A program made the translations under genes and the position numbers. DNA of 64,000 nucleotides, from assembly GCF_024502345.1 (NCBI RefSeq), contig NZ_JALDNN010000001.1. One strand, given 5' to 3'. Source of the DNA: Escherichia coli (GTDB taxonomy: Bacteria > Pseudomonadota > Gammaproteobacteria > Enterobacterales > Enterobacteriaceae). Below, piece after piece: positions 1 to 64,000 of this stretch (positions are counted from its first letter, which is position 1; each line of letters opens with the position of its first letter). The notes beneath the pieces were generated by a model, which ran no database searches, had not been told where the DNA came from, and saw only the letters and a list, made by a program, of their open reading frames with translations.

Positions 1-243
1 ATCAGGCTGTCGTTATTGTCATGGAAAGTGGAACGATAGTAGTGGCATCAGTGTCGCTACGCAAAGCATTCGACATCAATCGGAATCCTCTGTGTCAGGT
101 CTTGCCACTGCTTCAAACTTTTACGCCCGTCAAATTGCCCGTTGCATGGCAATTTGGCGCAAAATACTATCTACTGACAAAAAAGATCGCATTAAGTTCG
201 CCGTTCATCGTCACTTATGTGACATAACCGATAAGTAAAGGCC

Positions 244-1545
244 ATGGCTCAGGAAATCGAATTAAAGTTTATTGTTAATCACAGTGCCGTTGAGGCGTTG
301 CGTGACCATCTCAATACGCTGGGCGGCGAGCACCATGACCCCGTGCAGTTGCTGAATATTTACTACGAAACGCCGGATAACTGGCTGCGTGGGCACGATA
401 TGGGCTTACGTATTCGTGGCGAAAACGGTCGCTATGAGATGACCATGAAAGTTGCAGGAAGAGTGACAGGCGGCTTACACCAGCGCCCGGAATATAACGT
501 GGCGTTGAGCGAACCGACGCTCGACCTGGCGCAGTTTCCCTCGGAAGTCTGGCCGAACGGCGAATTGCCTGCCGATCTCGCTTCCCGCGTACAACCGCTG
601 TTCTGCACCGATTTTTATCGCGAAAAATGGCTGGTGGCGGTCGATGGCAGCCGAATTGAAATCGCTCTCGATCAGGGTGAGGTGAAAGCGGGGGAATTTG
701 CTGAACCTATCTGTGAGCTGGAACTGGAGCTGCTTAGCGGCGACACGCGCGCGGTGCTGAAACTGGCGAACCAACTGGTATCGCAAATCGGATTACGCCA
801 GGGCAGCCTGAGCAAAGCGGCGCGTGGCTATCATCTGGCGCAGGGCAATCCGGCGCGTGAAATCAAACCGACCACCATTTTGCATGTTGCGGCAAAAGCC
901 GATGTGGAACAGGGGCTGGAAGCGGCGCTCGAGCTGGCGTTAGCGCAATGGCAGTATCATGAAGAACTGTGGGTACGCGGCAACGATGCGGCGAAAGAAC
1001 AGGTGCTGGCAGCCATTAGCCTGGTCCGTCATACGCTGATGCTGTTCGGTGGTATTGTGCCGCGTAAAGCGAGCACTCACTTACGTGATCTGCTGACTCA
1101 ATGCGAGGCGACCATTGCTTCTGCGGTTTCTGCCGTGACGGCGGTCTACTCTACCGAAACGGCAATGGCGAAGCTGGCGTTGACCGAATGGTTGGTAAGC
1201 AAAGCATGGCAGCCATTTTTAGATGCCAAAGCGCAGGGCAAAATCAGCGACTCCTTCAAACGCTTTGCCGATATCCATCTTTCCCGCCATGCCGCTGAAC
1301 TGAAAAGCGTTTTCTGCCAGCCGTTAGGCGATCGCTACCGTGACCAGTTGCCACGCCTGACGCGTGATATTGACTCAATACTGTTGCTGGCGGGTTACTA
1401 TGATCCTGTCGTCGCGCAAGCCTGGCTGGAGAACTGGCAGGGGCTGCATCACGCTATTGCGACCGGGCAACGCATCGAAATTGAACATTTCCGTAATGAG
1501 GCAAACAATCAGGAACCGTTCTGGTTGCACAGCGGAAAACGTTAA
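244..1545 (+). CDS. ygiF: Inorganic triphosphatase (CYTH domain), 433 aa
   Basis: ATG-initiated 433-aa ORF; recognised protein sequence and position directly upstream of glnE. Confidence 0.9.
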
Positions 1546-1567
1546 TCAGGCAAGGATAAAATCGCTT

Positions 1568-4408
1568 ATGAAGCCGCTCTCTTCACCGTTACAGCAGTAC
1601 TGGCAGACCGTTGTTGAGCGGCTGCCAGAGCCTTTAGCCGAGGAATCACTTAGCGCGCAGGCGAAGTCAGTACTTACTTTCAGTGACTTTGTGCAGGACA
1701 GCGTGATTGCGCATCCAGAGTGGCTGACGGAACTGGAAAGCCAACCGCCGCAGGCCGACGAATGGCAGCATTACGTTGCATGGTTGCAGGAGGCGCTCAG
1801 TAATGTGAGTGACGAAGCCGGGTTAATGCGCGAGCTGCGGCTGTTCCGGCGGCGCATTATGGTACGTATCGCCTGGGCGCAAACGCTGGCACTGGTTACT
1901 GAAGAGAGCATATTGCAGCAGCTCAGCTATCTGGCGGAGACACTGATTGTTGCGGCGCGTGACTGGCTATATGACGCCTGCTGCCGCGAGTGGGGAACGC
2001 CGTGCAATGCGCAGGGCGAAGCGCAACCGCTGCTGATTTTAGGCATGGGTAAGCTGGGCGGCGGGGAACTGAATTTCTCCTCAGATATCGATCTGATTTT
2101 TGCCTGGCCGGAACATGGTTGTACGCAGGGTGGACGCCGGGAACTGGATAATGCGCAGTTTTTTACCCGCATGGGGCAGCGGCTGATTAAAGTGCTGGAT
2201 CAACCAACGCAGGATGGCTTTGTCTATCGCGTGGATATGCGACTGCGTCCGTTTGGCGAAAGTGGCCCGCTGGTGCTGAGCTTTGCCGCGTTGGAAGATT
2301 ATTACCAGGAGCAGGGGCGCGACTGGGAGCGTTACGCGATGGTCAAGGCGCGGATTATGGGCGATAGCGAAGGCGTCTATGCTAACGAGTTGCGTGCGAT
2401 GCTGCGCCCGTTTGTTTTCCGTCGTTACATCGATTTCAGCGTGATTCAGTCGCTGCGCAACATGAAAGGGATGATTGCCCGTGAAGTGCGTCGACGTGGT
2501 TTGACCGACAATATCAAACTCGGCGCAGGCGGCATTCGCGAAATTGAATTTATCGTTCAGGTGTTCCAGCTCATTCGCGGTGGGCGCGAACCGTCGCTGC
2601 AGTCGCGCTCTTTACTGCCAACGCTCAGCGTCATTGCCGCGCTGCATCTGCTTTCTGAAAACGATGCTGAACAATTGCGAGTGGCGTATCTGTTCCTGCG
2701 GCGTCTGGAAAACCTGCTGCAAAGCATTAACGACGAACAAACCCAGACGCTTCCTTCTGATGAGCTTAACCGTGCGCGGCTGGCGTGGGCGATGGACTTT
2801 GCTGACTGGCCGCAACTGACCGGGGCGCTGACCGCACATATGACCAATGTGCGCCGGGTGTTTAATGAATTGATTGGCGACGACGAAAGTGAAACTCAGG
2901 AAGAGTCGCTGTCGGAACAGTGGCGTGAGCTGTGGCAGGATGCGTTGCAGGAAGATGACACTACGCCAGTGCTGGCGCATCTTAGCGAGGACGATCGCAA
3001 ACAGGTACTAACGCTGATTGCCGATTTCCGCAAAGAGCTGGATAAGCGCACCATCGGGCCGCGAGGACGTCAGGTGCTCGACCATCTGATGCCGCATCTG
3101 CTAAGTGATGTCTGTGCGCGTGAAGACGCTGCCGTTACGCTGTCGCGCATTACCGCCTTGCTGGTGGGGATTGTTACCCGCACCACCTATTTAGAATTGC
3201 TCAGTGAATTCCCCGCGGCGCTTAAACATTTGATTTCTCTGTGTGCCGCGTCGCCGATGATTGCCAGCCAGCTGGCGCGTTATCCATTATTGCTGGATGA
3301 ATTGCTCGATCCAAACACCCTTTACCAGCCGACGGCGACCGATGCCTACCGCGATGAGTTGCGCCAGTATTTGCTGCGCGTGCCGGAAGATGACGAAGAG
3401 CAACAGCTTGAGGCGCTGCGTCAGTTCAAACAGGCGCAGCTGTTACGCATCGCCGCAGCGGATATCGCCGGTACGCTACCGGTGATGAAAGTGAGCGATC
3501 ACTTAACCTGGCTGGCGGAAGCCATGATAGATGCCGTCGTTCAGCAGGCGTGGGTTCAAATGGTTGCCCGCTACGGTAAGCCGAATCACCTGAACGAACG
3601 CGAAGGGCGTGGTTTTGCAGTGGTCGGCTACGGCAAGCTGGGCGGCTGGGAGTTAGGCTACAGTTCCGATCTTGACCTGATCTTCCTCCATGATTGCCCA
3701 ATGGATGCGATGACTGACGGCGAGCGGGAAATCGACGGGCGGCAGTTTTATCTGCGTCTGGCGCAACGCATTATGCATCTGTTCAGTACGCGTACCTCTT
3801 CCGGCATTTTGTATGAAGTGGATGCTCGACTGCGTCCGTCCGGGGCGGCGGGAATGCTGGTGACATCCGCAGAAGCATTTGCCGATTATCAGAAAAACGA
3901 GGCCTGGACGTGGGAACATCAGGCGCTGGTGCGTGCGCGTGTAGTGTACGGCGATCCGCAGCTCACCGCGCACTTTGACGCGGTGCGTCGTGAGATTATG
4001 GCGCTGCCGCGCGAAGGCAAAACCCTGCAAACAGAAGTGCGGGAAATGCGCGAGAAAATGCGCGCTCATCTCGGCAATAAACATCGCGATCGCTTTGATA
4101 TCAAAGCCGATGAAGGCGGAATTACCGATATCGAATTTATTACCCAATATCTGGTGTTGCGCTACGCTCATGAAAAACCGAAGTTAACGCGCTGGTCAGA
4201 CAACGTGCGCATTCTGGAACTGCTGGCACAAAACGACATTATGGAAGAGCAGGAAGCGATGGCGCTGACCCGTGCTTACACGACGCTTCGCGATGAACTT
4301 CATCATCTGGCATTACAGGAATTGCCGGGCCATGTGTCGGAGGATTGCTTCACCGCAGAGCGTGAACTGGTGCGGGCAAGCTGGCAGAAGTGGCTGGTGG
4401 AAGAATGA
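1568..4408 (+). CDS. glnE: Glutamine synthetase adenylyltransferase/adenylyl-removing enzyme, 946 aa
   Basis: ORF track gives 1364..4408; trimmed to internal ATG at 1568 ([12 protein letters not shown]...), which gives the expected 946 aa; two nucleotidyltransferase motifs (GKLGGxELxxxSDxD) visible. Confidence 0.93.
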
Positions 4409-4455
4409 AGTATGGTATTATCGCGCGCAAATTTTGAATCTCTCAGGAGACAGGA

Positions 4456-5889
4456 ATGAAAGTAACGCTGCCAGAGTTTGAACGTGCAGGAGTGATGGTG
4501 GTTGGTGATGTGATGCTGGATCGTTACTGGTACGGCCCCACCAGTCGTATCTCGCCGGAAGCGCCGGTGCCCGTGGTTAAAGTGAATACCATCGAAGAAC
4601 GTCCGGGCGGCGCGGCTAACGTGGCGATGAATATCGCTTCTCTCGGTGCTAATGCACGCCTGGTCGGGTTGACGGGCATTGACGATGCAGCGCGCGCGCT
4701 GAGTAAATCTCTGGCCGACGTCAACGTCAAATGCGACTTCGTTTCTGTACCGACGCATCCTACCATTACCAAATTACGGGTACTTTCCCGCAACCAACAG
4801 CTGATCCGTCTGGATTTTGAAGAAGGTTTCGAAGGTGTTGATCCGCAGCCGCTGCACGAGCGGATTAATCAGGCGCTGAGTTCGATTGGCGCGCTGGTGC
4901 TTTCTGACTACGCCAAAGGTGCGCTGGCAAGCGTACAGCAGATGATCCAACTGGCGCGTAAAGCGGGCGTTCCGGTGCTGATTGATCCAAAAGGTACCGA
5001 TTTTGAGCGCTACCGCGGCGCTACGCTGTTAACGCCGAATCTCTCGGAATTTGAAGCTGTTGTCGGTAAATGTAAGACCGAAGAAGAGATTGTTGAGCGC
5101 GGCATGAAACTGATTGCCGATTACGAACTCTCGGCTCTGTTAGTGACCCGTTCCGAACAGGGTATGTCGCTGCTGCAACCGGGTAAAGCGCCGCTGCATA
5201 TGCCAACCCAGGCGCAGGAAGTGTATGACGTTACCGGTGCGGGCGACACGGTGATTGGCGTCCTGGCGGCAACGCTGGCAGCGGGTAATTCGCTGGAAGA
5301 AGCCTGCTTCTTTGCCAATGCGGCGGCTGGTGTGGTGGTCGGCAAACTGGGGACGTCCACGGTTTCGCCGATCGAGCTGGAAAACGCTGTACGTGGACGC
5401 GCAGATACCGGCTTTGGCGTGATGACCGAAGAGGAACTGAAGCTGGCCGTAGCGGCAGCGCGTAAACGTGGTGAAAAAGTGGTAATGACCAACGGTGTCT
5501 TCGATATCCTACATGCCGGGCACGTCTCTTATCTGGCAAATGCCCGCAAGCTGGGTGACCGCTTGATTGTTGCCGTCAACAGCGATGCCTCCACCAAACG
5601 GCTGAAAGGGGATTCCCGCCCGGTAAACCCACTCGAACAGCGTATGATTGTGCTGGGCGCACTGGAAGCGGTCGACTGGGTAGTGTCGTTTGAAGAAGAT
5701 ACGCCGCAGCGCCTGATCGCCGGGATCCTGCCAGATCTGCTGGTGAAAGGTGGCGACTATAAACCAGAAGAGATTGCCGGGAGTAAAGAAGTCTGGGCCA
5801 ACGGCGGCGAAGTGCTGGTGCTCAACTTCGAAGACGGTTGCTCGACCACTAACATTATCAAGAAGATCCAACAGGATAAAAAAGGCTAA
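4456..5889 (+). CDS. hldE: Bifunctional D-beta-D-heptose 7-phosphate kinase / heptose 1-phosphate adenylyltransferase, 477 aa
   Basis: 477-aa ORF with SD AGGAGA upstream; recognised RfaE/HldE sequence; conserved position after glnE. Confidence 0.93.
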
Positions 5890-5969
5890 CCGGAAAGCGG
5901 GTCACAGATCTCGCTTCGTACCTAGCAGGCCTATTGACGCTGTTGCTTTTTCAACCTAGAGTAAAGGAA

Positions 5970-6112
5970 CAAGGGTAAGGGAGGATTTCTCCCCCCTCTG
6001 ATGAGTTGTTAGTAAGTCGGGAAACTTAACAGTAACAACACAACCAGTATGATGACGAGCTTCATCATAACCCTTTCCTTCTATAAGGCCCCTTCCTCGG
6101 GAGGGGCTTTCC
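5970..6112 (+). ncRNA. sibD: Sib-family antisense sRNA antitoxin (SibD/E-like), copy 1; ends approximate
   Basis: Putative promoter TTGACG-17bp-TAGAGT at 5934-5962; fully overlaps the antisense ibs ORF; 3' hairpin GCCCCUU...GAGGGGC + UUUCCCGUUUC at 6088-6118; ~143 nt fits known Sib length; D/E naming tentative. Confidence 0.6.
6009..6068 (-). CDS. ibsD: Ibs-family type I toxin, 19-aa hydrophobic peptide MMKLVIILVVLLLLSFPTY
   Basis: 60-nt minus-strand ORF translated by hand; close match to the Ibs toxin family (cf. IbsC MMRLVIILIVLLLISFSAY); D/E naming tentative. Confidence 0.65.
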   Translation of the reverse strand: MMKLVIILVVLLLLSFPTY

Positions 6113-6345
6113 CGTTTCAGCCCCTTGCTGACTCCCCGATTGTTGATGAGCGCCGGACCCCGCGCAACGCTTTCCCTGAAGCAGTTTTGCCTTCCCCGAG
6201 CGGTCACGCAAAACGCTGCAACGTCCTGAGCATTTGCACCTTTTAGCGGAACGCAGATATAAAAAATCCCCGGCTTTTTGGGCCAGGGATATGTGTTAAT
6301 GAAACCTTCTTGACGCTGATTTTTTTTCAACCTAAAGTAAAGGAA

Positions 6346-6488
6346 CAAGGGTAAGGGAGGATTTCTCCCCCCTCTGATTGGCTGTTAATAAGCTGCGAAA
6401 CTTACGAGTAACAACACAATCAGTATGATGACGAGCTTCATCATAACCCTTTCCTTATACAAGGCCCCTTCTTCGGGAGGGGCTTTCC
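6346..6488 (+). ncRNA. sibE: Sib-family antisense sRNA antitoxin (SibD/E-like), copy 2; ends approximate
   Basis: Promoter TTGACG-17bp-TAAAGT at 6310-6338; overlaps second ibs ORF; same 3' hairpin as copy 1. Confidence 0.6.
6385..6444 (-). CDS. ibsE: Ibs-family type I toxin, 19-aa peptide MMKLVIILIVLLLVSFAAY
   Basis: 60-nt minus-strand ORF in second repeat unit; differs from copy 1 at 4 residues. Confidence 0.65.
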   Translation of the reverse strand: MMKLVIILIVLLLVSFAAY

Positions 6489-6633
6489 CGTTTCAGCCCC
6501 TTGCTGACTCCCCGATTGTTGATGAGCGCCGGACCCCGCGCAACGCTTTCCCTGAGGTAGTTTTGCCTTCCCCGAGCGGTCACGCAAAATGCTGCAACAG
6601 CCCGATCATTTGCACTTTTTATCGGAACGCAGA

Positions 6634-6666
6634 TATAAAAAATCCCCGGCTTTTTGGGCCAGGGAT
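6634..6666 (-). terminator. Rho-independent terminator downstream of yqiK (minus strand); a homologous copy lies at 6258-6290
   Basis: Minus-strand RNA AUCCCUGGC-CCAAAAA-GCCGGGGAU followed by UUUUUUAU; 9-bp stem with one G-U pair. Confidence 0.6.
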
Positions 6667-6682
6667 GTTCATAGCTGAAAAT

Positions 6683-8344
6683 TTATTCTACGTTTTCGGC
6701 GACGGGAGTTGTTGAGGTTAAGGGTGAAGTCAATGCAGCCAGTGAGCCGCCTGAAACGCCAATTTCATTGAGCAAGGAGTCAATCAGTGGTGCCTGTGTG
6801 CGGTAAGAGAGTGCGGCTGATAATGCTTGTTCCGCCAGGTTTCCGCCCCCCACATTACCCGTGTTTGCATCCCCCGCAGTACCACCACGATTCAGACCAT
6901 CGACCTGAATAATCTTGATACCGTCAATGGACTTCATTGGTTCCACGGATTTCTCTATTACCGCAGGTAGCGCCTGCAACAAGGCCAGTTTGAATTTAAG
7001 GCTGGTTTGTTCGTCAGAAAGTACGTTGATAGCATCGTTCAGCGCACGTTGTGCTTCTGCTTCCGCCAGGCCTTTTTTACGCGTAGCTTCGGCTAACTCA
7101 ACGATCGCCGCCGCCTGCATCTCTGCGGCTTCTTTTTCCGCTTTCGCCCGCACGGTCAGTTCAACCGCTTTGGTTTCTGCATCCTGTGCTGCGGCAATCA
7201 GCGCCACCTGCTTGGCACGATCGGCTTCGGCTGTCTGGCGAGTGGTTTCTACGTTTTGTTGGGCGCTTACTGCTTCTGCGAGTGCAAGGTTAGCACGCGC
7301 TTCTGCCTGGGACTGTTGTTCCGATTTGGCGGCAATAGCGATCGATTTCGTCTGGTTAGCGATTTCGGTGACCTGCTGCTGTTCGATCTCTTTAATGCGA
7401 ACTTCACGTTCAGCTTCAACTTTTCTTGAGCGGACGGCCTGTTCGCGGTCGATTTCTGTTTCCTGAATCTGTCGTTCAGCCAGAATTCGCGTCTGCTCTG
7501 CTTCACGACGACGTTCAGCTTCAAAAGCAGCAATTTTCGCATTTTGTTCAGCGGTACGGGTTTTAACTTGCTGCTCCTGCTCAAGCGTCATAAACGCTTC
7601 TTGTTGTTCAATCTCCAACTTGCGCGAAAGTGCATCACGGTTTTTCTCACGCACCGCAACTTCTACATCCTGTTCAACTTCGTTACGCTCGCGGCGACGG
7701 CGCTCCGTCTCCTGAGTCAGTTTGGTTAAACCTTCGGCGTCAAAGGCATTGTTCGGATTGAAATGTTCTTTCGAGGTCTGGTTAAAGTTGGTAAGTGAAA
7801 CGCTTTCCAGTTCCAGGCCGTTTTTCGACAGATCTTCAGCTACGGTATTTTGTACTCCCTGCACGAAGTTCTCGCGGGTATCCTGTAACTCATGCATGGT
7901 CATTTGCGCAGCTGTTGCACGGAGGGCATCGACAAATTTATCTTCAACCAACATACGTAAGTCTTCAGGCGACAGGGTGCGTTGCCCCAGCGTCTGGGCA
8001 GCGGTGGCAATCCCTTCTACTGAAGGTTTTACCCGCACAAAGAAAGCGACTACTACATCGACGCGCATACGATCTTTCGTAATCAGGCTATCAATGGTTG
8101 AGCGGCTGACTTCCAGCTTCAGAGTATTCATATTGATGGGGATTATTTCATGAAAGATCGGCATCACGATTGCGCCACCGCTCATTACCACTTTTTGCCC
8201 CCCTAAGCCGGTACGGACAAATGCTTGCTCTGCCGAAGCTCGACGATAGAGCCTGGCGAAAATAATTCCAATAATAAACAGAATGCATACGGCAATAATC
8301 GCGGTAAACATCCAGGAGGGCACAGAATTAACAATATCATCCAT
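6683..8344 (-). CDS. yqiK: Band-7 / flotillin-like (SPFH domain) inner membrane protein, 553 aa
   Basis: 553-aa ORF with N-terminal TM segment and long Ala/Glu/Gln-rich coiled-coil region; conserved position. Confidence 0.88.
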   Translation of the reverse strand: MDDIVNSVPSWMFTAIIAVCILFIIGIIFARLYRRASAEQAFVRTGLGGQKVVMSGGAIVMPIFHEIIPINMNTLKLEVSRSTIDSLITKDRMRVDVVVAFFVRVKPSVEGIATAAQTLGQRTLSPEDLRMLVEDKFVDALRATAAQMTMHELQDTRENFVQGVQNTVAEDLSKNGLELESVSLTNFNQTSKEHFNPNNAFDAEGLTKLTQETERRRRERNEVEQDVEVAVREKNRDALSRKLEIEQQEAFMTLEQEQQVKTRTAEQNAKIAAFEAERRREAEQTRILAERQIQETEIDREQAVRSRKVEAEREVRIKEIEQQQVTEIANQTKSIAIAAKSEQQSQAEARANLALAEAVSAQQNVETTRQTAEADRAKQVALIAAAQDAETKAVELTVRAKAEKEAAEMQAAAIVELAEATRKKGLAEAEAQRALNDAINVLSDEQTSLKFKLALLQALPAVIEKSVEPMKSIDGIKIIQVDGLNRGGTAGDANTGNVGGGNLAEQALSAALSYRTQAPLIDSLLNEIGVSGGSLAALTSPLTSTTPVAENVE

Positions 8345-8370
8345 TATTAAATTTCCTTTTGATTAATAAA

Positions 8371-9000
8371 TTACAATATTTGGGGCCAGGGATTGTTTTC
8401 CGCCAAATATCGCGTTGCAGAAAGTCGGCAAATAATTAACACTTTGTCTCCTTTAGTGAAAATTTTTCCTTCTTCAGGCTCCAGTAGTAAATAATGTATT
8501 TGGCCAAATTGATCGGTGAGTTTTCCTTCGCAGGGATTACCTGAAGTGGCTTGATGACCGGTAATTAATGCCATGCTACCAATATATTCTTCTTCTGTAA
8601 TAGCTGAACTATGGTCGCGTGGAATCCAGGGCGCAACTATTTTACCGGTATAATGCACCGCAATAATCGTAAACAGTAAACTGACAGGAACCACGAACAG
8701 GTTCGACAGTGGTGATTGCCAGACCATGATGCAGGCATGCTGCAACAGGATGCCAATAAGACCAAAAAAACCAGCCAGCAAGCAGAGAACGACGAGAGCT
8801 GGCAATCTTCCGATATTGAGATAATGAAGTGCCTGGCTAATATGACCTGTGGTTATGGAATCATAATGGTCAAGATGTGCATCAAGAGCACCGGAGAGCA
8901 TGTGACCGCAGATAAGCGCAAAAATTTCTAAAAGGCCGATCAACAGTACAAAGGAAATAGCGAAAAGATAAGGGGTATTATAGTCGGCGAATAAAATCAT
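8371..9000 (-). CDS. yqiJ: Inner membrane protein (NfeD-like partner of YqiK), 209 aa
   Basis: 209-aa ORF directly upstream of yqiK in an operon arrangement; hydrophobic N-terminal half. Confidence 0.85.
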
Positions 9001-9268
9001 ATGTCACTCCAATGTCCATTTAGTGACGCAATATTCACTTTGGGATAGTTTCCTTGCTTACATTTATCTTTGTTAATAATAACACACGTTAGAGAAGTTC
9101 TGGAAGAGAAAGTCTTTTAATATGGTTTTTTATTTTTCACTAAAAAGTGTGATCGGGGACAATATATTTACGCACGTTATGTTTAAAGGCACTACACTGA
9201 TTGGGGAATACTGAAATCAGAAAAAGCATATGGCCTTAAAAGGTATGCGATAACCGGAGGATGTGCTT

Positions 9269-9469
9269 ATGGATCATAGTCTTAATTCTTTAAATAATTT
9301 CGATTTCCTGGCGCGTAGTTTTGCCAGAATGCACGCAGAAGGTCGCCCGGTCGATATTCTGGCCGTTACTGGTAACATGGATGAAGAACATAGAACCTGG
9401 TTTTGCGCACGTTATGCCTGGTATTGCCAACAGATGATGCAAACCAGAGAACTTGAATTAGAACACTGA
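9269..9469 (+). CDS. glgS: Surface composition regulator GlgS, 66 aa
   Basis: Recognised sequence [28 protein letters not shown]...; track ORF starts 2 codons earlier (9263). Confidence 0.88.
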
Positions 9470-9474
9470 TATTA

Positions 9475-9497
9475 CGGGCCGTCTGGCCCGTTTTTGT
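9475..9497 (+). terminator. Terminator hairpin between convergent glgS and yqiC
   Basis: CGGGCC-GTCT-GGCCCG followed by TTTTTGTGTT on + strand. Confidence 0.6.
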
Positions 9498-9503
9498 GTT
9501 GCT

Positions 9504-9803
9504 TTATTCTGCTTTATCAATAGGCGGGATAGCCGGAGGAGATTGAAGATCTGCTACCGAATTATTGCGCGCCTCCAGTTCACTGATGCGCTGCTCCAGT
9601 AACGCCAGTTTTTCACGAGTCCGTAACAGGACTTGCGTCTGTACGTCGAATTCTTCGCGGCTCACCAGATCGAGACGCGTCAGCTGCGCTTGTAGGGTTT
9701 GGCGGATTTTTTTCTCCACATCTTCCCCGAACTCCCTGATTCCTTTAGGCATTGATTCGTGAACCTGGCGAGCGATTTGCTCAATTTTTTTCGGGTCAAT
9801 CAT
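9504..9803 (-). CDS. ubiK: Ubiquinone biosynthesis accessory factor UbiK (YqiC), ~99 aa
   Basis: Track ORF 9504..9863 trimmed to [16 protein letters not shown]... start; coiled-coil BMFP-type protein. Confidence 0.8.
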
Positions 9804-9925
9804 TGTAGTTTCCCTGTACTGATAGGTGTTGAGTGCCATTGTAGTGCGATAAGGGTAAGTCATAAACCAGAATTATGTGAAGCTATGCGTTGCTGCCGCT
9901 AATCATTAGCGTTATAGTGAATCCG

Positions 9926-10176
9926 CTTATTCTCAGGGCGGGGCGAAATTCCCCACCGGCGGTAAATCAACTCAGTTGAAAGCCCGCGAGCGCTTTGGGT
10001 GCGAACTCAAAGGACAGCAGATCCGGTGTAATTCCGGGGCCGACGGTTAGAGTCCGGATGGGAGAGAGTAACGATTCTGTCGGGCATGGACCCGCTCACG
10101 TTATTTTGGCTATATGCCGCCACTCCTAAGACTGCCCTGATTCTGGTAACCATAATTTTAGTGAGGTTTTTTTACC
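9926..10176 (+). promoter_or_regulatory. FMN riboswitch (RFN element) in the ribB 5' leader
   Basis: Conserved RFN core CAGGGCGGGGCGAAAUUCCCCACCGGCGGUAAA ... AUCCGGUGUAAUUCCGGGGCCGACGGUUAGAGUCCGGAUGGGAGAGAGUAACG; putative -10 TATAGT at 9913-9918. Confidence 0.88.
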
Positions 10177-10830
10177 ATGAATCAGACGCTACTTTCCTCT
10201 TTTGGTACGCCTTTCGAACGTGTTGAAAATGCACTGGCTGCGCTGCGTGAAGGACGCGGTGTAATGGTGCTTGATGATGAAGACCGTGAAAACGAAGGTG
10301 ATATGATCTTCCCGGCAGAAACCATGACCGTTGAGCAGATGGCGCTGACCATTCGCCACGGTAGCGGTATTGTTTGCCTGTGCATTACTGAAGATCGCCG
10401 TAAACAACTCGATCTGCCAATGATGGTAGAAAATAACACCAGCGCCTATGGCACCGGTTTTACCGTGACCATTGAAGCGGCTGAAGGTGTGACTACCGGT
10501 GTTTCTGCCGCTGACCGTATTACGACCGTTCGCGCAGCGATTGCCGATGGCGCAAAACCTTCTGATCTGAATCGCCCGGGCCACGTTTTCCCACTCCGCG
10601 CTCAGGCTGGTGGTGTACTGACGCGTGGCGGTCATACTGAAGCAACTATTGATCTAATGACGCTGGCAGGCTTTAAACCGGCTGGTGTGCTGTGTGAGCT
10701 GACTAATGACGATGGCACGATGGCGCGTGCACCAGAGTGCATTGAGTTTGCCAATAAACACAATATGGCACTCGTGACTATTGAAGACCTGGTGGCATAC
10801 CGTCAGGCACATGAGCGTAAAGCCAGCTGA
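10177..10830 (+). CDS. ribB: 3,4-dihydroxy-2-butanone 4-phosphate synthase, 217 aa
   Basis: 217-aa ORF; recognised sequence; follows FMN riboswitch. Confidence 0.93.
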
Positions 10831-10862
10831 AAACCGCTGCTTAATTTACTGCCTTAATCAAG

Positions 10863-10897
10863 AAACCGAAGTTGTAGCAGGCTTCGGTTTTTATTTT
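10863..10897 (+). terminator. ribB rho-independent terminator
   Basis: AACCGAAG...CTTCGGTT hairpin followed by TTTATTTTT. Confidence 0.6.
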
Positions 10898-11091
10898 TCC
10901 CTGCTATGCAAGATGTTAATTCCGCTTCTCTTTCTATGAGAAAATTTCATTAATATCAGGCATTCTTTTTCATTATGATCAAAATCATATAATTGTTCCG
11001 TTATTATGCGACCATATGAATATATCCGAAAAAGGATATGTGAAATTTATGCGCTAAATGTTTAGTATTGTTAAATATTAAGGGTAAAAGG

Positions 11092-11262
11092 ATGTTTATC
11101 GCCTGGTACTGGATTGTATTGATTGCTCTTGTTGTGGTGGGTTATTTCCTGCATTTGAAACGTTATTGTCGGGCGTTTCGCCAGGACAGAGACGCACTGC
11201 TTGAAGCGCGGAACAAATACTTAAACAGTACGAGAGAAGAGACAGCCGAAAAGGTAGAATAA
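11092..11262 (+). CDS. Small single-pass membrane protein, 56 aa (MFIAWYWIVLIALVVVGYFL...)
   Basis: Track ORF starts at TTG 11068; internal ATG 11092 has a better SD (AAGGGTAAAAGG); hydrophobic helix then basic/charged tail; strong terminator immediately downstream. Confidence 0.5.
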   Translation: MFIAWYWIVLIALVVVGYFLHLKRYCRAFRQDRDALLEARNKYLNSTREETAEKVE

Positions 11263-11282
11263 GGCTTTAGTGAAGCTAGCAG

Positions 11283-11313
11283 AAGTTGTCCATGCGCTGG
11301 ACAACTTCTGATG
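11283..11313. terminator. Bidirectional terminator between small ORF and zupT
   Basis: Perfect hairpin CAGAAGTTGTCCA-TGCGC-TGGACAACTTCTG. Confidence 0.6.
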
Positions 11314-11319
11314 TTGCTT

Positions 11320-12093
11320 TTAACCAATTCCCGCCGTTTGTAGCAGCACTAAACTGAATCCCATCACTGACATTCCACATAGTACGCCATAGCTGGGGTT
11401 ATTATTAGGGTCAATCTCTTTGGCGAGCGGCATTAATTCATCAACCGAGAGCGCCACCATAATTCCTGCAACCGCCGCCATGATTGCCGCCATGACCACC
11501 GGGGAAATCATGCTACCGAGGATTAACCACGCCAGCACACCACCAAGAATTTCTGCCAATCCAGAAATCCCCGCCCACAGAATTGCCGTGCGTTTAGAAC
11601 CCGTTGCTGCATAAACCGGGCCTGCAACCGCCAGACCTTCAGGAATATTGTGCAACGCGACGGCCAGTGCGATGCCAAATCCCAGCTCCAGGTTGCTGCT
11701 CGCCGTGACAAAGGTGGCAATCCCTTCCGGGAAGTTATGCAGACTGATGCCGAGAGTGAGCAGAATGGCTGTGCGCTTGATCGATTTTGGCAACGGCTGC
11801 ACCGATTTTTGCATTAAATCCTGCGGATGCGCATGTGGCAACATGCGGTCCAGGCCAAAATAGCCAAGCAGACCGAAGATAAACATTCCATAACCCAACA
11901 CAGGCGACATTCCTTCAGCTGCTAGTGCGGCAGGAAGCATTTCCATTAATGAGATGAGCAACATGATCCCCGCCGCAAATCCTAGCGAAAACGCCAGTAA
12001 GCGGTTCGAGGGTTTTTGCCCGAGAACGCCGAGAAACGCGCCAATAAACGTGGCTGCCCCCGCCAGTATGGTCAGAATGAGAGGTACTGACAT
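11320..12093 (-). CDS. zupT: Zinc transporter ZupT (ZIP family), 257 aa
   Basis: Track ORF 271 aa trimmed to [19 protein letters not shown]...; multi-TM ZIP protein. Confidence 0.9.
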
Positions 12094-12208
12094 CGACAAC
12101 TCCTTATAAATCTTCACCTTCAGGCAGATCGTCAAAATAACTGATGATCATCATCATTGTTATCCGGGTTCTTACTCCGCCGAACAAGCGTATTGTGAGG
12201 ATATCAAA

Positions 12209-13024
12209 ATGACACCTTTAGTTAAGGATATCATCATGTCTTCAACACGTATGCCAGCATTGTTTTTAGGTCACGGTAGTCCGATGAACGTGCTGGAAGA
12301 TAATTTGTATACCCGCAGCTGGCAGAAGTTGGGGATGACATTGCCACGCCCGCAAGCGATTGTGGTGGTTTCGGCTCATTGGTTTACCCGTGGAACAGGA
12401 GTGACCGCGATGGAGACGCCGCCCACGATTCATGACTTTGGTGGCTTCCCGCAGGTGCTGTACGATACGCATTATCCTGCTCCGGGTTCGCCTGCGCTGG
12501 CACAGCGTCTGGTTGAGCTGTTAGCGCCGGTCCCGGTGACGCTGGATAAAGAAGCCTGGGGCTTTGACCACGGTTCCTGGGGCGTGCTGATTAAGATGTA
12601 TCCTGACGCCGATATCCCGATGGTGCAGTTGAGTATCGATAGTAGCAAACCTGCCGCCTGGCATTTCGAAATGGGGCGAAAACTCGCGGCGCTGCGTGAT
12701 GAAGGAATAATGTTGGTCGCCAGCGGCAACGTGGTGCATAACCTGCGTACAGTGAAGTGGCACGGTGATAGTTCACCGTATCCGTGGGCGACGTCGTTTA
12801 ATGAGTATGTGAAAGCGAATCTGACGTGGCAAGGGCCAGTGGAACAACATCCTCTGGTGAATTACCTCGACCATGAAGGTGGCGCGTTATCGAACCCAAC
12901 GCCAGAGCACTATCTGCCGTTGTTGTATGTGTTAGGTGCGTGGGATGGGCAGGAGCCAATTACCATTCCGGTCGATGGTATAGAAATGGGCAGTTTAAGT
13001 ATGCTGTCGGTGCAGATAGGTTAA
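12209..13024 (+). CDS. ygiD: 4,5-DOPA dioxygenase extradiol-like protein (~262-271 aa)
   Basis: Recognised sequence; start may be 12209 or the internal Met at 12236. Confidence 0.85.
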   Translation: MTPLVKDIIMSSTRMPALFLGHGSPMNVLEDNLYTRSWQKLGMTLPRPQAIVVVSAHWFTRGTGVTAMETPPTIHDFGGFPQVLYDTHYPAPGSPALAQRLVELLAPVPVTLDKEAWGFDHGSWGVLIKMYPDADIPMVQLSIDSSKPAAWHFEMGRKLAALRDEGIMLVASGNVVHNLRTVKWHGDSSPYPWATSFNEYVKANLTWQGPVEQHPLVNYLDHEGGALSNPTPEHYLPLLYVLGAWDGQEPITIPVDGIEMGSLSMLSVQIG

Positions 13025-13029
13025 CAATT

Positions 13030-13053
13030 ACCGGATGGCGAATGCCATCCGGC
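13030..13053. terminator. Hairpin between convergent ygiD and ygiC
   Basis: CCGGATGGC-GAAT-GCCATCCGG. Confidence 0.55.
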
Positions 13054-13061
13054 ATCATTGA

Positions 13062-14222
13062 TTACTCAACAAAAATATGCGGATAAAACCGAGACATATC
13101 CTGGGTGATCAATGCACGGTCTTCACGAATGCCAATTCCGGCAGGTTGATCGTTCACCAGCCAGCTACCAATCAGCATATAGCTGTCGCCGAATTTCGGT
13201 AACGGGTGGAATTGCTGAACAATCATCCCTTCTTCGCCATACGGACCTTCCGCTGCTTCAATGGTTTTGCCGTTCTCAATGATCGACACGTTTGCGCCTT
13301 CACGGGAGAAGATCGGTTTAACCACATATTTTTCCATTTGCGGATGATCATCTTCCGCAAAATAAGCGGGCAGCAGGTTCGGGTGATTCGGGAACATCTC
13401 CCACAGTAGCGGTAGAAGTGCCTTGTTGGAGATAATGCTCTTCCACGCCGGTTCCAGCCAGCGTACGCCTGCATCCTCCAGCTTGGTGGAAAACATCTCA
13501 CGCAACATAAATTCCCACGGATACAGCTTGAACAGGTTGGAAATTACCTGATCCTGTAAATCCGTGAACTGACCTTTTTCACCTAACCCGATATCGTCAA
13601 TGTAGAGGAACTCGGTAGCGATTTCAGCTTCCGTCGCGCAGTCCTGCAAATACTGAATGGTTCCGCGATCTTCCACCGTGTCGCGACAGCAGGTGAGATG
13701 CAGCAACTGGAAGCCATACTGTTCACGCAGCTCAACGAAGCGATCGATCAGTTTTTCTTGCAGACTGTTAAACTGGTCGCTGCCCTCCGGCAAGTTACCG
13801 GCGTTAAGCTGATCTTCCAGCCAGATCCACTGAAAGAACGCCGCCTCGTATAGTGACGTTGGCGTATCGGCGTTATTTTCCAGAAGTTTAGGTTCGCCAG
13901 TGCCATCCCACGCCAGATCAAGACGCGAATAAAGCGATGGCTGGTGCGTCAGCCATGACTGGCGCACAAAACTCCAGGTGTGTTTTGGTATGCGGAATTT
14001 GGTCATCAGCTCATCGCTGGCGATCACTTTTTCCACCACTTTCAGGCACATCTGGTGCAGTTCGGCGGTGACTTCTTCCAGCTTTTCAACCTGGGCGAGG
14101 GTCAACTTGTAGTAAGCATCTTCACACCAGTACGGCTCGCCGTACATGGTGTGAAAATTGAAACCGTATTCGTGGGCTTTCTCACGCCAGTCCGGGCGCT
14201 CGGTAATACTGACTCTTTCCAT
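13062..14222 (-). CDS. ygiC: Glutathionylspermidine synthase-homolog (ATP-grasp) protein, 386 aa
   Basis: 386-aa ORF; recognised; paralogous to the Gss C-terminal synthetase domain also present in this window. Confidence 0.9.
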
Positions 14223-14227
14223 CGGTA

Positions 14228-14899
14228 TCAGCCACCCATTGAACGAGAAGAGGTACCGGTTGCGCTACGCTGCATAGTGCTTTGTTTGGCAACAGATTCA
14301 CCAAAACCGCCACGGGTAACGGTAGTGGTGGTCGCCGGTTTTGGTGCCATTGCCGTCTTCGGTACGGTCATGGTGCGGCCTGGCTGGGCTGCGCCATAGT
14401 TTTTACCCGTCGCGTCGGTATATTTACCGTAAGCCGGACTGGCTGGGTTTTTCGAGGAGAACAGCGGCTGCTGTGCAAATCCCGCGCCGCCGCCCATCAG
14501 ACGCCCCATCATGTAACCGGCCATCAGCGGCATCCAGAAACTCCCGCTGGATTGCTGAGCCTGCGCCTGGTTTTCTGGTGCCATGCCAGCCTGGGCTGGT
14601 GCTTGCTGGCACTGGCCTTCACCAAATTCAGCAACACAGTCTTCACGGGTGGCGTATTTCGGCGCAGTACGTTCGGCTTCTTTCAGCGCATTGTTGTACG
14701 CGGTGGTACATTCGGCGCTTTTGCCTGGGTTTGCAGCTGAACAGTCGTCAGCATTTTGATAGAGAGACACTGTTTCATCACTCTTTTCACAGCCAGCCAG
14801 CATAAAAACAGTGGCAACCGCGAGAGCGACTGGTGTCAGATGGCGTGCGCTCCAGTTTTTGCGGAACGATGCGTGGCGTATGGATTTTGTCCGTTTCAT
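14228..14899 (-). CDS. ygiB: DUF1190 family lipoprotein-like protein, 223 aa
   Basis: Track ORF trimmed to [10 protein letters not shown]... start; operon with ygiC. Confidence 0.85.
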
Positions 14900-15046
14900 T
14901 TTTGTCTTCCGGGACCAGTGGTAAATACCCATCAGAATAGAGGATGGCTGGTCGAAATTGAAGCGAGAAGGGGGAAGAATGCGGCAGATAACCCGTATCT
15001 TTACGTTGCCTTACGTTCAGACGGGGCCGAAGCCCCGTCGTCGTCA

Positions 15047-16528
15047 TCAGTTACGGAAAGGGTTATGACCGTTACTGGTGGTAGTGCGTGCGGATGTTTG
15101 CTGAACGACGGGGGCCGGGCTATCAGGCGCATAACCATCAGCAATAGCATTCTGTTCCGGCGTTTGCGGGGCAACGTTTTCCGGATTAGTGGAAACCGGT
15201 TTGCTCAGCGCATTGTTCAGTGCCAGCAGATCCTGCTCGTTCAACGTACCCAGGGCTGACTTAATATTCAGCTGATTAATCAGGTAGTTATAACGCGCAT
15301 TCGCCAGCTCTTGCTTGGCGTTGTACAGCGTGGTGGTCGCATCCAACACATCAACAATGGTACGCGTACCGACCGAGTAGCCCGCTTCCATCGCGTCTAA
15401 TGAGCTTTGAGCGGAAACTACGGCTTGTTTGTAGGCGTTAATACTACTGATAGAAGCATTAATGTTGTTGAAGGAGGAACGTACGGTTTGCACGACGCTA
15501 CGATGCGCGCTTTCCAGTTGCTCGCTGGCACCAACAAAGTTGTACTGTGCCTGTTTCACCTGCGAGTTAACCATTCCGCCCTGATAAATCGGCAGCGAGA
15601 AGCTCAGGCCAACTTTGTTCTGGCCCATATTGCTATCGTCATACTGGGTACCAGCGGCACCACGGGTTTTCGAACCGCTATAAGAGGTGTCAGAAATCCC
15701 GGTAGAAGCCGTTAAATCCAGAGTCGGTAAGTGACCATCCTGCGCCTGGCGAATTTGCTCGCGCGCCAGGTCCTGGCTCAAGCGTGCCTGTAACAGCGAC
15801 AGGTTGCGTTTTTCGGCTTCTTTCAGCAGCGCGTTAACCGGCTGTGGTTTGTCGGTTTTAAAGTTTTCGACATTCAGCGCCGCCAGTTCCGGATAGTAGT
15901 TACCGGTGATCTGGCGCAGCTGCTCTACCGCGTTATCAAGGTTATTACGTGCGGTCACTTCGTTCGCCAGCACGGTATCGTACTGCGCGCGGGCGTTCTG
16001 CACGTCGGTGATCGCTACCAGGCCCACGTTAAAACGTTGGGTGGTTTGATCTAATTGACGGTAGATCGCTTCTTTTTGCGCCTGTGTATAGGAAAGAACG
16101 TCAATAGCATTCAACACGTTGAAATAAGCGGTCGCGGTGTTGAGGATCAAGGTTTGCTGATCGGTCTGATACGTGACGTCCTGAATCCCTGCTGCTTTTT
16201 CCTGCAGCGTTAACGCACGCCATTTCGACATATCAAAAATGGATTGAGTTAACTGCAGGGACGCACTGGTCGCGTTAGAGTTGATGCCGTTCGCGTCGCG
16301 GTAGCCGTTGCTATAGGTGTAATCTGCACCTAAACCTAGCTGTGGCAGTAATGGACTGCGCGCTTCATTAATTTTTTCAAAGGCAGCATCACGATCGGCG
16401 GCAGACTTACGCAATTCCGGGTTACTAAGGCGTGCTTGCTGATAAACTTGCATCAGGTTCTCGGCCTGGCTCAACGAACTGAACCCAGAAAGGCTCAGGC
16501 CGATAAGAATGGGGAGCAATTTCTTCAT
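15047..16528 (-). CDS. tolC: Outer membrane efflux channel TolC, 493-aa precursor
   Basis: Recognised sequence incl. signal peptide MKKLLPILIGLSLSGFSSLSQA; track ORF trimmed by 13 codons. Confidence 0.95.
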   Translation of the reverse strand: MKKLLPILIGLSLSGFSSLSQAENLMQVYQQARLSNPELRKSAADRDAAFEKINEARSPLLPQLGLGADYTYSNGYRDANGINSNATSASLQLTQSIFDMSKWRALTLQEKAAGIQDVTYQTDQQTLILNTATAYFNVLNAIDVLSYTQAQKEAIYRQLDQTTQRFNVGLVAITDVQNARAQYDTVLANEVTARNNLDNAVEQLRQITGNYYPELAALNVENFKTDKPQPVNALLKEAEKRNLSLLQARLSQDLAREQIRQAQDGHLPTLDLTASTGISDTSYSGSKTRGAAGTQYDDSNMGQNKVGLSFSLPIYQGGMVNSQVKQAQYNFVGASEQLESAHRSVVQTVRSSFNNINASISSINAYKQAVVSAQSSLDAMEAGYSVGTRTIVDVLDATTTLYNAKQELANARYNYLINQLNIKSALGTLNEQDLLALNNALSKPVSTNPENVAPQTPEQNAIADGYAPDSPAPVVQQTSARTTTSNGHNPFRN

Positions 16529-16732
16529 TTGCATTCCTTGTGGTGAAGCAGTATTTAGCGCGATCAAACTGTAAAATTATTGCGGATTCTAGCAGAAGCC
16601 GCTACCGCAAAAGGTTGGCGTTACGTGCCATAGGGCGTTAATGTGCCTCAATTTAACACATGACTGCTCAAACGGCAGTCAAACGTCGCTGAAATTCACA
16701 TTTAATTCACTATTAGTGCCAGGACATTAACA

Positions 16733-17362
16733 ATGCTTAAGCCAGACAACCTGCCCGTTACATTTGGCAAAAACGATGTAGAAATTATTGCACGAGAAAC
16801 ACTTTATCGCGGCTTTTTTTCATTAGATCTTTATAGATTTCGTCATCGTCTATTCAACGGGCAAATGAGTCATGAGGTGCGGCGGGAAATTTTTGAGCGC
16901 GGTCACGCCGCAGTCTTGCTACCCTTTGACCCAGTGCGTGATGAAGTTGTGCTGATTGAGCAGATTCGGATTGCCGCATACGACACCAGTGAAACCCCCT
17001 GGCTACTGGAGATGGTTGCCGGGATGATTGAAGAGGGTGAAAGTGTGGAAGATGTTGCCCGTCGCGAAGCGATTGAAGAGGCGGGACTGATAGTCAAACG
17101 GACCAAACCGGTGTTAAGTTTCCTGGCAAGCCCAGGGGGCACCAGTGAGCGTTCGTCAATTATGGTGGGCGAAGTGGACGCCACGACCGCAAGCGGTATT
17201 CATGGTCTGGCTGATGAAAACGAAGATATTCGCGTTCATGTGGTAAGCCGGGAACAGGCATACCAGTGGGTAGAAGAGGGGAAAATCGACAACGCAGCGT
17301 CGGTCATCGCTTTGCAATGGCTGCAGCTGCATCATCAAGCGTTAAAAAATGAGTGGGCATAA
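16733..17362 (+). CDS. nudF: ADP-ribose pyrophosphatase (Nudix), 209 aa
   Basis: 209-aa ORF; Nudix box; divergent from tolC. Confidence 0.92.
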
Positions 17363-17785
17363 ATGAAGCGTTACACACCTGACTTTCCTGAAATGATGCG
17401 CCTGTGCGAGATGAACTTTTCACAATTGCGCCGTTTGTTACCGCGCAATGACGCACCCGGCGAAACTGTAAGCTATCAGGTGGCAAACGCACAATATCGG
17501 CTGACGATTGTGGAATCGACCCGATACACTACCCTGGTGACAATAGAACAGACTGCGCCCGCGATCAGTTACTGGAGCCTTCCGTCAATGACGGTGCGTC
17601 TGTATCATGACGCGATGGTGGCTGAAGTGTGTTCAAGCCAGCAGATTTTTCGCTTCAAAGCGCGGTATGATTATCCTAATAAAAAGTTGCATCAACGCGA
17701 CGAAAAGCATCAAATTAACCAGTTTTTAGCGGACTGGTTGCGATACTGTTTAGCACATGGAGCGATGGCGATTCCGGTTTACTAG
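17363..17785 (+). CDS. yqiB: DUF1249 protein, 140 aa
   Basis: Starts immediately after nudF stop (TAAATG); conserved operon nudF-yqiB-cpdA-yqiA. Confidence 0.88.
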
Positions 17786-17809
17786 CGTCGTGAAACCTAA
17801 GGACACCAT

Positions 17810-18637
17810 TTGGAAAGCCTGTTAACCCTTCCTCTGGCTGGTGAGGCCAGAGTCAGGATTTTACAAATTACCGATACTCACCTGTTTGCACAAAAGCACG
17901 AAGCCCTGTTAGGGGTAAACACCTGGGAAAGCTACCAGGCGGTGCTGGAGGCGATTCGTCCACACCAGCACGAATTCGACCTGATTGTCGCGACAGGTGA
18001 TTTAGCGCAGGATCAATCCTCTGCGGCCTATCAGCATTTCGCTGAAGGCATCGCAAGTTTTCGTGCGCCCTGCGTCTGGCTGCCGGGCAACCACGATTTC
18101 CAGCCCGCGATGTACAGCGCGTTACAGGATGCGGGTATCTCCCCGGCGAAGCGCGTGTTTATTGGTGAGCAATGGCAAATCCTGTTGCTGGATAGCCAGG
18201 TGTTTGGCGTGCCGCACGGTGAGCTGAGCGAGTTTCAGCTTGAGTGGCTGGAACGTAAACTGGCCGATGCGCCAGAGCGCCATACGTTGCTGCTGCTGCA
18301 TCATCATCCGCTACCTGCGGGTTGTAGTTGGCTTGATCAACACAGCCTGCGTAACGCGGGCGAACTGGATACCGTGCTGGCGAAGTTTCCGCACGTCAAA
18401 TACTTGCTGTGCGGTCATATTCATCAGGAGCTGGATCTCGACTGGAACGGTCGCCGCCTGCTGGCAACGCCGTCGACCTGTGTGCAGTTTAAGCCGCACT
18501 GTTCCAACTTTACGCTGGATACTATCGCGCCCGGCTGGCGTACTCTCGAGTTACATGCTGATGGCACGCTGACCACCGAGGTGCATCGCCTGGCGGACAC
18601 ACGTTTCCAACCTGATACCGCTTCAGAAGGCTACTGA
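17810..18637 (+). CDS. cpdA: 3',5'-cyclic AMP phosphodiesterase, 275 aa
   Basis: 275-aa ORF (track start codon is TTG); metallophosphatase motifs (GDL..D, GNHD, GH.H). Confidence 0.9.
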
Positions 18638-19218
18638 TGTCTACGCTTCTTTATTTACACGGTTTCAACAGCTCGCCGCGCTCTGCAAAAGCGAGCTTGT
18701 TAAAAAACTGGCTGGCGGAACATCACCCTGACGTTGAGATGATCATTCCGCAGTTGCCGCCGTATCCTTCCGACGCGGCAGAGCTGCTGGAATCCATTGT
18801 CCTGGAACATGGCGGCGATTCGCTGGGTATTGTCGGTTCGTCACTGGGGGGATATTACGCCACCTGGTTGTCACAATGTTTTATGCTGCCCGCAGTGGTG
18901 GTAAACCCGGCGGTGCGCCCGTTTGAACTGCTGACGGACTATCTCGGTCAGAACGAGAACCCCTACACCGGGCAGCAATATGTGCTAGAGTCACGCCATA
19001 TTTACGATCTCAAAGTCATGCAGATTGACCCGCTGGAAGCGCCGGATTTGATCTGGCTGCTGCAACAGACGGGAGATGAAGTGCTGGATTACCGCCAGGC
19101 GGTGGCGTACTACGCTTCCTGCCGCCAGACTGTCATAGAAGGCGGCAACCACGCATTCACGGGCTTCGAAGATTATTTCAACCCGATCGTCGATTTTCTT
19201 GGTCTGCACCATCTCTGA
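18637..19218 (+). CDS. yqiA: Esterase YqiA, 193 aa
   Basis: ATG overlaps cpdA stop (TGATG); recognised. Confidence 0.9.
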
Positions 19219-19243
19219 CGATCAACTCGAATTGCTAACTTAA

Positions 19244-21139
<1,896 letters not shown>

Positions 21140-21186
21140 AGTAAAGAACATTGCCCGGTCAGGATGGCCGGGCAAACAAGGCAGGT

Positions 21187-21501
21187 TTAAATCCCAGGTT
21201 GCAGGATGCGGATATTCATCTCCAGCACGTCGCCTTTTACGGCTTCGCTGTACGCCTTCATGTGCGGGGTTTGCAGATGCGCTTCAAGATGCGCGATGCT
21301 TTCCCACTGCTCAATCATCACGATAGAATCCGGTGCCATAGACTGGAAACTCACGCCAGCAGCGCAATCCACCATTGGCGCATAGCCGTGGCAACCTTCT
21401 TCTTTCAGTACGGTTGGAACGATTTTAGCAAACTGATCCAATACCGCCTGACGGTGATGTTGACCAGGACGAGTACGGATTTCTGCGATTACGGTAAGCA
21501 T
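21187..21501 (-). CDS. ygiN: Quinol monooxygenase (ABM domain), 104 aa
   Basis: 104-aa ORF adjacent to mdaB; recognised. Confidence 0.9.
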   Translation of the reverse strand: MLTVIAEIRTRPGQHHRQAVLDQFAKIVPTVLKEEGCHGYAPMVDCAAGVSFQSMAPDSIVMIEQWESIAHLEAHLQTPHMKAYSEAVKGDVLEMNIRILQPGI

Positions 21502-21531
21502 GGTTAACTCCTTCTAAAGCCTGAGCTCTAG

Positions 21532-22113
21532 TTAACCAAAAATTTCCACAAGATGCTTGCGATATTCTTCAGTATAGCGGGGAACATCAGGCATTTTTAT
21601 CACGTCATTAGCGATAAATGTCGGCAGCGGTTCCATGCCAAGGAATTGGTTTGCTTTATGGAACGGCAGATACACACCGTCGACGCCAACGCCGTGGAAG
21701 AATTGATCTTTTTCGGTGAAGGCTTCCATTGGTGCGTTCCAGGTCAGAGAAAGCATATATTTTTTGCCCTGTACCAGGCCGCCGGAACCGTATTTTTTTG
21801 ACGGATCTTTGCGGGTACGGCCATCGCTGGCATACAGCGTTCCATGACCTTCGGTGAATACATCATCAATATATTTTTTCACTGTCCACGGCGCGCCCAT
21901 CCACCAGCCTGGCATCTGCCAGATCACCACATCAGCCCAGAGAAAGTTTTGTACTTCCGCTTTGACATCGTAGTCGCTGTCGGCGCGAACGATGCGGACA
22001 TCATGCCCGAGGTCGCGCAGTGTGCCATCCGCGACTTCGGTCAGGGTGTCGTTCAGTTGACCATTGGAGTGGGCGAATTTTTTCGCGCCGTTGATAATCA
22101 GGATGTTGCTCAT
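21532..22113 (-). CDS. mdaB: NADPH:quinone oxidoreductase MdaB, 193 aa
   Basis: 193-aa ORF; recognised. Confidence 0.92.
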   Translation of the reverse strand: MSNILIINGAKKFAHSNGQLNDTLTEVADGTLRDLGHDVRIVRADSDYDVKAEVQNFLWADVVIWQMPGWWMGAPWTVKKYIDDVFTEGHGTLYASDGRTRKDPSKKYGSGGLVQGKKYMLSLTWNAPMEAFTEKDQFFHGVGVDGVYLPFHKANQFLGMEPLPTFIANDVIKMPDVPRYTEEYRKHLVEIFG

Positions 22114-22431
22114 TTTTTAACCTCAAGGTGAGACGTTTGCCGACTATAGTACGTCACAGAGCGGTACGGTGAAATTAGCAAAATGTGCAAAGTCTTTTGC
22201 GAATTTAGCAAAAGTCTGATCTTGCTCTGACTCACCGATGCAGGATAAATATTTTCTGAAAATGACAATACTGATAGCCATTCCTCATAATTCTTACTCG
22301 CACCGGAATAATTTACACGTTTGGTTCGGTTTTTTTTGGGATTGAAAATATGGCTTTGAATAAGTAAAAGATGAAAATATCAACGTGTCATGTTGATAAT
22401 TATAAATGGATTTTTATGAGCGTACTGATAT

Positions 22432-22764
22432 ATGTTAAAGCATAAAATTCAAACAATATTTGAAGCTCTGTTATACATAATGCTTACTTATTGGTTAATA
22501 GATGCTTTTTTTGCTTTCAATAAGTATGACTGGATGCTTGAGTCGGGAGACAATATTTGCAGTATACCTTCCGTTTCAGGCGAAGATCGTATATTGCAAG
22601 CAATGATTGCAGCATTTTTTCTTCTTACGCCACTTATTATTCTTATCTTAAGAAAACTCTTTATGCGGGAAATGTTCGAGTTTTGGGTATATGTATTCTC
22701 GCTCGGTATTTGTCTGGTTTGTGGTTGGTGGCTTTTTTGGGGACGGTTTATATTTTGCTATTAG
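22432..22764 (+). CDS. ygiZ: Inner membrane protein YgiZ, 110 aa
   Basis: 110-aa hydrophobic ORF, AT-rich; conserved position between mdaB and qseC. Confidence 0.8.
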   Translation: MLKHKIQTIFEALLYIMLTYWLIDAFFAFNKYDWMLESGDNICSIPSVSGEDRILQAMIAAFFLLTPLIILILRKLFMREMFEFWVYVFSLGICLVCGWWLFWGRFIFCY

Positions 22765-22809
22765 TAAAATCTATGAGAGTCGTTTTAACGGCTCTCATAG
22801 ACAGAGAAG

Positions 22810-24159
22810 TTACCAGCTTACCTTCGCCTCAAATCCATCTTGTTCCGCATTCCCAAACTCAACATTCATGCCATGCAATTTGGCGATTCGCTGGACAATC
22901 GATAGCCCAAGTCCACTGCCGGTAGCGGTTTGTCCGGGGGGGCGATAGAAGCGTTCGCCAATTCGCGCCAGAGCCTCTGGCGTCACACCGGGGCCGTTAT
23001 CCCTCACGATGAAATTATCAGCATTCAGCGTGACGTCTATCACGCTGCCCTGTGGACTGTAGCGCACGGCGTTATCCAGCAAATTTCGCACCAACAAACT
23101 TAGCAATAGCGGTTGTCCGGTGCGTTTGATGCCCTGGACATTGAGTGTCAGTCGCACGTCAATTTTCGCCTGCTGCGCTGTGTGGTAAATATCCATCACC
23201 GACGATTGCAGGAGATCTTCAAGCGGGATCTCCGCGACGTCCTGAAGGTTATCCAGTGAGTCCAGCCGCGATAGCATGAGCAGTTGATCAACCAGACGAG
23301 TAGCGCGATCGATCCCGGAATGTAATTGAAGCAGTGCTTTTTTCCGCGCCTGCGGATCATCGTCAGAGAGCTGCGCAACTTCGGTTTGCACTTTCAGCGC
23401 TGTTAACGGGCTACGTAGTTCGTGAGCTGCATCGGAGGTAAAGCGTCGTTCTCGAACCATCATCGCATGTGTGCGGGCGAACAGTTGATTTAGCGACTCA
23501 ACCAACGGACGCACTTCGCTGGGTACGCCAGTCGCGTTTAGTGGTTTTTCCGAGTCAGGGTCACGCATACGCAGCGCCAGCGCCAGTTTGTTCAGCGGCG
23601 CGAGTTCACGACCCAATAGTACCATCATGATGATTAACATAATCGGCAGTGCGACCAGCCACGGGATCAATTGCCCGGCAACAATCGCCAGCGCCATGTC
23701 TTCACGGTATTCCCATTCCTGACCAACAACGATGCGATATTTGCCATCAGGTGAGGTCATCCAGACAAAACGCCATTGATCTTTATCGCCCACCAGTTGC
23801 CCGTCAGCAAAACCTTCCCGTTGATAGCTATAAGGAATATCTTCTCCGTTATCGCCATCGTTAAGGACCATTCTGCCGTCGTGGGTAAAGATGGCAAAGG
23901 TCAGCGCATCGTCATCAACATGACCGTGTTTTAATTTATTTGGCGTCTGTGCCATGCGATCCGCCGCGTTGATTTCGTTGAGATCGAGCGTACTTAACCG
24001 CTTGGCAAACAGCATCAGTTGGGTGTCGAACAATTCATCGACGTTATCCGTTGTTTGTTTCCAGGCGACAAAGCTGGAAAGCAGCCAGGTCACCGAGGCC
24101 AGAATTAAAAAGATTAGTGTCAGCCTGACGCGCAGACTAAGACGTTGGGTAAATTTCAT
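22810..24159 (-). CDS. qseC: Sensor histidine kinase QseC, 449 aa
   Basis: Two TM segments, H-box ([12 protein letters not shown]), HATPase_c motifs; 4-bp overlap with qseB. Confidence 0.93.
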
Positions 24160-24815
24160 TTCTCACCTAATGTGTAGCCAATACCATGCACGGTACGAAT
24201 AAAATCACTACCGAGTTTGCGTCGCAGATGATGCACATGCACTTCAACGGCATTACTGGTGACCTCTTCGTCCCAGGTATACAGTTTCTCTTCAATCAGT
24301 TTGCGCGGCAGTACCCGACCAGCGTTACGCATCAGTAATTCCAGCAGGGCAAGTTCTTTTGGTTTCAGTGTTAAGGGTTCGCCAGCCAGCGTGGCGATAC
24401 GTTTGCCGGGGTCGAGCATTACGTTACCGTGGCGCAGTTCGTTGCTGGCCTGGCCGTTGGTTCGGCGCATCAGAGCTTCCAGCCTGGCGGCGACTTCTAT
24501 CAACGCAAAAGGTTTACACAGATAATCGTCAGCTCCCAGACGCAGCCCTTCTACACGTTCCGCCAGCGCATCGCGCGCGGTCAGGATCAGTACAGGCTCA
24601 CGCTGACCTTTTTCTCGCCATTCGCGCAAAATATCGCGACCATCCATGCCTGGTAAGGTTAAATCCAGGATCACCGCATCATAAGGTGCGCTATAAAGCG
24701 CCTCTTTTCCCTGACGACCTTGTGTAAACCAGTCGACGCTAAAACCCATTTTACTAAGGCCCGTTTTGATGCCGTCGCCAATCAGCATGTCATCTTCTAT
24801 CAGTAAAATTCGCAT
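24156..24815 (-). CDS. qseB: Response regulator QseB (OmpR family), 219 aa
   Basis: REC domain with DL..LPGMDG motif plus winged-helix C-terminus; recognised. Confidence 0.93.
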
Positions 24816-24966
24816 TTTTTCATCCCTGCGATAACCGTATTTGCTGCCAGTAAACCGTGTTGTAACGCGCTCTGTACAGCACTAAATTTTATTTTTTTCC
24901 CTTAAGAAGTTGTTAAGGACTATCTTGTTAAATGCTCGGAAACAGACATTAAAGGGAGTAATAAAC

Positions 24967-25359
24967 ATGAAAAAATTCGCAGCAGTAATCGCAGTAATGG
25001 CCCTGTGCAGCGCACCGGTGATGGCAGCAGAGCAGGGCGGTTTTTCTGGCCCATCGGCAACGCAAAGTCAGGCCGGAGGATTCCAGGGGCCGAACGGCAG
25101 CGTAACGACTGTAGAAAGCGCAAAATCCCTGCGTGACGACACCTGGGTAACCCTGCGCGGCAATATCGTTGAACGCATCTCTGACGATCTCTACGTGTTC
25201 AAAGATGCCAGCGGTACTATCAATGTTGATATCGATCACAAACGCTGGAACGGCGTGACGGTGACGCCGAAAGATACGGTTGAGATTCAGGGTGAAGTCG
25301 ATAAAGACTGGAATTCTGTTGAAATTGACGTCAAACAGATCCGCAAAGTAAATCCGTAA
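24967..25359 (+). CDS. ygiW: BOF/YgiW-family periplasmic OB-fold stress protein, 130 aa
   Basis: Track ORF trimmed to MKKFAAVIAVMALCSAPVMA signal peptide; divergent from qseBC. Confidence 0.88.
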   Translation: MKKFAAVIAVMALCSAPVMAAEQGGFSGPSATQSQAGGFQGPNGSVTTVESAKSLRDDTWVTLRGNIVERISDDLYVFKDASGTINVDIDHKRWNGVTVTPKDTVEIQGEVDKDWNSVEIDVKQIRKVNP

Positions 25360-25411
25360 TTGTTACCGCTCCCGGGACGCGTTCCCGGGAATAATTTCGC
25401 AGGGAGGCAAA

Positions 25412-25894
25412 ATGACAAACCTGACACTGGATGTAAACATTATCGATTTCCCATCAATCCCTGTGGCGATGTTGCCGCACCGCTGTAGCCCTGAGTTGCT
25501 CAACTACAGTGTGGCGAAATTTATCATGTGGCGTAAAGAGACGGGGCTTTCTCCTGTTAACCAAAGCCAGACTTTTGGCGTCGCCTGGGACGACCCTGCC
25601 ACCACCGCACCGGAAGCGTTTCGCTTTGATATCTGCGGCAGCGTTAGCGAACCGATTCCCGATAATCGTTATGGTGTGAGCAATGGTGAACTTACCGGTG
25701 GACGTTATGCCGTGGCCCGCCACGTTGGCGAGCTGGACGATATTTCACACACGATATGGGGCATTATTCGCCACTGGCTGCCTGCAAGCGGCGAGAAAAT
25801 GCGTAAAGCACCGATTCTGTTTCACTACACCAATCTTGCCGAAGGGGTGACAGAGCAGCGACTGGAAACGGATGTTTATGTGCCGTTGGCGTGA
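25412..25894 (+). CDS. ygiV: GyrI-like/AraC-effector-domain transcriptional regulator, 160 aa
   Basis: 160-aa ORF; recognised. Confidence 0.88.
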   Translation: MTNLTLDVNIIDFPSIPVAMLPHRCSPELLNYSVAKFIMWRKETGLSPVNQSQTFGVAWDDPATTAPEAFRFDICGSVSEPIPDNRYGVSNGELTGGRYAVARHVGELDDISHTIWGIIRHWLPASGEKMRKAPILFHYTNLAEGVTEQRLETDVYVPLA

Positions 25895-26439
25895 TGGGGA
25901 ATCTTTACCGGAGTGTGAGCCAAATCACTCGCGATAAGTTTGAGCGAACAATGCCACAGGCGTATTGTTGTTGGGCTTATAATTTCTCCGGTAAGGAATA
26001 CCATGTATACGCGAAATTTATTATCCGGTGCGCCGTAAGCCGTCTCGGGGGTATCCATGAGCAAGCCGCACTTATGGCAGGAGGCGCGGGGCACTGGTGG
26101 AGACACAGCTAAACTGGGCTGAACCGTATACTTACAGTCGACTACTTTGATGCTTTAGGCTTCCCTGGACTCGCATAACCTCAACTTCTCGAATCGCCCG
26201 GAGCGGACCCCCATGCCGAGTGGTGTGGCATGGGCGCAACCTTGTGCTGCCCTCTATGCCGATCAAGTCTACAGCAAAGAGTTGTATATCAAGGCACATT
26301 GATGCCTTTATCGCCGTCGGAGCACGTCCGGCGGCGCTATTCACGCTGATCTCCTGTGACTCGACGCGGCAGATAATGTAGTATCTCCGGCAATATTGCC
26401 CCTTTGAAGGCTGGCGAATAAGTTGAGGAATCAGAATTA

Positions 26440-28698
26440 ATGAGCGATATGGCAGAGCGCCTTGCGCTACATGAATTTACGGAAAACGCCTACTTAAACT
26501 ACTCCATGTACGTGATCATGGACCGTGCGTTGCCGTTTATTGGCGATGGTCTTAAACCTGTTCAGCGCCGCATTGTGTATGCGATGTCTGAACTGGGCCT
26601 GAATGCCAGCGCCAAATTTAAAAAATCGGCCCGTACCGTCGGTGACGTACTGGGTAAATACCATCCGCACGGCGATAGCGCCTGTTATGAAGCGATGGTC
26701 CTGATGGCGCAGCCGTTCTCTTACCGTTATCCGCTGGTTGATGGTCAGGGGAACTGGGGCGCGCCGGACGATCCGAAATCGTTCGCGGCAATGCGTTACA
26801 CCGAATCCCGGTTGTCGAAATATTCCGAGCTGCTATTGAGCGAGCTGGGGCAGGGGACGGCTGACTGGGTGCCAAACTTCGACGGCACTTTGCAGGAGCC
26901 GAAAATGCTACCCGCCCGTCTGCCAAACATTTTGCTTAACGGCACCACCGGTATTGCCGTCGGCATGGCGACCGATATTCCACCGCATAACCTGCGTGAA
27001 GTGGCTCAGGCGGCAATCGCATTAATCGACCAGCCGAAAACCACGCTCGATCAGCTGCTGGATATCGTGCAGGGGCCGGATTATCCGACTGAAGCGGAAA
27101 TTATCACTTCGCGCGCCGAGATCCGTAAAATCTACGAGAACGGACGTGGTTCAGTGCGTATGCGCGCGGTGTGGAAGAAAGAAGATGGCGCGGTGGTTAT
27201 CAGCGCATTGCCGCATCAGGTTTCAGGTGCGCGCGTACTGGAGCAAATTGCTGCGCAAATGCGCAACAAAAAGCTGCCGATGGTTGACGATCTGCGCGAT
27301 GAATCTGACCACGAGAACCCGACCCGTCTGGTGATTGTGCCGCGTTCCAACCGCGTGGATATGGATCAGGTGATGAACCACCTCTTCGCTACCACCGATC
27401 TGGAAAAGAGCTATCGCATTAACCTCAATATGATCGGTCTGGATGGTCGTCCGGCGGTGAAAAACCTGCTGGAAATCCTCTCCGAATGGCTGGTGTTCCG
27501 TCGCGATACCGTGCGCCGCCGACTGAACTATCGTCTGGAGAAAGTCCTCAAGCGCCTGCATATCCTGGAAGGTTTGCTGGTGGCGTTTCTCAACATCGAC
27601 GAAGTGATTGAGATCATTCGTAACGAAGATGAACCGAAACCGGCGCTGATGTCGCGGTTTGGCCTTACGGAAACCCAGGCGGAAGCGATCCTCGAACTGA
27701 AACTGCGTCATCTTGCCAAACTGGAAGATATGAAGATTCGCGGTGAGCAGAGTGAGCTGGAAAAAGAGCGCGACCAGTTGCAGGGCATTTTGGCTTCCGA
27801 GCGTAAAATGAATAACCTGCTGAAGAAAGAACTGCAGGCAGACGCGCAAGCCTACGGTGACGATCGTCGTTCGCCGTTGCAGGAACGCGAAGAAGCGAAA
27901 GCGATGAGCGAGCACGACATGCTGCCGTCTGAACCTGTCACCATTGTGCTGTCGCAGATGGGCTGGGTACGCAGCGCTAAAGGCCATGATATCGACGCGC
28001 CGGGCCTGAATTATAAAGCGGGTGATAGCTTCAAAGCGGCGGTGAAAGGTAAGAGCAACCAACCGGTAGTGTTTGTTGATTCCACCGGTCGTAGCTATGC
28101 CATCGACCCGATTACGCTGCCGTCGGCGCGTGGTCAGGGCGAACCACTCACCGGCAAATTAACGTTGCCGCCTGGGGCGACCGTTGACCATATGCTGATG
28201 GAAAGCGACGATCAGAAACTGCTGATGGCTTCCGATGCGGGTTACGGTTTCGTCTGCACCTTTAACGATCTGGTGGCGCGTAACCGTGCAGGTAAGGCTT
28301 TGATCACCTTACCGGAAAATGCCCATGTTATGCCGCCGGTGGTGATTGAAGATGCTTCCGATATGCTGCTGGCAATCACTCAGGCAGGCCGTATGTTGAT
28401 GTTCCCGGTAAGTGATCTGCCGCAGCTGTCGAAGGGCAAAGGCAACAAGATTATCAACATTCCATCGGCAGAAGCCGCGCGTGGAGAAGATGGTCTGGCG
28501 CAATTGTACGTTCTGCCGCCGCAAAGCACGCTGACCATTCATGTTGGGAAACGCAAAATTAAACTGCGCCCGGAAGAGTTACAGAAAGTCACTGGCGAAC
28601 GTGGACGCCGCGGTACGTTGATGCGCGGTTTGCAGCGTATCGATCGTGTTGAGATCGACTCTCCTCGCCGTGCCAGCAGCGGTGATAGCGAAGAGTAA
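26440..28698 (+). CDS. parC: DNA topoisomerase IV subunit A, 752 aa
   Basis: 752-aa ORF; catalytic-Tyr region and GyrA-like sequence; recognised. Confidence 0.95.
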
Positions 28699-28704
28699 TA
28701 TGCC

Positions 28705-28772
28705 GGGGAGGGCCTGTTTCCTCCCGCTTGCAAGGAACGCCGGATGAAACGTTAAGTCGTCATCCGGCAGCG
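28705..28772 (+). repeat. REP-like hairpins / parC terminator region
   Basis: GGGAGGG...CCTCCC and GCCGGATGA...TCATCCGGC inverted repeats. Confidence 0.5.
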
Positions 28773-28930
28773 TATTCAACCCCCGGAAACGATAAAAATT
28801 CCCTTGAAACCGTTGTTTATTCATGCGTTGCGATTAACAATACGCTTTTCCAGAGAGCGGCTTTTAACAATGCCCTAACCTGATTTCAGGTGACGTACAA
28901 TGCCAGTCTCTCAGACCTTCAGAGGGTGTT

Positions 28931-29668
28931 ATGCTATATATCTTTCGTCTTATTATTACCGTGATTTACAGCATCTTAGTCTGTGTATTCGGCTCCATTT
29001 ACTGCCTTTTCAGCCCGCGTAACCCGAAACATGTGGCCACCTTTGGGCATATGTTTGGCCGTCTTGCGCCGCTGTTCGGCCTGAAAGTTGAGTGCCGCAA
29101 ACCTGCAGATGCTGAAAGCTACGGCAATGCTATCTATATCGCTAACCACCAGAACAACTATGACATGGTGACAGCATCGAACATTGTGCAACCGCCGACG
29201 GTGACGGTAGGTAAAAAGAGCTTGCTGTGGATCCCCTTCTTCGGGCAGTTGTACTGGTTAACCGGCAACTTATTGATCGACAGAAACAATCGCACTAAAG
29301 CTCACGGCACCATTGCGGAAGTCGTGAATCATTTCAAAAAACGCCGTATTTCCATCTGGATGTTCCCGGAAGGAACCCGCAGCCGTGGTCGCGGCCTGCT
29401 ACCGTTCAAGACTGGAGCATTTCACGCGGCAATTGCGGCGGGCGTCCCGATTATTCCCGTGTGCGTCTCTACAACTTCGAATAAGATTAATCTTAATCGA
29501 CTGCACAACGGTCTGGTGATTGTCGAAATGCTGCCGCCAATTGACGTCAGTCAGTATGGCAAAGATCAGGTTCGTGAGCTGGCTGCCCATTGTCGTTCGA
29601 TAATGGAACAAAAAATCGCCGAGCTCGATAAAGAAGTCGCAGAACGCGAAGCCGCCGGAAAAGTTTAA
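28931..29668 (+). CDS. plsC: 1-acyl-sn-glycerol-3-phosphate acyltransferase, 245 aa
   Basis: HX4D motif (NHQNNYD), PEGTR motif; recognised. Confidence 0.93.
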   Translation: MLYIFRLIITVIYSILVCVFGSIYCLFSPRNPKHVATFGHMFGRLAPLFGLKVECRKPADAESYGNAIYIANHQNNYDMVTASNIVQPPTVTVGKKSLLWIPFFGQLYWLTGNLLIDRNNRTKAHGTIAEVVNHFKKRRISIWMFPEGTRSRGRGLLPFKTGAFHAAIAAGVPIIPVCVSTTSNKINLNRLHNGLVIVEMLPPIDVSQYGKDQVRELAAHCRSIMEQKIAELDKEVAEREAAGKV

Positions 29669-29742
29669 GTCGGCAATCTGTATTTTTGCGGGGAACACTT
29701 TCCTGCACGGTATTACTTTAGCCAGTTTTACATGGAGCAAAT

Positions 29743-31155
29743 ATGTCACTCAGTCGGCGTCAGTTCATTCAGGCATCGGGGATTGCACTTTGTGCAGGCG
29801 CTGTTCCCCTGAAGGCCAGCGCAGCCGGGCAACAGCAACCGCTACCCGTTCCGCCGCTACTTGAATCTCGCCGTGGGCAACCGCTGTTTATGACTGTACA
29901 ACGTGCGCACTGGTCATTTACGCCAGGGACACGCGCGTCGGTCTGGGGAATCAATGGTCGTTACCTGGGGCCGACTATCCGCGTCTGGAAGGGCGACGAT
30001 GTTAAGCTTATTTACAGCAACCGCCTGACAGAAAATGTCTCAATGACGGTGGCCGGGCTACAGGTACCAGGCCCGCTGATGGGCGGTCCGGCACGGATGA
30101 TGTCGCCAAACGCTGACTGGGCACCCGTACTGCCTATTCGCCAGAACGCAGCTACTCTGTGGTATCACGCCAATACTCCCAACCGCACGGCTCAGCAGGT
30201 CTATAACGGCCTTGCCGGAATGTGGCTGGTGGAAGATGAAGTCAGCAAGTCGCTGCCTATCCCCAACCATTATGGTGTGGATGATTTTCCGGTCATTATC
30301 CAGGATAAACGGCTGGATAACTTTGGTACGCCAGAATACAACGAACCGGGAAGCGGCGGCTTTGTTGGTGATACGCTGCTGGTTAACGGTGTACAAAGCC
30401 CGTACGTTGAAGTCTCGCGTGGCTGGGTGCGCTTGCGACTGCTGAACGCGTCGAACTCTCGTCGCTATCAACTACAGATGAGCGATGGTCGCCCGTTACA
30501 TGTGATTTCTGGCGATCAGGGATTCCTGCCTGCTCCTGTATCGGTGAAGCAACTTTCGCTGGCACCGGGCGAGCGCCGCGAGATTCTGGTGGATATGAGC
30601 AACGGCGATGAAGTGTCGATCACCTGTGGCGAAGCGGCGAGCATTGTTGATCGTATTCGCGGCTTCTTTGAGCCATCCAGTATTCTGGTTTCTACCCTGG
30701 TGCTAACGCTGCGCCCAACCGGCCTTCTGCCGCTGGTCACAGACAGTCTTCCGATGCGCTTGCTGCCAACTGAAATCATGGCTGGTTCGCCAATTCGCAG
30801 TCGCGATATCAGTCTGGGTGATGACCCGGGTATTAATGGACAGCTGTGGGACGTCAACCGTATTGATGTCACCGCTCAGCAAGGAACGTGGGAACGCTGG
30901 ACGGTACGCGCGGACGAGCCGCAAGCGTTCCATATTGAAGGCGTAATGTTCCAGATCCGTAACGTGAATGGCGCGATGCCGTTCCCGGAAGACAGAGGCT
31001 GGAAAGATACCGTTTGGGTTGACGGACAAGTGGAGCTGCTTGTTTATTTCGGTCAGCCTTCCTGGGCGCACTTCCCGTTCTACTTCAACAGTCAGACGCT
31101 GGAAATGGCGGACCGTGGCTCGATTGGGCAACTGTTGGTCAATCCGGTACCGTAA
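29743..31155 (+). CDS. ftsP: Cell division protein FtsP (SufI), multicopper-oxidase fold, 470 aa
   Basis: Tat signal (SRRQFIQASG); recognised. Confidence 0.93.
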   Translation: MSLSRRQFIQASGIALCAGAVPLKASAAGQQQPLPVPPLLESRRGQPLFMTVQRAHWSFTPGTRASVWGINGRYLGPTIRVWKGDDVKLIYSNRLTENVSMTVAGLQVPGPLMGGPARMMSPNADWAPVLPIRQNAATLWYHANTPNRTAQQVYNGLAGMWLVEDEVSKSLPIPNHYGVDDFPVIIQDKRLDNFGTPEYNEPGSGGFVGDTLLVNGVQSPYVEVSRGWVRLRLLNASNSRRYQLQMSDGRPLHVISGDQGFLPAPVSVKQLSLAPGERREILVDMSNGDEVSITCGEAASIVDRIRGFFEPSSILVSTLVLTLRPTGLLPLVTDSLPMRLLPTEIMAGSPIRSRDISLGDDPGINGQLWDVNRIDVTAQQGTWERWTVRADEPQAFHIEGVMFQIRNVNGAMPFPEDRGWKDTVWVDGQVELLVYFGQPSWAHFPFYFNSQTLEMADRGSIGQLLVNPVP

Positions 31156-31205
31156 TGGACCAATTCATCGCCCCACAAAGTGGTGGGGCGATACAAGGAT
31201 GAATC

Positions 31206-32642
31206 ATGGATGGCATGGGATGGATGATTATTTTGGTACTTCCCTTTCTTTGGATGGGGTATGGACTGGCGTTGTTAATCATAATGGGGTGCGCTTTTGA
31301 ATCTAAGGGGATTCGTCGCGTTCTGCTATGGGGTGTTGCACCCCAGTTTATTATTCTTTGTATTACGACCTTATTGCTTTACTGGATTAACTCTCGGTTA
31401 ATTTATGTTTTTGTCTTTTTTCAGCCAGTTTTATGCATCACCACGGCAATTTTTTTGTTTGCTGGTAAAAAAACACAATATTCCAGATTGCTGTTTACTC
31501 TGTCTCATGTGATTTTTCTCGCTGGAGTTTTATATCAGGGGTATAGGGAAAATCTGCAATACATAATTAATAATGACTGGAAGGAATATAAAATAACGCG
31601 TTTATTTGAGCAAGTGCAGGACAATGGGGCGCATGCGCTGAAAAACGATGTAACTTGTTCAGAATTAATGCAACTACTTACACTGGCAGCGGAACGTGAT
31701 GACGTCAAAGAAGAGACGTTACGTACTCTTATTGCAAAGAGAGTATCGCCATTTCTGACAATGTCAGATAATTGTACGGGTGAGAATTCAGTAGAGATTT
31801 ATTCTGTATATACTACGCCTTTTATGGCGGCTATTCAAAATCATAATATACATTCTGTCCGTTTTTTTAGTCAATTGCTTATGGGAAACTCACCAAAAGC
31901 AAAAAATAATCGTGACATTGTGCGCCGGGCAAACCCTTTGATCGAAGTGTATAAATATAGTCATGGTTCAAAAAAACAACGTAAATCAGGGTTAGAAATA
32001 AGTAAGCAATTTATGGCTATTATGCCAGAACTATTAACAGATGCCGTCTGGCGTGCCGTGCTCAATGTATATGATGCCGATGCAGCACGATGGTTCTGGC
32101 GTAAGCAACCACCAGAAAATCGGTTGTATCGCTTAAAGGCTATGGCATTAATACCACAAACGGATGCGCTGTTGGCGGATATTCGACAAACTCCAGAGGT
32201 ACTGAATATCTCGTCTGAGAGTGATCCGAATGAAGAGGAGTTTCTCCATTTCTTAATTAATGGGGGCGATATCACTGTAATACATGCACTGGTTGAAAAA
32301 GGAATAGTTAACTGGCAGCACCTTATGAACATTGAGGGGTTTGATAAGGACCCCCTAATTTGGGCTATTTCAAAGCTGGGAGAAACTGACAATGACCGGG
32401 AGGTTTTGGCATTAATTATTCATGATATTAATGCGCAAAACGCACTGCCGGAGGATCGCATTGCCAAATATTTAACGCGGACGGGATCAATGGGCGATAT
32501 TTTTTTAAAAGCGGGCTTACATTGTGATAAGTTATATTCGGCAATTGAGTCCGACAAAAAGCGAAATAATGGTATGTATAGTCAAAACGCCAGGGAAGAA
32601 GTGGATCGCGTATGTACTCCGGTGATGCTGCCAACTTACTGA
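31206..32642 (+). CDS. Hypothetical membrane-anchored protein, paralog A (~474 aa natively): 4 predicted N-terminal TM helices + C-terminal domain with ankyrin-like repeat motifs; last codons supplied by IS1
   Basis: ATG with SD AAGGA 6 nt upstream; AT-rich; hydrophobic segments at ~5-29, 39-60, 65-87, 94-111; motifs such as TTPFMAAIQNHNIHSVRFFSQLL resemble ankyrin consensus; not recognised as any K-12 gene. Confidence 0.7.
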   Translation: MDGMGWMIILVLPFLWMGYGLALLIIMGCAFESKGIRRVLLWGVAPQFIILCITTLLLYWINSRLIYVFVFFQPVLCITTAIFLFAGKKTQYSRLLFTLSHVIFLAGVLYQGYRENLQYIINNDWKEYKITRLFEQVQDNGAHALKNDVTCSELMQLLTLAAERDDVKEETLRTLIAKRVSPFLTMSDNCTGENSVEIYSVYTTPFMAAIQNHNIHSVRFFSQLLMGNSPKAKNNRDIVRRANPLIEVYKYSHGSKKQRKSGLEISKQFMAIMPELLTDAVWRAVLNVYDADAARWFWRKQPPENRLYRLKAMALIPQTDALLADIRQTPEVLNISSESDPNEEEFLHFLINGGDITVIHALVEKGIVNWQHLMNIEGFDKDPLIWAISKLGETDNDREVLALIIHDINAQNALPEDRIAKYLTRTGSMGDIFLKAGLHCDKLYSAIESDKKRNNGMYSQNAREEVDRVCTPVMLPTY

Positions 32643-32675
32643 TTTAGTGTATGATGGTGTTTTTGAGGTGCTCCA

Positions 32676-32951
32676 GTGGCTTCTGTTTCTATCAGCTGTC
32701 CCTCCTGTTCAGCTACTGACGGGGTGGTGCGTAACGGCAAAAGCACCGCCGGACATCAGCGCTATCTCTGCTCTCACTGCCGTAAAACATGGCAACTGCA
32801 GTTCACTTACACCGCTTCTCAACCCGGTACGCACCAGAAAATCATTGATATGGCCATGAATGGCGTTGGATGCCGGGCAACCGCCCGCATTATGGGCGTT
32901 GGCCTCAACACGATTTTCCGCCATTTAAAAAACTCAGGCCGCAGTCGGTAA
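32676..32951 (+). CDS. insA: IS1 InsA, 91 aa
   Basis: Recognised sequence [43 protein letters not shown]... Confidence 0.95.
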
Positions 32952-33373
32952 CCTCGCGCATACAGCCGGGCAGTGACGTCATCGTCTGCGCGGAAATGGA
33001 CGAACAGTGGGGATACGTCGGGGCTAAATCGCGCCAGCGCTGGCTGTTTTACGCGTATGACAGGCTCCGGAAGACGGTTGTTGCGCACGTATTCGGTGAA
33101 CGCACTATGGCGACGCTGGGGCGTCTTATGAGCCTGCTGTCACCCTTTGACGTGGTGATATGGATGACGGATGGCTGGCCGCTGTATGAATCCCGCCTGA
33201 AGGGAAAGCTGCACGTAATCAGCAAGCGATATACGCAGCGAATTGAGCGGCATAACCTGAATCTGAGGCAGCACCTGGCACGGCTGGGACGGAAGTCGCT
33301 GTCGTTCTCAAAATCGGTGGAGCTGCATGACAAAGTCATCGGGCATTATCTGAACATAAAACACTATCAATAA
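32870..33373 (+). CDS. insB: IS1 InsB' frame (InsAB' transposase made by -1 frameshift from insA)
   Basis: Overlapping -1 frame ORF inside IS1; recognised. Confidence 0.9.
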
Positions 33374-33451
33374 GTTGGAGTCATTACCTGTACTCCCGCA
33401 AAATAGGTGCAGTTTGGCGCGGTTAAGGAATAAAAAATAAAGGACTAAGCC

Positions 33452-34862
33452 ATGCGTAACGATGAACTTCTTCACCATTTTACTTTTACATTGCTTATGT
33501 TGGGTGGCTATCTACTGACTCTGTTCATCGTTATCGTCCTTTCCTTTTTTCGCCCACTATGCCGAAAAATGGTCTTCCATGGCATATTGCCACAATTGAT
33601 GATGTCGCTAATGGTGTCGCTCGGTTTATATTATCTGGAACGATACTCTATTGCGGTATGGGCCTTACTGGATTCTGTTTGGATATTATTCCCTTGCCTG
33701 TTATTGATCATAGTGATAAATAAATGGTCAAAACGTTCCCTTGTATGGATGAGTGCTTGTCATATTATGTGCTTGCTGTTGTTACTCTGGCAGGTGCAGC
33801 CCACGTTATTTAAAATCAGCTTTTATCACCAACAATTAAGTCACCTGGCTCAGGCAGAACAGGAAAATTTCCGCACACTGGATGCGATTCACGATACGCA
33901 ACGTCTGGAAGAGATGTTGCTGGTAGCGTTGAAATCCCCGGAAAATAAAACCTCTGAAAATGCCTTTCGCTATCTGTCAGGGCGAATCTCACCATTTGCT
34001 ATACCTTCCATTGGCGATCAAAAGTATTCTACCCGCACTTTTTTTACGATTGCGTTGGAACATTACAACGCCCGCGCCATCCGCGCGTTTAGCCGCTTTC
34101 TGCAAGGAAATTCCTCAAAAGCGCAGGAATATCGCGCGATTGTTCATCAAAACAATCCACTGCAGCAGATGTACCGGGGAATAAGTTTGCCAATTCGTTT
34201 TAGTGAAGAAGAGATCGCCCGCCACATTGTTGCCGCTCGCGAGATAAGCCTCACCTTACTGCCCCTGATGCCAGAATTATTAAGCGAAGAGGCGTATGCA
34301 AATGTCATTGATGCTTATGACAGCGCAACGCTGAAGGCTTTTTGGCAGATCCAGCTGCCCGCCCACGCCGGTTTTACGCCTGGAAGCGATGTCGGTAATT
34401 CCTATGACAGCGGCACTCGTTCAACAGGTGAGGGAGTCACCAAAGCGGCTTGAACTGAAAGATAAAAGTGGCAGGACAGTACTAACTTACATCGTGCGCT
34501 TTGGAAATATTGCCGCAGTACAGGCACTGATTGACGCTAATCTGATCGACTGGCAACGGCTTCGCCAATCGACAGAAAGGTCAACACCATTATTACTGGC
34601 CACCTGGCGACAAAAATACGACGATGATCATGTAATCTTCCCATTGATTTTAAAGGACATTCTGGCAAAAAATACACCACCGTCGGCAGAGGAAATAATG
34701 AACTGCATCAAGGATGGTATGACCGCAGATGATTTTTTATCTGCCGGAATGAGCAACACGCAATTCTGTTCTGCGATTGAACAAAGCCTCCAGGCGAAAA
34801 CGTCAGTATTACCGGCGAATCGATTACGCCATCTGCAATCCTCGCTGTGTGCAAAGCTGTAA
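33452..34862 (+). pseudogene. Paralog B of the membrane-anchored ankyrin-like protein, split by a frameshift near 34350-34370 into ORFs 33452..34453 and 34389..34862
   Basis: Good RBS (AAGGA-7nt-ATG); N-terminal TM helices; aligns with paralog A across the frame switch (A: FWRKQPPENRLYRLKAMALIP; B frame1 FWQIQLP, frame2 PPTPVLRLEAMSVIP). Confidence 0.6.
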
Positions 34863-34977
34863 CCAACCGGGAGTTAAGTCATCCGCTGAAAACATCGCAT
34901 TAACTTTTCGATTTCTCTTTCGTTCCGGCTTATAATCCCCGGCCTTTGATTATTTTTTTATCATTTCTGGAAGCAAA

Positions 34978-37197
34978 ATGAGCTCTATCTCCCTGATCCA
35001 ACCGGATCGCGACCTGTTCTCCTGGCCGCAGTACTGGGCCGCCTGTTTTGGACCGGCACCGTTTTTGCCGATGTCTCGTGAAGAGATGGATCAACTTGGC
35101 TGGGATAGCTGCGACATCATTTTGGTTACTGGCGACGCGTATGTCGATCACCCAAGCTTCGGGATGGCGATTTGCGGTCGTATGCTGGAAGCGCAGGGCT
35201 TTCGCGTCGGGATCATCGCCCAGCCGGACTGGAGCAGCAAAGACGACTTTATGCGTCTGGGTAAACCGAATCTGTTTTTCGGTGTTACTGCTGGCAACAT
35301 GGATTCGATGATCAACCGTTATACCGCCGATCGCCGTTTACGTCATGACGATGCCTACACGCCGGATAACGTCGCGGGTAAGCGCCCGGATCGCGCCACA
35401 CTGGTTTATACCCAGCGTTGTAAAGAGGCGTGGAAAGATGTACCGGTGATCCTCGGCGGTATTGAGGCTAGTCTGCGCCGTACCGCACATTATGATTACT
35501 GGTCCGATACCGTGCGCCGTTCCGTGCTGGTGGATTCGAAAGCCGACATGCTGATGTTTGGTAACGGTGAGCGTCCGCTGGTGGAGGTGGCGCACCGTCT
35601 GGCGATGGGCGAGCCGATTAGTGAAATCCGCGATGTGCGTAATACCGCGATTATCGTGAAAGAGGCGCTGCCTGGCTGGAGCGGCGTGGATTCCACCCGT
35701 CTTGATACCCCTGGAAAAATCGACCCAATCCCGCATCCGTATGGTGAAGATTTGCCGTGCGCGGATAACAAACCGGTGGCACCGAAAAAGCAGGAAGCCA
35801 AAGCCGTAACCGTGCAGCCACCGCGCCCGAAACCGTGGGAAAAAACCTACGTGTTGCTGCCTTCTTTCGAGAAAGTGAAGGGCGATAAAGTGCTGTACGC
35901 CCATGCTTCGCGTATTCTGCACCACGAAACCAACCCAGGCTGTGCCCGCGCATTGATGCAAAAACACGGCGACCGCTATGTGTGGATCAACCCGCCTGCT
36001 ATTCCGCTTTCTACCGAAGAGATGGACAGCGTTTTTGCGCTGCCATACAAGCGCGTGCCACATCCGGCCTATGGCAATGCCCGTATTCCGGCTTACGAAA
36101 TGATCCGTTTTTCGGTCAACATTATGCGTGGCTGCTTTGGCGGCTGCTCTTTCTGTTCTATCACCGAGCACGAAGGGCGCATTATTCAGAGCCGTTCCGA
36201 AGATTCGATCATTAATGAGATCGAAGCGATCCGCGACACCGTTCCAGGTTTTACGGGCGTAATTTCCGATCTCGGTGGGCCAACTGCCAACATGTATATG
36301 TTGCGCTGCAAATCGCCACGCGCTGAACAAACTTGTCGCCGTTTGTCGTGCGTTTATCCGGATATTTGTCCGCACATGGACACTAACCACGAACCGACGA
36401 TCAACCTCTATCGCCGTGCGCGTGATCTGAAAGGCATTAAAAAAATCCTCATCGCCTCAGGCGTACGTTATGACATCGCCGTGGAAGATCCGCGCTATAT
36501 CAAAGAGTTGGCGACCCATCACGTCGGCGGTTATCTGAAGATTGCTCCGGAACATACCGAAGAAGGGCCGTTGTCGAAGATGATGAAGCCGGGCATGGGC
36601 AGCTATGACCGCTTTAAAGAGCTATTCGATACCTACTCGAAACAGGCAGGTAAAGAGCAGTATCTGATCCCGTATTTCATCTCTGCGCACCCCGGTACGC
36701 GTGATGAAGATATGGTGAATTTGGCGCTGTGGCTGAAAAAGCATCGTTTCCGTCTCGACCAGGTACAGAACTTCTACCCATCGCCGCTGGCGAACTCAAC
36801 CACCATGTATTACACCGGGAAAAACCCGCTGGCGAAGATTGGTTATAAGAGCGAAGACGTCTTCGTACCGAAGGGCGACAAGCAGCGTCGTTTGCATAAA
36901 GCGTTGTTGCGTTACCACGATCCGGCAAACTGGCCGTTAATCCGCCAGGCGCTGGAAGCGATGGGTAAAAAGCATCTGATTGGTAGCCGTCGCGATTGCT
37001 TAGTGCCTGCGCCAACCATTGAAGAGATGCGTGAAGCTCGTCGCCAGAACCGCAATACCCGTCCGGCGTTGACGAAACATACGCCGATGGCGACCCAGCG
37101 TCAGACGCCTGCTACGGCAAAAAAAGCGTCGTCTACGCAATCTCGTCCGGTGAATGCTGGTGCGAAGAAACGCCCTAAAGCGGCGGTTGGACGTTAA
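34978..37197 (+). CDS. ygiQ: Radical SAM protein YgiQ (UPF0313), 739 aa
   Basis: CxxxCxxC motif (CFGGCSFC); basic low-complexity C-terminal tail; recognised. Confidence 0.9.
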
Positions 37198-37198
37198 A

Positions 37199-37238
37199 AA
37201 AAATCCCCGGCAACTGACATGCTGCCGGGGATTTTTTT
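37199..37238. terminator. Bidirectional rho-independent terminator between ygiQ and yqhH
   Basis: AAAAAAAATCCCCGGCA-ACTGACATGC-TGCCGGGGATTTTTTTAT. Confidence 0.75.
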
Positions 37239-37239
37239 A

Positions 37240-37497
37240 TCATTCTGCGTACATACGCAAGCAGCGCAGGCAATCAAAATAGTCCTGTGCATCAAGACGC
37301 GTATTGGCTCTGTTAGCTTCGGATTTGGCAGCATAGATTTGTGGGCGTAGTGCTTTCATATCCTGCTCAAGCCGGGCGATTTTGACATTTAATGTTTGTA
37401 CATTGCTCGCCAGTTGATTGACCTTTTGCTCATTGACGCAGCCACTGAGCAAGCAGGTTGCCAGAACAACAGCTCCCACGGTGAAAATCGTTTTCAT
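37240..37497 (-). CDS. yqhH: Lpp-like lipoprotein, 85 aa
   Basis: Lipobox (LLSGC), Lpp-like coiled-coil; recognised. Confidence 0.85.
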
Positions 37498-37545
37498 ATA
37501 GTGTTCCCTTTTTTATTGTTCCGGCTAATTGTTATTTAATTCAGC

Positions 37546-38472
37546 TCATTGCTTTAATCTGGCGGCGGTTTTTGCCTCAATCTGCTTAAGTAGGCTGCCG
37601 CTGTTCGGGCGGATAAAATCAGCGATTTCCCACTTACCTTCGCGCCGCTGTAAAACCAGCTCTTGCTCTTCGTTGTTGCCATTGGTCAGCGTAAAACGAA
37701 CATGAATGCGGGCGGAATCGGCGGTTTTCTCCAGGACTCGAATTTCATCAACGCGTGAAAATAGCGACTCTTCGCCAAAACAGATCGGATTGTCGTAAAT
37801 AAATTGCCGTTCTATTTGCATATCTTCATCGGGATTGTTGGCCGCCTTGAAGGTGGTTTTATAGAAGGCATTGACCGCCTGGCGGTAAGAGTCGGAAACC
37901 ACCCACGTCCACGGCCAGCTATAATCGGCAATATGTTCAAAGAGTTCGGCAACAAAGGCTTCCGGCTGTTCTTTTTGCAACGAAGCTAAAGCGGCCAGCG
38001 TTTTTTCATTCTCGCTATTAACTGCTTGTAAGACGCTGCCATGATTGCTGACAATATCGTCAATGACCCAACGACCATTTTCCGCCACCATTTTCAGTGT
38101 CTGCGTGGTCTTTTCTTTATCATCTTTAAAGATACGAAAGCGCACAACGGCATCGGCATGATCGGCGTCAGTTTGAGTTATCGCTACGCTTTCTAGCACC
38201 AGATCGCCAAAATCCTGACAATCACAAACCGGATCATAATCCAGCCAGCCAATATTGCCCGGCAGCGTAAGATTGTCGTTCAGGGTAAGCGCCTGTTGAA
38301 TACGCGCAGAAGTTATCGCCCGCTCTCCGGTTTCACCAAAATAAGGGGCAGTGGCATCTGATTTATAGTTCTTATAAATATGCCGGACTGTTTGTTCTAC
38401 GGTCTGTGAGGGGGGCTGTGCGTGTACGGTAAAACTTGCCAGGGCTGCTAAAAACAGAAGTATTATTTTCAT
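37546..38472 (-). CDS. yqhG: DUF3828 periplasmic protein, 308 aa
   Basis: Signal peptide; conserved position. Confidence 0.85.
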   Translation of the reverse strand: MKIILLFLAALASFTVHAQPPSQTVEQTVRHIYKNYKSDATAPYFGETGERAITSARIQQALTLNDNLTLPGNIGWLDYDPVCDCQDFGDLVLESVAITQTDADHADAVVRFRIFKDDKEKTTQTLKMVAENGRWVIDDIVSNHGSVLQAVNSENEKTLAALASLQKEQPEAFVAELFEHIADYSWPWTWVVSDSYRQAVNAFYKTTFKAANNPDEDMQIERQFIYDNPICFGEESLFSRVDEIRVLEKTADSARIHVRFTLTNGNNEEQELVLQRREGKWEIADFIRPNSGSLLKQIEAKTAARLKQ

Positions 38473-38671
38473 CTGTTTTTCACCTCTCCGTTGCGTTTAT
38501 CCCGGATATAGATGAGTTGTTCTTTTAAGAGCTTCCGGCTCTGCATGATGATGTCCTTATATTTGGCATTCCTGAACAAGGAAGAGTAACAACGGGCGGG
38601 ACGCGAGGGGAATAAATGATTTCTGAAAAGTCCGGTAGCGGAACATTACCGCCACCGGGAGAATTTGCACG

Positions 38672-39499
38672 TTAGCCGCCGAACTGGTCAGGATCGGGAC
38701 CGAGACGCTTGCCCTGATCGAGTTTTGCAATTTCGCCGAGTTCGTCTTTGTCGAGACGGAAATCCCAGACATCAAAGTTTTCGGCAATACGTGAAGGTGT
38801 GACCGATTTCGGGATCACCACCAGGCCGCTATCCAGATGCCAGCGGATAACAATCTGCGCCGGGGTTTTGCCGTATTTATCTGCCAGATCGCGAATGACT
38901 TTCTGATCGAAAACGCCTTTCCCTCCTTGCGCTAATGGGCTCCAGGATTCGGTCTGGATTTTGTGTGTCGCGTTCCAGGCGTGTAGCTGGCGTTGTTGCA
39001 TCAGCGGATGAAGTTCGATCTGGTTTATCACAGGCGTCACGCCAGTTTCATCAATCAGGCGTTGCAGGTGATGGATCTGGAAGTTGCACACGCCGATGCT
39101 TTTGATTAATCCCTCTTTTTGCAATTCGATCATGCCTTTCCATGCTTCGACATAATGGTCGATAGCGGGAACGGGCCAGTGCATTAAGTAGAGGTCGATA
39201 TAATCAAGCTGTAGTTTTTTCAGGCTGTCGAGCAGGGCTTCGCGGGGGCGCTTGTGGTCGTCGTTCCACAGCTTAGTGGTGATGAACAGTTCTTCTCTGT
39301 TGACTGAGGCATTTTTCAGGGCTTTGCCGACACCTTCTTCGTTCTTATAGGCCGCGGCGGTATCAATCGAGCGATAACCCACTTCTAACGCTTTTTGAAT
39401 GGCGGTGATTACTTCCTCATTACTTGCTTGCCAGACGCCCAGTCCCAACTGGGGCATGACATTGCCATCCTGTAGCTTAATAACGGTTGGATTAGCCAT
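38672..39499 (-). CDS. dkgA: 2,5-diketo-D-gluconate reductase A / methylglyoxal reductase (aldo-keto reductase), 275 aa
   Basis: AKR motifs; recognised. Confidence 0.92.
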   Translation of the reverse strand: MANPTVIKLQDGNVMPQLGLGVWQASNEEVITAIQKALEVGYRSIDTAAAYKNEEGVGKALKNASVNREELFITTKLWNDDHKRPREALLDSLKKLQLDYIDLYLMHWPVPAIDHYVEAWKGMIELQKEGLIKSIGVCNFQIHHLQRLIDETGVTPVINQIELHPLMQQRQLHAWNATHKIQTESWSPLAQGGKGVFDQKVIRDLADKYGKTPAQIVIRWHLDSGLVVIPKSVTPSRIAENFDVWDFRLDKDELGEIAKLDQGKRLGPDPDQFGG

Positions 39500-39603
39500 A
39501 CGTTCCTCCTTTATATGAACTCACCGGAGCAGGCTCCGGTGAGGTGTTGTGAACTTAAGTCTGGACGAAATGCCCGAAAACGAAAGTTTGAGGCGTAAAA
39601 AGC

Positions 39604-40767
39604 TTAGCGGGCGGCTTCGTATATACGGCGGCTGACATCCAGCGTAATGTCATGATTTTCGCCCAGTTGGGTCATGCCGTGCTCTTCCAGTTTTTTCAGC
39701 AAAGCCGGGATGGAGCTGCCGTCCAGACCGTAGTCGGAGAGGTGGGTAGGCACGCCTAATTGCTCAAAGAAATTGCGGGTTGCGGCAATCGCGGCGTCAA
39801 TACGCTCATCGTCGGAACCTTCAGTGATGTTCCAGACGCGTTCAGCATATTGCAGCAGCTTAGCGCGCTTGGTATCGCGTTTTTCATTCCACAGTGCAGG
39901 CAGGACGATAGCCAGTGTTTGCGCGTGATCCAGACCGTGCATCGCAGTCAGTTCGTGGCCCAGCATATGCGTTGCCCAGTCCTGCGGTACGCCAGCGCCA
40001 ATCAAACCGTTCAGCGCCTGAGTCGCCGCCCACATGACGTTGGCGCGCACATCGTAGTTTTCTGGCTCTTTCAGGGCTTTCGGACCATCTTCGATCAGCG
40101 TCAGCAAAATGCCTTCTGCGAAACGGTCCTGAATTTTGGCATCAACCGGTTTAGTAACATACTGTTCCACGGTGTGTACAAAAGCGTCCACTACACCGTT
40201 AGCCACCTGACGCGGCGGTAGGGTGTAGGTATAAACCGGATCGAGCACGGCAAATACCGGCTGAACATGGGCAGAATGGAACGCCTGCTTATCGCCTGTG
40301 GTTTTACGGGAGATCACCGCACCGGCGTTGGATTCTGAACCGGTTGCTGGCAGCGTCAGCACACAGCCCATCGGGATGGCGCTTTTAATCTCTTTACCGC
40401 CCGTTTGCAGAATGTGCCACGGATCGATATTTTCCGGATAGTTAGCCGCTGCGGCGATAAATTTGGTGCCGTCCAGTACAGAACCGCCGCCAACCGCCAG
40501 CAGGAAAGTCACTTTCTGTTCGCGAACCAGTTTCACGGCGTTCATCAGCGTTTCATAAGCCGGGTTTGGCTCAATACCGCCAAATTCCAGCACGTCCATG
40601 CCTTTCAGGGCATCCAGAACTTGATCGAGAACGCCGGTTTTTTTCACGCTGCCGCCACCGTAGGTAATCAATACGCGAGCATCGTGAGGAATTTGTTCGC
40701 GTAAACCAGCGATTGCGCCTTTACCAAACAGAATGCGGGTTGGGGTGTGCAGATTAAAGTTGTTCAT
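39604..40767 (-). CDS. yqhD: NADPH-dependent aldehyde reductase (Fe-ADH family), 387 aa
   Basis: Track ORF trimmed to [17 protein letters not shown]...; recognised. Confidence 0.92.
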
Positions 40768-40903
40768 TACTTGCTCCCTTTGCTGGGCCAATATGAGGGC
40801 AGAGAACGATCTGCCTGATGTTTTTCATTGTGATCGCCAGCGCCCTGGCTCTCAATGCTCATTTCTGCCAATGTCTTGCCTATTCCTCCAGAGTGCTGGA
40901 GAA

Positions 40904-41860
40904 ATGCTACAAAATTGCGCACAATCAAATTGCCGCATTATTCCTAAGAAATTACGCGATATGAAACGTGAAGAGATTTGCCGCTTGCTGGCGGATAAAG
41001 TTAATAAACTGAAAAATAAAGAAAATAGTTTGTCAGAACTGTTGCCCGATGTGCGTTTGTTGTATGGCGAGACGCCTTTCGCACGTACTCCGGTGATGTA
41101 CGAGCCTGGCATCATAATTCTCTTTTCCGGGCATAAAATCGGTTATATCAATGAACGCGTGTTTCGTTATGATGCCAATGAATACCTGCTGCTGACGGTG
41201 CCGTTGCCGTTTGAGTGCGAAACCTATGCCACGTCAGAGGTGCCGCTGGCAGGGTTGCGTCTCAATGTCGATATTTTGCAGTTACAGGAACTGTTGATGG
41301 ACATTGGCGAAGATGAGCATTTCCAGCCGTCGATGGCAGCCAGCGGGATTAACTCCGCCACGTTATCAGAAGAGATTTTATGCGCGGCGGAGCGGTTACT
41401 CGACGTGATGGAGCGACCACTGGATGCGCGTATTCTCGGCAAACAGATCATCCGCGAAATTCTGTACTACGTGCTGACCGGACCTTGCGGCGGCGCGTTA
41501 CTGGCGCTGGTCAGTCGCCAGACTCACTTCAGTCTGATTAGCCGCGTGCTGAAACGGATTGAGAATAAATACACCGAAAACCTGAGCGTCGAGCAACTGG
41601 CGGCAGAAGCCAACATGAGCGTATCGGCGTTCCACCATAATTTTAAGTCTGTCACCAGCACCTCGCCGTTGCAGTATTTGAAGAATTACCGTCTGCATAA
41701 GGCGCGGATGATGATCATCCATGACGGCATGAAGGCCAGCGCAGCAGCGATGCGCGTCGGCTATGAAAGCGCATCGCAATTTAGCCGTGAGTTTAAACGT
41801 TACTTCGGTGTGACGCCGGGGGAAGATGCGGCAAGAATGCGGGCGATGCAGGGGAATTAA
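40904..41860 (+). CDS. yqhC: AraC-family transcriptional activator of yqhD-dkgA, 318 aa
   Basis: Track ORF 40733.. trimmed to [10 protein letters not shown]... (318 aa); C-terminal AraC HTH; divergent from yqhD. Confidence 0.85.
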
Positions 41861-41861
41861 A

Positions 41862-41892
41862 TACGTTCCCGGTACAGCAGCCGGGAACGGGG
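41862..41892. terminator. Hairpin between convergent yqhC and yghB
   Basis: GTTCCCGG-TACAGCAG-CCGGGAAC. Confidence 0.55.
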
Positions 41893-41899
41893 AAAATCG

Positions 41900-42559
41900 T
41901 CAGGCGTTACAGTATTTTTTTTTTATCACCACAAACAGCGTGCCTAACAAGCCAGCGGTTAACAAGGCAATTGGCAGGATCATCAGGAACGTCATTACCT
42001 GATCTTCATGGCGTTTAACGAACGGAATCATACTTAAGGCATAGCCGAAACTGGTTACCACGCTGACCCACAGCAATCCGCTTAACCAGTTGAAAAACTG
42101 GAAACGGCGGTTTGGCAGACCGGAAATTCCCGCCATGGTTGGCAGCAGCGTACGGACAAATGCAAGAAAACGTCCAGCCAGCAGCGCCAGCAGACCGTGG
42201 CGGTCAAACATGCAGGTGGCGCGCTGGTGATATTTAGCAGGAAGCTGTGCCAGCCAGCCTTTCACCGTTTTGGTATTCCCTAACCAGCGCCCCTGAATAT
42301 AACTTAGCCAGCAGCCCAGACTTGCTGCGGCGGTCAGAATCGCAATCGTAGGCAGAAAATCCATAACCCCCTGGGCAATCAATGCGCCTGCCAGTATCAA
42401 CAAGCTGTCGCCTGGCAAAAATGAGGCGGGCAGCAGGCCGTTTTCTAAAAACAGCGTGGCAAACATGACAAAGTAAACAACGCTAACAATATGAGGATCC
42501 GCCAGCGCGGCAAAGTCGTGTTGCCAGAGCGCAGCGATGATATCTTGAATAACAGCCAT
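41900..42559 (-). CDS. yghB: DedA-family inner membrane protein, 219 aa
   Basis: Recognised; multi-TM. Confidence 0.9.
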
Positions 42560-42698
42560 GGACTTTCCTGTGGAACAGCGTTTAAGCCTTTATCTGCCTA
42601 TTGTACTCCTGAATCGTCCGGGACGCCTTGATCCCGGACGCAACAATTTAAGACTTTTCACAATTAAATGTCTGCAAAATTGTCCAAAAGTGGCAATG

Positions 42699-43886
42699 TT
42701 ATACAATCCGCGCAAAACCGGCGTCCAGATCGGCAATCAGATCGTCGACATCTTCCAGACCAATATGCAGGCGAATCAAGGTCCCGCTAAAATCGATCTC
42801 GCCTTGTGGGCGAATGGCGGCGATATGTTCTGGTTGATTCGCCAGGATCAACGATTCATACCCGCCCCACGAGTAGGCCATGCTGAATAAACTGAAGTTA
42901 TCCAGATAGTTCGCCAGCTCTTCATTACTGAGTTTTTTCTTAAGCACAAAGGAAAATAGCCCGCTGCTGCCTGTAAAGTCTCGTTTCCAGAATTCGTGGC
43001 CTTTACTGCCAGGCAGAGCAGGGTGGTTAACTCGCGCTACTTGCGGATGTTCTGCCAGCCATTCAGCCACTTTCAGACTGCTTTCATGATGTTGACGCAA
43101 ACGCACACCTAATGTGCGCAGGCCACGGCTGGTTATATAGGCGGTATCGGCATCGACCATCTGGCCCATCAGATAGGCGTTTTCCCGTAGCTGCTCCCAG
43201 CAACGGGCATTGCACACGGCAGTGCCAATCATCGCATCTGAATGCCCAACCAGATATTTGGTGGCGGCTTGAATAGAAACATCGATGCCAAAATCCAGCG
43301 CCTTAAACAGCACACCGGCTGCCCAGGTGTTGTCGATCATAATGATGGCATCCGGCACCACACTGCGTACGGCGGCAACAATCGCCGGAACGTCGTGGAC
43401 TTCCATGGTGATGGAGCCTGGCGATTCCAGAAACACGATTTTAGTGTTTGGCTGCAGATGCTTAACGATATCGGCACCAATCAGCGGATCAAACCACGAT
43501 GTCGTTACGCCCAGTTTGCTGAGGATTTTGCTACAGAAATCCTGACTCGGTTCATAGGCGGTGTTGGTCATCAACACATGATCGCCCTGTTCGACAAAAG
43601 CAAGAATGGAATTAGCAACCGCCGCCGCCCCGCAGGGAAATAGCACGCAGCCTGCGCCACCTTCCAGTTCACACATCGCTTGTTGTAAGGAGAAATGGGT
43701 TAACGTTCCACGCCGTCCATAGAACAACTCACCATTGGCGCGATTGCGCGTCGCGTGTTTTTTGGCTTCCACACTGTCAAAGACCAGCGAAGAAGCGCGC
43801 TGAATCACGCTATTTACCGCGCCGAGAGTGTATTTTTTGCTGCGTCCTGCATTCACCAGTTGAGTATCAAGCTTTTTGTCCGCCAT
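42699..43886 (-). CDS. metC: Cystathionine beta-lyase, 395 aa
   Basis: Track ORF trimmed to [20 protein letters not shown]...; PLP-enzyme fold; recognised. Confidence 0.92.
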
Positions 43887-44137
43887 CTCGGGATTCCTGT
43901 TTTTATACGTCTGGATGTCTAAACTAGCATGAATATTCGCGGGCGCATCCTGAAGAATTGGCATAAAGCAGAAAATTTTCGCAAATGGCGTGCTGGTGAC
44001 TTTTTTACTGCGTAAACGCAAGGAAAAGAAAGCAAAGGTACGGCAGTATGCAAATAGTAATGAGAACGACTATCAATTCGACGTCGTTTTGATATTATTA
44101 TGCGCAGATTTTGTGACTTGCGTCCTGGAGATACACA

Positions 44138-44872
44138 GTGGGTAATAATTTAATGCAGACGGACCTTTCCGTCTGGGGTATGTATCAGCACGCCGATATT
44201 GTCGTTAAGTGCGTGATGATTGGGCTTATTTTGGCCTCCGTAGTCACCTGGGCAATCTTCTTCAGTAAGAGCGTAGAGTTCTTCAATCAGAAGCGTCGCC
44301 TTAAGCGCGAGCAGCAACTGCTGGCTGAAGCGCGTTCCTTAAACCAGGCCAACGATATCGCCGCTGATTTTGGTAGCAAAAGCTTAAGCCTGCATTTGCT
44401 CAATGAAGCGCAGAATGAGCTGGAACTGTCAGAAGGCAGCGACGATAACGAAGGTATTAAAGAACGTACCAGCTTCCGTCTGGAGCGTCGGGTCGCCGCA
44501 GTGGGTCGTCAAATGGGCCGCGGTAACGGCTATCTGGCAACCATCGGCGCGATTTCTCCGTTCGTTGGTCTGTTTGGTACGGTCTGGGGCATCATGAACA
44601 GCTTTATTGGTATCGCGCAAACGCAGACCACTAACCTGGCAGTCGTTGCGCCGGGTATCGCAGAAGCTCTGTTAGCAACGGCAATCGGCCTCGTGGCAGC
44701 GATTCCTGCGGTCGTTATCTATAACGTATTTGCACGCCAGATTGGCGGCTTTAAAGCGATGCTGGGTGATGTTGCAGCGCAGGTATTGTTGCTGCAAAGC
44801 CGTGACCTGGATCTGGAAGCCAGCGCCGCTGCGCATCCGGTTCGTGTCGCACAAAAATTACGCGCAGGATAA
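44138..44872 (+). CDS. exbB: Ton system biopolymer transport protein ExbB, 244 aa
   Basis: Recognised. Confidence 0.95.
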   Translation: MGNNLMQTDLSVWGMYQHADIVVKCVMIGLILASVVTWAIFFSKSVEFFNQKRRLKREQQLLAEARSLNQANDIAADFGSKSLSLHLLNEAQNELELSEGSDDNEGIKERTSFRLERRVAAVGRQMGRGNGYLATIGAISPFVGLFGTVWGIMNSFIGIAQTQTTNLAVVAPGIAEALLATAIGLVAAIPAVVIYNVFARQIGGFKAMLGDVAAQVLLLQSRDLDLEASAAAHPVRVAQKLRAG

Positions 44873-44878
44873 TATCCG

Positions 44879-45304
44879 ATGGCAATGCATCTTAACGAAA
44901 ACCTCGACGATAACGGCGAAATGCATGATATCAACGTGACGCCGTTTATCGACGTGATGTTGGTTCTGCTGATTATCTTTATGGTGGCGGCACCGTTAGC
45001 GACGGTAGATGTGAAGGTGAACTTGCCTGCTTCTACCAGCACGCCGCAGCCGCGCCCGGAAAAACCGGTTTATCTGTCGGTGAAGGCAGACAACTCGATG
45101 TTTATCGGTAACGATCCGGTCACCGATGAAACAATGATTACGGCGTTGAATGCGTTAACCGAAGGCAAGAAAGACACCACCATCTTCTTCCGAGCGGATA
45201 AAACCGTCGATTACGAGACGTTGATGAAGGTAATGGATACGCTGCATCAGGCGGGTTACCTGAAGATAGGTCTGGTCGGCGAAGAAACCGCCAAAGCGAA
45301 GTAA
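44879..45304 (+). CDS. exbD: Ton system biopolymer transport protein ExbD, 141 aa
   Basis: Recognised. Confidence 0.95.
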   Translation: MAMHLNENLDDNGEMHDINVTPFIDVMLVLLIIFMVAAPLATVDVKVNLPASTSTPQPRPEKPVYLSVKADNSMFIGNDPVTDETMITALNALTEGKKDTTIFFRADKTVDYETLMKVMDTLHQAGYLKIGLVGEETAKAK

Positions 45305-45313
45305 AGTAGAATT

Positions 45314-45525
45314 GCCTGATGCGCTACGCTCATCAGGCCTACAAAATCTATTGCAACATGTTGAATCTTCGTGCGTTTGTAGGCCGGATAAGGCGTTCAC
45401 GACGCATCCGGCATTAGGTGCTCAATGCCTGATGCGCTACGCTTATCAGGCCTACAAAATCTATTGCAACATGTTGAATCTTCATGCGTTTGTAGGCGGA
45501 TAAGGCGTTTTCGCCACATCAGGTA
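45314..45525. repeat. BIME: two tandem ~113-bp units each containing a pair of inverted REP elements
   Basis: GCCTGATGCGCTACGCTTATCAGGCCTACA and TGTAGGCCGGATAAGGCG...CATCCGGCA motifs, duplicated at 45314 and 45427. Confidence 0.85.
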
Positions 45526-45543
45526 AGAGTGAATTCACAATGA

Positions 45544-45577
45544 TGCCCGGTTGCTTTTCACAACCGGGCATTTTTTT
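45544..45577 (+). terminator. exbBD rho-independent terminator
   Basis: GCCCGGTTG-CTTTTCA-CAACCGGGC followed by ATTTTTTT. Confidence 0.7.
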
Positions 45578-46460
45578 AACCTAAATGCTCGCCGCCGCAC
45601 ACGCCGTGCACTTCTGCGGTGACGTAGCTCGACTCCTGACTTGCCAGATAAACATATACAGGGGCCAGTTCCGCCGGTTGCCCCGCACGCTTCATCGGCG
45701 TTTTCTGACCAAACTGCGGGATCTTATCCTGCGTTTGTCCGCCGGAAATTTGCAGTGCCGTCCAGATAGGGCCTGGCGCGACAATATTCACCCGAATACC
45801 TTTCTCCGCGACCTGTTTTGCCAGGCCACGGCTGTAGTTCAGAATCGCCGCCTTCGTAGCCGCATAGTCCAGTAAATGCGGACTTGGCTGGTATGCCTGG
45901 ATTGACGAAGTGGTGATGATACTTGCACCTTTCGGTAGCAGGGGGATCGCTTCCTGGGTTAGCCAGAACAGCGCGAAAACGTTAATGGCAAAGGTCTTTT
46001 GAAACTGTTCGCTGGTGAGGTCTGCAATATCCGGAATGGCAACCTGTTTCCCGGCGACCAGCGCCATAATATCCAGCCCGCCTAACGCCTTGTGCGCTTC
46101 GTGAACCAGCGAACGGGCGAATTTCTCATCGCTTAAATCGCCTGGCAGCAGAACGGCTTTGCGTCCGCATTCTTCAATGATCTTTTTCACATCCTGAGCG
46201 TCTTCTTCTTCCACGGGAAGATAACTGATCGCCACGTCAGCCCCTTCACGCGCGTAAGCGATGGCGGCAGCGCGACCTATTCCGGAATCGCCCCCTGTCA
46301 CCAGTGCTTTACGATCTTTCAGGCGACCGCTACCAACATAGGTTTTCTCGCCGCAATCCGGTACCGGTGTCATCTTCGCCTGGATGCCTGGCGTCGGTTG
46401 TTTCTGTTTGGGATATTCACCAGTGTAATACTGCGTGGTCGGGTCTTTTAAATGAGACAT
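45576..46460 (-). CDS. yghA: SDR-family oxidoreductase, 294 aa
   Basis: Rossmann motif TGGDSGIG; recognised. Confidence 0.9.
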
Positions 46461-46581
46461 CGTTTTTCTCCCTTCAGGTTCAACGTCCTTTAAGGGTAGA
46501 CGCTCTCGATGCGTTGATAAGGGAACCAGGAAGATCCCTAAACCTCAGAATTATGCGACAAAGGTTTAACGTATATGTTGA

Positions 46582-47145
<564 letters not shown>

Positions 47146-47146
47146 T

Positions 47147-47180
47147 CTGATTCGGGCGCGGTTCGCGCGCCCGTTATTAA
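47147..47180. terminator. Hairpin between convergent yqhA and yghZ
   Basis: CGGGCGCG-GTTC-GCGCGCCCG. Confidence 0.55.
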
Positions 47181-47184
47181 CAGG

Positions 47185-48225
47185 TCATTTATCGGACGAC
47201 GCCTGCCACAGATTCAGCTCGCCATCGGCGATATGCTGATCAATCTGCGCCAGCTCCTCGGTGCTAAATGTCAGATTATTCAGCGCCTGCACGTTCTCCT
47301 CTAGTTGCTCCGCGCGGCTGGCACCAATCAATACCGACGTCACGCGATCATCTTTCAACAACCAGCTTAACGCCATTTGCGCCATTGATTGTCCACGCTG
47401 CTGTGCCATTTCATTCAATAAGCGCAGGCTGTTGAGGTTGGCTTCGGTAAGCATTTTCGGTGTCAGACCACGAACTTTATTCCCTTCACGATGCATCCGT
47501 GAATCTTGCGGAATGCCGTTGAGATATTTTCCGGTCAGCAATCCCTGAGCCAGAGGAGTAAAGGCAATACAGCCCACGCCGTTATTTTGCAGGGTATCCA
47601 GCAGGCCGCTTTTATCCACCCAGCGGTTCAGTAAATTGTACGAAGGTTGATGAATTAACAGCGGAATTTTCCACTCGTGCAGCAACTCGACCATTTTTTG
47701 CGTCCGCTCTGGCGAGTAAGAGGAGATCCCGACATACAGCGCCTTACCGCTTTGTACCGCATGAGCCAGCGCAGAGGCGGTTTCTTCCATCGGCGTATTT
47801 TCATCGACGCGATGAGAGTAAAAGATATCGACATACTCAAGCCCCATACGCTTCAGGCTTTGGTCGAGGCTGGCGAGCAGGTATTTACGTGAACCGCCAG
47901 AGCCGTAAGGGCCGGGCCACATATCGTAGCCAGCCTTGGTAGAGATAATCAGTTCATCGCGATAAGCGGCAAAATCCTCCCGCAGCAGGCGACCAAAGTT
48001 CTCTTCTGCGCTTCCTGGAGGCGGCCCGTAATTGTTGGCTAAATCAAAGTGCGTAATGCCTAAATCAAACGCTTTACGCAGGATCGCACGCTGTGATTCC
48101 AGCGCGTTAACGTGACCGAAATTGTGCCATAAACCGAGCGATAACGCGGGCAGGCGTAAACCGCTTTTTCCGCAATAGCGGTACTGCATCTGCCCGTAAC
48201 GCTCGGGATTCGCTAACCAGACCAT
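47185..48225 (-). CDS. gpr: L-glyceraldehyde 3-phosphate reductase (aldo-keto reductase), 346 aa
   Basis: Recognised as YghZ/Gpr. Confidence 0.9.
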   Translation of the reverse strand: MVWLANPERYGQMQYRYCGKSGLRLPALSLGLWHNFGHVNALESQRAILRKAFDLGITHFDLANNYGPPPGSAEENFGRLLREDFAAYRDELIISTKAGYDMWPGPYGSGGSRKYLLASLDQSLKRMGLEYVDIFYSHRVDENTPMEETASALAHAVQSGKALYVGISSYSPERTQKMVELLHEWKIPLLIHQPSYNLLNRWVDKSGLLDTLQNNGVGCIAFTPLAQGLLTGKYLNGIPQDSRMHREGNKVRGLTPKMLTEANLNSLRLLNEMAQQRGQSMAQMALSWLLKDDRVTSVLIGASRAEQLEENVQALNNLTFSTEELAQIDQHIADGELNLWQASSDK

Positions 48226-48381
48226 GACCTCTCCTTTCCACCGTTCAATTTCGAAACAATGTTTCTAGTTTAGCGATTCGCCAGCGCGTATCCCGTAGTC
48301 TGGCTCACAGAGTGACGAAAAACTGGGCAAAAACACGTGCTTATGCTTTGCTTAAAAAAACACCAACTGAGGAGTGCAACG

Positions 48382-49269
48382 ATGCCGCGTTTAACCGCCA
48401 AAGATTTCCCACAAGAGTTGCTGGATTACTACGACTATTACGCTCACGGGAAAATCTCGAAACGTGAGTTCCTCAACCTTGCGGCGAAGTATGCGGTAGG
48501 CGGGATGACGGCATTAGCGTTGTTTGATTTGCTCAAGCCAAATTATGCGCTGGCGACTCAGGTAGAGTTTACCGACCCGGAGATTTTTGCTGAGTACATC
48601 ACGTATCCTTCGCCAAATGGTCACGGCGAGGTACGGGGTTATCTGGTGAAACCCGCAAAAATGAGCGGCAAAACGCCAGCCGTGGTGGTGGTGCATGAGA
48701 ATCGTGGACTGAATCCGTATATCGAAGATGTGGCACGGCGAGTGGCGAAGGCGGGGTATATCGCCCTGGCACCTGACGGCTTAAGTTCCGTTGGAGGTTA
48801 TCCGGGAAATGATGATAAAGGTCGTGAGCTGCAACAGCAGGTTGATCCAACCAAACTGATGAATGATTTCTTTGCCGCAATTGAGTTTATGCAACGCTAT
48901 CCGCAAGCGACAGGCAAAGTGGGTATTACCGGATTTTGCTATGGCGGTGGCGTATCGAACGCGGCGGCTGTCGCGTATCCGGAACTGGCCTGCGCGGTGC
49001 CGTTTTATGGTCGTCAGGCACCCACTGCCGATGTGGCGAAGATTGAAGCGCCTTTACTACTCCACTTCGCGGAACTGGACACCCGAATCAACGAGGGCTG
49101 GCCTGCTTACGAGGCGGCGTTGAAAGCCAATAATAAGGTTTATGAGGCGTATATCTATCCGGGGGTTAATCACGGATTCCATAATGATTCCACGCCCCGT
49201 TATGACAAATCTGCCGCCGATCTTGCCTGGCAAAGGACACTGAAATGGTTCGATAAATATCTCTCCTGA
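48382..49269 (+). CDS. yghX: Dienelactone hydrolase-family protein, intact 295-aa reading frame
   Basis: Uninterrupted ORF from ATG 48382 (MPRLTAKDF...); nucleophile motif GFCYGG; K-12 copy is recalled as frameshifted. Confidence 0.8.
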   Translation: MPRLTAKDFPQELLDYYDYYAHGKISKREFLNLAAKYAVGGMTALALFDLLKPNYALATQVEFTDPEIFAEYITYPSPNGHGEVRGYLVKPAKMSGKTPAVVVVHENRGLNPYIEDVARRVAKAGYIALAPDGLSSVGGYPGNDDKGRELQQQVDPTKLMNDFFAAIEFMQRYPQATGKVGITGFCYGGGVSNAAAVAYPELACAVPFYGRQAPTADVAKIEAPLLLHFAELDTRINEGWPAYEAALKANNKVYEAYIYPGVNHGFHNDSTPRYDKSAADLAWQRTLKWFDKYLS

Positions 49270-49387
49270 TAGGTTTATCTCTTACGGGATTACGTCTTAA
49301 ACAAGCATGAAAAAATAGCGTGCGCAAAAGTCGTTCTTTGCCTAAAATATCGCTATATATGACGATATATAGCGAATGAGGTGAACG

Positions 49388-49675
49388 ATGAATAACCATT
49401 TTGGTAAAGGTTTAATGGCGGGATTAAAAGCAACGCATGCCGACAGTGCGGTTAATGTGACAAAATTCTGTGCCGATTATAAACGCGGTTTTGTATTAGG
49501 CTACTCACACCGGATGTACGAAAAGACCGGAGATCGCCAGCTTAGCGCCTGGGAAGCGGGTATTCTGACGCGCCGCTATGGACTGGATAAAGAGATGGTA
49601 ATGGATTTCTTTCGTGAGAATAATTCCTGTTCTACGTTGCGCTTTTTTATGGCCGGTTATCGCCTCGAAAATTGA
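49388..49675 (+). CDS. yghW: DUF2623 protein, 95 aa
   Basis: Conserved position upstream of hyb operon. Confidence 0.8.
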
Positions 49676-49863
49676 TCAAACATACGTATTATCTTGCTTT
49701 AATTAATTACACTAATGCTTCTTCCCTTCGTTTTAGCGCCCCGCCGCAGTATCATGATATCGATAACCATAATAAATGTGTGGTAAATGGCGCATCGATC
49801 GCATTATTGATTTTGCGATTGAGGCAAAATATATGCCAGGTCTTCGCAACGGAATAACTATAA

Positions 49864-50982
49864 ATGACTGGAGATAACACCCTCATCCATTCTCACGGCA
49901 TTAACCGTCGTGATTTCATGAAGCTTTGTGCAGCATTAGCCGCCACCATGGGGTTAAGTAGCAAAGCCGCTGCAGAGATGGCCGAATCGGTTACTAACCC
50001 GCAGCGTCCGCCAGTTATCTGGATTGGCGCGCAGGAGTGCACCGGTTGTACGGAATCTCTGCTTCGTGCAACGCATCCAACGGTAGAAAACCTCGTACTG
50101 GAGACTATCTCTCTGGAGTATCACGAAGTACTTTCCGCCGCCTTCGGTCATCAGGTCGAAGAGAACAAACATAACGCTCTCGAGAAGTACAAAGGGCAGT
50201 ATGTGTTAGTGGTGGATGGTTCCATCCCATTAAAAGATAACGGTATTTATTGCATGGTTGCCGGTGAGCCGATTGTGGATCACATCCGCAAAGCGGCGGA
50301 AGGCGCAGCAGCCATTATCGCTATCGGTTCCTGCTCTGCGTGGGGCGGTGTTGCCGCAGCTGGAGTTAACCCAACTGGCGCCGTCAGCCTGCAAGAAGTT
50401 CTGCCAGGCAAAACCGTTATCAACATTCCGGGCTGCCCGCCGAACCCGCACAACTTCCTCGCGACCGTTGCGCACATCATCACTTACGGCAAACCGCCGA
50501 AACTGGATGACAAAAACCGTCCGACCTTCGCCTATGGCCGTCTGATTCACGAACACTGCGAACGTCGCCCACACTTCGATGCGGGTCGTTTTGCCAAAGA
50601 GTTCGGTGATGAAGGCCACCGCGAAGGCTGGTGCCTGTACCACCTCGGCTGTAAAGGGCCAGAAACTTACGGCAACTGCTCAACGCTGCAATTCTGCGAT
50701 GTTGGCGGTGTGTGGCCGGTGGCCATTGGTCACCCGTGCTATGGCTGTAACGAAGAAGGTATCGGCTTCCATAAAGGCATCCATCAGCTTGCCAACGTCG
50801 AAAATCAGACTCCGCGTTCACAGAAACCGGATGTTAACGCTAAAGAGGGCGGCAACGTCTCTGCAGGCGCTATTGGTTTGCTCGGCGGTGTGGTTGGGCT
50901 GGTTGCCGGTGTCAGCGTGATGGCGGTGCGTGAACTGGGTCGTCAGCAAAAGAAAGATAACGCTGACTCACGGGGAGAATAA
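49864..50982 (+). CDS. hybO: Hydrogenase-2 small subunit, 372 aa
   Basis: Tat signal RRDFMK; [NiFe] small-subunit Cys clusters; recognised. Confidence 0.95.
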
Positions 50983-50984
50983 CC

Positions 50985-51971
50985 GTGAACAGACGTAATT
51001 TTATTAAAGCAGCCTCCTGCGGGGCATTGCTGACGGGCGCGCTGCCGTCTGTCAGTCATGCGGCTGCTGAAAACCGCCCGCCAATTCCGGGATCGCTGGG
51101 GATGTTGTACGACTCGACCTTGTGCGTAGGCTGCCAGGCTTGCGTCACCAAGTGTCAGGATATCAACTTCCCTGAACGTAACCCGCAAGGGGAACAGACC
51201 TGGTCGAACAACGACAAACTGTCGCCGTATACCAATAACATCATTCAGGTGTGGACCAGCGGCACAGGGGTCAACAAAGACCAGGAGGAGAACGGCTACG
51301 CGTACATTAAGAAACAGTGTATGCACTGCGTCGATCCGAACTGTGTCTCTGTGTGCCCGGTTTCTGCACTGAAAAAAGATCCGAAAACCGGCATTGTCCA
51401 TTACGACAAAGACGTGTGCACCGGCTGCCGTTACTGCATGGTCGCCTGTCCGTACAACGTGCCGAAGTACGACTACAACAACCCGTTTGGTGCGCTGCAT
51501 AAGTGCGAGCTGTGCAACCAGAAAGGTGTGGAACGTCTCGATAAAGGCGGTCTGCCTGGCTGCGTAGAAGTGTGCCCGGCGGGCGCGGTGATTTTTGGTA
51601 CGCGTGAAGAGCTGATGGCGGAGGCGAAAAAACGTCTGGCGCTGAAGCCTGGCAGCGAATACCACTATCCGCGTCAGACGCTGAAATCTGGCGACACTTA
51701 CCTGCATACGGTGCCGAAATATTATCCGCATCTGTACGGCGAGAAAGAGGGCGGCGGTACTCAGGTTCTGGTACTGACGGGTGTGCCTTATGAAAATCTC
51801 GACCTGCCGAAACTGGACGATCTTTCTACCGGTGCGCGTTCCGAAAATATTCAACACACCCTGTATAAAGGCATGATGCTACCACTGGCTGTGCTGGCGG
51901 GCTTAACCGTGCTGGTTCGTCGCAACACCAAAAACGACCATCACGACGGAGGAGACGATCATGAGTCATGA
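50985..51971 (+). CDS. hybA: Hydrogenase-2 4Fe-4S ferredoxin-type subunit, 328 aa
   Basis: Tat signal; multiple CxxCxxCxxxCP motifs. Confidence 0.95.
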
Positions 51972-53139
51972 TCCACAACCGCTGGGCGGCAAAATCATCA
52001 GTAAACCGGTCATGATTTTTGGACCGTTAATCGTCATCTGTATGCTCCTGATTGTGAAGCGTCTGGTGTTCGGTCTGGGCTCTGTCTCCGACCTGAACGG
52101 CGGCTTTCCGTGGGGCGTGTGGATCGCGTTTGACCTGCTGATCGGCACCGGCTTTGCCTGTGGCGGCTGGGCGCTGGCGTGGGCGGTATACGTCTTTAAC
52201 CGTGGGCAATACCATCCGCTGGTGCGTCCGGCGCTGTTGGCGAGTCTGTTTGGTTACTCACTGGGTGGTTTGTCGATCACTATCGATGTGGGTCGCTACT
52301 GGAACCTGCCGTACTTCTACATTCCGGGTCACTTCAACGTGAACTCGGTACTGTTCGAGACGGCGGTCTGTATGACCATCTATATCGGCGTGATGGCACT
52401 GGAGTTTGCTCCGGCACTGTTTGAACGTCTGGGCTGGAAGGTGTCGCTACAGCGTCTGAACAAGGTGATGTTCTTCATCATCGCGCTCGGTGCGCTGCTG
52501 CCGACCATGCACCAGTCTTCAATGGGGTCGCTGATGATCTCGGCGGGCTACAAGGTGCATCCGCTGTGGCAGAGCTATGAAATGTTGCCGCTGTTCTCGC
52601 TGCTGACGGCGTTCATCATGGGCTTCTCGATTGTCATCTTTGAAGGTTCACTGGTGCAGGCGGGTCTGCGTGGCAACGGTCCGGATGAAAAGAGCCTGTT
52701 CGTCAAGCTGACCAACACCATCAGTGTGTTGCTGGCGATTTTCATCGTGCTGCGCTTTGGCGAGCTTATCTATCGCGACAAGCTGTCGTTAGCGTTTGCC
52801 GGTGACTTCTACTCCGTGATGTTCTGGATTGAAGTCCTGCTGATGCTCTTCCCGCTGGTCGTTCTGCGTGTGGCGAAGCTGCGTAATGATTCCCGCATGC
52901 TGTTCCTGTCAGCACTGAGCGCACTGTTAGGTTGTGCAACCTGGCGTCTGACCTATTCGCTGGTGGCATTCAACCCGGGCGGCGGTTACGCCTACTTCCC
53001 GACCTGGGAAGAACTGTTGATTTCTATTGGTTTTGTGGCTATTGAGATTTGCGCTTACATCGTACTCATTCGTCTACTGCCGATACTTCCTCCTTTAAAA
53101 CAAAACGATCATAATCGTCATGAGGCGAGCAAAGCATGA
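51961..53139 (+). CDS. hybB: Hydrogenase-2 integral membrane subunit, 392 aa
   Basis: Polytopic membrane protein; overlaps hybA end by 11 nt. Confidence 0.93.
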
Positions 53140-54839
53140 GCCAGAGAATTACTATTGATCCGGTAACCCGTATTGAGGGGCATTTACGCATCGATTGCGA
53201 AATCGAAAATGGCGTCGTTTCGAAAGCATGGGCTTCCGGTACCATGTGGCGCGGCATGGAAGAGATCGTGAAAAACCGCGATCCGCGCGATGCATGGATG
53301 ATTGTGCAACGTATCTGTGGCGTATGTACTACCACTCACGCGCTGTCTTCCGTTCGTGCGGCAGAAAGTGCGCTGAATATCGACGTTCCGGTTAACGCGC
53401 AATACATCCGTAACATCATTCTGGCTGCGCACACCACGCATGACCATATCGTTCATTTCTATCAGCTTTCGGCGCTGGACTGGGTGGACATCACTTCTGC
53501 ACTGCAAGCTGACCCAACCAAAGCCTCTGAAATGCTGAAAGGCGTTTCGACCTGGCATCTGAACAGTCCGGAAGAGTTCACCAAAGTTCAGAACAAGATT
53601 AAAGATCTGGTTGCCAGCGGTCAGTTGGGTATTTTCGCCAATGGCTACTGGGGTCACCCGGCGATGAAACTGCCGCCGGAAGTGAACCTGATTGCGGTAG
53701 CGCACTACCTGCAGGCGCTGGAGTGCCAGCGTGACGCTAACCGCGTCGTGGCGCTGCTGGGCGGTAAAACGCCGCACATTCAGAACCTGGCGGTAGGCGG
53801 GGTCGCTAACCCAATCAACCTCGACGGTTTGGGCGTGCTGAACCTTGAGCGCCTGATGTACATCAAGTCTTTCATCGACAAGCTGAGCGACTTTGTTGAA
53901 CAGGTTTATAAGGTTGATACCGCAGTTATCGCCGCGTTCTACCCGGAATGGCTGACGCGCGGTAAAGGTGCGGTGAACTACCTGAGCGTGCCGGAATTCC
54001 CGACCGACAGCAAAAACGGCAGCTTCCTGTTCCCGGGCGGCTACATTGAGAATGCGGATCTGTCCTCGTATCGTCCGATCACTTCTCATTCCGATGAATA
54101 CCTGATCAAAGGCATTCAGGAAAGCGCGAAGCACTCCTGGTATAAAGACGAAGCGCCGCAGGCACCGTGGGAAGGTACCACCATTCCGGCTTACGACGGT
54201 TGGTCTGACGACGGTAAATATTCCTGGGTGAAATCGCCGACTTTCTACGGCAAAACGGTAGAAGTGGGTCCGCTGGCTAATATGCTGGTGAAACTGGCGG
54301 CAGGTCGCGAATCTACCCAGAACAAACTGAATGAAATCGTTGCGATTTATCAGAAACTGACTGGCAACACGCTGGAAGTGGCACAGCTGCACTCCACGCT
54401 GGGCCGTATTATTGGTCGTACCGTTCACTGCTGTGAATTGCAGGATATCCTGCAAAACCAATACAGTGCACTTATCACCAATATCGGCAAAGGCGATCAC
54501 ACCACCTTTGTGAAGCCGAACATTCCGGCAACGGGTGAGTTCAAAGGTGTTGGCTTCCTCGAAGCGCCGCGCGGTATGCTCTCTCACTGGATGGTTATTA
54601 AAGACGGTATCATCAGCAACTACCAGGCGGTTGTTCCATCAACCTGGAACTCTGGTCCGCGTAACTTCAATGATGACGTCGGTCCTTACGAGCAGTCGCT
54701 GGTGGGTACACCGGTTGCCGATCCGAATAAACCGCTGGAAGTGGTGCGTACCATTCACTCCTTCGACCCGTGCATGGCCTGTGCGGTACACGTAGTGGAT
54801 GCTGACGGCAACGAAGTGGTTTCAGTGAAGGTTCTGTAA
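53136..54839 (+). CDS. hybC: Hydrogenase-2 large ([NiFe]) subunit, 567 aa
   Basis: N-terminal RxCGxC and C-terminal DPCxxCxxH nickel-binding motifs. Confidence 0.95.
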   Translation: MSQRITIDPVTRIEGHLRIDCEIENGVVSKAWASGTMWRGMEEIVKNRDPRDAWMIVQRICGVCTTTHALSSVRAAESALNIDVPVNAQYIRNIILAAHTTHDHIVHFYQLSALDWVDITSALQADPTKASEMLKGVSTWHLNSPEEFTKVQNKIKDLVASGQLGIFANGYWGHPAMKLPPEVNLIAVAHYLQALECQRDANRVVALLGGKTPHIQNLAVGGVANPINLDGLGVLNLERLMYIKSFIDKLSDFVEQVYKVDTAVIAAFYPEWLTRGKGAVNYLSVPEFPTDSKNGSFLFPGGYIENADLSSYRPITSHSDEYLIKGIQESAKHSWYKDEAPQAPWEGTTIPAYDGWSDDGKYSWVKSPTFYGKTVEVGPLANMLVKLAAGRESTQNKLNEIVAIYQKLTGNTLEVAQLHSTLGRIIGRTVHCCELQDILQNQYSALITNIGKGDHTTFVKPNIPATGEFKGVGFLEAPRGMLSHWMVIKDGIISNYQAVVPSTWNSGPRNFNDDVGPYEQSLVGTPVADPNKPLEVVRTIHSFDPCMACAVHVVDADGNEVVSVKVL

Positions 54840-55333
54840 TGCGTATTTTAGTCTTAGGGGTCGGCAATATTTTGCTGACCGATGAAGCCATCGGTGTGCG
54901 GATTGTCGAAGCGTTAGAGCAACGATACATTCTGCCGGATTATGTTGAGATCCTCGATGGCGGCACGGCGGGAATGGAGCTGCTTGGCGACATGGCAAAT
55001 CGCGATCATCTGATTATTGCGGATGCCATTGTGTCGAAGAAGAGCGCGCCGGGAACGATGATGATCCTGCGGGATGAAGAAGTTCCGGCGTTGTTTACCA
55101 ACAAAATCTCTCCGCATCAGCTTGGCCTGGCCGACGTCTTGTCGGCCCTGCGCTTCACCGGCGAGTTTCCGAAAAAGCTGACCCTGGTCGGCGTAATTCC
55201 GGAATCACTGGAGCCGCACATCGGCTTGACGCCGACGGTCGAAGCGATGATTGAACCTGCGCTTGAGCAGGTTCTGGCTGCGCTGCGTGAATCTGGCGTG
55301 GAAGCTATCCCACGGGAGGCGATTCATGACTGA
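54839..55333 (+). CDS. hybD: Hydrogenase-2 maturation endopeptidase, 164 aa
   Basis: Recognised. Confidence 0.93.
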   Translation: MRILVLGVGNILLTDEAIGVRIVEALEQRYILPDYVEILDGGTAGMELLGDMANRDHLIIADAIVSKKSAPGTMMILRDEEVPALFTNKISPHQLGLADVLSALRFTGEFPKKLTLVGVIPESLEPHIGLTPTVEAMIEPALEQVLAALRESGVEAIPREAIHD

Positions 55334-55814
55334 AGAGATAGCAGGTTTCCAGACCTCCCCGAAGGCGCAAGTACAGGCAGCGTTTGAAGAAATTGCCCGG
55401 CGTTCGATGCACGATCTCTCTTTTCTGCATCCTTCAATGCCGGTGTATGTTTCTGATTTTACGCTGTTCGAAGGTCAGTGGACGGGGTGTGTGATCACCC
55501 CGTGGATGCTGAGTGCAGTTATCTTCCCCGGCCCGGAGCAACTCTGGCCGCTGCGCAAAGTGAGTGAAAAAATCGGTCTGCAACTGCCGTATGGCACCAT
55601 GACCTTTACCGTTGGCGAACTGGACGGTGTTTCGCAATACCTCTCCTGTTCGCTGATGTCACCGCTTTCGCACAGTATGTCGATTGAAGAGGGCCAACGC
55701 CTGACGGATGACTGCGCACGAATGATCCTTTCGCTGCCGGTCACCAATCCGGATGTACCACACGCAGGGCGTCGCGCCCTGCTGTTTGGTCGCAGGAGTG
55801 GCGAAAATGCATGA
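55326..55814 (+). CDS. hybE: Hydrogenase-2 operon chaperone HybE, 162 aa
   Basis: Track ORF trimmed to MTEEIAGFQTSPKAQ...; overlaps hybD end by 8 nt. Confidence 0.88.
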   Translation: MTEEIAGFQTSPKAQVQAAFEEIARRSMHDLSFLHPSMPVYVSDFTLFEGQWTGCVITPWMLSAVIFPGPEQLWPLRKVSEKIGLQLPYGTMTFTVGELDGVSQYLSCSLMSPLSHSMSIEEGQRLTDDCARMILSLPVTNPDVPHAGRRALLFGRRSGENA

Positions 55815-56148
55815 GTTGTCGCTTTGCCAGAGTGCCGTTGAAATTATCCAACGGCAGGCGGAGCAGCACGATGTTAAGCGCGTCACCGCCGTGTGGCTGG
55901 AAATTGGCGCGCTCTCCTGCGTTGAGGAGAGCGCCGTCCGTTTTAGTTTTGAAATTGTCTGCCACGGAACGGTGGCGCAAGGGTGCGATTTACATATCAT
56001 CTATAAACCCGCCCAGGCCTGGTGCTGGGATTGCAGCCAGGTGGTGGAGATTCATCAGCACGATGCGCAGTGTCCGCTCTGTCATGGCGAGCGGTTGCGT
56101 GTCGATACCGGCGATTCGCTGATCGTCAAAAGTATTGAAGTTGAATAA
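55807..56148 (+). CDS. hybF: Hydrogenase nickel incorporation protein HybF (HypA paralog), 113 aa
   Basis: Zn-finger CxxC...CxxC; MHELSLCQSAVEII start. Confidence 0.9.
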   Translation: MHELSLCQSAVEIIQRQAEQHDVKRVTAVWLEIGALSCVEESAVRFSFEIVCHGTVAQGCDLHIIYKPAQAWCWDCSQVVEIHQHDAQCPLCHGERLRVDTGDSLIVKSIEVE

Positions 56149-56160
56149 CCGGAGTTAACA

Positions 56161-56409
56161 ATGTGTATTGGCGTTCCAGGCCAGGTGCTGGCTGTCGGTG
56201 AAGATATTCACCAGCTTGCGCAGGTTGAAGTATGTGGTATCAAGCGCGACGTGAATATCGCCCTGATTTGTGAAGGTAACCCTGCCGATCTGCTGGGCCA
56301 GTGGGTGCTGGTACACGTCGGATTTGCCATGAGCATCATCGACGAAGATGAAGCCAAAGCCACATTAGACGCACTGCGCCAAATGGATTACGACATTACC
56401 AGCGCGTGA
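56161..56409 (+). CDS. hybG: Hydrogenase maturation factor HybG (HypC paralog), 82 aa
   Basis: MCIGVP N-terminus typical of HypC family. Confidence 0.92.
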
Positions 56410-56414
56410 TGATT

Positions 56415-56530
56415 AGCTTTCGTAGGCCTGATAAGACGCGGCAGCGTCGCATCAGGCATTGTGCTCGATTGCCGGATGCGGCGTGAACGCCTTATCCGGC
56501 CTGGATGGCTTGCTGCGACGAACGCTAACC
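56415..56530. repeat. REP elements between hybG and yghU
   Basis: GTAGGCCTGATAAGACGCG...CGCATCAGGC and TGCCGGATGCGGCGTGAACGCCTTATCCGGCCT. Confidence 0.8.
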
Positions 56531-56531
56531 C

Positions 56532-64000: not shown

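Follow-up and report, generated by a model that had tools for sequence, protein, structure and literature searches.

A probable old ygiS-deletion allele with insertion-sequence and group II intron relics in the ygiV-parC spacer of Escherichia coli

Taken together, the comparative data suggest with good confidence that the short spacer between ygiV and parC in this E. coli strain represents an allele of the ygiV-ygiS-parC locus that is old and without function: ygiS has been deleted, and the relic of an insertion sequence (IS) and an intron lies in its place. The finding is real but ordinary, as the allele is common and its intron component has already been published. What is added here is a full dissection of the scar, together with the argument that an IS200/IS605-family element caused the deletion of ygiS.

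In the window (the whole 64,000-nucleotide stretch of DNA analysed), the ORF listing gives the gene order qseC, qseB, ygiW, ygiV, spacer, parC, plsC, ftsP. Because ygiV ends at 25894 and parC starts at 26440, the spacer occupies 25895-26439 and is 545 bp long; an earlier note on this DNA had given that length, and the ORF coordinates agree. The neighbouring genes and each segment of the spacer are as follows, with window coordinates.

22810-24159, minus strand: qseC (ORF listing).
24156-24815, minus strand: qseB (ORF listing).
25412-25894, plus strand: ygiV, encoding a GyrI-like/AraC-family regulator, intact, 160 aa (ORF listing).
25895-26002, plus strand: ygiV-ygiS intergenic region in its mqsRA-less ancestral form, 108 bp, collinear with O157:H7 and isolate 127.
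26003-26024, plus strand: first 22 nt of ygiS (ATG...TTTATTAT) with the TTAT target at the end, 100% identical to K-12 (locus L001, 3435-3456).
26025-26266, plus strand: foreign filler, 242 bp, without a K-12 counterpart.
26025-26038, plus strand: probable first 14 nt of an IS200/IS605-family left end (CCGGTGCGCCGTAA), a 13/14 match to the left end of the reference IS copy L021.
26039-26178, plus strand: the ~46 C-terminal codons for the reverse transcriptase/maturase of a group II intron (tblastn; 93% nucleotide identity to the full-length intron L019).
26179-26263, plus strand: 3' end of the intron RNA, terminus ...GCCGAT (alignments and folds).
About 26193-26224 and about 26226-26261, plus strand: decayed domain V and domain VI, respectively (alignment to relatives and folds).
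26210-26234, plus strand: hairpin of the earlier note, CCCATGCC/GGCATGGG, with one arm from the 3' strand of domain V and the other from the 5' strand of domain VI.
26264-26266, plus strand: CAA, probably the 3-nt tip of the right end of the IS (...GGATGT/intron/CAA; comparison with L020 and L019).
26267-26302, plus strand: final 36 nt of ygiS, from codon 524 through the TGA stop, which follow TTAT (nt 1569-1572) in intact ygiS.
26303-26439, plus strand: ygiS-parC intergenic region, unchanged relative to K-12 (blastn).
26440-28698, plus strand: parC, encoding topoisomerase IV subunit A, intact, 752 aa (ORF listing).

By blastn, window positions 25395-25896 match K-12 ygiV; the YgiV protein is 99.4% identical to that of K-12, and genomes with an identical allele annotate the gene under that name. 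On the opposite side, the block 26261-26939, which runs from the end of ygiS into parC, corresponds to 5001-5679 of K-12 locus L001 at 98.97% identity. Positions 25902-26024 reproduce the K-12 mqsA-ygiS intergenic region and ygiS nt 1-22 at 100%, and 26025-26260 has no K-12 match. Also retained in the relic allele are the promoter, ribosome-binding site and start codon of ygiS; read directly, this start codon now opens an ORF of 11 codons (26003-26038). A terminator-like hairpin is present inside the ygiV-ygiS intergenic region at 25951-25963.

The K-12 record reads ygiV-mqsR-mqsA-ygiS-parC, with 2775 bp from ygiV to parC. The two genes are therefore not directly adjacent in K-12, in agreement with the gene order given in the earlier note. 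Searches of the 64-kb window by tblastn (E<=1) return no match for K-12 MqsR or MqsA, and the K-12 YgiS query recovers its last 13 residues only, at 26261-26299. With the K-12 mqsRA islet as blastn query, the sole match is a 123-bp intergenic stretch plus the start of ygiS. An intact ygiS (an ORF of ~535 codons) is not present; nt 1-22 and the last 36 nt are left. The proposal that mqsRA and ygiS are missing at this locus is thereby confirmed.

The 108-bp ygiV-ygiS interval is the same in O157:H7 and isolate 127, both of which carry ygiS without mqsRA. In K-12, the 927-bp mqsRA islet (L001 2407-3333) stands in place of 6 nt, GGGAAT. A single YgiV scan of species-representative genomes provided five other Escherichia. 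In E. albertii, E. whittamii and strain SCPM-O-B-8794, ygiV is followed by ~110 bp, an intact ygiS and parC, without mqsRA; MOD1-EC7003 and E1V33 contain different, independent multi-deletion ygiS pseudogenes without an intron. As three outgroups are without mqsRA, the islet was gained in the K-12-type lineage and its absence here is ancestral.

This polarity bears directly on the suggestion of the earlier note that the spacer may be a deletion scar. If a K-12-like ygiV-mqsR-mqsA-ygiS-parC ancestor had lost ~2.4 kb in one step to leave 545 bp, the longer arrangement of K-12 and the survival of both ygiS ends would follow naturally. However, the ygiV-ygiS interval is base-for-base collinear with mqsRA-less genomes and has GGGAAT at the islet site, the absence of mqsRA from three outgroup species already refutes the mqsRA half of the suggestion, and 242 bp of the spacer are foreign DNA and not K-12 sequence. 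A one-step loss is accordingly regarded as extremely unlikely. Only ygiS was deleted, and the scar contains the remains of mobile elements.

The filler itself is assigned, by alignment, to 14 nt of an IS left end, 225 nt of an intron 3' end and 3 nt of an IS right-end tip. Analysis of the central part identifies it as the 3' end of a class C group II intron. A sensitive plasmid search (PLSDB) places matches to the filler under the 3' ends of ltrA genes and ~100 nt beyond, in Cupriavidus, Pseudomonas putida, Azospirillum and Sinorhizobium, in each case in the orientation of the window's plus strand; the phage collection has no match to the filler. The three loci checked (Cupriavidus, P. putida and S. 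meliloti) are group II introns by Rfam, and their intron 3' regions are 77-79% identical to that of the window. At the protein level, 26041-26175 encodes ~45 C-terminal residues of the intron protein (tblastn with three LtrA queries, E 5e-11 to 1e-7). A full-length intron in E. coli MFDS1022581 (L019), whose protein carries RVT_1 and GIIM, shares 93% identity (211/228) with window 26038-26266. This locus, like those in Cupriavidus, P. putida and S. meliloti, carries RF02001/RF01998 matches, both models matching in L019. The 455-456-aa protein of the relatives has RVT_1 and GIIM without an endonuclease domain. In two relatives (L006 and L007), the intron lies 7 nt past a terminator hairpin and T-run, and in L019 it lies 7 nt past the hairpin of an IS right end; in the window, the intron's own 5' junction is deleted. 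The class C assignment of the fragment is also found in Table S2 of PMC3522654.

Little of the intron machinery survives. The window has no match to RF02001 or RF01998, the ribozyme domains I-IV being absent, and its intron remnant has no Pfam match to RVT_1 or GIIM. The domain V covariance model RF00029 gives no window match even at E<=10; it also misses the intact L019, and L007 barely passes (41.5 against a threshold of 40). Rfam searches of 24800-27000 at E<=1 and of 25990-26300 at E<=10 yield chance snoRNA-like matches only. The protein tail is interrupted by an in-frame TAA at 26110-26112, where the relatives have a glycine or serine codon, ahead of its natural TAA at 26176-26178. In the RNA, substitutions fall on paired positions of domain V (26202, 26211 and 26219), and changes at 26231, 26238-39 and 26253 damage domain VI. 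In the intact relatives, domain V takes its canonical fold and domain VI has a bulged A, at -42 to -50 kcal/mol (z -2.6 to -4.7); the corresponding stretch of the window folds at -27.7 kcal/mol (z -0.83). With domain V damaged and both domains I-IV and the reverse transcriptase gone, the remnant cannot splice or move.

This decay also accounts for a hairpin whose role the earlier note had left unexplained. The hairpin exists, although the 7-bp stem at ~26209-26231 described previously was misplaced by about 2 nt: CCCATGCC (26210-26217) pairs with GGCATGGG (26227-26234), forming 8 bp around a 9-nt loop. In the decayed intron, one arm is the 3' strand of domain V and the other the 5' strand of domain VI; two substitutions (26211 G>C and 26231 G>T) have made them fully complementary, hence the apparent hairpin. 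As a structure it does not exceed chance: the 78 nt around it give the energy and z value stated above for the window, 41 of 200 shuffles fold equally well, and the minimum-energy structure does not include the hairpin pairing. The hairpin is without a role of its own.

The two small ORFs, 25891-26112 (plus strand, 73 aa) and 26132-26344 (minus strand, 70 aa), are both present, and neither has a Pfam match. The earlier statement that they are without recognisable similarity is wrong, as 26041-26175 encodes the C-terminus of the intron protein. The ORFs are chimeras of intergenic DNA, out-of-frame ygiS and the intron protein tail up to its premature stop.

A variant copy of the allele (L011) has the same junctions and is 96.7% identical overall. 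At 26202, 26211 and 26253 it still has the ancestral base. Across the relic, the window and L011 diverge by 4.6%, which equals or exceeds the divergence of the flanking intergenic DNA. The shared junctions in a diverged copy, together with this level of divergence, indicate that the event is old and that the relic is under no visible constraint.

The same comparison weighs on the idea that the relic was co-opted, as a small protein (73 or 70 aa), a small RNA or a structured element affecting parC or ygiV. Such a use would fit an allele that is stable, frequent and at least 99% identical in most carriers, and that still has the start codon of ygiS together with its promoter and ribosome-binding site. 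Against it, the ORFs are chimeric and without Pfam matches, the fold is no better than that of shuffles and matches no Rfam family, and the 4.6% divergence between the two copies affects paired positions. A scan of 25700-26600 finds promoter- and terminator-like signals at or below shuffle expectation. The high identity among carriers is explained by their clonal relatedness (phylogroup B1). Co-option is thus highly implausible. Nothing suggests a function for the relic: there is no Pfam or Rfam match, no signal above that of shuffles and no structural stability.

Next, the two ends of the filler can be considered. The boundaries of the reference IS are proven, at the level of sequence comparison, by the IS with the intron (L019), the IS without it (L020/L021) and an empty site (L022). 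The intron-free copy L020 ends ...GGAGGATGTCAA/CAAACAGG, and the IS-free site L022 reads GGCTTAT/CAAACAGG. From the intron-free IS and the empty site, the left end of the IS starts TTAT/CCAGTGCGCCGTAAAACC; in L021 this end is CCAGTGCGCCGTAA, with the boundary TTAT/CCAG... fixed by L022. The reference IS (L021) encodes Y1_Tnp and TnpB domains, has subterminal hairpins and a right end of TCAA, and sits 3' of TTAT without target duplication. In the intron-bearing IS (L019), the right end reads ...GCCGAT/CAA/flank, downstream of tnpB.

Both junctions in the window are consistent with these boundaries. The left junction, ...ATTTATTAT/CCGGTGCGCCGTAA, consists of ygiS nt 19-22 (TTAT) followed by a 13/14 match to the IS left end. 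The right junction reads GAT/CAA/GTCTACAGC, where GTCTACAGC (GTCTAC...) follows the TTAT at nt 1569-1572 in intact ygiS; all intact ygiS alleles compared have TAT in place of the CAA at 26264-26266. Of the five TTAT sites in ygiS, two coincide exactly with the breakpoints. As the terminal matches (13/14 for the left end and 3/3 for the right-end tip) are too short to stand alone, the assignment of IS ends draws its support from the TTAT context and the known homing site of the nested intron. The ORF listing and Pfam reveal no tnpA or tnpB in the spacer, and the IS subterminal hairpins are likewise absent from it. An intact IS left end at ygiS is found in none of the 5426 complete E. coli genomes, and no intermediate is seen. 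Since both breakpoints lie directly 3' of TTAT, the IS is the most likely cause of the 1550-bp deletion.

Other assignments of the filler ends were considered and rejected. GTGCG at 26028 as the intron 5' end would make the filler a joined pair of intron 5' and 3' ends, but the protein-tail homology is continuous from ~26039. Taking the 14 nt as an intron 5' end gives a 7-nt match, against 13/14 for an IS left end preceded by TTAT. CAA as part of the intron was discarded because the intron-free IS (L020) already ends ...GTCAA. The resemblance of GTGCGCC, inside the 14 nt, to a group II intron 5' end was accordingly judged the poorer match.

One possibility without any IS would be that the intron retrohomed directly into ygiS as a 5'-truncated copy, the cDNA end then being joined upstream with deletion of 1.5 kb. 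The E. coli copies found elsewhere are indeed 3' fragments with differing 5' ends (73, 113 and 135 nt), and intact ygiS has an 8-bp stem (CATAATCC-CCA-GGATTATG) beside the junction. However, the relatives insert 7 nt past a hairpin, and the ygiS stem reaches right up to the junction. A 3' exon beginning with CAA would be required, which the TAT of the intact ygiS alleles contradicts and the IS right-end tip accounts for exactly. The 14 nt at the 5' junction, moreover, match the IS left end and follow TTAT. Truncated retrohoming is therefore considered improbable.

The junctions also speak to a second possibility, namely that a pre-formed IS/intron relic on foreign DNA replaced ygiS by illegitimate recombination, with no transposition of the IS into this site. 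Similar relics (intron 3' end plus CAA) are present on E. coli plasmids in unrelated contexts, and no intermediate is seen at ygiS. Yet an imported relic would have come to rest on two of just five TTAT sites in ygiS, in the orientation expected of the IS, with its left end after one TTAT and its right end ahead of the base next to the other; for random illegitimate joins the chance of this is ~1e-5. Import of a finished relic is thus very improbable.

If the preferred reading is correct, namely that the IS entered ygiS and its remains now mark the deletion, the history likely involves: an ancestral locus of ygiV, 108 bp, ygiS and parC, without mqsRA; entry of an IS200/IS605-family element (tnpA and tnpB) into ygiS, 3' of TTAT and in the orientation of ygiS; and loss of ygiS nt 23-1572, between the TTAT at nt 19-22 and the TTAT at nt 1569-1572. 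The deletion could have arisen by recombination between two IS copies, or through TnpA, had it linked the right end of the IS with the second TTAT of that strand. The IS would already have carried, or would later have gained, the class C intron at the homing site of its lineage, 7 nt past the right-end hairpin. An internal deletion would then have removed a stretch that began at nt 15 of the IS left end and reached about codon 410 in the gene for the intron protein. Finally, the relic would have decayed, acquiring the premature stop in the protein tail and the pair-breaking changes in domains V and VI. Just 14 + 3 nt of the IS are left. Because no intermediate occurs in 5426 genomes, the sequence in which the steps took place and the mechanism of the deletion are inferred from the junctions.

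The allele is widespread. A blast search with the spacer against 5426 complete E. coli genomes finds it at >=80% coverage in 1353 (~25%), in agreement with the alternative allele that the earlier note had considered, and the filler occurs in 1356. The body of ygiS is present in 4056 genomes (75%) and the mqsRA islet in 2299 (42%), so that, by subtraction, about 1750 have ygiS without mqsRA; these are megablast counts, which diverged alleles, e.g. of mqsRA, may escape. In the collection, mqsRA and ygiS are single-copy at the ygiV-parC locus. The islet is therefore not common in E. coli in the sense that had been implied. Named carriers of the spacer allele include IAI1, SE11, 55989, E24377A, O104:H4, B7A, ECOR29 and Shigella. 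These strain names, together with the strains named in the tables of PMC3522654, point to phylogroup B1 and Shigella. The parts of the toxin-antitoxin distribution literature that were covered contain no explicit table of mqsRA by phylogroup.

For this strain, the consequence is that YgiS is missing, that MqsR and MqsA were never at the ygiV-parC site, and that the region upstream of parC is untouched. More generally, K-12 is not the reference state of this locus, as the mqsRA islet was gained and is found in ~42% of complete genomes. With ~25% of genomes, B1 strains and Shigella among them, also without ygiS, what K-12 has taught about MqsR/MqsA, and about the uptake of bile salts that depends on YgiS, is not transferable to those strains. 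YgiS promotes the import of deoxycholate according to work cited in PMC6918082, in whose text the link to MqsR is disputed. Loss of ygiS recurred independently in three Escherichia lineages; one possibility is that it was favoured, e.g. through reduced deoxycholate uptake. In annotation, small ORFs are the wrong label for the 545 bp; a remnant of a ygiS pseudogene, with relics of an IS200/IS605 element and a group II intron, should be recorded instead. The case also illustrates that short and apparently unique filler at a deletion junction can be resolved into named mobile-element ends, and that TTAT junctions suggest how the deletion originated. Its weight for biology at large is little.

Further readings of the relic are more speculative. 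What it would record is a three-layer nesting, in which ygiS hosted an IS200/IS605 element whose right end hosted a class C intron. Two readings that go beyond this are conceivable, although doubtful. The first of these is that the intron lineage may specialise in the right ends of TnpB-bearing IS200/IS605 elements, inserting 3 nt from the tip. This homing position would lie between the scaffold and the guide of the TnpB guide RNA. If the intron is so specialised, the guide RNA could be rebuilt only by splicing, and the intron would be a group II counterpart of IStrons. A live relative occurs in three genomes, where the intron lies within the right end of an IS that bears TnpB; it is possibly of some interest for research on TnpB guide RNAs and intron-transposon nesting. 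The second is that TnpA may have deleted ygiS by way of the IS right end and a second same-strand TTAT. If true, the locus would offer a naturally occurring case of one-ended adjacent deletion by a single-strand transposase.

Compared with the K-12 locus, the window shares the flanking genes and both ends of ygiS, and the ygiS-parC intergenic region is 99% identical. The window has neither the 927-bp mqsRA islet nor the intact 1608-bp ygiS of K-12. The derived state is that of K-12 for mqsRA and that of the window for ygiS.

Class C (IIC) group II introns have no endonuclease domain and insert a few nucleotides past terminator-like stem-loops. The relatives L006, L007 and L019 fit this description, being without an endonuclease and placed 7 nt past a hairpin. 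In contrast to such introns, the window keeps the last 225 nt only, without domains I-IV or a reverse transcriptase. Elements of the IS200/IS605 family transpose by the "peel and paste" activity of the Y1 transposase TnpA and carry TnpB as an accessory gene. The junctions here resemble theirs in lying 3' of a fixed tetranucleotide (TTAT) without target duplication, but the window retains just 14 nt from the left end and 3 nt from the right, with no hairpins and no genes. The IStrons of Clostridia combine a group I intron with IS200/IS605 ends, next to tnpB. Here, by contrast, the intron is of group II, class C, and represents a separate insertion into an IS right end, as the empty IS (L020) indicates; in the window, moreover, it is a dead fragment.

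The closest published counterpart is E.c.F12, a class C group II intron fragment of 118 bp with 79% identity to P.s.I1, listed in Tables S2 and S3 of PMC3522654. It has 10 orthologues in B1 E. coli and Shigella, among them IAI1, SE11, E24377A and 55989, and is described as chromosomal and outside mobile islands (PMC3522654; Leclercq & Cordaux 2012, PLoS One 7:e52268). The IAI1 coordinates given in Table S3 (3251207-3251324) map to window 26146-26263, and inspection of IAI1 places the site inside the 545-bp ygiV-parC spacer; E.c.F12 and this part of the window are thus identical in sequence and at the same locus. The supplements of that paper do not mention ygiS, and its consulted parts mention no IS; a literature search for ygiS together with a group II intron found nothing. 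In comparison with the 118 bp of E.c.F12, the fragment extends here to 225 nt, by protein-level homology and a 93% identical full-length relative, and is placed within the IS200/IS605 remains that replaced ygiS.

The group II intron whose 3' end survives in the relic at ygiS has a full-length relative. In E. coli MFDS1022581 (L019), an IS200/IS605 element encoding tnpA and tnpB adjoins yedK, and its right end holds a full-length class C group II intron:

NZ_CP169399.1 2048499-2051529, locus of the intron-bearing IS200/IS605 element (L019)

The intron lies 7 nt 3' of the right-end hairpin of the element and 3 nt short of its tip, in the orientation of tnpB. From this position, we infer that it would separate the scaffold from the guide of a TnpB guide RNA. 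Locus comparison shows that the same yedK site also exists with the element but no intron (L020, L021) and free of the element altogether (L022). Places covering at least 80% of the intron query are present in only 3 of the 5426 complete E. coli genomes searched.

The insertion also touches its neighbour, as seen where yedK ends with and without the element:

L021 3425-3428, end of yedK with the IS200/IS605 element
L022 220-223, end of yedK without it

Where the element has inserted, the yedK stop codon is displaced; the TCA at the right end of the IS provides the new stop, and YedK is one codon longer.

Further 3' fragments of the relic's intron lineage occur on E. coli plasmids, at 196 places in total and with 83-86% identity. 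Three were placed in context:

L003 4001-4134, plasmid pYLMB50a, adjoining bcsC
L004 4001-4111, plasmid pQ501, upstream of sopA
L005 4001-4073, plasmid 3 of MINF_9A, alongside phage genes (holin, tail fibre)

Their 5' truncation points vary, and in two of the three the fragment is followed by CAA, as in the window relic.

Reduction of ygiS is found elsewhere in Escherichia:

L013 6481-7062, reduced ygiS, Escherichia sp. MOD1-EC7003
L015 3689-4280, reduced ygiS, Escherichia sp. E1V33

Only ygiS fragments are left in each: the first retains nt 464-538, 617-683 and 1361-end, the second nt 84-254 and 1354-end. The internal deletions differ and are independent, and neither reduced gene carries an intron or IS relic. 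Counting the window allele, ygiS has been lost three separate times in the genus.

In E. coli 04A19CPO007 (L011), which carries a 96.7%-identical copy of the relic allele, parC differs from the window parC (26440-28698) by 4.8% overall, with changes at 99 of 753 third codon positions. For plsC and the spacer between parC and plsC, the difference is 0-1.8%. The sequence comparison suggests that this parC segment is recombinant or unusually diverged.

Elsewhere in the window, Rfam matches above the gathering score comprise two Sib antitoxin RNAs, an FMN riboswitch, the ES173 sRNA and naRNA4 repeats (5934-6459, 9925-10073, 39538-39601, 45382-45452, 56425-56501); the search for tRNA genes across the 64 kb gave none. 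The genes ftsP and ygiQ, neighbours in K-12, are here separated by an islet:

31206-34862, islet between ftsP and ygiQ
32870-33373, insB-like ORF of an IS1 within it

The islet encodes a hypothetical membrane-like protein of 478 aa; a related second gene within it is broken into two ORFs, of 333 aa and 157 aa. At this position AH04, the closest complete genome, has two hypothetical genes of ~470 aa.

Follow-up and report, generated by a model that had tools for sequence, protein, structure and literature searches.

In most complete Escherichia coli genomes ftsP adjoins ygiQ, which raises the question of what lies between them in the strain studied here and what the proteins encoded there might do. 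We analysed a window of 64,000 nucleotides (the whole stretch of DNA, from contig NZ_JALDNN010000001.1). In it ftsP, the left conserved flank (29743..31155, plus strand), is a 470-aa ORF whose protein RefSeq lists as FtsP in strain LD91-1, and ygiQ, the right conserved flank (34978..37197, plus strand), is a 739-aa ORF that RefSeq names a YgiQ family radical SAM protein in LD91-1. The two genes are about 3.8 kb apart, close to the ~3.7 kb given in a preliminary description of this DNA, which was also right that the intervening gene pair is missing from the K-12-type junction: ftsP and ygiQ are adjacent in 4,199 of 5,426 complete E. coli genomes (77%). The pair itself is carried by 13 of the 5,426 (0.24%).

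A variable segment between ftsP and ygiQ

Base-by-base comparison with an empty-site strain (L008) shows identity up to the ftsP stop codon and again from 34906 onwards, a point 72 bp short of the ygiQ ATG; the variable segment (31157..34905) replaces 38 bp of the empty junction and, in this comparison, its boundaries show no flanking repeats. A 10-bp perfect inverted repeat (ATCGCCCCAC / GTGGGGCGAT; 31167..31192, plus strand), found by sequence check, follows the ftsP stop; it lacks a T-run, is unlike the hairpin of the empty site and was not called in a terminator scan. Promoter and terminator predictions across 30900-35100 were no more numerous than in shuffled sequence. The only genes between ftsP and ygiQ are A, those of an IS1 element, and B. 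As first noticed, the inserted genes are AT-rich against the flanks, with a GC content of 40.3% for A and 45.7% for B compared with 56.4% for ftsP and 54.5% for ygiQ.

Gene A (31206..32642, plus strand), which encodes a protein with four transmembrane (TM) helices and an ankyrin-like domain, is native up to 32620 and then reads into IS1, which supplies its last six codons and stop (residues 473-478 of a 478-aa ORF); native A is 474 aa long and ends in DRVCTPAK. Gene B (33452..34862, plus strand) is a paralog of A, bearing out the tandem same-strand arrangement originally proposed (BLASTP E 1e-46, 27% identity over about 456 aa), and is a pseudogene. One extra C at 34358 leaves ORFs of 333 aa (33452-34453) and 157 aa (34389-34862), and removing this C gives back a 469-aa protein. 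In the window B is not the intact ORF of ~475 aa first described.

The IS1 element (32621..33388, plus strand) has the length (768 bp), terminal inverted repeats, insA (32676-32951) and insB (32870-33373) frames and target duplication (8-9 bp) of IS1, matches, at 99-100% identity, elements that carry the annotation 'IS1-like element IS1B family transposase', and is the only IS1 copy in the window. By sequence check, its 8-bp target-site duplication TGTACTCC lies at 32613..32620 on the left and 33389..33396 on the right. The preliminary description had IS1 inserting between paralogs once ~45 bp apart; the spacing is indeed 45 bp in the IS-free strain LD91-1, but the target was the last codons of A rather than the spacer. 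The 333-aa B fragment occurs on 101 public contigs and the 478-aa A-IS1 fusion on seven, indicating that neither lesion is an error of this assembly. Contrary to the first supposition, the pair in the window is not intact, B carrying a frameshift and A running into IS1. The gene copies here are old, decaying and partly broken, and B is probably a functionless remnant. Elsewhere, 5' deletions of B are found in four genomes, and shortened forms of 268, 230, 224, 177 and 152 aa have been deposited in databases; intact alleles are available from LD91-1 and E. albertii. A Salmonella paralog (P0051) was not found among E. coli genomes.

A membrane-anchored, divergent ankyrin-type solenoid

The intact protein, of about 470 aa, is predicted to consist of four N-terminal TM helices followed by a helical soluble domain of ~360 aa, and the same architecture is predicted in both paralogs, in agreement with the first reading of the sequence. 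Across 21 members, positive charge is concentrated in loops 1 and 3 (about 2.5 K/R, with D/E almost absent), against less than one K/R in the N-tail and in loop 2. With the N-terminus outside and loops 1 and 3 cytoplasmic, as the positive-inside rule predicts, the solenoid probably faces the periplasm. C470 hardly varies among members, and a second Cys near the C-terminus (C449) is conserved with it; the pair is predicted to form what is probably a periplasmic disulfide. This Cys pair and the family motifs are kept at 15-30% identity, and within the membrane domain a Pro-Gln in TM2 is near-invariant and a His in TM4 is frequent.

The ankyrin assignment, also made at the outset, holds in part. 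A family profile matches long multi-repeat ankyrin proteins in 7-30 stretches each, with E-values down to 1.7e-23 and all of these matches running through profile positions ~320-374; the reciprocal comparison identifies at least one canonical ~33-aa repeat, and at the fold level the domain is a solenoid of stacked helix-turn-helix repeats. On the other side, Ank_2 stays below threshold in Pfam (i-E 0.097 for A, 0.0011 for B; no domain reaches E <= 0.001), and a PDB sequence search returned only weak KANK ankyrin matches (E 0.002-0.5). Foldseek of the soluble domain against the PDB found no significant match, so that the solenoid is a divergent one and not an ankyrin domain of the classic type.

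Bacterial ankyrin repeats often occur in host-targeting effectors, and a secreted or injected effector acting on eukaryotic hosts, like the Ank proteins of Legionella or Coxiella, could be envisaged. Four TM helices at the N-terminus and a solenoid predicted to face the periplasm make this very improbable. Moreover, no secretion-system genes lie beside the Enterobacterales copies, and the matches to AnkX reflect generic repeat similarity (10.6 bits against a cut-off of 1400).

An NCBIfam scan of A and B yielded only chance-level matches far below cut-off. PADLOC-DB v2 gave no family at E <= 1 for intact A or B, PHROG gave no matches, Pfam scans of both proteins detected no colicin-immunity (Cai/Cbi-type) domain, and a literature search by accession and keyword found no paper on either protein. 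The family is uncharacterised and uncurated. It had been called unrecognised, which stands with respect to curated collections (Pfam, NCBIfam, PADLOC, PHROG) but not to annotation, since in RefSeq B already carries the name 'ankyrin repeat domain-containing protein'; A appears there as 'hypothetical protein' or 'membrane protein'.

A long-standing polymorphic slot

Highly divergent family members fill the ftsP-ygiQ slot in other genera of Enterobacteriaceae, among them Salmonella, Pseudocitrobacter and Superficieibacter. Same-slot relatives are 25-50% identical, whereas the flanking ftsP, ygiQ and plsC are 87-95% identical (in the other Enterobacteriaceae loci, 88-93% for FtsP and 93-95% for YgiQ). 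Cassettes at the slot occur singly or in tandem, one copy is often broken, in other genera as well, and family members are also found at unrelated loci. The family forms about 20 clusters at 50% identity and comprises several deep lineages. A genome scan with the narrow patterns of one alignment (A1) recovered three loci only and a metagenome scan with the P0088 subfamily one new locus only; two further alignments (A2 and A4) diverged too much to be used in scans for loci.

The AT-richness of the insert had been taken as a sign of horizontal acquisition. No integrase, att sites or boundary repeats were found, the sole mobility gene being that of the secondary IS1, and tblastn and viral-contig scans detected no homolog of A in 50,697 phage records, PLSDB plasmids or IMG/VR. 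With divergent members filling the same slot in other genera, acquisition as a discrete or recent island is not upheld; the junction between ftsP and ygiQ has long been a polymorphic slot, which holds one or two cassettes and frequently loses them.

In every Enterobacteriaceae locus seen the family gene lies downstream of ftsP and co-oriented with it, mostly directly next to it (in L015 a LemA/M48 pair intervenes). In E. coli the short spacer and the hairpin without a T-run would allow read-through transcription from ftsP. These features would suit an endogenous envelope factor that serves division, envelope stress or assembly, its soluble domain binding one of the cell's own periplasmic or membrane proteins, FtsP being a candidate. 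Other periplasmic ankyrin proteins do serve as helpers, as P. aeruginosa AnkB does for the catalase KatB. We consider such a role unlikely. FtsP is conserved where the downstream protein is divergent, a poor fit to a co-evolved partner, and the gene is absent from 99.8% of complete E. coli genomes, has relatives at unrelated loci and is often pseudogenised.

Rates of evolution are 10-30 times higher in the cassettes than in the flanking genes, with dN/dS of 0.17-0.67 for the family compared with 0.005-0.04 for ftsP. In one comparison of B alleles dS was 0.77 compared with 0.18 for the flanks, indicating that allelic replacement by recombination does occur. As dN/dS is below 1, the elevated rates could mean relaxed constraint rather than an arms race. 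The locus could also be junk DNA drifting to loss, with a conservation of the family that is historical, as the frameshifted B and IS1-hit A of the window, the many truncated forms and 5' deletions, and the broken copies in other genera might suggest. Yet intact full-length ORFs persist in six genera (Escherichia, Salmonella, Pseudocitrobacter, Atlantibacter, Erwinia and Serratia), dN/dS is 0.17-0.35 at dS up to 0.9, and the motifs and Cys pair are retained at low identity. Together these indicate purifying selection on intact alleles and make a family of functionless remnants rather improbable.

A candidate immunity-type function

The only informative context comes from distant members. P0088 comes after genes for a VgrG (DUF2345), a lipase resembling Tle4 (PDB 4R1D matched at E 6e-52) and Tli4, which make up a complete vgrG-tle4-tli4 module of a type VI secretion system (T6SS), and a relative 43% identical to P0088 again lies directly after a Tli4 homolog. 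The two Tli4-linked loci are related to each other and come from soil metagenomes, their family members share only ~15% identity with A (profile E 3e-7), and the P0088 context already holds the cognate immunity protein Tli4. No Enterobacterales copy has an adjacent toxin gene, and no lipase gene is present in any Enterobacterales locus examined.

Our preferred reading, to which we give a probability of roughly one in three (0.35), is that the family consists of stand-alone orphan binders of the immunity type, which act in the periplasm on foreign proteins coming in. Each protein would work alone, its periplasmic solenoid capturing a foreign protein that reaches the envelope. The likeliest target would be an antibacterial effector, for instance a phospholipase delivered by a T6SS or some other toxin aimed at membranes. 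The four-TM domain would keep the binder at the inner-membrane surface, the site of action of such toxins; separate lineages would recognise separate toxins, and a cassette would be lost or decay once its cognate attacker is no longer met. Against this reading stand the lack of toxin genes beside the Enterobacterales copies, the small number and distant membership of the T6SS-linked loci, in which Tli4 is already present, and the lack of sequence similarity to Tli, described below. The preliminary description had suggested that A and B might form an effector/immunity pair. This, like an obligate two-gene system, is contradicted by the identical architecture of the paralogs and by single-copy loci (L003, L006, L009 and L017).

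A functional precedent is Tli of E. cloacae, a periplasmic immunity protein of six ankyrin repeats directed against a T6SS lipase, which protects only if periplasmic (PMC11470151; bioRxiv 10.1101/2023.03.28.534661). Tli (ECL_01554; PDB 9CYS and 7UBZ; directed against the phospholipase Tle6) and A/B are all-helical ankyrin-type solenoids from Enterobacteriaceae, are periplasmic at the membrane surface (by prediction for A/B) and have no enzymatic domain. They differ in that Tli is a lipoprotein with six canonical repeats that is always encoded beside its lipase gene, whereas A/B have a four-TM anchor, no lipobox signal peptide, only one sequence-canonical repeat and no adjacent toxin gene. There is no detectable sequence similarity between them, and Tli is absent from the family-profile matches to all PDB sequences at both E <= 1 and E <= 10. 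The Tle4-Tli4 modules (P. aeruginosa PA1510/PA1509; PDB 4R1D) are linked to the family through the two distant members that directly follow a Tli4-type gene, one of these loci also encoding a Tle4 homolog and a VgrG C-terminal domain; the family is not similar to Tli4, however, and no Enterobacterales copy lies beside tle4 or tli4. The gene after tli4 in PAO1, PA1508, is PAAR3 and unrelated.

Polymorphic toxin systems reportedly include arrays of orphan immunity genes (Zhang et al. 2012). The family resembles these in lacking a toxin partner, in its tandem divergent paralogs and rapid turnover, and in its presence/absence polymorphism at a fixed chromosomal site. Known orphan immunity genes usually encode soluble proteins of small size that belong by homology to a characterised family of cognate immunity proteins, whereas the proteins described here are large polytopic membrane proteins. 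Immunity proteins to pore-forming colicins (Cai/Cbi type) offer another parallel: they too span the inner membrane several times and act there against toxins arriving from outside, as proposed for A/B; they are, however, of ~110-180 aa with 3-4 TM helices and no large periplasmic domain, and their genes are plasmid-borne beside the colicin gene. P. aeruginosa AnkB, a periplasmic ankyrin helper of the catalase KatB encoded in the katB-ankB operon, is like A/B an inner-membrane-tethered ankyrin protein facing the periplasm (predicted for A/B), but it is of ~180 aa with a single anchor and an endogenous partner and is not known to be hypervariable.

Four TM helices with a conserved Pro-Gln and His exceed the needs of an anchor, which weighs against the immunity-type reading. 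In another reading the family would be a single-protein envelope defence module and not a passive binder: the solenoid would sense a toxin or phage component, and the four-TM bundle would be the output, able to open, close or pass a signal through the inner membrane. On this view Enterobacteriaceae would share, between ftsP and ygiQ, a hypervariable locus of 'receptor cassettes'. We regard this as quite improbable.

Phage exclusion or anti-phage defence, the latter raised in the preliminary description, would likewise draw on the conserved polar TM residues, which suggest that the TM domain could do more than anchor the protein. Here the solenoid would bind a phage tail tip, tape measure or ejection protein, and either genome entry would be blocked or the four-TM domain would be triggered to depolarise the cell. 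The genes are AT-rich, rare, fast-evolving and accessory, they sit at a chromosomal hotspot, and their products are located in the envelope, all of which would suit anti-phage defence. Superinfection-exclusion genes are usually prophage-borne, and against such a role stand the empty PADLOC and PHROG searches, the lack of homologs in the phage, plasmid and viral collections, and the absence of defence genes nearby in any locus examined, the sole informative context being a T6SS. A phage defence role found no supporting evidence, and we think it doubtful, though still deserving some weight.

Meaning for the family and its hosts

The practical value of these observations is modest, given that the family is rare in E. 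coli and that the window copy is degraded. If the stand-alone immunity-type reading is true, Escherichia, Salmonella, Pseudocitrobacter, Atlantibacter, Superficieibacter, Erwinia and Serratia share an uncurated family of such proteins, and the idea of ankyrin-repeat immunity, as in Tli/Tle6, would reach polytopic membrane proteins. Enteric bacteria would then reserve one hypervariable chromosomal site for protection from toxins that attack the envelope, without dependence on any toxin gene.

Organization and lesions of the ftsP–ygiQ junction

In the window, parC, plsC and ftsP (29743–31155) are followed by a 478-aa gene A ORF (31206–32642), the insA/insB frames of IS1, two overlapping gene B ORFs of 333 aa (33452–34453) and 157 aa (34389–34862), and ygiQ (34978–37197). 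Comparison with an empty junction (that of strain L008, 1758–1794) indicates that a variable segment, 31157–34905, stands in place of 38 bp of the empty site, its left edge directly at the ftsP stop codon and its right edge 72 bp 5' of the ygiQ start; no direct repeats or integrase were found at 31157–34905. The insert had been described as AT-rich, and indeed GC content is 40.3% for gene A and 45.7% for gene B against 54–56% for the flanking ftsP and ygiQ (IS1 is 53.6%). A hairpin lies 3' of the ftsP stop in both the occupied (31167–31192) and the empty (L008, ~1765–1785) junction, with different sequences. Because the hairpin of the occupied junction lacks a T-run, ftsP transcription may run on into gene A. 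Elsewhere in the window, the ygiW–parC interval (25412–26440) holds only ygiV and a ~545-bp spacer; since mqsR-mqsA and ygiS presumably lie between ygiW and parC in K-12, the mqsR-mqsA toxin–antitoxin segment appears to be missing from this strain.

Both genes are damaged. The window's single IS1 copy (32621–33388, 768 bp) has terminal inverted repeats that match each other and a copy of the 8-bp direct repeat TGTACTCC on either side. It is inserted within the final codons of gene A; in silico deletion of IS1 and one repeat copy yields a 474-aa protein with the C-terminus DRVCTPAK. In gene B there is one surplus C, at 34358, compared with the intact copy in E. coli LD91-1, a strain whose pair is free of the IS; deleting this base yields a 469-aa ORF. 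Both lesions are real, as they recur in other public assemblies, where the 333-aa B fragment is found on 101 contigs and the 478-aa A fusion on 7; the B frameshift probably predates the IS1 insertion in A. The paired-gene system proposed in the preliminary description exists as a locus, but its intactness was overstated: the window is a degraded example in which B is dead, A has a swapped tail and IS1 separates the two. For B within the window pure decay is likely, whereas for the family as a whole we consider it quite improbable.

The arrangement is rare in E. coli. Gene A is carried by 13 of 5,426 complete genomes (0.24%), with full-length B DNA in nine of these and 5'-deleted B in four, while ftsP and ygiQ are adjacent in 4,199 (77%), a figure that counts contiguous empty junctions, which roughly 1,200 genomes lack. 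RefSeq names A 'hypothetical protein' or 'membrane protein', and B 'ankyrin repeat domain-containing protein' or 'hypothetical protein'. In B2/ExPEC strains the junction holds a 7.8-kb sugar-acid/TRAP-transporter region, 'GR 21 ygiQ..ftsP' (PMC12928451), so that the E. coli junction has at least three states: empty, sugar-acid/TRAP region and ankyrin-like pair.

Predicted architecture and topology

End to end, the intact A and B proteins share 27% identity (E 1e-46). The four N-terminal TM helices originally noted are found concordantly by hydropathy and AlphaFold2 (~residues 3–30, 36–60, 66–85 and 91–114), and in both proteins they are followed by a predicted all-helical domain. Pfam Ank_2 matches are sub-threshold for A and B, and the family profile matches many giant ankyrin proteins only via positions ~320–374. 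We conclude that the soluble domain forms a divergent ankyrin-like solenoid in which a single repeat is canonical; the earlier ankyrin call was essentially right, its two motifs lying within ankyrin-like helices. In the 21 family members compared, each of loops 1 and 3 has ~2.5 Lys/Arg and hardly any acidic residues, and the N-tail and loop 2 have fewer than one Lys/Arg. By the positive-inside rule, these charges predict an N-out/C-out topology, which would place the solenoid in the periplasm. A near-invariant Cys four residues from the native C-terminus and a second conserved Cys ~21–27 residues upstream fit a predicted periplasmic disulfide.

An uncharacterized family in a hypervariable slot

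Word-indexed searches of 5.8 billion proteins returned only close relatives; scanning 1.84 billion representatives with a full HMMER profile search gave ~20 full-length clusters. Named members come from E. coli, E. albertii, E. whittamii, Escherichia cryptic-clade strains, Salmonella enterica, Pseudocitrobacter, Atlantibacter hermannii, Superficieibacter electus, Erwinia rhapontici and Serratia proteamaculans, every one annotated 'hypothetical protein'. NCBIfam, PADLOC and PHROGs gave no match above noise for A or B and a literature search found no paper mentioning these accessions. The family is genuinely uncharacterized, as first supposed. Searches of phage, plasmid and viral contigs found no family copies, and we regard a role in phage exclusion as unlikely.

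Further members occupy unrelated chromosomal sites. A 466-aa Salmonella enterica paralog, P0051, lies at a different, IS-rich locus (L012–L014, 8001–9401), flanked by PBP_like_2 and DUF4034 genes; in deposited genomes it is commonly split into 130- and 310-aa forms, and no complete E. coli genome contains it. The member P0048 adjoins a Barstar-family gene (L007, 8551–8847) and two small unannotated ORFs on the opposite strand. Barstar-family proteins are immunity proteins to RNase toxins, and this adjacency hints weakly at a neighbourhood of immunity genes.

In other Enterobacteriaceae the same ftsP–ygiQ slot is occupied by members only 25–50% identical to A or B, in genomes whose FtsP, YgiQ and PlsC share 86–95% identity with their E. 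coli counterparts. One or two cassettes (family genes) from at least six deep lineages fill the slot, one copy often being broken. Superficieibacter has a B-type gene and a remnant of a P0043-type copy, E. albertii a P0042-type remnant and an intact B-type gene, and locus L015 (GCA_913778145.1, proteins matching Pseudocitrobacter/Enterobacteriaceae bacterium G50) an intact 8-TM member and, after it, a P0042-type copy broken up into three ORFs. At L015 (6251–11767) a divergently oriented LemA and M48-peptidase pair precedes the family members, the first of which (587 aa) has a duplicated 4-TM module. Single-copy loci (L003, L006, L009 and L017) rule out an obligate A–B pair.

dN/dS is 0.28–0.67 for A and 0.17–0.22 for B, similar between the TM and soluble parts, against 0.005–0.04 for ftsP. 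In one comparison, of the B alleles of LD91-1 and Escherichia sp. MOD1-EC7003 (L017 6959–8368 versus L001 5777–7186), dS is 0.77 whereas that of the adjacent ftsP is 0.18. Cassette and flank thus have different histories, which suggests that old B alleles were swapped through recombination (allelic replacement).

Proposed function

The most distant full-length member, P0088 (family profile E 3e-7, residues 8–442), has the architecture and Cys pair of the rest of the family. On a soil metagenome contig (Ga0066798_10004801; L022, 1–5033) it comes last in a cluster of a VgrG C-terminal domain (DUF2345, E 4e-42), a Tle4-like lipase (E 6e-52 to PDB 4R1D, with LCAT/PGAP1 matches) and the immunity protein Tli4. 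Its sole relative, P0125 (43% identical), lies on an independent contig (L029), directly 3' of a homolog of the Tli4 C-terminal part; both contigs stop right after the family gene. Tle lipases act in the periplasm. E. cloacae Tli, which confers immunity to a lipase of a related class, is a lipoprotein with six ankyrin repeats that resides in the periplasm and protects only there (PMC11470151; bioRxiv 10.1101/2023.03.28.534661). The A/B family would be of the same kind as such periplasmic ankyrin-type immunity proteins, but is polytopic and stand-alone, and it has no sequence similarity to Tli.

We therefore favour, at a probability of roughly 0.35, an orphan protein of the immunity type that would counter antibacterial effectors aimed at the envelope, in which a stand-alone, non-enzymatic periplasmic solenoid would bind an incoming foreign protein. 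This reading draws on the periplasmic protein-binding solenoid, the depth of the allelic lineages at one fixed site, the divergence between tandem copies, fast protein evolution with residual purifying selection, frequent loss and the T6SS context of the distant branch. It is put forward tentatively because none of the Enterobacterales copies has a linked toxin gene, the T6SS context belongs to a very distant subfamily with Tli4 already there, the family lacks sequence similarity to Tli, and this reading does not account for the polar residues conserved within the TM bundle. An endogenous envelope or FtsP-linked role is, in our estimate, rather unlikely, and a host-directed effector is very improbable. 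The hypervariable filling of one conserved slot across genera is itself noteworthy.

Follow-up and report, generated by a model that had tools for sequence, protein, structure and literature searches.

Between ftsP and ygiQ in this stretch of Escherichia coli DNA, an IS1 element is found at the very end of one of two paralogous genes, referred to here as A and B. The question that this locus raises is whether the arrangement is the product of a simple transposition, and what consequences the insertion could have for A, for B and for the element itself. The window, i.e. the whole stretch of DNA that was analysed, is 64,000 nucleotides in length, and the element and the two genes lie in it as follows.

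31206-32642, + strand: gene A in its chimeric form, 478 aa, defined by the list of open reading frames, its translation and comparison with IS1-free alleles of 474 aa
32621-33388, + strand: complete IS1 (IS1B/IS1C type), 768 bp, with its transposase genes in the same orientation as A and B
33452-34862, + strand: gene B, paralog of A and a pseudogene, present as open reading frames 33452-34453 (333 aa) and 34389-34862 (157 aa)

The order of genes in this region is parC (26440-28698), plsC, ftsP (29743-31155), A, IS1, B (in two pieces) and ygiQ (34978-37197). Since ftsP and ygiQ are adjacent in K-12, where they are 110 nt apart, A and B together form an islet of ~3 kb. This islet (31156-34905) replaces the hairpin that follows ftsP in K-12; the K-12 sequence resumes ~75 nt upstream of ygiQ, and the sequence upstream of ygiQ is the same as in K-12. 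The GC contents of A and B are 40% and 46%, compared with 56% for ftsP and 55% for ygiQ, and the islet is present in 13 of the 5426 complete RefSeq genomes of E. coli. The islet is horizontally acquired and is carried by a minority of E. coli lineages.

That A and B are true paralogs came from their alignment, which gives 27% identity over 463 residues (E 2e-47), and both proteins have hydrophobic N-terminal segments. Family searches of A and B in Pfam, NCBIfam and PADLOC returned nothing significant. The matches to Pfam Ank_2 are weak, with an i-E of 0.24 for A and 0.0027 for B, and some fragments of B are labelled 'ankyrin repeat domain-containing protein' in RefSeq. An Rfam scan of positions 30000-36000 found no RNA family. 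At the left edge of the islet, between the stop codon of ftsP and the start codon of A, there is a GC-rich hairpin, CATCGCCCCAC-AAAG-TGGTGGGGCGAT (31160-31200), which differs from the hairpin found at this place in K-12. This hairpin may restrict how much transcription runs on from ftsP into A.

The original prediction described the element as a complete IS1 of 768 bp, and this is borne out by alignments to reference elements, in which no indels are found and the inverted repeats, insA, the A6C motif and insB are all intact. Compared with IS1C of K-12, the window IS1 has 2 substitutions and no indels. The comparison with IS1A of K-12, for which an alignment had been proposed as a check, gives 7 substitutions, no indels and an overall identity of 99.09%, and the ends match, the terminal 25 nt being identical. 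Many chromosomal and plasmid copies, described in RefSeq as 'IS1-like element IS1B family transposase', are 100% identical to the element over all 768 bp. Its parts are the following.

32621-32643, + strand: left terminal inverted repeat (IRL), GGTGATGCTGCCAACTTACTGAT, 23 nt, imperfect, from the repeat finder (I1)
32628-32655, + strand: promoter-like site CTGCCA-16-TATGAT, within or adjoining IRL, from a consensus scan only
32676-32951, + strand: insA, 91 aa, GTG start, 1 aa difference from K-12 InsA
32870-33373, + strand: insB frame, 167 aa as a free-standing open reading frame, 5 aa differences from K-12 InsB1
32927-32933, + strand: slip motif AAAAAAC (A6C) at IS1 position 307, for the -1 programmed frameshift that gives InsAB'
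33366-33388, + strand: right terminal inverted repeat (IRR), ATCAATAAGTTGGAGTCATTACC, 23 nt, imperfect, from the repeat finder (I1)

The arms of IRL and IRR, which start with GGTGATGCTGCC and GGTAATGACTCC, are 23 nt long and 78% complementary according to the repeat finder. InsA matches positions 1-81 of the NCBIfam transpos_IS1 profile with 90 bits, which is below the whole-protein cut-off of 100 as expected for a protein that covers only the N-terminal 40% of the profile's full-length product, and it also matches the IS1/IS1595 zinc-binding domain (41 bits, cut-off 28). InsB matches positions 76-199 of the transpos_IS1 profile with 143.8 bits, above the same cut-off of 100. The function of the A6C motif in InsAB' synthesis is established for IS1, and homologous copies are annotated with a 'programmed frameshift'. 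The promoter-like site at 32628-32655 is presumably in the position of IS1's own insA promoter. Judged from the sequence, the features required for transposition are all intact in the window IS1. With IS1B and IS1C of K-12 (IS1R-type) it shares the length of 768 bp, the terminal inverted repeats, insA and insB and the A6C motif, and it differs from them only by its insertion site. There is one IS1 copy within the 64-kb window, and IS1 is found in 4950 of the 5426 complete E. coli genomes, the median number of places per genome being 11. As an element, the window IS1 is wholly ordinary.

How the element came to its present place is recorded in the sequence next to its ends, where an 8-bp direct repeat had been predicted and was found again both on re-reading and with the repeat finder.

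32613-32620: left copy of the target-site duplication, TGTACTCC, 8 bp, from direct reading and the repeat finder (D10)
33389-33396: right copy of the target-site duplication, TGTACTCC, 8 bp, from direct reading and the repeat finder (D10)

Both copies lie directly against the ends of IS1. Target duplications of IS1 are 8 bp or 9 bp in length (PMC12428005). A duplication of 9 bp was considered for this site and rejected on both sides: the left copy is preceded by A and the right copy by the terminal C of IS1, while the right copy is followed by C and the left copy by the first G of IS1. We would like to stress that the repeat alone proves little, as several unrelated 8-mers are repeated by chance within the same 1.2 kb (D7-D13). 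The 8-mer is meaningful because of its position, the chance that TGTACTCC recurs at one fixed position being ~1.3e-5, and because empty sites contain it only once. In the IS1-free strain E. coli PT62, the sequence reads ...GATCGCGTATGTACTCCCGCAAAATAGG..., with TGTACTCC in a single copy at exactly that place.

To reconstruct the empty site, positions 32621-33396, corresponding to IS1 and one copy of the repeat, were deleted from the window, which leaves 6679 nt from ftsP to ygiQ. IS1-free contigs that are nearly identical to the window were retrieved by exact-protein look-ups. The reconstructed sequence aligns to five of them (L013-L017) without gaps and with 1-6 mismatches, the single mismatch being to L016. 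That both flanks are gapless and colinear shows a simple insertion without later rearrangement, as had been predicted, and the comparison with island-bearing strains that lack IS1, also proposed earlier, thus gives a single TGTACTCC between colinear flanks. We are almost certain that the locus arose when an ordinary IS1, intact in all its parts, transposed in a simple event into the last codons of gene A, within an AT-rich islet. On this reading, the last codons of A were cut by the transposase with a stagger of 8 bp, repair of the gaps duplicated TGTACTCC, and the site has stayed without rearrangement since. The insertion is ordinary, was correctly described and is present in public databases already.

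At least 14 contigs, drawn from NCBI assemblies, from ENA metagenomes and from Logan runs, carry the coding sequence of exactly this chimeric A. Short-read contigs that contain the left junction stop a few dozen bases into the left end of IS1, and those that contain the right junction (L019-L021) start inside IRR and run through TGTACTCC into B. Such breaks inside the ends of IS1 are expected for a multicopy repeat in short-read assemblies. Samples that gave the left-junction contigs L004 and L003 also gave two of the right-junction contigs, L019 and L020, and L003, L004, L019 and L021 agree in their flanks with 100% identity. On the other hand, IS1 is absent from this site in A in all 5426 complete RefSeq E. 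coli genomes searched, and therefore the allele is rare. The 8-bp duplication together with the near-isogenic empty sites marks one E. coli sublineage cleanly and in a way that can be dated.

Three other histories of the site have to be weighed against simple transposition. IS1 is so highly repeated in E. coli, with its median of 11 places, and so regularly breaks short-read contigs, that an assembler could have put a copy of it in the wrong place. We find such an artefact hardly credible, as both junctions are present in independent assemblies and metagenomes (L003-L010 for the left and L019-L021 for the right), and as a misplaced element would not produce two perfect copies of an 8-bp sequence that empty sites have only once. 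It is also common for IS1 to mediate rearrangements, and the element could then belong to a composite transposon as one of its ends, or be what a deletion, an inversion or a cointegrate left behind. Given that there is one IS1 in the 64-kb window, that matching duplications are found on both sides, and that both flanks are gapless and colinear with IS1-free genomes, the probability of this history is very small indeed.

Alternatively, IS1 could have been ancestral at the site in A and the IS1-free alleles could have arisen by precise excision, which would likewise leave TGTACTCC in a single copy. Precise excision of IS1 is rare. The alleles without IS1 are numerous and diverse, with identities of 96.7-99.99%, and occur in backgrounds with intact B as well as with frameshifted B, whereas the insertion is found on one haplotype only, and we consider an ancestral IS1 extremely improbable.

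The insertion point is after the second base of the codon for Pro-472 of A. Residues 1-472 of the chimeric protein are native, and the last six codons (VMLPTY) and the TGA stop (32640-32642) are read from IRL, so that the protein ends with ...EEVDRVCTPVMLPTY, i.e. ...CTPVMLPTY. In other words, A keeps 472 of its 474 residues and Ala-Lys-stop is replaced by Val-Met-Leu-Pro-Thr-Tyr-stop. The native end has been displaced to the other side of the element.

33397-33406, + strand: displaced native 3' end of A, C GCA AAA TAG (last base of the Pro codon, then Ala, Lys and stop), from comparison with PT62

Both statements of the original prediction about this end agree with our comparisons. The frame that is restored by removing IS1 and one repeat copy ends with ...EEVDRVCTPAK, which is identical to the end of A in E. 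coli PT62 and is seen likewise in natural alleles, and translation against IS1-free alleles shows that the present end is read from IRL. As a stop codon is met within 27 nt in any of the three frames in which IRL can be entered, insertions of this kind will as a rule add a short foreign tail. Among natural alleles, the tail of A is CTPAK, CTPTK or CNPAK, and it lies beyond the region that is aligned with paralog B. Because the tail differs from allele to allele and shows no conservation in B, the C-terminal change to A is probably neutral. The exact chimeric protein has been deposited for E. coli as a 'hypothetical protein' (WP_256632709.1 / MCQ7033392.1). Our results give this entry an explanation: WP_256632709.1 is a chimera of a 474-aa islet protein and a tail from the left end of IS1.

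The alleles of A (31206-32620 of the window and 1607-3021 of contigs L001 and L002) differ mostly non-synonymously. There are 17 nt differences and 12 aa changes compared with LD91-1, and 13 nt differences and 7 aa changes compared with PT62. This pattern suggests that selection on A may be relaxed or diversifying.

What could the insertion mean for gene B? Intact B is a protein of 469 aa, e.g. in PT62. In the window, the gene is frameshifted by an additional C in the C-run at 34358-34360. Contigs L013-L018, which lack IS1, have the same frameshifted B of 333 aa immediately after an intact A of 474 aa; their identity to the window flanks is 99.91-99.985% (L013-L017) and 99.5% (L018). In the cluster table, 101 contigs have the 333-aa B, compared with 7 that have the chimeric A. 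As the frameshift is common to the closest IS1-free relatives, B was broken before IS1 arrived. Read from these alleles, IS1 did not inactivate B, which is already a pseudogene at the time of insertion. Other truncated forms of B, of 268, 230, 224, 177 and 152 aa, are found in its 90% cluster. Within E. coli, B seems to have decayed repeatedly, and A has mostly stayed at 474 aa.

It had been predicted that the insertion separates A from B, that the two genes were probably co-transcribed, and that expression of B may now depend on read-through or on an outward promoter of IS1. The separation is confirmed, the distance between the genes having increased from 45 nt in the ancestral arrangement to 809 nt now. 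The former co-transcription can be called plausible only, because the genes were 45 nt apart and the ancestral gap between A and B has no predicted terminator-like site. How B is expressed now is largely moot, since the gene was frameshifted already. In addition, no consensus promoter is found at the junction: a consensus scan returned no sigma-70-like promoter spanning the right end of IS1 and the leader of B. The best outward candidate picked manually, with TTGGAG (33375-33380) and CAAAAT (33399-33404) separated by an 18-nt spacer, has 3/6 and 4/6 matches and was rejected as below the threshold of the tool. A scan for intrinsic terminators on the + strand from insB to B found none.

IS1 is polar in either orientation according to the classical literature, and for insertions of the gal and lac type a reduced transcription of downstream genes is expected whichever way the element points. 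Our literature search on IS1 polarity and hybrid promoters gave nothing directly usable. Like the classical polar insertions in gal and lac, the window has IS1 between two closely spaced and co-oriented genes, A and B, which were originally 45 nt apart. It differs from them in that the downstream gene was already a frameshifted pseudogene. IS1 is probably polar on any residual transcription of B, and since B is dead, such polarity would have no obvious phenotype.

Both intact and frameshifted B (34848-34862) end with Cys-Ala-Lys-Leu, which is CaaX-like, and the end of native A (32600-32620), Cys-Thr-Pro-Ala-Lys, is not of the CaaX type. Tetrapeptides of this type are prenylated by host cells on some bacterial effectors with ankyrin repeats. 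The CaaX-like end of B may well be due to chance.

The remaining question is whether the new neighbourhood could matter to IS1. The element is co-oriented with A, the stop codon of chimeric A lies 33 nt upstream of the start of insA, and no intrinsic terminator was found by scanning the + strand from the end of A to insA. Because the genes share one orientation and there is no predicted terminator between them, read-through is probable, and we infer that transcripts of A probably run into insA and insAB'. If this is true, the mRNA of gene A would continue into the transposase genes, which would be transcribed as part of it. How much transcription is available for this is another matter. No promoter was identified for A, and given this and the hairpin after ftsP, A may be poorly transcribed.

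That transcription from outside can act on IS1 has been studied in K-12, where transcription of an upstream host gene into IS1 raised both the transcription of insAB' and transposition, and a terminator upstream of IS1 lowered both (PMC12428005). IS1E inside yrhA of K-12 resembles the window IS1 in that it is co-oriented with the interrupted host gene and has no terminator in between (PMC12428005). The window differs in that the insertion is in the last codons of A, so that the host protein is nearly full length, and the read-through was measured in K-12 alone. The window IS1 represents a further natural example of IS1 in tandem behind a host gene. External transcription into IS1 was reportedly found by Biel, Adelt and Berg in 1984 to lower transposition, which is the opposite of the 2025 result described above for K-12.

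These considerations bear on whether the insertion could itself have been selected, be it for the altered C-terminus of A, for the uncoupling of A from the decaying B, or for bringing IS1 under read-through from A and thereby making it an unusually active donor in its lineage. The allele persists across several independent samples, it has the tandem orientation without a terminator-like site from the end of A to insA, and IS1 transposition in K-12 is increased by upstream tandem transcription (PMC12428005). However, recurrence across samples is equally well explained by clonal descent, the flanks being 100% identical across L003, L004, L019 and L021; the tail of A is variable and lies outside the alignment with B; and B was dead already. 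Selection for the insertion thus appears unlikely to us. We also doubt that the position and orientation of IS1 are non-neutral in the sense that a context-activated donor drives IS1 expansion in its E. coli lineage and is coupled to a signal that induces the islet. For an ordinary transposition into the end of A, the significance beyond annotation would be little and the likely effect negligible.

A different island occupies the same site downstream of ftsP in E. coli SCU-387 (contig L023, 6057-13369). It encodes a TRAP transporter and dehydrogenases and is also broken by an element of the IS1B type, which has truncated two permeases, one SLC13 and one TRAP. The junction of ftsP and ygiQ looks like a variable integration spot.

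What the first reader, a model, noticed from the sequence alone, without database searches (positions are those of the whole stretch)
34330..34400. Frameshift splits paralog B into two overlapping ORFs
Homology to paralog A continues across a frame change: frame 1 matches up to FWQIQLP (A: FWRKQPP), and frame 2 matches from PPTPVLRLEAMSVIP onward (A: PPENRLYRLKAMALIP). The switch lies in the C-rich run CTGCCCGCCCACGCC (about 34354-34368). This is either pseudogenisation of the second paralog, a sequencing or assembly indel, or (less likely) a frameshift used to make two products.
Basis: seen in the sequence. Interest (0 to 1): 0.45.

Follow-up and report, generated by a model that had tools for sequence, protein, structure and literature searches.

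The report
One-base insertion breaks accessory ankyrin gene
A single extra C has split an uncharacterised E. coli membrane/ankyrin-repeat gene into two overlapping reading frames; it is a real mutation seen in many independent assemblies, and an ordinary case of decay of a dispensable gene rather than a sequencing error or a recoding signal.

Summary
The window is E. coli chromosome: plsC, ftsP, a two-gene islet, then ygiQ. Paralog B (33452-34862) matches paralog A in frame 1 up to FWQIQLP and in frame 2 from PPTPVLRLEAM.

The cause is one extra C. Intact alleles read CTGCCGCCC; the window reads CTGCCCGCCC (CCC at 34358-34360, codon 303). Removing one C restores a 469-aa ORF. That is the length in all nine complete E. 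coli genomes with full-length B, and in orthologues down to 72% identity.

It is not a sequencing error. The exact 333-aa truncated product is recorded on 101 public contigs. All 10 loci I fetched, from different samples and assemblers, carry the same +C on one haplotype. Eight of them lack the IS1 that sits in the last codons of paralog A in the window, so the frameshift is older than the IS1 insertion.

Nothing supports programmed frameshifting. The shift is not conserved, the next codon is a common GCC, and there is no upstream Shine-Dalgarno-like stimulator or RNA structure. The family carries other independent lesions: a 519-bp 5' deletion in E. coli, a G6-to-G5 frameshift in E. albertii and a Q131 stop in Salmonella.

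Verdict: lineage-specific pseudogenisation. Low interest.

The parts
29743..31155 (+). ftsP (sufI), the conserved left flank of the islet
   Evidence: 470-aa ORF. Annotated as ftsP in the matching RefSeq loci. In K-12, ftsP lies 110 bp from ygiQ with no islet between them.
31206..32642 (+). Paralog A: membrane-anchored helical-repeat protein. Native codons run to 32620; the last 6 codons and the stop come from the IS1 left end (CTPAK* becomes CTPVMLPTY*).
   Evidence: The ORF is 478 aa here against 474 aa in relatives. The exact 478-aa fusion product is recorded on 7 public contigs.
32621..33388 (+). IS1 element (768 bp) inserted in the 3' end of paralog A. It is flanked by an 8-bp target duplication, TGTACTCC, at 32613-32620 and 33389-33396.
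   Evidence: Terminal repeats GGTGATGCTGCC and GGAGTCATTACC, and the duplicated flank. InsA ORF at 32676-32951. Megablast hits are annotated as IS1-like transposase. IS1 is absent from 8 of the 10 frameshift-bearing loci.
33452..34453 (+). Paralog B, 5' ORF (333 aa). Native residues 1-303 comprise the hydrophobic N-terminus and the first half of the helical-repeat domain. They are followed by a 30-aa out-of-frame tail (34361-34450) and TGA.
   Evidence: The exact product is on 101 public contigs. Hydrophobic segments lie within residues 9-115. AF2 model of the intact form.
34358..34360 (+). Frameshift site: a CCC run containing one extra C relative to intact alleles (CTGCCGCCC becomes CTGCCCGCCC), at codon 303
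   Evidence: DNA alignment with LD91-1, PT62 and GF4-3. The same site is present in L006-L015.
34362..34862 (+). Paralog B, 3' remnant in the +1 frame (residues 304-469 and the stop). It contains the only recognisable ankyrin repeats. The first in-frame ATGs are at 34389 and 34404, and neither has a convincing Shine-Dalgarno sequence.
   Evidence: Sub-threshold Ank_2 match at residues 331-387. Profile positions ~320-400 match many multi-repeat proteins.
34978..37197 (+). ygiQ (radical SAM), the conserved right flank of the islet
   Evidence: 739-aa ORF. Annotated as ygiQ in the matching loci.

Best explanation
Paralog B is a lineage-specific frameshift pseudogene. Its ancestor was one 469-aa gene for a membrane-anchored alpha-helical repeat (ankyrin-like) protein. 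It was the second gene of a two-gene accessory islet between ftsP and ygiQ.

In one E. coli lineage a replication error added one C to a CC dinucleotide at codon 303. Translation now runs 30 codons out of frame and stops at 34451-34453. The product, if made and stable, keeps the N-terminal transmembrane region and about half of the helical-repeat domain. It lacks the whole ankyrin-repeat C-terminal third.

Later, in a sub-lineage that includes this window, IS1 inserted 63 bp upstream of B, in the last codons of paralog A. This probably also cut B off from transcription coming from A.

Shown: the lesion, its polarity (an insertion), that it is real, and that it came before IS1. Inferred: loss of function, instability of the truncated product, and IS1 polarity.
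For: - **Single lesion.** One extra C is the only length difference from intact alleles of 1410 nt in three relatives. All nine complete E. coli genomes with full-length B span exactly 1410 nt.
- **Intact form is ancestral.** Orthologues at 72-89% identity, including E. albertii and Escherichia sp. MOD1-EC7003, are all 469 aa. LPPTPVLRLEAMSVIP is conserved, and P303, R309, L310, A312, I316, P317 and T319 are invariant even in paralog A. About 20 more distant full-length family clusters are 466-480 aa.
- **The mutation is real.** The exact 333-aa product is on 101 contigs. All 10 fetched loci, from SPAdes, MEGAHIT, NCBI and Logan assemblies, carry the same +C. They also share the SNPs that separate this haplotype from the nearest intact allele, LD91-1.
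- **Order of events.** Eight of the 10 frameshift loci have intact A and no IS1. The two loci that start inside the IS1 right end are identical to the window, including the extra SNP at 34661, which is M403I in the dead frame.
- **The family decays repeatedly at different places.** There is a 519-bp deletion of B's start in four complete E. coli genomes. E. albertii has a G6-to-G5 frameshift near codon 18. Salmonella has Q131*.
- **Most strains lack the gene.** The islet is present in only 13 of 5426 complete E. coli genomes and absent from K-12.
- **The lost part is structured.** The frameshift falls in the confidently modelled solenoid (pLDDT 80-94, residues ~125-469), just before the ankyrin-like repeats.
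Against: - The downstream frame is still fully open, with only one substitution (M403I), so there is no secondary decay to prove loss of function. However, the carriers are so similar (99.07-100% identity in the flanks) that an open frame is expected by chance.
- There are no expression or protein data.
- CCC-G is a sequence type on which tRNA-Pro can slip +1 (PMC4519876). Such a slip here would recreate the exact wild-type LPPTP, so some full-length protein could still be made.
Confidence: 0.9

Rival explanations
1. Sequencing or assembly error: the genome really has CC at this site and one continuous 469-aa gene.
For: The lesion is a one-base change in the length of a short homopolymer, which is the commonest kind of assembly error. 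None of the 5426 complete RefSeq E. coli genomes searched carries it.
Against: The exact truncated product occurs on 101 contigs from NCBI, ENA, JGI and Logan. All 10 fetched loci, from different samples and assemblers, have the same CCC. The allele is tied to one SNP haplotype and is nested with the IS1 insertion. A 3-base run is not error-prone for short reads.
Confidence: 0.02
2. Recoding: ribosomes shift +1 at CCC-G, where peptidyl-tRNA-Pro re-pairs from CCC to CCG, and make full-length protein. This could be a programmed device or a useful leak.
For: A +1 slip at exactly this codon restores the wild-type sequence LPPTP (sequence). The rescue window between the frame-2 upstream stop (34332-34334) and the frame-1 stop (34451-34453) is open. 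CC[C/U]-N sequences are known slippery sites for tRNA-Pro, with up to about 1% shifting for CCC-C at codon 2 (PMC4519876).
Against: - The frameshift is absent from every orthologue and from paralog A. It is therefore a recent mutation, not a conserved signal.
- The A-site codon is a common GCC, not a stop or a rare codon.
- There is no SD-like sequence upstream.
- The local RNA fold is no better than shuffled sequence (z = -0.36).
- Non-programmed +1 shifting is normally below 0.003% per codon (PMC4519876). CCC is also too short for transcriptional slippage or phase variation.
Confidence: 0.04
3. Functional split gene: the 333-aa membrane part and a separately initiated C-terminal ankyrin fragment of 152-157 aa (ATG 34389 or 34404) are both made and work together or apart.
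For: The downstream frame is intact in all 10 carrier loci. Some gene callers predict a 152-aa ORF there. In-frame ATGs exist at 34389 and 34404.
Against: Neither ATG has a properly spaced Shine-Dalgarno sequence: GGAAG lies only 2 nt from 34389, and there is none before 34404. The break falls inside a continuous, confidently modelled helical solenoid rather than between domains. Other lineages break the gene at quite different points, namely codons ~18, 131 and a 5' deletion, which looks like random decay. The carriers are too similar for the open frame to count as evidence.
Confidence: 0.04

Closest known systems
Ordinary lineage-specific frameshift pseudogenes in E. coli/Shigella accessory genes (what NCBI PGAP labels 'frameshifted')
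   Same: A single-base indel in a short homopolymer, intact orthologues at the same locus, an IS element next door, and a gene that most strains lack.
   Different: Nothing essential. The gene affected has no known function, and the allele is carried by many sampled isolates and metagenomes rather than one strain.
Programmed +1 ribosomal frameshifting of prfB (RF2)
   Same: Two overlapping frames that together encode one protein homologous to single-ORF relatives. A +1 shift would be needed to join them.
   Different: In prfB the shift is conserved across bacteria, occurs at CUU-UGA with an in-frame stop in the A site, and has an upstream SD-like stimulator. Here the shift is confined to one lineage and none of these elements is present.
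Spontaneous +1 slippage of tRNA-Pro on CC[C/U]-N (the m1G37/EF-P literature, e.g. PMC4519876)
   Same: The mutated site is CCC-G, and a slip there restores the native protein sequence.
   Different: The reported high rates apply to CCC-C next to the start codon or to trmD/efp-deficient cells. This site is at codon 303 and is followed by a common codon. No measurement exists for it.
Ankyrin-repeat proteins (Pfam Ank_2, PF12796)
   Same: Residues ~320-400 of A and B resemble ankyrin repeats in sequence, and the model is an alpha-helical solenoid.
   Different: Scores are below the Pfam threshold (20-23 bits against 27.3). The N-terminal multi-helix hydrophobic region and the first half of the solenoid match no described family. 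The full-length family is confined to Enterobacteriaceae.

Membership tests
Frameshift pseudogene | Intact single-ORF orthologues exist at the same chromosomal position | tested here: met
   Nine complete E. coli genomes have a 1410-nt B between A and ygiQ. Orthologues of 469 aa occur in other Escherichia.
Frameshift pseudogene | The disruption is explained by a small indel relative to those orthologues | tested here: met
   One extra C at 34358-34360 is the only indel across the 1411 nt. Removing it gives 469 aa.
Frameshift pseudogene | The lesion is real, not an assembly artefact | tested here: met
   101 contigs carry the exact product. All 10 independent loci carry the +C.
Frameshift pseudogene | Loss of the functional product | not testable with these tools
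   This needs expression and phenotype data. It is inferred from loss of the conserved residues 304-469.
Programmed +1 ribosomal frameshift (prfB type) | The frameshift is conserved among orthologues | tested here: not met
   All orthologues, and paralog A, are single ORFs.
Programmed +1 ribosomal frameshift (prfB type) | A slow A-site codon (stop or rare) after the slippery codon | tested here: not met
   The A-site codon is GCC. That GCC is a common Ala codon is my own knowledge of E. coli codon usage.
Programmed +1 ribosomal frameshift (prfB type) | An upstream SD-like stimulator or a nearby stimulatory RNA structure | tested here: not met
   The upstream sequence GGCAGAUCCAGCUG has no GGAGG-like element. 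The fold of 34340-34460 has z = -0.36.
Phase-variable simple-sequence contingency locus | A long homopolymer or short tandem repeat whose length varies among close relatives | tested here: not met
   The run is 2 or 3 C only. Every carrier has CCC and every other allele has CC, in step with haplotype.
IS1 insertion sequence (the neighbouring element) | A 768-bp element with terminal inverted repeats, InsA/InsB ORFs and an 8-9 bp target duplication | tested here: met
   Located at 32621-32388+1000, i.e. 32621-33388 (768 bp), with the 8-bp duplication TGTACTCC. InsA ORF. Hits annotated as IS1-like transposase.
Ankyrin repeat proteins (Pfam Ank_2) | Score at or above the Pfam gathering threshold | tested here: not met
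   A scores 23.0 bits and B 20.2 bits, against a cut-off of 27.3.
Ankyrin repeat proteins (Pfam Ank_2) | Repeat-level similarity to bona fide ankyrin-repeat proteins, and a helical-repeat fold | tested here: inconclusive
   The family profile hits many long proteins with 4-31 repeated stretches, all at profile positions ~320-400. PDB sequence hits to designed ankyrin repeats are weak, E = 0.02. Foldseek gives only weak ARM/ANK solenoid matches, best E = 0.011.

The most novel reading that the evidence does not exclude
The +C allele may not be fully dead. Because the insertion created CCC-G, spontaneous +1 slippage of tRNA-Pro would regenerate the exact wild-type 469-aa protein at a low level. 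That would turn the gene into a strongly down-tuned allele, whose output would depend on tRNA m1G37/EF-P status, rather than a null. The allele's spread (101 contigs on flanks that differ slightly) would then reflect tolerance of, or selection for, low dosage of a membrane ankyrin protein.
Probability: 0.05. Interest if true: 0.35.

Novelty: new member of a known kind. Interest (0 to 1): 0.12.

Why it matters
It matters little beyond annotation. The two ORFs at 33452-34453 and 34389-34862 should be annotated as one frameshifted pseudogene, not as two hypothetical proteins. The +C and the later IS1 insertion are usable lineage markers.

A side result is of mild interest. There is a small, uncharacterised, Enterobacteriaceae-restricted family of membrane-anchored ankyrin-like proteins. 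In E. coli and E. albertii it sits next to ftsP, and it has been inactivated independently at least four times. That pattern suggests a niche-specific function that is often dispensable or costly.

Tried and rejected
- **Sequencing error:** rejected from exact-product look-ups and 10 independent loci.
- **Programmed +1 frameshift:** I looked for conservation of the shift, a slow A-site codon, an SD-like stimulator and RNA structure. None was found.
- **Phase variation or transcriptional slippage:** the run is only 3 C and is fixed within the haplotype.
- **Function of the family:**
  - Pfam and NCBIfam gave only sub-threshold ankyrin matches and noise (FlaF, ComEA-like).
  - PADLOC gave nothing.
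  - PDB sequence search and Foldseek gave only generic helical-repeat matches.
  - No paper in the library mentions both ygiQ and ankyrin.
- **Relaxed selection downstream of the frameshift:** there is no power. Only one substitution (M403I) separates carriers, and only six separate the window from the nearest intact allele.
- **Independent restart of the C-terminal part:** there is no convincing ribosome-binding site.
- **Promoter and terminator scan of the islet:** no more hits than in shuffled sequence.

Full report
**Context.** The window is E. coli chromosome. The order around the finding is plsC, ftsP (29743-31155), paralog A (31206-32642), IS1 (32621-33388), paralog B (33452-34862) and ygiQ (34978-37197). 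In K-12, ftsP and ygiQ are separated by only 110 bp. A and B therefore form an accessory islet of about 3 kb. B is present in only 13 of 5426 complete E. coli genomes.

**Checking the observation.** Paralog A aligns to frame 1 of B up to FWQIQLP (25% identity, E = 6e-24). It aligns to frame 2 from PPTPVLRLEAMSVIP onward (28% identity, E = 9e-21). The two alignments abut at the C-rich run, which lies at 34355-34369. Frame 1 stops at TGA 34451-34453, and frame 2 is open from 34335.

**The lesion.** I aligned B with the intact alleles of strains LD91-1, PT62 and GF4-3.
- The only length difference is one extra C. CTGCCGCCC in the relatives is CTGCCCGCCC in the window, with the CCC at 34358-34360, codon 303.
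- Deleting one C gives a 469-aa ORF.
- All nine complete genomes with full-length B span exactly 1410 nt.
- Orthologues down to 72% identity (E. albertii, Escherichia sp.) are 469 aa.
- An exhaustive profile search finds about 20 more distant full-length clusters of 466-480 aa. The named ones are from Salmonella, Pseudocitrobacter, Atlantibacter, Enterobacter cancerogenus and Superficieibacter.
- The segment LPPTPVLRLEAMSVIP is conserved, with P303, R309, L310, A312, I316, P317 and T319 invariant even in paralog A.

The single ORF is therefore ancestral, and the window carries a derived +1-base insertion.

**Real or artefact.** The evidence points to a real mutation.
- The exact 333-aa truncated product is in the public collection on 101 contigs.
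- I fetched 10 loci from independent ENA metagenome assemblies (SPAdes and MEGAHIT contig names), NCBI genomes and a Logan assembly. All 10 have the same CCC.
- They share the SNPs that distinguish this haplotype from the closest intact allele, LD91-1.
- Their flanks are 99.07-100% identical to the window.

A recurrent artefact at a 3-base run, confined to one haplotype and found across different assemblers, is not credible.

**Order of events.**
- Eight of the 10 carriers have an intact 474-aa paralog A and no IS1.
- The other two are contigs that begin inside the IS1 right end. They are identical to the window, including a further substitution at 34661 (M403I in the dead frame).
- In the window, IS1 (768 bp, 8-bp duplication TGTACTCC) sits in the last codons of A. 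It changes the C-terminus from CTPAK* to CTPVMLPTY*.
- The history is therefore: intact gene, then +C, then IS1 and M403I.
- In intact alleles A and B are 45 bp apart, which suggests one operon. From general knowledge that IS1 insertions are strongly polar, I infer that IS1 further silences B in this strain. This was not tested.

**What is lost.**
- Both paralogs have a hydrophobic N-terminus, with about four helices within residues ~4-115.
- An AlphaFold model of intact B has mean pLDDT 78. The transmembrane region is of low confidence, and residues ~125-469 form an alpha-helical solenoid with pLDDT 80-94.
- Pfam gives only sub-threshold Ank_2 matches at B 331-387 and A 338-411.
- The family profile hits many long multi-repeat proteins at positions ~320-400.
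- Foldseek against the PDB gives only weak ARM/ANK repeat matches.
- The frameshift at codon 303 cuts the solenoid in the middle and removes all the ankyrin-like repeats. It adds a 30-residue out-of-frame tail.
- NCBIfam, PADLOC and the literature search gave no function.

**Rivals.**
- *Programmed +1 frameshifting.* This fails every criterion I could test: the shift is not conserved, the A-site codon is GCC, there is no SD-like stimulator, and the local fold has z = -0.36.
- *Leaky decoding.* One caveat is worth recording. The mutation created CCC-G, a context on which tRNA-Pro can slip +1, and a slip there gives exactly the wild-type LPPTP. Reported rates are up to about 1% for CCC-C at codon 2, and normally below 0.003% (PMC4519876). 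I give a meaningful leak about 5%.
- *Functional split gene.* The in-frame ATGs at 34389 and 34404 lack proper ribosome-binding sites, and the break lies within a continuous fold.

**Pattern in the family.** Family members carry independent inactivating lesions at unrelated positions.
- Four complete E. coli genomes have a 519-bp deletion that removes B's ribosome-binding site, start and first ~169 codons.
- E. albertii has a G6-to-G5 frameshift near codon 18, at the same ftsP-adjacent locus.
- A Salmonella enterica relative has a Q131 stop.

This is the signature of repeated decay of a dispensable accessory gene, not of a regulated site.

**Verdict.** The feature is a real, lineage-specific, one-base-insertion pseudogene of an uncharacterised membrane-anchored ankyrin-like gene, later joined by an IS1 insertion next door. 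The finding is ordinary, and I score interest at 0.12.

Noticed in passing
window 32613-33396: IS1 (32621-33388, 768 bp, 8-bp duplication TGTACTCC) is inserted in the last codons of paralog A. It replaces the C-terminal AK* with VMLPTY*, encoded by the IS1 left end. The insertion is younger than the frameshift in B, because 8 of 10 frameshift carriers lack it.
   Followed up: yes
L004/L005 (E. coli 2013C-4282, MFDS1022581); deletion = L002 3064-3582: A different E. coli lineage has a 519-bp deletion that removes B's ribosome-binding site, start codon and first ~169 codons. Going by contig counts, the 268-, 230- and 224-aa gene calls for this allele are the commonest form of B in public data.
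   Followed up: partly
L017 2651-2704 (E. albertii); L019 2923-2925 (Salmonella enterica): There are independent lesions in family members. E. albertii B has a G6-to-G5 frameshift near codon 18, and paralog A there is reduced to a remnant. A Salmonella relative has a Q131 stop that splits it into 130-aa and 310-aa calls.
   Followed up: partly
paralog B codons 1-302 (window 33452-34357), compared with L002 and L003: Intact alleles differ from each other by many more amino-acid-changing than silent substitutions in the N-terminal part. The counts are 15 N / 5 S for window against PT62, and 13 N / 4 S for LD91-1 against PT62, clustered in the hydrophobic region around residues 34-55. This could be diversifying selection or a recombination patch.
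   Followed up: no
window 25894-26440: Only ~550 bp with no ORF of 80 aa or more separates ygiV from parC. From memory of the K-12 gene order, mqsR-mqsA and ygiS lie there, so this strain appears to lack the MqsRA toxin-antitoxin pair and ygiS.
   Followed up: no
window 31156-31205 and L016 5148-5257: The short spacer after ftsP holds a different GC-rich hairpin in islet-bearing strains (ATCGCCCCAC..GTGGGGCGAT) than in K-12 (ACTCGCCC..GGGCGAGT). The islet replaces about 30 bp of the K-12 spacer rather than simply adding to it.
   Followed up: partly

What the first reader, a model, noticed from the sequence alone, without database searches (positions are those of the whole stretch)
45314..45525. 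Duplicated BIME unit downstream of exbD
Two ~113-bp tandem units, each holding a pair of inverted REP palindromes, sit between exbD and the exbBD terminator. The two units differ at only a few bases, implying recent duplication; such REP clusters are binding sites for IHF and gyrase and for REP-associated transposases, and can stabilise the upstream mRNA.
Basis: partly seen in the sequence, partly recalled or inferred. Interest (0 to 1): 0.2.

Follow-up and report, generated by a model that had tools for sequence, protein, structure and literature searches.

The report
Known REP/BIME repeat cluster after exbD
This is an ordinary, already catalogued E. coli repeat cluster (REP222 of strain K-12): four small palindromes arranged as two tandem units in the gap between the exbD and yghA genes, present in about two thirds of E. 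coli genomes and absent without visible harm from about one third.

Summary
Window 45313-45525 carries four REP palindromes arranged Y-L-Z1-s-Y-L-Z'. They lie between the exbD stop codon (45304) and a hairpin+T7 terminator (45542-45577), which abuts the convergent gene yghA.

Three REPs match published E. coli REP sequences with 0-2 mismatches; the fourth (Z') is degenerate. Each unit has the architecture of single-copy BIME-1 elements found after gyrB, cycA, avtA, gldA and rhlE. Because it is tandem, it counts as an 'atypical BIME'. The spacer is base-for-base identical to K-12's, where the element is called REP222.

'Differ at only a few bases' is half true. Y+L differ at 2 of 72 positions, but the right-hand REPs differ at 7 of 31.

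'Recent duplication' is not supported. The inter-unit junction is in 3671 of 5426 complete genomes, and the same two unit-distinguishing SNPs occur in K-12-like, O157:H7 and two other strains. About 1631 genomes have a clean empty site. Between 45 and 79 carry one chimeric unit, derived by recombination between the repeats. E. albertii has one degenerate unit at the same site.

The likely activity is at RNA level: a 3'-exonuclease barrier in both the exbBD and yghA 3' UTRs. IHF binding at L is probable; gyrase binding is less apt.

Already known; low interest.

The parts
44879..45304 (+). exbD coding sequence (stop TAA at 45302-45304); upstream gene of the cluster
   Evidence: ORF list; annotated exbD in all matching E. 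coli records
45306..45538 (.). The 233-bp segment that is missing from 'empty' alleles (UTI89, CFT073, ST131 and others). It comprises the whole BIME plus its short flanks, with no target-site duplication.
   Evidence: Comparison of window with L002 and L099; empty junction found in 1631 of 5426 genomes
45313..45342 (+). Y1: short Y-type REP in iREP orientation (ends CTAC). Its stem starts 9 nt after the exbD stop. It contains the IS621 target ATCAGGCCTAC at 45332-45342.
   Evidence: 1 mismatch to the published Y REP; hairpin -15.3 kcal/mol; IS621 target match
45343..45378 (.). L1: 36-nt long linker of BIME-1 type. It has the 10-bp palindrome CAACATGTTG and an IHF-core-like ATTCAACATGTTG (45354-45366, minus strand).
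   Evidence: Alignment with L linkers after gyrB, cycA, avtA, gldA and rhlE; IHF core match 12/13; palindrome (I8)
45379..45413 (+). Z1: Z-type REP in REP orientation (starts GTAG)
   Evidence: 2 mismatches to the published Z REP; all conserved positions of the K-12 consensus in PMC2817692; hairpin -17.0 kcal/mol
45414..45425 (.). s-like tail-to-tail linker (TTAGGTGCTCAA) joining unit 1 to unit 2
   Evidence: Aligns with the linker of the Rfam naRNA4 model. Similar linkers occur at window 56458-56469 and in L011.
45382..45452 (+). Z1-s-Y2 pair that matches Rfam family naRNA4 (RF02564), which is a model of a REP pair
   Evidence: 61.0 bits against a gathering score of 59.5, E = 1e-10
45426..45455 (+). 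Y2: short Y-type REP in iREP orientation. It contains the IS621 target at 45445-45455, which is occupied by IS621 in strain ET791.
   Evidence: 0 mismatches to the published Y REP; IS621 insertion in L004
45456..45491 (.). L2: second copy of the L linker (one difference from L1, G>A at 45484); IHF-core-like site at 45467-45479
45492..45525 (+). Z': degenerate Z-type REP. It has a 1-nt deletion in the GTAGGCC head and an outer arm that is Y-like (CATCAGG). Its hairpin is weak.
   Evidence: 81% identity to Z1 (D2); not found at up to 3 mismatches to the Z consensus; -8.9 kcal/mol; corresponds in position to the single Z of E. albertii
45542..45577 (+). Intrinsic terminator of exbBD: a 12-bp GC-rich stem plus T7. 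The last two T overlap the yghA stop codon.
   Evidence: Terminator scan, + strand only; -20.5 kcal/mol; conserved in the empty allele, E. albertii and L011. In the empty allele it scores on both strands.
45576..46460 (-). yghA coding sequence, convergent with exbD. Its transcript enters the cluster from the right.
   Evidence: ORF list; annotation; K-12 yghA mRNA reported to carry REP222 (PMC10100675)

Best explanation
The feature is REP222 of E. coli, a known bacterial interspersed mosaic element. It is built from two tandem BIME-1-like units, Y-L-Z1 and Y-L-Z', joined tail-to-tail by a short s-type linker. By the published definitions this makes it an 'atypical BIME'. It occupies the 271-bp spacer between the convergent genes exbD and yghA.

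It is a dispensable product of the REP/RAYT repeat system, not a dedicated regulatory device. An ancestral single unit was already at this site before E. coli and E. albertii split. The array grew to four REPs before phylogroups A, B1 and E radiated. It has since been lost cleanly in B2-type lineages, and reduced to one unit sporadically by recombination between its 72-bp direct repeats.

How it acts is inferred from the family plus K-12 experiments. It is transcribed as the 3' UTR of exbBD, upstream of the terminator. It is also transcribed as the 3' UTR of yghA, because in this allele the terminator hairpin has no U-tract on the yghA strand. The REP hairpins slow 3'-to-5' exonucleases, so decay needs the RNase E degradosome. 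This gives stabilised transcripts and REP-containing decay intermediates. The two L linkers probably each bind IHF. The first hairpin, 9 nt after the exbD stop codon, may dampen ExbD translation.
For: Identity:
- Matches to published REP sequences.
- Same architecture as single-copy BIME-1 paralogues.
- REP parts dispersed at a median of 16-36 places per genome, and L-type linkers at a median of 11 places.
- The spacer is identical to K-12's.
- K-12 element named REP222a-e, linked to exbB, exbD and yghA (PMC10100675).
- Definitions of BIME-1, BIME-2 and atypical BIME (PMC3333891).

Dispensability and history:
- Junction in 3671, empty site in 1631, right end in 3750 of 5426 genomes.
- One-unit alleles number at least 45 and at most 79. 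They come as two chimeric types, carrying the unit-1 marker on the left and unit-2 markers on the right.
- The same two diagnostic SNPs occur in four lineages, each with private single-unit SNPs.
- E. albertii has one unit with homologous flanks. A divergent Escherichia lineage has a four-REP array. Other genera have a terminator only.

RNA role:
- Strong folding on both strands.
- The terminator scores on the + strand only here, but on both strands in the empty allele.
- In K-12, the yghA full-length mRNA and a decay intermediate of about 300 nt are stabilised by ATP depletion, by RNase E inactivation and by degradosome truncation. exbB and exbD rise in parallel (PMC10100675).
- REPs no more than 15 nt from a stop codon lower translation (Liang 2015, as summarised in PMC12306157).
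Against: - No direct measurement here of IHF binding, of exbBD 3' ends or of ExbD translation.
- The IHF core consensus alone is uninformative: 58 hits in the window against 54 expected.
- In the empty allele the terminator hairpin itself starts 4 nt after the stop. Any stop-proximal hairpin effect is therefore not specific to the BIME.
- The polarity 'ancestral presence, later loss in B2' rests on two outgroup genomes and on parsimony. Independent gain or lateral replacement is not excluded.
- EcoCyc counts five REPs; I can identify only four.
- 30% of genomes lack the element with exbD and yghA intact, so any function is non-essential.
Confidence: 0.85

Rival explanations
1. A recent, strain-level tandem duplication of one complete BIME-1 unit. 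The few differences would reflect little elapsed time.
For: Y+L copies are 97% identical with exact 113-bp spacing. BIME copy number at a locus is known to vary between strains (PMC3333891).
Against: The inter-unit junction is single-copy and present in 3671 of 5426 genomes. The same two differences separate the units in K-12-like, O157:H7, E2865 and ET201 alleles. The right-hand REPs differ at 7 of 31 positions against 2 of 72 for Y+L (p = 0.003), so the two units were not simply copied whole at one time. The one-unit alleles are chimeras derived from the two-unit form.
Confidence: 0.07
2. A functional small-RNA gene of the naRNA4 family. The Z1-s-Y2 transcript would bind HU and help bridge cruciforms to condense the nucleoid.
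For: The Rfam naRNA4 model scores 61.0 bits, above its gathering score of 59.5. The naRNA4 study reports that most REPs are transcribed and that two hairpins (Z2 and Y) are what the RNA needs (PMC4550694).
Against: The Rfam model is in effect a REP-pair model, so any Z-s-Y pair scores. No promoter-like site lies in the spacer. The element is absent from 30% of genomes. naRNA4 is defined at a different locus, REP325, with Z2 and other linkers.
Confidence: 0.06
3. A selected regulatory module. It would set the ExbB:ExbD ratio through stop-proximal ribosome stalling, and couple the Fur-regulated exbBD operon to yghA through overlapping antisense 3' UTRs.
For: The REP stem starts 9 nt after the exbD stop, within the 15-nt rule. 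The insertion removes the U-tract for the yghA strand, giving about 270 nt of potential overlap. exbB, exbD and yghA rise together under NaF.
Against: The empty allele already has a hairpin 4 nt after the stop. SNP density in the array is about the same as in the flanking genes in four alleles, which is weak evidence from small numbers. Z' is decaying. The array has been lost or halved repeatedly. Co-induction under NaF is shared with many REP-bearing mRNAs.
Confidence: 0.12
4. A gyrase-binding BIME acting as a topological insulator between two convergent transcription units.
For: Position between convergent genes. Y-type REPs are the preferred gyrase cleavage sites in BIME-2 (PMC6379681). The Z1-s-Y2 junction resembles a BIME-2 junction.
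Against: Gyrase enrichment was shown for BIME-2, that is Y-S-Z2 arrays. Here the REP pairs inside each unit are separated by the 36-nt L linker typical of IHF-binding BIME-1, and there is only one s-type junction.
Confidence: 0.1

Closest known systems
BIME-1 (also called RIP or RIB): Y - L - Z1 elements of E. coli, for example those after gyrB, cycA, avtA, gldA and rhlE
   Same: Each unit has the short Y REP, a linker of about 36 nt with the conserved core TGCAAyrTrTTGAAT (the IHF-site region), and a Z1-type REP. It lies at the 3' end of a transcription unit (definition).
   Different: BIME-1 is described as single-copy per locus, whereas here two units are in tandem. The L core is a variant (CAACATGTTG instead of CAATATATTG). 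The second Z is degenerate.
[quoted passage not shown]
   Same: It combines Y, Z1, L and an s-type junction in a tandem array whose copy number varies between strains (definition).
   Different: None found. This is the class it fits. K-12 annotation calls it REP222a-e.
BIME-2 (Y-S-Z2 tandem arrays; gyrase sites; for example REP325 / naRNA4, Rfam RF02564)
   Same: Tandem organisation. The tail-to-tail Z-s-Y junction scores above the naRNA4 gathering threshold.
   Different: The head-to-head linkers are L (36 nt), not S. The Z is Z1-like (TTCACG). There are only two units. Gyrase and HU roles were shown for other loci.
REPINs (inverted REP doublets mobilised by RAYT transposases, described in Pseudomonas)
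   Same: Inverted REP pairs can fold into one long hairpin. Predicted folds pair Y with Z across L and across s. E. coli has a RAYT, TnpA_REP, that cleaves BIMEs in vitro.
   Different: Mobility of this unit was not shown. The junction 50-mer is single-copy in every genome, so this particular array has not been copied elsewhere.

Membership tests
REP (E. coli GTAG-type repetitive extragenic palindrome) | Imperfect palindrome of 20-40 nt with a GTAG head that matches the Y or Z consensus | tested here: met
   Y2 has 0 mismatches, Y1 has 1 and Z1 has 2 to the published sequences. The fourth (Z') is degenerate and is not found at up to 3 mismatches.
REP (E. coli GTAG-type repetitive extragenic palindrome) | High-copy, dispersed and extragenic | tested here: met
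   A median of 16 to 36 matching places per genome, with the counting cap reached. The element lies in a 271-bp intergenic spacer.
BIME-1 / RIP / RIB | Y and Z1 in inverse orientation, separated by the conserved long linker L | tested here: met
   Alignment with five single-copy paralogues. The L probe finds a median of 11 places per genome.
BIME-1 / RIP / RIB | L binds IHF | not testable with these tools
   Both L copies keep the same 12/13 core match (ATTCAAnnnnTTG) as the paralogues. The consensus alone is not above chance. No locus-specific binding data were found.
BIME-1 / RIP / RIB | Single unit per locus | tested here: not met
   Two units at 113-bp spacing. It is therefore filed as an atypical BIME by the definitions quoted.
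Atypical BIME | Mixture of BIME-1 and BIME-2 motifs (Y, Z1/Z2, L, S, s, l, r) in more than one tandem copy | tested here: met
   Y-L-Z1-s-Y-L-Z'
BIME-2 | Y and Z2 separated by the short linker S, in multiple tandem copies; gyrase target | tested here: not met
   The linkers inside the units are 36-nt L. The Z carries TTCACG, which is Z1-like. Gyrase cleavage could not be tested here.
naRNA4 (Rfam RF02564) | Covariance-model score at or above the gathering threshold | tested here: met
   61.0 bits against 59.5 at 45382-45452 on the + strand
naRNA4 (Rfam RF02564) | A discrete HU-binding RNA with a nucleoid-condensing function | not testable with these tools
   Defined experimentally for REP325 only. 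No promoter-like site in the spacer.
Rho-independent terminator | GC-rich hairpin followed by a T-run | tested here: met
   45542-45572 plus T7, on the + strand only. It scores on both strands in the BIME-less allele.

The most novel reading that the evidence does not exclude
The BIME changes how two convergent genes end. In BIME-less genomes one hairpin flanked by an A-tract and a T-tract terminates both exbBD and yghA. In BIME-bearing genomes the insertion removes the U-tract for yghA. yghA transcripts then run about 230 nt further, through four REP hairpins antisense to the exbBD 3' UTR. The natural 0/1/2-unit polymorphism (30% / about 1% / 68% of genomes) would then give measurable allele-specific differences. 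These could appear in yghA and exbBD mRNA stability, in antisense overlap, and possibly in ExbD output and hence TonB energisation.
Probability: 0.2. Interest if true: 0.3.

Novelty: already known. Interest (0 to 1): 0.1.

Why it matters
It matters little as a discovery. REP/BIME clusters have been known since the 1980s-90s. This one is annotated in K-12 as REP222 and has been used experimentally as an example of a REP-stabilised mRNA 3' end.

The useful outcome is a corrected reading:
- It is an atypical BIME made of BIME-1-type (IHF-type) units, not a gyrase-type array.
- The duplication is old and nearly fixed in phylogroups A, B1 and E.
- The locus is a small natural allelic series of 0, 1 or 2 units, plus IS621 and IS200C insertions. 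This series could serve as a ready-made test bed for REP effects on termination, mRNA decay and translation of a stop-proximal gene.

Tried and rejected
- Tandem Repeats Finder found nothing, even at minimum score 30. The repeat finder and a pairwise alignment were used instead.
- A scan with the IHF core consensus WATCAANNNNTTR gave 58 hits against 54 expected. It is not evidence on its own.
- The K-12 RefSeq feature table shows no repeat_region entry for the spacer. The name REP222 comes from PMC10100675.
- Three papers are not held: Liang 2015, Boccard & Prentki 1993 and Gilson 1991. Liang's rule is cited second-hand through PMC12306157. No supplement is held for PMC3333891.
- Literature searches for exbD with Term-seq and for IHF with yghA/exbD gave no locus-specific data.
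- The variant four-REP array of locus L011 was searched in 5426 E. coli genomes. No genome covers at least 80% of it.
- A query designed to count one-unit alleles by coverage failed, because two-unit genomes were also joined to at least 80%. Its row list still shows at least 45 single-piece 298-bp matches. The upper bound of 79 comes from 3750 minus 3671.
E. fergusonii, E. marmotae and E. ruysiae were not seen.
- The 63-aa ORF at 45312-45503 and the 81-aa ORF at 45155-45400 were rejected as genes. They are made of REP sequence and are absent from 30% of genomes.
- The GTAG at 45306-45309, at the edge of the segment missing from empty alleles, was rejected as significant. E. albertii and L011 have GCAT and GCAG there.

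Full report
**1. What is in the sequence**

The window carries the E. coli genes exbB (44138-44872), exbD (44879-45304) and, convergent on the other strand, yghA (45576-46460) (annotations). The 271-bp spacer between them (45305-45575) reads as follows:
- 9 nt of flank
- Y1 (45313-45342)
- L1 (45343-45378)
- Z1 (45379-45413)
- a 12-nt linker (45414-45425)
- Y2 (45426-45455)
- L2 (45456-45491)
- Z' (45492-45525)
- 16 nt of flank
- a 12-bp GC-rich hairpin (45542-45572) with a run of seven T

The last two T are part of the yghA stop codon. The repeat finder gives a 72-nt direct repeat at 97% with 113-bp spacing. It is followed by a 27-nt repeat at 81%, shifted by one base. Tandem Repeats Finder misses the array.

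**2. Is it more than chance, and is it REP?**

*Match to published REP sequences.* PMC11208160 quotes literal REP sequences. Against these, Y2 is identical to the short Y REP and Y1 has one mismatch. Z1 has two mismatches to the Z REP. No such matches occur in 100 shuffles. Z1 also carries every conserved position of the K-12 Z consensus printed in PMC2817692. Z' is a decayed copy. It has a 1-nt deletion in the GTAGGCC head and a Y-like outer arm. Its hairpin has -8.9 kcal/mol, against -13 to -17 for the other three.

*Dispersal.* Parts of the region match at a median of 16-36 other places per E. coli genome.

*Folding.* The spacer RNA folds far better than shuffles on both strands, with z = -6.9 and -8.7.

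**3. Which kind of BIME**

A 58-nt probe of the linker finds a median of 11 places per genome. Five of these were fetched, downstream of gyrB, cycA, avtA, gldA and rhlE. They are single units with the same layout: (A)AAATTGCC, short Y, a linker of about 36 nt with the core TGCAAyrTrTTGAAT, then GTAGGCCGGATAAGGCGTTCACGCCGCATCCGGCA. This is the BIME-1 architecture, whose L linker is the IHF-binding one (PMC3333891; PMC2817692).

BIME-1 is described as single-copy per locus. Arrays that mix BIME-1 and BIME-2 motifs in several copies are called atypical BIMEs, and that is where this element belongs.

The linker between the units is a conserved tail-to-tail BIME linker, not unique DNA. The stretch Z1-linker-Y2 scores 61.0 bits on Rfam's naRNA4 model, above its gathering score of 59.5. 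That model is a Z-linker-Y REP pair from REP325. Similar linkers occur in the window's other REP pair at 56422-56504.

It is not the natural expectation for L-type units.

**4. It is already known**

The spacer is base-for-base identical to that of K-12 MG1655, positions 3,150,547-3,150,817. A 2023 study lists REP222 (REP222a-e, 'five REPs') for exbB, exbD and yghA (PMC10100675). It used yghA as a model REP-bearing mRNA.
- The full-length transcript and a decay intermediate of about 300 nt, detected with a probe over the REPs, are stabilised by ATP depletion (NaF), by RNase E inactivation and by deleting the degradosome scaffold.
- exbB and exbD mRNAs rise under the same treatment.

I can identify only four REPs by sequence. 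What the fifth annotated one is remains unclear.

**5. Population and history**

Diagnostic 50-mers were searched in 5426 complete E. coli genomes.

| Diagnostic | Genomes |
|---|---|
| Inter-unit junction (needs two units; single-copy) | 3671 (68%) |
| Right end, L-Z' | 3750 |
| Clean empty junction TAAAAATGATGCCCGG | 1631 (30%) |

*Empty alleles.* They include UTI89, CFT073, O25b:H4 and Seattle 1946, and occur on at least two exbD-3' haplotypes. The missing segment is exactly 45306-45538 (233 bp), with no target duplication.

*One-unit alleles.* These have a 158-bp spacer and occur in at least 45 and at most 79 genomes. They are chimeras: the unit-1 marker (C at repeat position 19) is followed by the unit-2 right end (Z'). 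Two types differ in crossover point:
- A at position 59, as in ST361 and RM9513.
- G at position 59, as in TUM2820, MSI001 and LR-46.

So they derive from the two-unit allele by recombination or slippage between the 72-bp repeats, at least twice. They are not ancestral forms.

*Age of the duplication.* The two differences that distinguish the units (positions 19 and 59) are the same in the K-12-like window, O157:H7, E2865 and ET201. Each lineage adds private SNPs in one unit only. The duplication therefore predates the radiation of these lineages. 'Recent' is wrong at strain level.

*Not a single whole-unit copy.* Divergence between units is also uneven: 2 of 72 in Y+L against 7 of 31 in the right-hand REP (p = 0.003).

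*Outgroups.*
- E. albertii carries one degenerate Y-L-Z unit at the same site with homologous flanks.
- A divergent Escherichia lineage (L011, about 95-96% identical in flanking genes) carries a four-REP array. Its halves are unlike each other: short Y and long Y, with short linkers. MAFFT reads it as a REP pair nested in an ancestral L.
- The L011 allele type is absent from the 5426 genomes.
- Enterobacter, Citrobacter, Pseudescherichia and other genera have only a terminator hairpin there.

My inference is that a single BIME-1 is older than E. coli, that it later expanded, and that the empty allele is a secondary clean loss. The empty alleles share a derived AAA last codon where all filled alleles and both outgroups have AAG. 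This rests on few outgroups and is not proven.

**6. How it most likely works**

*Shown by sequence.*
- On the exbBD strand the REPs precede an intact intrinsic terminator.
- On the yghA strand the same hairpin is followed by CAUCAUUGUG, and the scan does not call it a terminator.
- In the BIME-less allele the hairpin sits 4 nt after the exbD stop, between an A-tract and a T-tract, and it scores as a terminator on both strands.
- Several other genera also have an A-tract, hairpin and T-tract there.

*Inferred.* In BIME-bearing genomes yghA transcription reads into the array. This agrees with the REP-containing yghA RNAs seen in K-12. For both genes the REP hairpins act as 3'-exonuclease barriers whose removal needs the degradosome.

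*Also inferred.*
- Each L probably binds IHF, since the core is conserved relative to the paralogues. The consensus by itself is not above chance.
- The first REP stem starts 9 nt after the exbD stop. That is within the 15-nt range reported to depress translation (Liang 2015 via PMC12306157). The empty allele also has a hairpin that close.

*Dispensability.* 30% of genomes lack the element, with intact exbD and yghA.

**7. Rivals considered**

Four alternatives were weighed, with evidence given in the structured fields:
- a recent strain-level duplication, which the population data contradict;
- an independent naRNA4-like sRNA gene, where the Rfam hit reflects REP-pair similarity, no promoter is present and the element is absent from a third of genomes;
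- a selected regulatory module for ExbD dosage or exbBD-yghA coupling, which is possible but unsupported;
- a gyrase-type insulator, which fits the wrong BIME class.

**8. Verdict**

This is a real feature that was correctly recognised as a REP/BIME cluster, but it is already known and ordinary. The role of yghA should be added. Interest is 0.1.

Noticed in passing
L004 224-1502 (E. coli ET791); window 45332-45342, 45445-45455 and 56422-56432 (minus strand): A 1279-bp IS621, the bridge-RNA IS110-family element, sits in the unit-2 Y REP at ...ATCAGGCCT|IS621|CT-ACAAAA. This is the natural IS621 target ATCAGGCCTAC described in PMC11208160. The window holds three copies of that 11-mer, two of them in this finding.
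   Followed up: partly
L003 777-1488 (E. coli LP-26-E1-261); equivalent to window about 45575: A 712-bp IS200C copy is inserted inside the T-run of the exbBD terminator, between the hairpin and the yghA stop codon.
   Followed up: partly
L002 505-545 (UTI89) compared with window 45542-45577: In the BIME-less allele the hairpin lies 4 nt after the exbD stop, between an A-tract and a T-tract, and scores as a terminator on both strands. With the BIME present it scores only for exbBD.
   Followed up: yes
L012 1927-2060 (E. albertii NBRC 107761) and L011 1927-2182 (divergent Escherichia labelled E. coli SCPM-O-B-8794): E. albertii has one degenerate Y-L-Z unit at the same site. L011 has a different four-REP array (short Y, 21-nt linker, Z2, s, long Y, 25-nt linker, degenerate Z) that is not found in any of 5426 complete E. 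coli genomes.
   Followed up: partly
window 56422-56504: A second REP pair: a long Y in REP orientation, an s-like linker (ATTGTGCTCGAT) and a Z1 iREP with a damaged CTAC tail. It lies between an 82-aa ORF (56161-56409, + strand) and a 304-aa ORF (56532-57446, minus strand).
   Followed up: no
L001, L002 and L003, positions 1-73 (RefSeq annotation of exbB, WP_000527844.1): RefSeq names the exbB product 'tol-pal system-associated acyl-CoA thioesterase', although the gene symbol is exbB. This looks like a product-name error in the annotation pipeline.
   Followed up: no
window 45354-45363 and 45467-45476: The core of each L linker is a perfect 10-bp palindrome, CAACATGTTG. The paralogous BIME-1 linkers have CAATATATTG at the same place, overlapping the IHF-core-like motif.
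   Followed up: partly
L092 (NCTC9040), equivalent to window 45484: A two-unit allele in which L2 carries G like L1, leaving one difference between the 72-nt repeats. This is either a point mutation or a short gene conversion between units.
   Followed up: no
E. coli genome search: One genome has two separate matches to the inter-unit junction 50-mer. It could be a three-unit allele, the reciprocal product of the recombination that makes one-unit alleles, or a segmental duplication.
   Followed up: no
L004 147-498 (ET791): RefSeq annotates a frameshifted 'hypothetical protein' pseudogene across the BIME and the left end of IS621. It is almost certainly spurious.
   Followed up: no
window 45402: The window and K-12 have A in the Z1 stem (CACGACGC). 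O157:H7, E2865 and ET791 have the consensus C (CACGCCGC). This accounts for the 1446 genomes at 98% identity to the junction probe.
   Followed up: partly

What the first reader, a model, noticed from the sequence alone, without database searches (positions are those of the whole stretch)
48382..49269. yghX reading frame is intact here
A continuous 295-aa dienelactone-hydrolase-family ORF (nucleophile motif GFCYGG) is present, whereas the K-12 yghX locus is annotated as a frameshifted pseudogene to my knowledge. This strain may retain a functional enzyme lost in K-12.
Basis: partly seen in the sequence, partly recalled or inferred. Interest (0 to 1): 0.3.

Follow-up and report, generated by a model that had tools for sequence, protein, structure and literature searches.

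The report
Intact yghX hydrolase gene, ordinary
This E. coli-type window carries the normal, unbroken version of yghX, a cysteine-type dienelactone-hydrolase-family enzyme; the broken copy in laboratory K-12 is the derived minority state, so the finding is correct but already known and ordinary.

Summary
Window 48382..49269 (+) is an uninterrupted 295-codon ORF with a GAGGAG ribosome-binding site. It matches Pfam DLH and NCBIfam "YghX family hydrolase" (586 bits, cut-off 460) and lies in the usual gpr–yghX–yghW–hyb order. K-12 MG1655 does annotate yghX (b4658) as a pseudogene. The alignment shows two K-12 deletions: 2 bp at window 48490-48491 (codon 37) and 1 bp at 48851/48852 (codon 157).

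The intact state is the common one. Allele-specific probes against 5,426 complete E. coli genomes find the K-12 deletions in 1,251 and 1,199 genomes (about 23%), and the window allele at the second site in 4,221. The Cys186-Asp233-His264 triad and Glu106 align with ClcD. dN/dS against a divergent E. coli allele is 0.04. Residues 60-294 of the O157:H7 Sakai protein are already crystallised (PDB 4ZV9), with one substitution relative to the window.

One side insight emerged. Residues 1-58 look like a twin-arginine-type export signal (S-K-R-E-F-L, A/G-rich hydrophobic stretch, A-L-A). Most distant homologues have RR at this position, and some carry plain Tat signals or lipoboxes. The K-12 small protein YqhI is the first 36 residues of this region plus 11 frameshifted residues. 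Export and substrate are untested.

The parts
48369..48374 (+). Shine-Dalgarno-like GAGGAG, 7 nt upstream of the yghX ATG
   Evidence: Read directly from the sequence. The same start codon is used by the validated K-12 small protein YqhI.
48382..49269 (+). yghX CDS: 295 codons plus stop, intact
   Evidence: ORF shown. Pfam DLH PF01738, E 2.7e-48, residues 84-294. NCBIfam NF041440 YghX family hydrolase, 586 bits against a cut-off of 460. RefSeq annotates the same CDS in other genomes.
48382..48489 (+). Residues 1-36: the 'YqhI-like' region (PF23678). This is the part shared with the K-12 small protein YqhI. It contains the conserved motif LLDYYDYYAH and the KR of the twin-arginine-like motif.
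   Evidence: PF23678, E 1.4e-21, residues 1-36. The YqhI sequence is given in PMC6001520.
48457..48474 (+). Residues 26-31, S-K-R-E-F-L: a twin-arginine-like motif in its KR variant
   Evidence: In 34 diverse homologues these two positions are RR in 27 and KR in 3. Phe at +2 occurs in 29 of 34. All 120 close enterobacterial clusters have KR-E-F-L.
48475..48555 (+). Residues 32-58: a moderately hydrophobic A/G/T-rich stretch ending in A56-L57-A58, a putative signal-peptidase site
   Evidence: The best 12-residue Kyte-Doolittle mean is 1.6, with a family median of 1.8. Ala at position 56 occurs in 20 of 34 homologues and Ala at position 58 in 25 of 34. The PDB 4ZV9 construct starts at Q60.
48490..48491 (+). 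Site of the 2-bp deletion carried by K-12 (codon 37). The bases are present here.
   Evidence: Alignment A1. The K-12 allele probe matches 1,251 of 5,426 genomes.
48851..48852 (+). CC dinucleotide. K-12 has lost one C (codon 157). Both are present here.
   Evidence: Alignment A1. The K-12 allele probe matches 1,199 genomes and the window allele probe matches 4,221.
48697..48699 (+). Glu106 codon, equivalent to ClcD Glu36
   Evidence: HMMER alignment to ClcD variant 4u2c. Glu occurs in 28 of 34 homologues.
48937..48939 (+). Cys186 codon, the nucleophile in GFCYGG, equivalent to ClcD Cys123
   Evidence: Cys occurs in 31 of 34 homologues.
49078..49080 (+). Asp233 codon, equivalent to ClcD Asp171
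   Evidence: The residue is invariant in 34 of 34 homologues.
49171..49173 (+). His264 codon, equivalent to ClcD His202
   Evidence: His occurs in 31 of 34 homologues.
47185..48225 (-). gpr (L-glyceraldehyde 3-phosphate reductase), the divergent upstream neighbour
   Evidence: ORF. Annotation of matching genomes.
49388..49675 (+). yghW (DUF2623), the downstream neighbour, followed by hybO at 49864
   Evidence: ORFs. Annotation.

Best explanation
Window 48382-49269 is the intact, ancestral allele of yghX. It encodes a 295-residue precursor made of two parts. The first is an N-terminal segment of about 58 residues. The second is an alpha/beta-hydrolase domain of the dienelactone-hydrolase (DLH) family, which uses a Cys186-His264-Asp233 triad assisted by Glu106. 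By analogy with ClcD it should hydrolyse an ester, lactone or thioester through a covalent thioester (acyl-Cys) intermediate. The natural substrate is unknown.

K-12 and about 23% of sequenced E. coli carry a derived pseudogene. A 2-bp deletion in codon 37 probably came first, and a 1-bp deletion in codon 157 came later. These lesions leave only the 47-residue remnant YqhI translated from the original start codon.

What is shown: ORF integrity, family membership, presence of the triad, the positions of the K-12 lesions, the population frequencies, and purifying selection.

What is inferred (about 55% likely): the N-terminal segment is a twin-arginine-type (Tat) signal peptide in a KR variant with an unusually long, conserved n-region, so that the folded enzyme is exported to the periplasm and cleaved after A56-L57-A58.
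For: ORF and ribosome-binding site.

Family membership: Pfam DLH and NCBIfam YghX score above their curated cut-offs. The gene order gpr-yghX-yghW-hybO is the same in 5,414 genomes.

Fold and catalytic residues: PDB 4ZV9 (E. coli O157:H7 Sakai, residues 60-294) differs from the window by one residue. The AlphaFold2 model superposes on it at 0.5 Å. The triad and Glu106 align with ClcD C123, D171, H202 and E36 and are conserved in 28-34 of 34 homologues.

K-12 lesions. ETEC H10407 carries an 885-bp allele identical to K-12 and flagged 'frameshifted'. An allele with only the 2-bp deletion exists in strain SW070910.

Frequencies: 1,251 genomes carry the 2-bp deletion and 1,199 carry the 1-bp deletion, against 4,221 with the window allele at the second site.

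Selection: against strain N53 there are 37 synonymous and 6 non-synonymous differences, giving dN/dS 0.044. Repairing the K-12 allele in silico gives a protein with only one substitution (F69V), so the decay is recent.

Expression: the start codon is active, because YqhI is detected in K-12 and induced at low Mg2+ (PMC6001520, PMC11429745).

Export signal: RR or KR followed by x-F-L is present in 30 of 34 homologues. Among representatives that have an N-terminus, 76 of 91 have (R/K)R-x-phi-phi followed by a hydrophobic stretch. Some homologues carry short canonical Tat signals (P0151, P0167, P0176, P0267). Others carry a lipobox followed by long P/T/A-rich linkers (P0204, P0215, P0223, P0228). 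The TIGR01409 Tat model scores 16.4 bits in P0128 against a cut-off of 16.7. The Rieske Tat-signal model PF10399 weakly hits 4 of 34. The crystallised construct begins at Q60, just after the putative A-L-A site.
Against: No enzymatic activity of YghX is known. The purified protein had no promiscuous phosphotriesterase activity (bioRxiv 10.1101/2025.10.30.685675).

For the export step: the E. coli motif is KR, not RR. No Tat model reaches its threshold on the E. coli sequence. The region before the motif is long (26 residues) and conserved position by position, which is unusual for a signal peptide.

AlphaFold2 gives residues 1-60 pLDDT 91-96 in the full-length model. For the segment modelled alone, the overall mean is 86, with the same three helices. 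This is more typical of a folded module than of a cleaved signal.

No experimental localisation data were found.
Confidence: 0.85

Rival explanations
1. The N-terminal 58 residues are not a signal peptide. They form a small three-helix module that stays attached to the enzyme, for example as a cap, a regulatory domain or an interaction domain. On this reading YghX is cytoplasmic or membrane-associated, and the RRxFL resemblance is incidental or a relic.
For: AlphaFold2 gives pLDDT 91-96 for residues 1-60 in the full-length model. For the segment modelled alone, the overall mean is 86, with the same helices at 11-21, 27-37 and 44-51. Conservation is position-specific well beyond the RR and AxA motifs: L16, Y17, D18, Y20, H22, G40, P53 and Y55. 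Pfam treats residues 1-36 as a domain, PF23678. YqhI is listed as a putative soluble protein.
Against: Homologues at 44-48% identity replace the module with short canonical Tat signals, or lack it altogether (P0151, P0167, P0176, P0205, P0216). Others place a lipobox and a disordered linker of 60-90 residues between the module and the catalytic domain, so a fixed docking geometry cannot be conserved. The third helix is A/G/S/T/L-rich and uncharged, like a Tat h-region. The catalytic domain crystallises without the module. Foldseek finds no structural relative of the module.
Confidence: 0.3
2. The N-terminal region is an uncleaved Tat-type signal anchor, as in Rieske Fe-S proteins. It would tether the hydrolase to the periplasmic face of the inner membrane.
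For: PF10399, the Rieske Fe-S N-terminal Tat signal model, weakly matches 4 of 34 homologues, with a best E-value of 4.7e-4. The n-region is conserved. Lipobox-bearing homologues are also membrane-tethered.
Against: An AxA motif is conserved at the end of the hydrophobic stretch: 118 of 120 close orthologues, with A58 in 25 of 34 distant ones. The hydrophobic stretch is short, is interrupted by a conserved Gly-Gly or Gly-Ser, and contains K36 and D49 in E. coli.
Confidence: 0.1
3. The intact ORF is a silent or decaying gene in this strain too. It would be unbroken only by chance and of no functional consequence.
For: About 23% of E. coli genomes have lost it without obvious cost. K-12 engineers routinely use the locus as a neutral integration site (PMC7677707). 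No phenotype or substrate is known.
Against: dN/dS is 0.044 across E. coli phylogroups. Full-length orthologues at 85-92% identity occur across Enterobacteriaceae with all motifs intact: 117 of 120 clusters. The promoter and start codon are active even in K-12, where YqhI is detected and is induced at low Mg2+.
Confidence: 0.05
4. YghX is a polymerase for short-chain conjugated poly-3-hydroxybutyrate (cPHB) rather than a hydrolase. This was proposed from its GxCxG box.
For: A review cites Rychlewski et al., who named ysgA, ycjY and yghX as potential cPHB polymerases on the basis of a GXCXG motif, and notes that most cPHB polymerase activity is periplasmic (PMC3709699).
Against: This is a prediction only. 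The best matches by sequence and fold are all DLH-type hydrolases. K-12, the strain in which cPHB was studied, lacks a functional yghX.
Confidence: 0.03

Closest known systems
YghX of E. coli O157:H7 Sakai (PDB 4ZV9, 'uncharacterized protein'; called EcoDLH in bioRxiv 10.1101/2025.10.30.685675)
   Same: It is the same gene. Residues 60-294 are identical except for S134N. The AlphaFold2 model of the window protein superposes on it at 0.5 Å rmsd over 235 residues.
   Different: The crystallised construct lacks residues 1-59. No native activity has been reported for it. It showed no phosphotriesterase activity, and its catalytic Cys is oxidised or modified in the crystal.
K-12 yghX pseudogene (b4658) and the small protein YqhI (b4755)
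   Same: Same locus and gene order. Apart from the indels, the coding sequence differs at only 7 of 888 bases. The start codon and the first 36 codons are shared.
   Different: K-12 carries a 2-bp deletion in codon 37 and a 1-bp deletion in codon 157. Only the 47-residue YqhI is made: 36 native residues followed by CGRRDDGISVV.
Dienelactone hydrolase ClcD of Pseudomonas knackmussii (PDB 1DIN, 4U2C; EC 3.1.1.45)
   Same: Both have the alpha/beta-hydrolase DLH fold. Both have the Cys-His-Asp triad and the Glu that holds the resting Cys, all at aligned positions.
   Different: Identity is only about 25%. ClcD is cytoplasmic, has no N-terminal extension, and sits in a chlorocatechol pathway operon. 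yghX is monocistronic with no pathway context, and its distant homologues share no conserved neighbours.
Tat (twin-arginine) signal peptides, including natural KR variants such as Salmonella TtrB (from my own knowledge, not checked here)
   Same: YghX has an S-(K/R)-R-x-F-L motif, a weakly hydrophobic A/G-rich h-region and an AxA terminus. The passenger is a folded globular enzyme. Family members carry unmistakable RR signals or Tat-lipoprotein-like signals.
   Different: The n-region is 26 residues long, has a conserved (I/V)(I/L)DLYDEY(T/A)H motif and is predicted to be helical. The curated Tat models do not reach threshold on the E. coli sequence.

Membership tests
Dienelactone hydrolase family (Pfam PF01738) | Profile match above the curated gathering score | tested here: met
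   164.8 bits against a cut-off of 21. Residues 84-294 cover profile positions 1-217 of 217.
Dienelactone hydrolase family (Pfam PF01738) | Alpha/beta-hydrolase fold superposable on ClcD | tested here: met
   The AlphaFold2 model (pLDDT 96.7) matches 1DIN and 4U2C at 2.2-2.4 Å over about 233 residues with probability 1.00. It matches 4ZV9 at 0.5 Å.
Dienelactone hydrolase family (Pfam PF01738) | Cys-His-Asp catalytic triad plus the Glu36-equivalent residue | tested here: met
   C186, H264, D233 and E106 align with ClcD C123, H202, D171 and E36. They are conserved in 31, 31, 34 and 28 of 34 homologues respectively.
Dienelactone hydrolase family (Pfam PF01738) | Hydrolysis of dienelactone (carboxymethylenebutenolide) | not testable with these tools
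The literature found reports only an absence of phosphotriesterase activity.
YghX family hydrolase (NCBIfam NF041440) | Score above the curated cut-off | tested here: met
   586.4 bits against a cut-off of 460. Residues 3-294 cover profile positions 1-292 of 292.
YghX family hydrolase (NCBIfam NF041440) | Orthologous position between gpr and yghW, upstream of the hyb operon | tested here: met
   ORFs. The same order is annotated in the matching genomes.
Frameshifted yghX pseudogene (K-12 type) | 2-bp deletion in codon 37 and/or 1-bp deletion in codon 157 | tested here: not met
   The window has both undeleted alleles, so it is not a member of the pseudogene class.
Tat (twin-arginine) signal peptide | Consensus motif S/T-R-R-x-F-L-K | tested here: inconclusive
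   The window has S-K-R-E-F-L-N (KR). Of 34 homologues, 27 have RR. All 120 close orthologue clusters have KR.
Tat (twin-arginine) signal peptide | Match to curated Tat signal models (TIGR01409, PF10518) | tested here: not met
   No hit on the E. coli N-terminus at E ≤ 10. Homologue P0128 scores 16.4 bits against a cut-off of 16.7, and P0257 scores 9 bits. PF10518 is not among the 25 families listed (of 36 matched) for the 34 homologues.
Tat (twin-arginine) signal peptide | Moderately hydrophobic h-region followed by an AxA cleavage motif | tested here: met
   The best 12-residue Kyte-Doolittle mean is 1.59, with a family median of 1.78. The motif is A56-L57-A58. AxA is present in 118 of 120 close orthologues.
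Tat (twin-arginine) signal peptide | TatABC-dependent export and cleavage | not testable with these tools
   This needs fractionation in tat+ and tatC-deleted cells. No published data were found.

The most novel reading that the evidence does not exclude
YghX would be an unrecognised Tat substrate of non-K-12 E. coli and other Enterobacteriaceae. Its signal peptide would use a fixed Lys-Arg pair in place of Arg-Arg. It would also carry a long, conserved, helical n-region (the Pfam 'YqhI-like' module) that may bind a partner or hold the precursor until export. On this reading the validated, low-Mg2+-induced K-12 small protein YqhI is simply the orphaned n-region and KR motif of this signal peptide, left behind by gene decay. 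It would not be a small protein that evolved for a function of its own.
Probability: 0.45. Interest if true: 0.4.

Novelty: already known. Interest (0 to 1): 0.15.

Why it matters
The finding itself matters little. It restates a known difference between K-12 and other E. coli strains. yghX is a named RefSeq family, its catalytic domain has a crystal structure, and K-12 engineers already treat the locus as a pseudogene integration site.

Two practical points follow. First, conclusions drawn from K-12 say nothing about YghX function, because K-12 and about a quarter of E. coli strains lack the enzyme. Second, people studying the small protein YqhI should know that it is the first 36 residues of an ancestral, probably export-directing, N-terminal segment plus 11 out-of-frame residues. 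This may explain why deleting it gives a phenotype that the peptide cannot complement.

If the KR-type Tat signal with its conserved n-region is real, it adds one substrate to the E. coli Tat list. It would also offer a natural example of a structured signal-peptide n-region.

Tried and rejected
1. K-12 frameshifts as sequencing errors: rejected. The same alleles occur in about 1,200 genomes, including independent K-12 assemblies (MG1655, DH1, MC4100, J53, XL10). The allele is identical in wild strain ETEC H10407.

2. The upstream GTG at 48337 (310-aa ORF) as the true start: rejected. The ATG at 48382 has a GAGGAG ribosome-binding site, is used in the RefSeq annotation, and is the validated YqhI start.

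3. Sigma-70 promoter scan of the gpr-yghX intergenic region: no plus-strand site was found, and the total count equalled the shuffle expectation. Uninformative.

4. Foldseek of the N-terminal module against the PDB: no match with E < 1.

5. The AFDB50 fold library was unavailable.

6. Gene neighbourhoods of distant homologues: no conserved partner.

7. Source names for distant clusters: only the automatic label 'carboxymethylenebutenolidase', with no export annotation.

8. A resemblance of D18…G23-x-I-S-x-x-E-F-L to an EF-hand loop was considered. No EF-hand family appears among the families listed by the Pfam scan of 34 homologues at E ≤ 1 (25 of 36 shown). The ligand positions 3 and 5 are Tyr and His. 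Not pursued.

9. Literature searches for localisation or Tat data on YghX found nothing relevant.

10. I could not inspect AlphaFold2 coordinates. Whether residues 1-58 touch the catalytic domain in the model is therefore unknown.

Full report
**Observation.** The window holds an uninterrupted ORF on the plus strand ending at 49269. Its longest form starts at GTG 48337. The ATG at 48382 gives 295 codons and is preceded by GAGGAG at 48369-48374. The translation contains GFCYGG at residues 184-189. The flanking ORFs are gpr (47185-48225, minus strand), yghW (49388-49675) and hybO (49864-50982). This is the usual E. coli arrangement.

**Identity.** The protein matches Pfam DLH (PF01738, E 2.7e-48, residues 84-294), and the short family PF23678 'YqhI-like' over residues 1-36. 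It scores 586 bits on NCBIfam NF041440 'YghX family hydrolase', whose cut-off is 460. The 1.25-kb region matches 5,425 of 5,426 complete E. coli genomes at 95-99.7% identity, and the gene is annotated as yghX in them. Over 24 kb the best identity to any complete E. coli genome is only 99.2%. The source strain is therefore not closely represented in that collection.

**The K-12 comparison.** In MG1655, yghX (b4658) is annotated as a pseudogene. A separate 47-codon gene, yqhI (b4755), overlaps its 5' end. Pairwise alignment shows two lesions in K-12:
- loss of 'TA' at window 48490-48491, in codon 37;
- loss of one C of the CC at 48851-48852, in codon 157.

The two deletions add up to 3 bp. The K-12 sequence therefore reads residues 1-36 in frame 0, residues 38-157 in frame +1, and residues 158-295 in frame 0 again, with stops in between. 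Frame 0 from the original ATG gives MPRL…LAAK followed by CGRRDDGISVV. This is exactly the published YqhI sequence (PMC6001520). Putting the three bases back in silico gives a protein that differs from the window protein only by F69V. The decay is therefore recent.

**How common each state is.** I used 48-50-nt probes centred on each indel. With megablast's 28-nt word, such a probe matches only its own allele.
- The K-12 allele at the first site matches 1,251 genomes, and at the second site 1,199.
- The window allele at the second site matches 4,221 genomes. Together, 4,221 and 1,199 account for essentially all genomes.
- The window-allele probe at the first site matches only 3,490 genomes, because nearby SNPs break the word.

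The K-12-type carriers include many natural isolates from humans, pigs, chickens and water. One is ETEC H10407, whose 885-bp allele is identical to K-12's and is flagged 'frameshifted' by RefSeq. Strain SW070910 has an 886-bp 'frameshifted' allele, consistent with the 2-bp deletion alone. This suggests that the 2-bp deletion came first. The intact gene is therefore the majority state (about 77%) and the ancestral one. Full-length orthologues at 85-92% identity occur in Citrobacter, Pseudescherichia, Enterobacter, Kosakonia and Leclercia.

**Is the intact gene likely to be functional?** HMMER alignment to the ClcD variant 4U2C places C186 on C123 (Ser in that variant), D233 on D171, H264 on H202 and E106 on E36. 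In 34 diverse homologues (36-68% identity) these residues are conserved in 31, 34, 31 and 28 sequences respectively. Against the divergent E. coli allele of strain N53 there are 43 nucleotide differences, and only 6 change the protein. Nei-Gojobori dN/dS is 0.044.

PDB 4ZV9 is described as an uncharacterised protein from E. coli O157:H7 Sakai (PMC8533429). It corresponds to residues 60-294 with one substitution relative to the window. An AlphaFold2 model of the window protein has pLDDT 96.7 and superposes on 4ZV9 at 0.5 Å. A 2026 preprint purified this protein as 'EcoDLH'. It found no promiscuous phosphotriesterase activity and noted an oxidised or modified catalytic Cys in the crystal.

The start site is active. 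YqhI is detected in K-12 and its transcript rises at low Mg2+ independently of PhoQP. No native substrate is known. An old proposal that YghX is a cPHB polymerase rests only on the GxCxG box.

**The N-terminal 58 residues.** This part is not covered by the crystal structure, and it is where something beyond the original finding emerged. The sequence reads as follows: S26-K-R-E-F-L31, then an A/G/T-rich weakly hydrophobic stretch, then A56-L57-A58. The crystallised construct starts at Q60.

Several results favour an export signal:
- In 34 diverse homologues the KR position is RR in 27 and KR in 3. Phe follows at +2 in 29. Ala occupies positions 56 and 58 in 20 and 25.
- Among 91 representatives that retain an N-terminus, 76 have (R/K)R-x-phi-phi followed by a hydrophobic stretch: 67 RR, 8 KR and 1 RK.
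- Some homologues at 44-48% identity carry short canonical Tat signals instead of the long N-terminus, for example P0176 (…RARRAFLRGLAAAAVGAAGARA) and P0151 (…SRRGFLAAVGAWSIAGSSAAGA).
- Four others place a lipobox (…ILAAC, …LLAAC, …ALGC) and a P/T/A-rich linker of up to about 90 residues between the hydrophobic stretch and the catalytic domain.

Swaps of this kind are what one expects if this region directs export and the catalytic domain works outside the cytoplasm. All 120 close enterobacterial clusters have K-R-E-F-L, so the KR pair is fixed there rather than being a recent defect.

Several results argue against a simple signal peptide:
- No curated Tat model reaches threshold on the E. coli sequence. 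The best homologue, P0128, scores 16.4 bits against a cut-off of 16.7.
- The 26 residues before the motif are conserved, with consensus (I/V)(I/L)DLYDEY(T/A)H.
- AlphaFold2 predicts three helices (11-21, 27-37, 44-51) with pLDDT 91-96 in the full-length model. For the segment modelled alone, the overall mean is 86. That is unusual for a cleaved signal.
- Foldseek finds no structural relative.

I rate Tat-type export at about 55%, a retained folded module at about 30%, and an uncleaved anchor at about 10%.

**Comparison with what is known, and verdict.** The finding is a correct reading of a well-known difference. yghX is intact in most E. coli and a pseudogene in K-12, where it is routinely used as a neutral integration site. 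The gene is a member of the DLH and YghX families by every feature that could be tested here. Only catalytic activity could not be tested. It is not a K-12-type pseudogene. Novelty is 'already known' and interest is low.

It looks like a KR-variant Tat-like signal with a conserved n-region, and YqhI would then be its orphaned remnant. That part remains unproven.

Noticed in passing
window 49350-49375: A perfect 11-bp inverted repeat, TCGCTATATAT-GACG-ATATATAGCGA, lies in the yghX-yghW intergenic region. It ends 12 nt before the yghW ATG and sits just upstream of the GAGGTG ribosome-binding site. The scan flagged it only as a minus-strand terminator-like site. It could be an operator or an mRNA hairpin controlling yghW.
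   Followed up: no
window 38000-62000: The best match of this 24-kb stretch to any of 5,426 complete E. coli genomes is only 99.2%. The source is therefore a lineage not closely represented there. It might be Shigella or a rarely sampled E. coli clade.
   Followed up: partly
window 48586 (codon 69): The window has TTT (Phe69). K-12, PapRG-04-4, N53, H10407 and EcN_Sk have GTT (Val69). The crystallised O157:H7 Sakai protein (4ZV9) also has Phe at this position.
   Followed up: partly
L004 (NZ_CP172017.1, strain EcN_Sk), corresponding to window 48733-48828: This K-12-type double-deletion allele carries a patch of about 100 bp with 19 differences from K-12. All but two (window 48752-48753) match the divergent N53-type allele. 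It is a recombination mosaic inside a pseudogene.
   Followed up: partly
L006 (NZ_LR134296.1, strain NCTC9041), corresponding to window 49173-49442: In NCTC9041 only the last 96 bp of yghX survive, together with the intergenic region and the start of yghW. They lie next to an IS1F element and are joined to mdtM. This is an IS1-associated rearrangement that removed the rest of the locus.
   Followed up: partly
window 48200-49450: The search found 6,099 matching places in 5,425 genomes. About 12% of genomes therefore hold a second, partial match to this stretch. I examined only the NCTC9041 case, which is that genome's best rather than second match, so the second places remain unexplained.
   Followed up: no
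L001 (K-12 MG1655) 4598-4741, corresponding to window 48382-48525: The yqhI deletion growth defect at low Mg2+ is not complemented by the peptide (PMC11429745). yqhI is the decayed 5' end of yghX and lies 156 bp from the divergent gpr start. The phenotype may therefore come from disturbing the shared gpr/yghX control region rather than from loss of the peptide.
   Followed up: no
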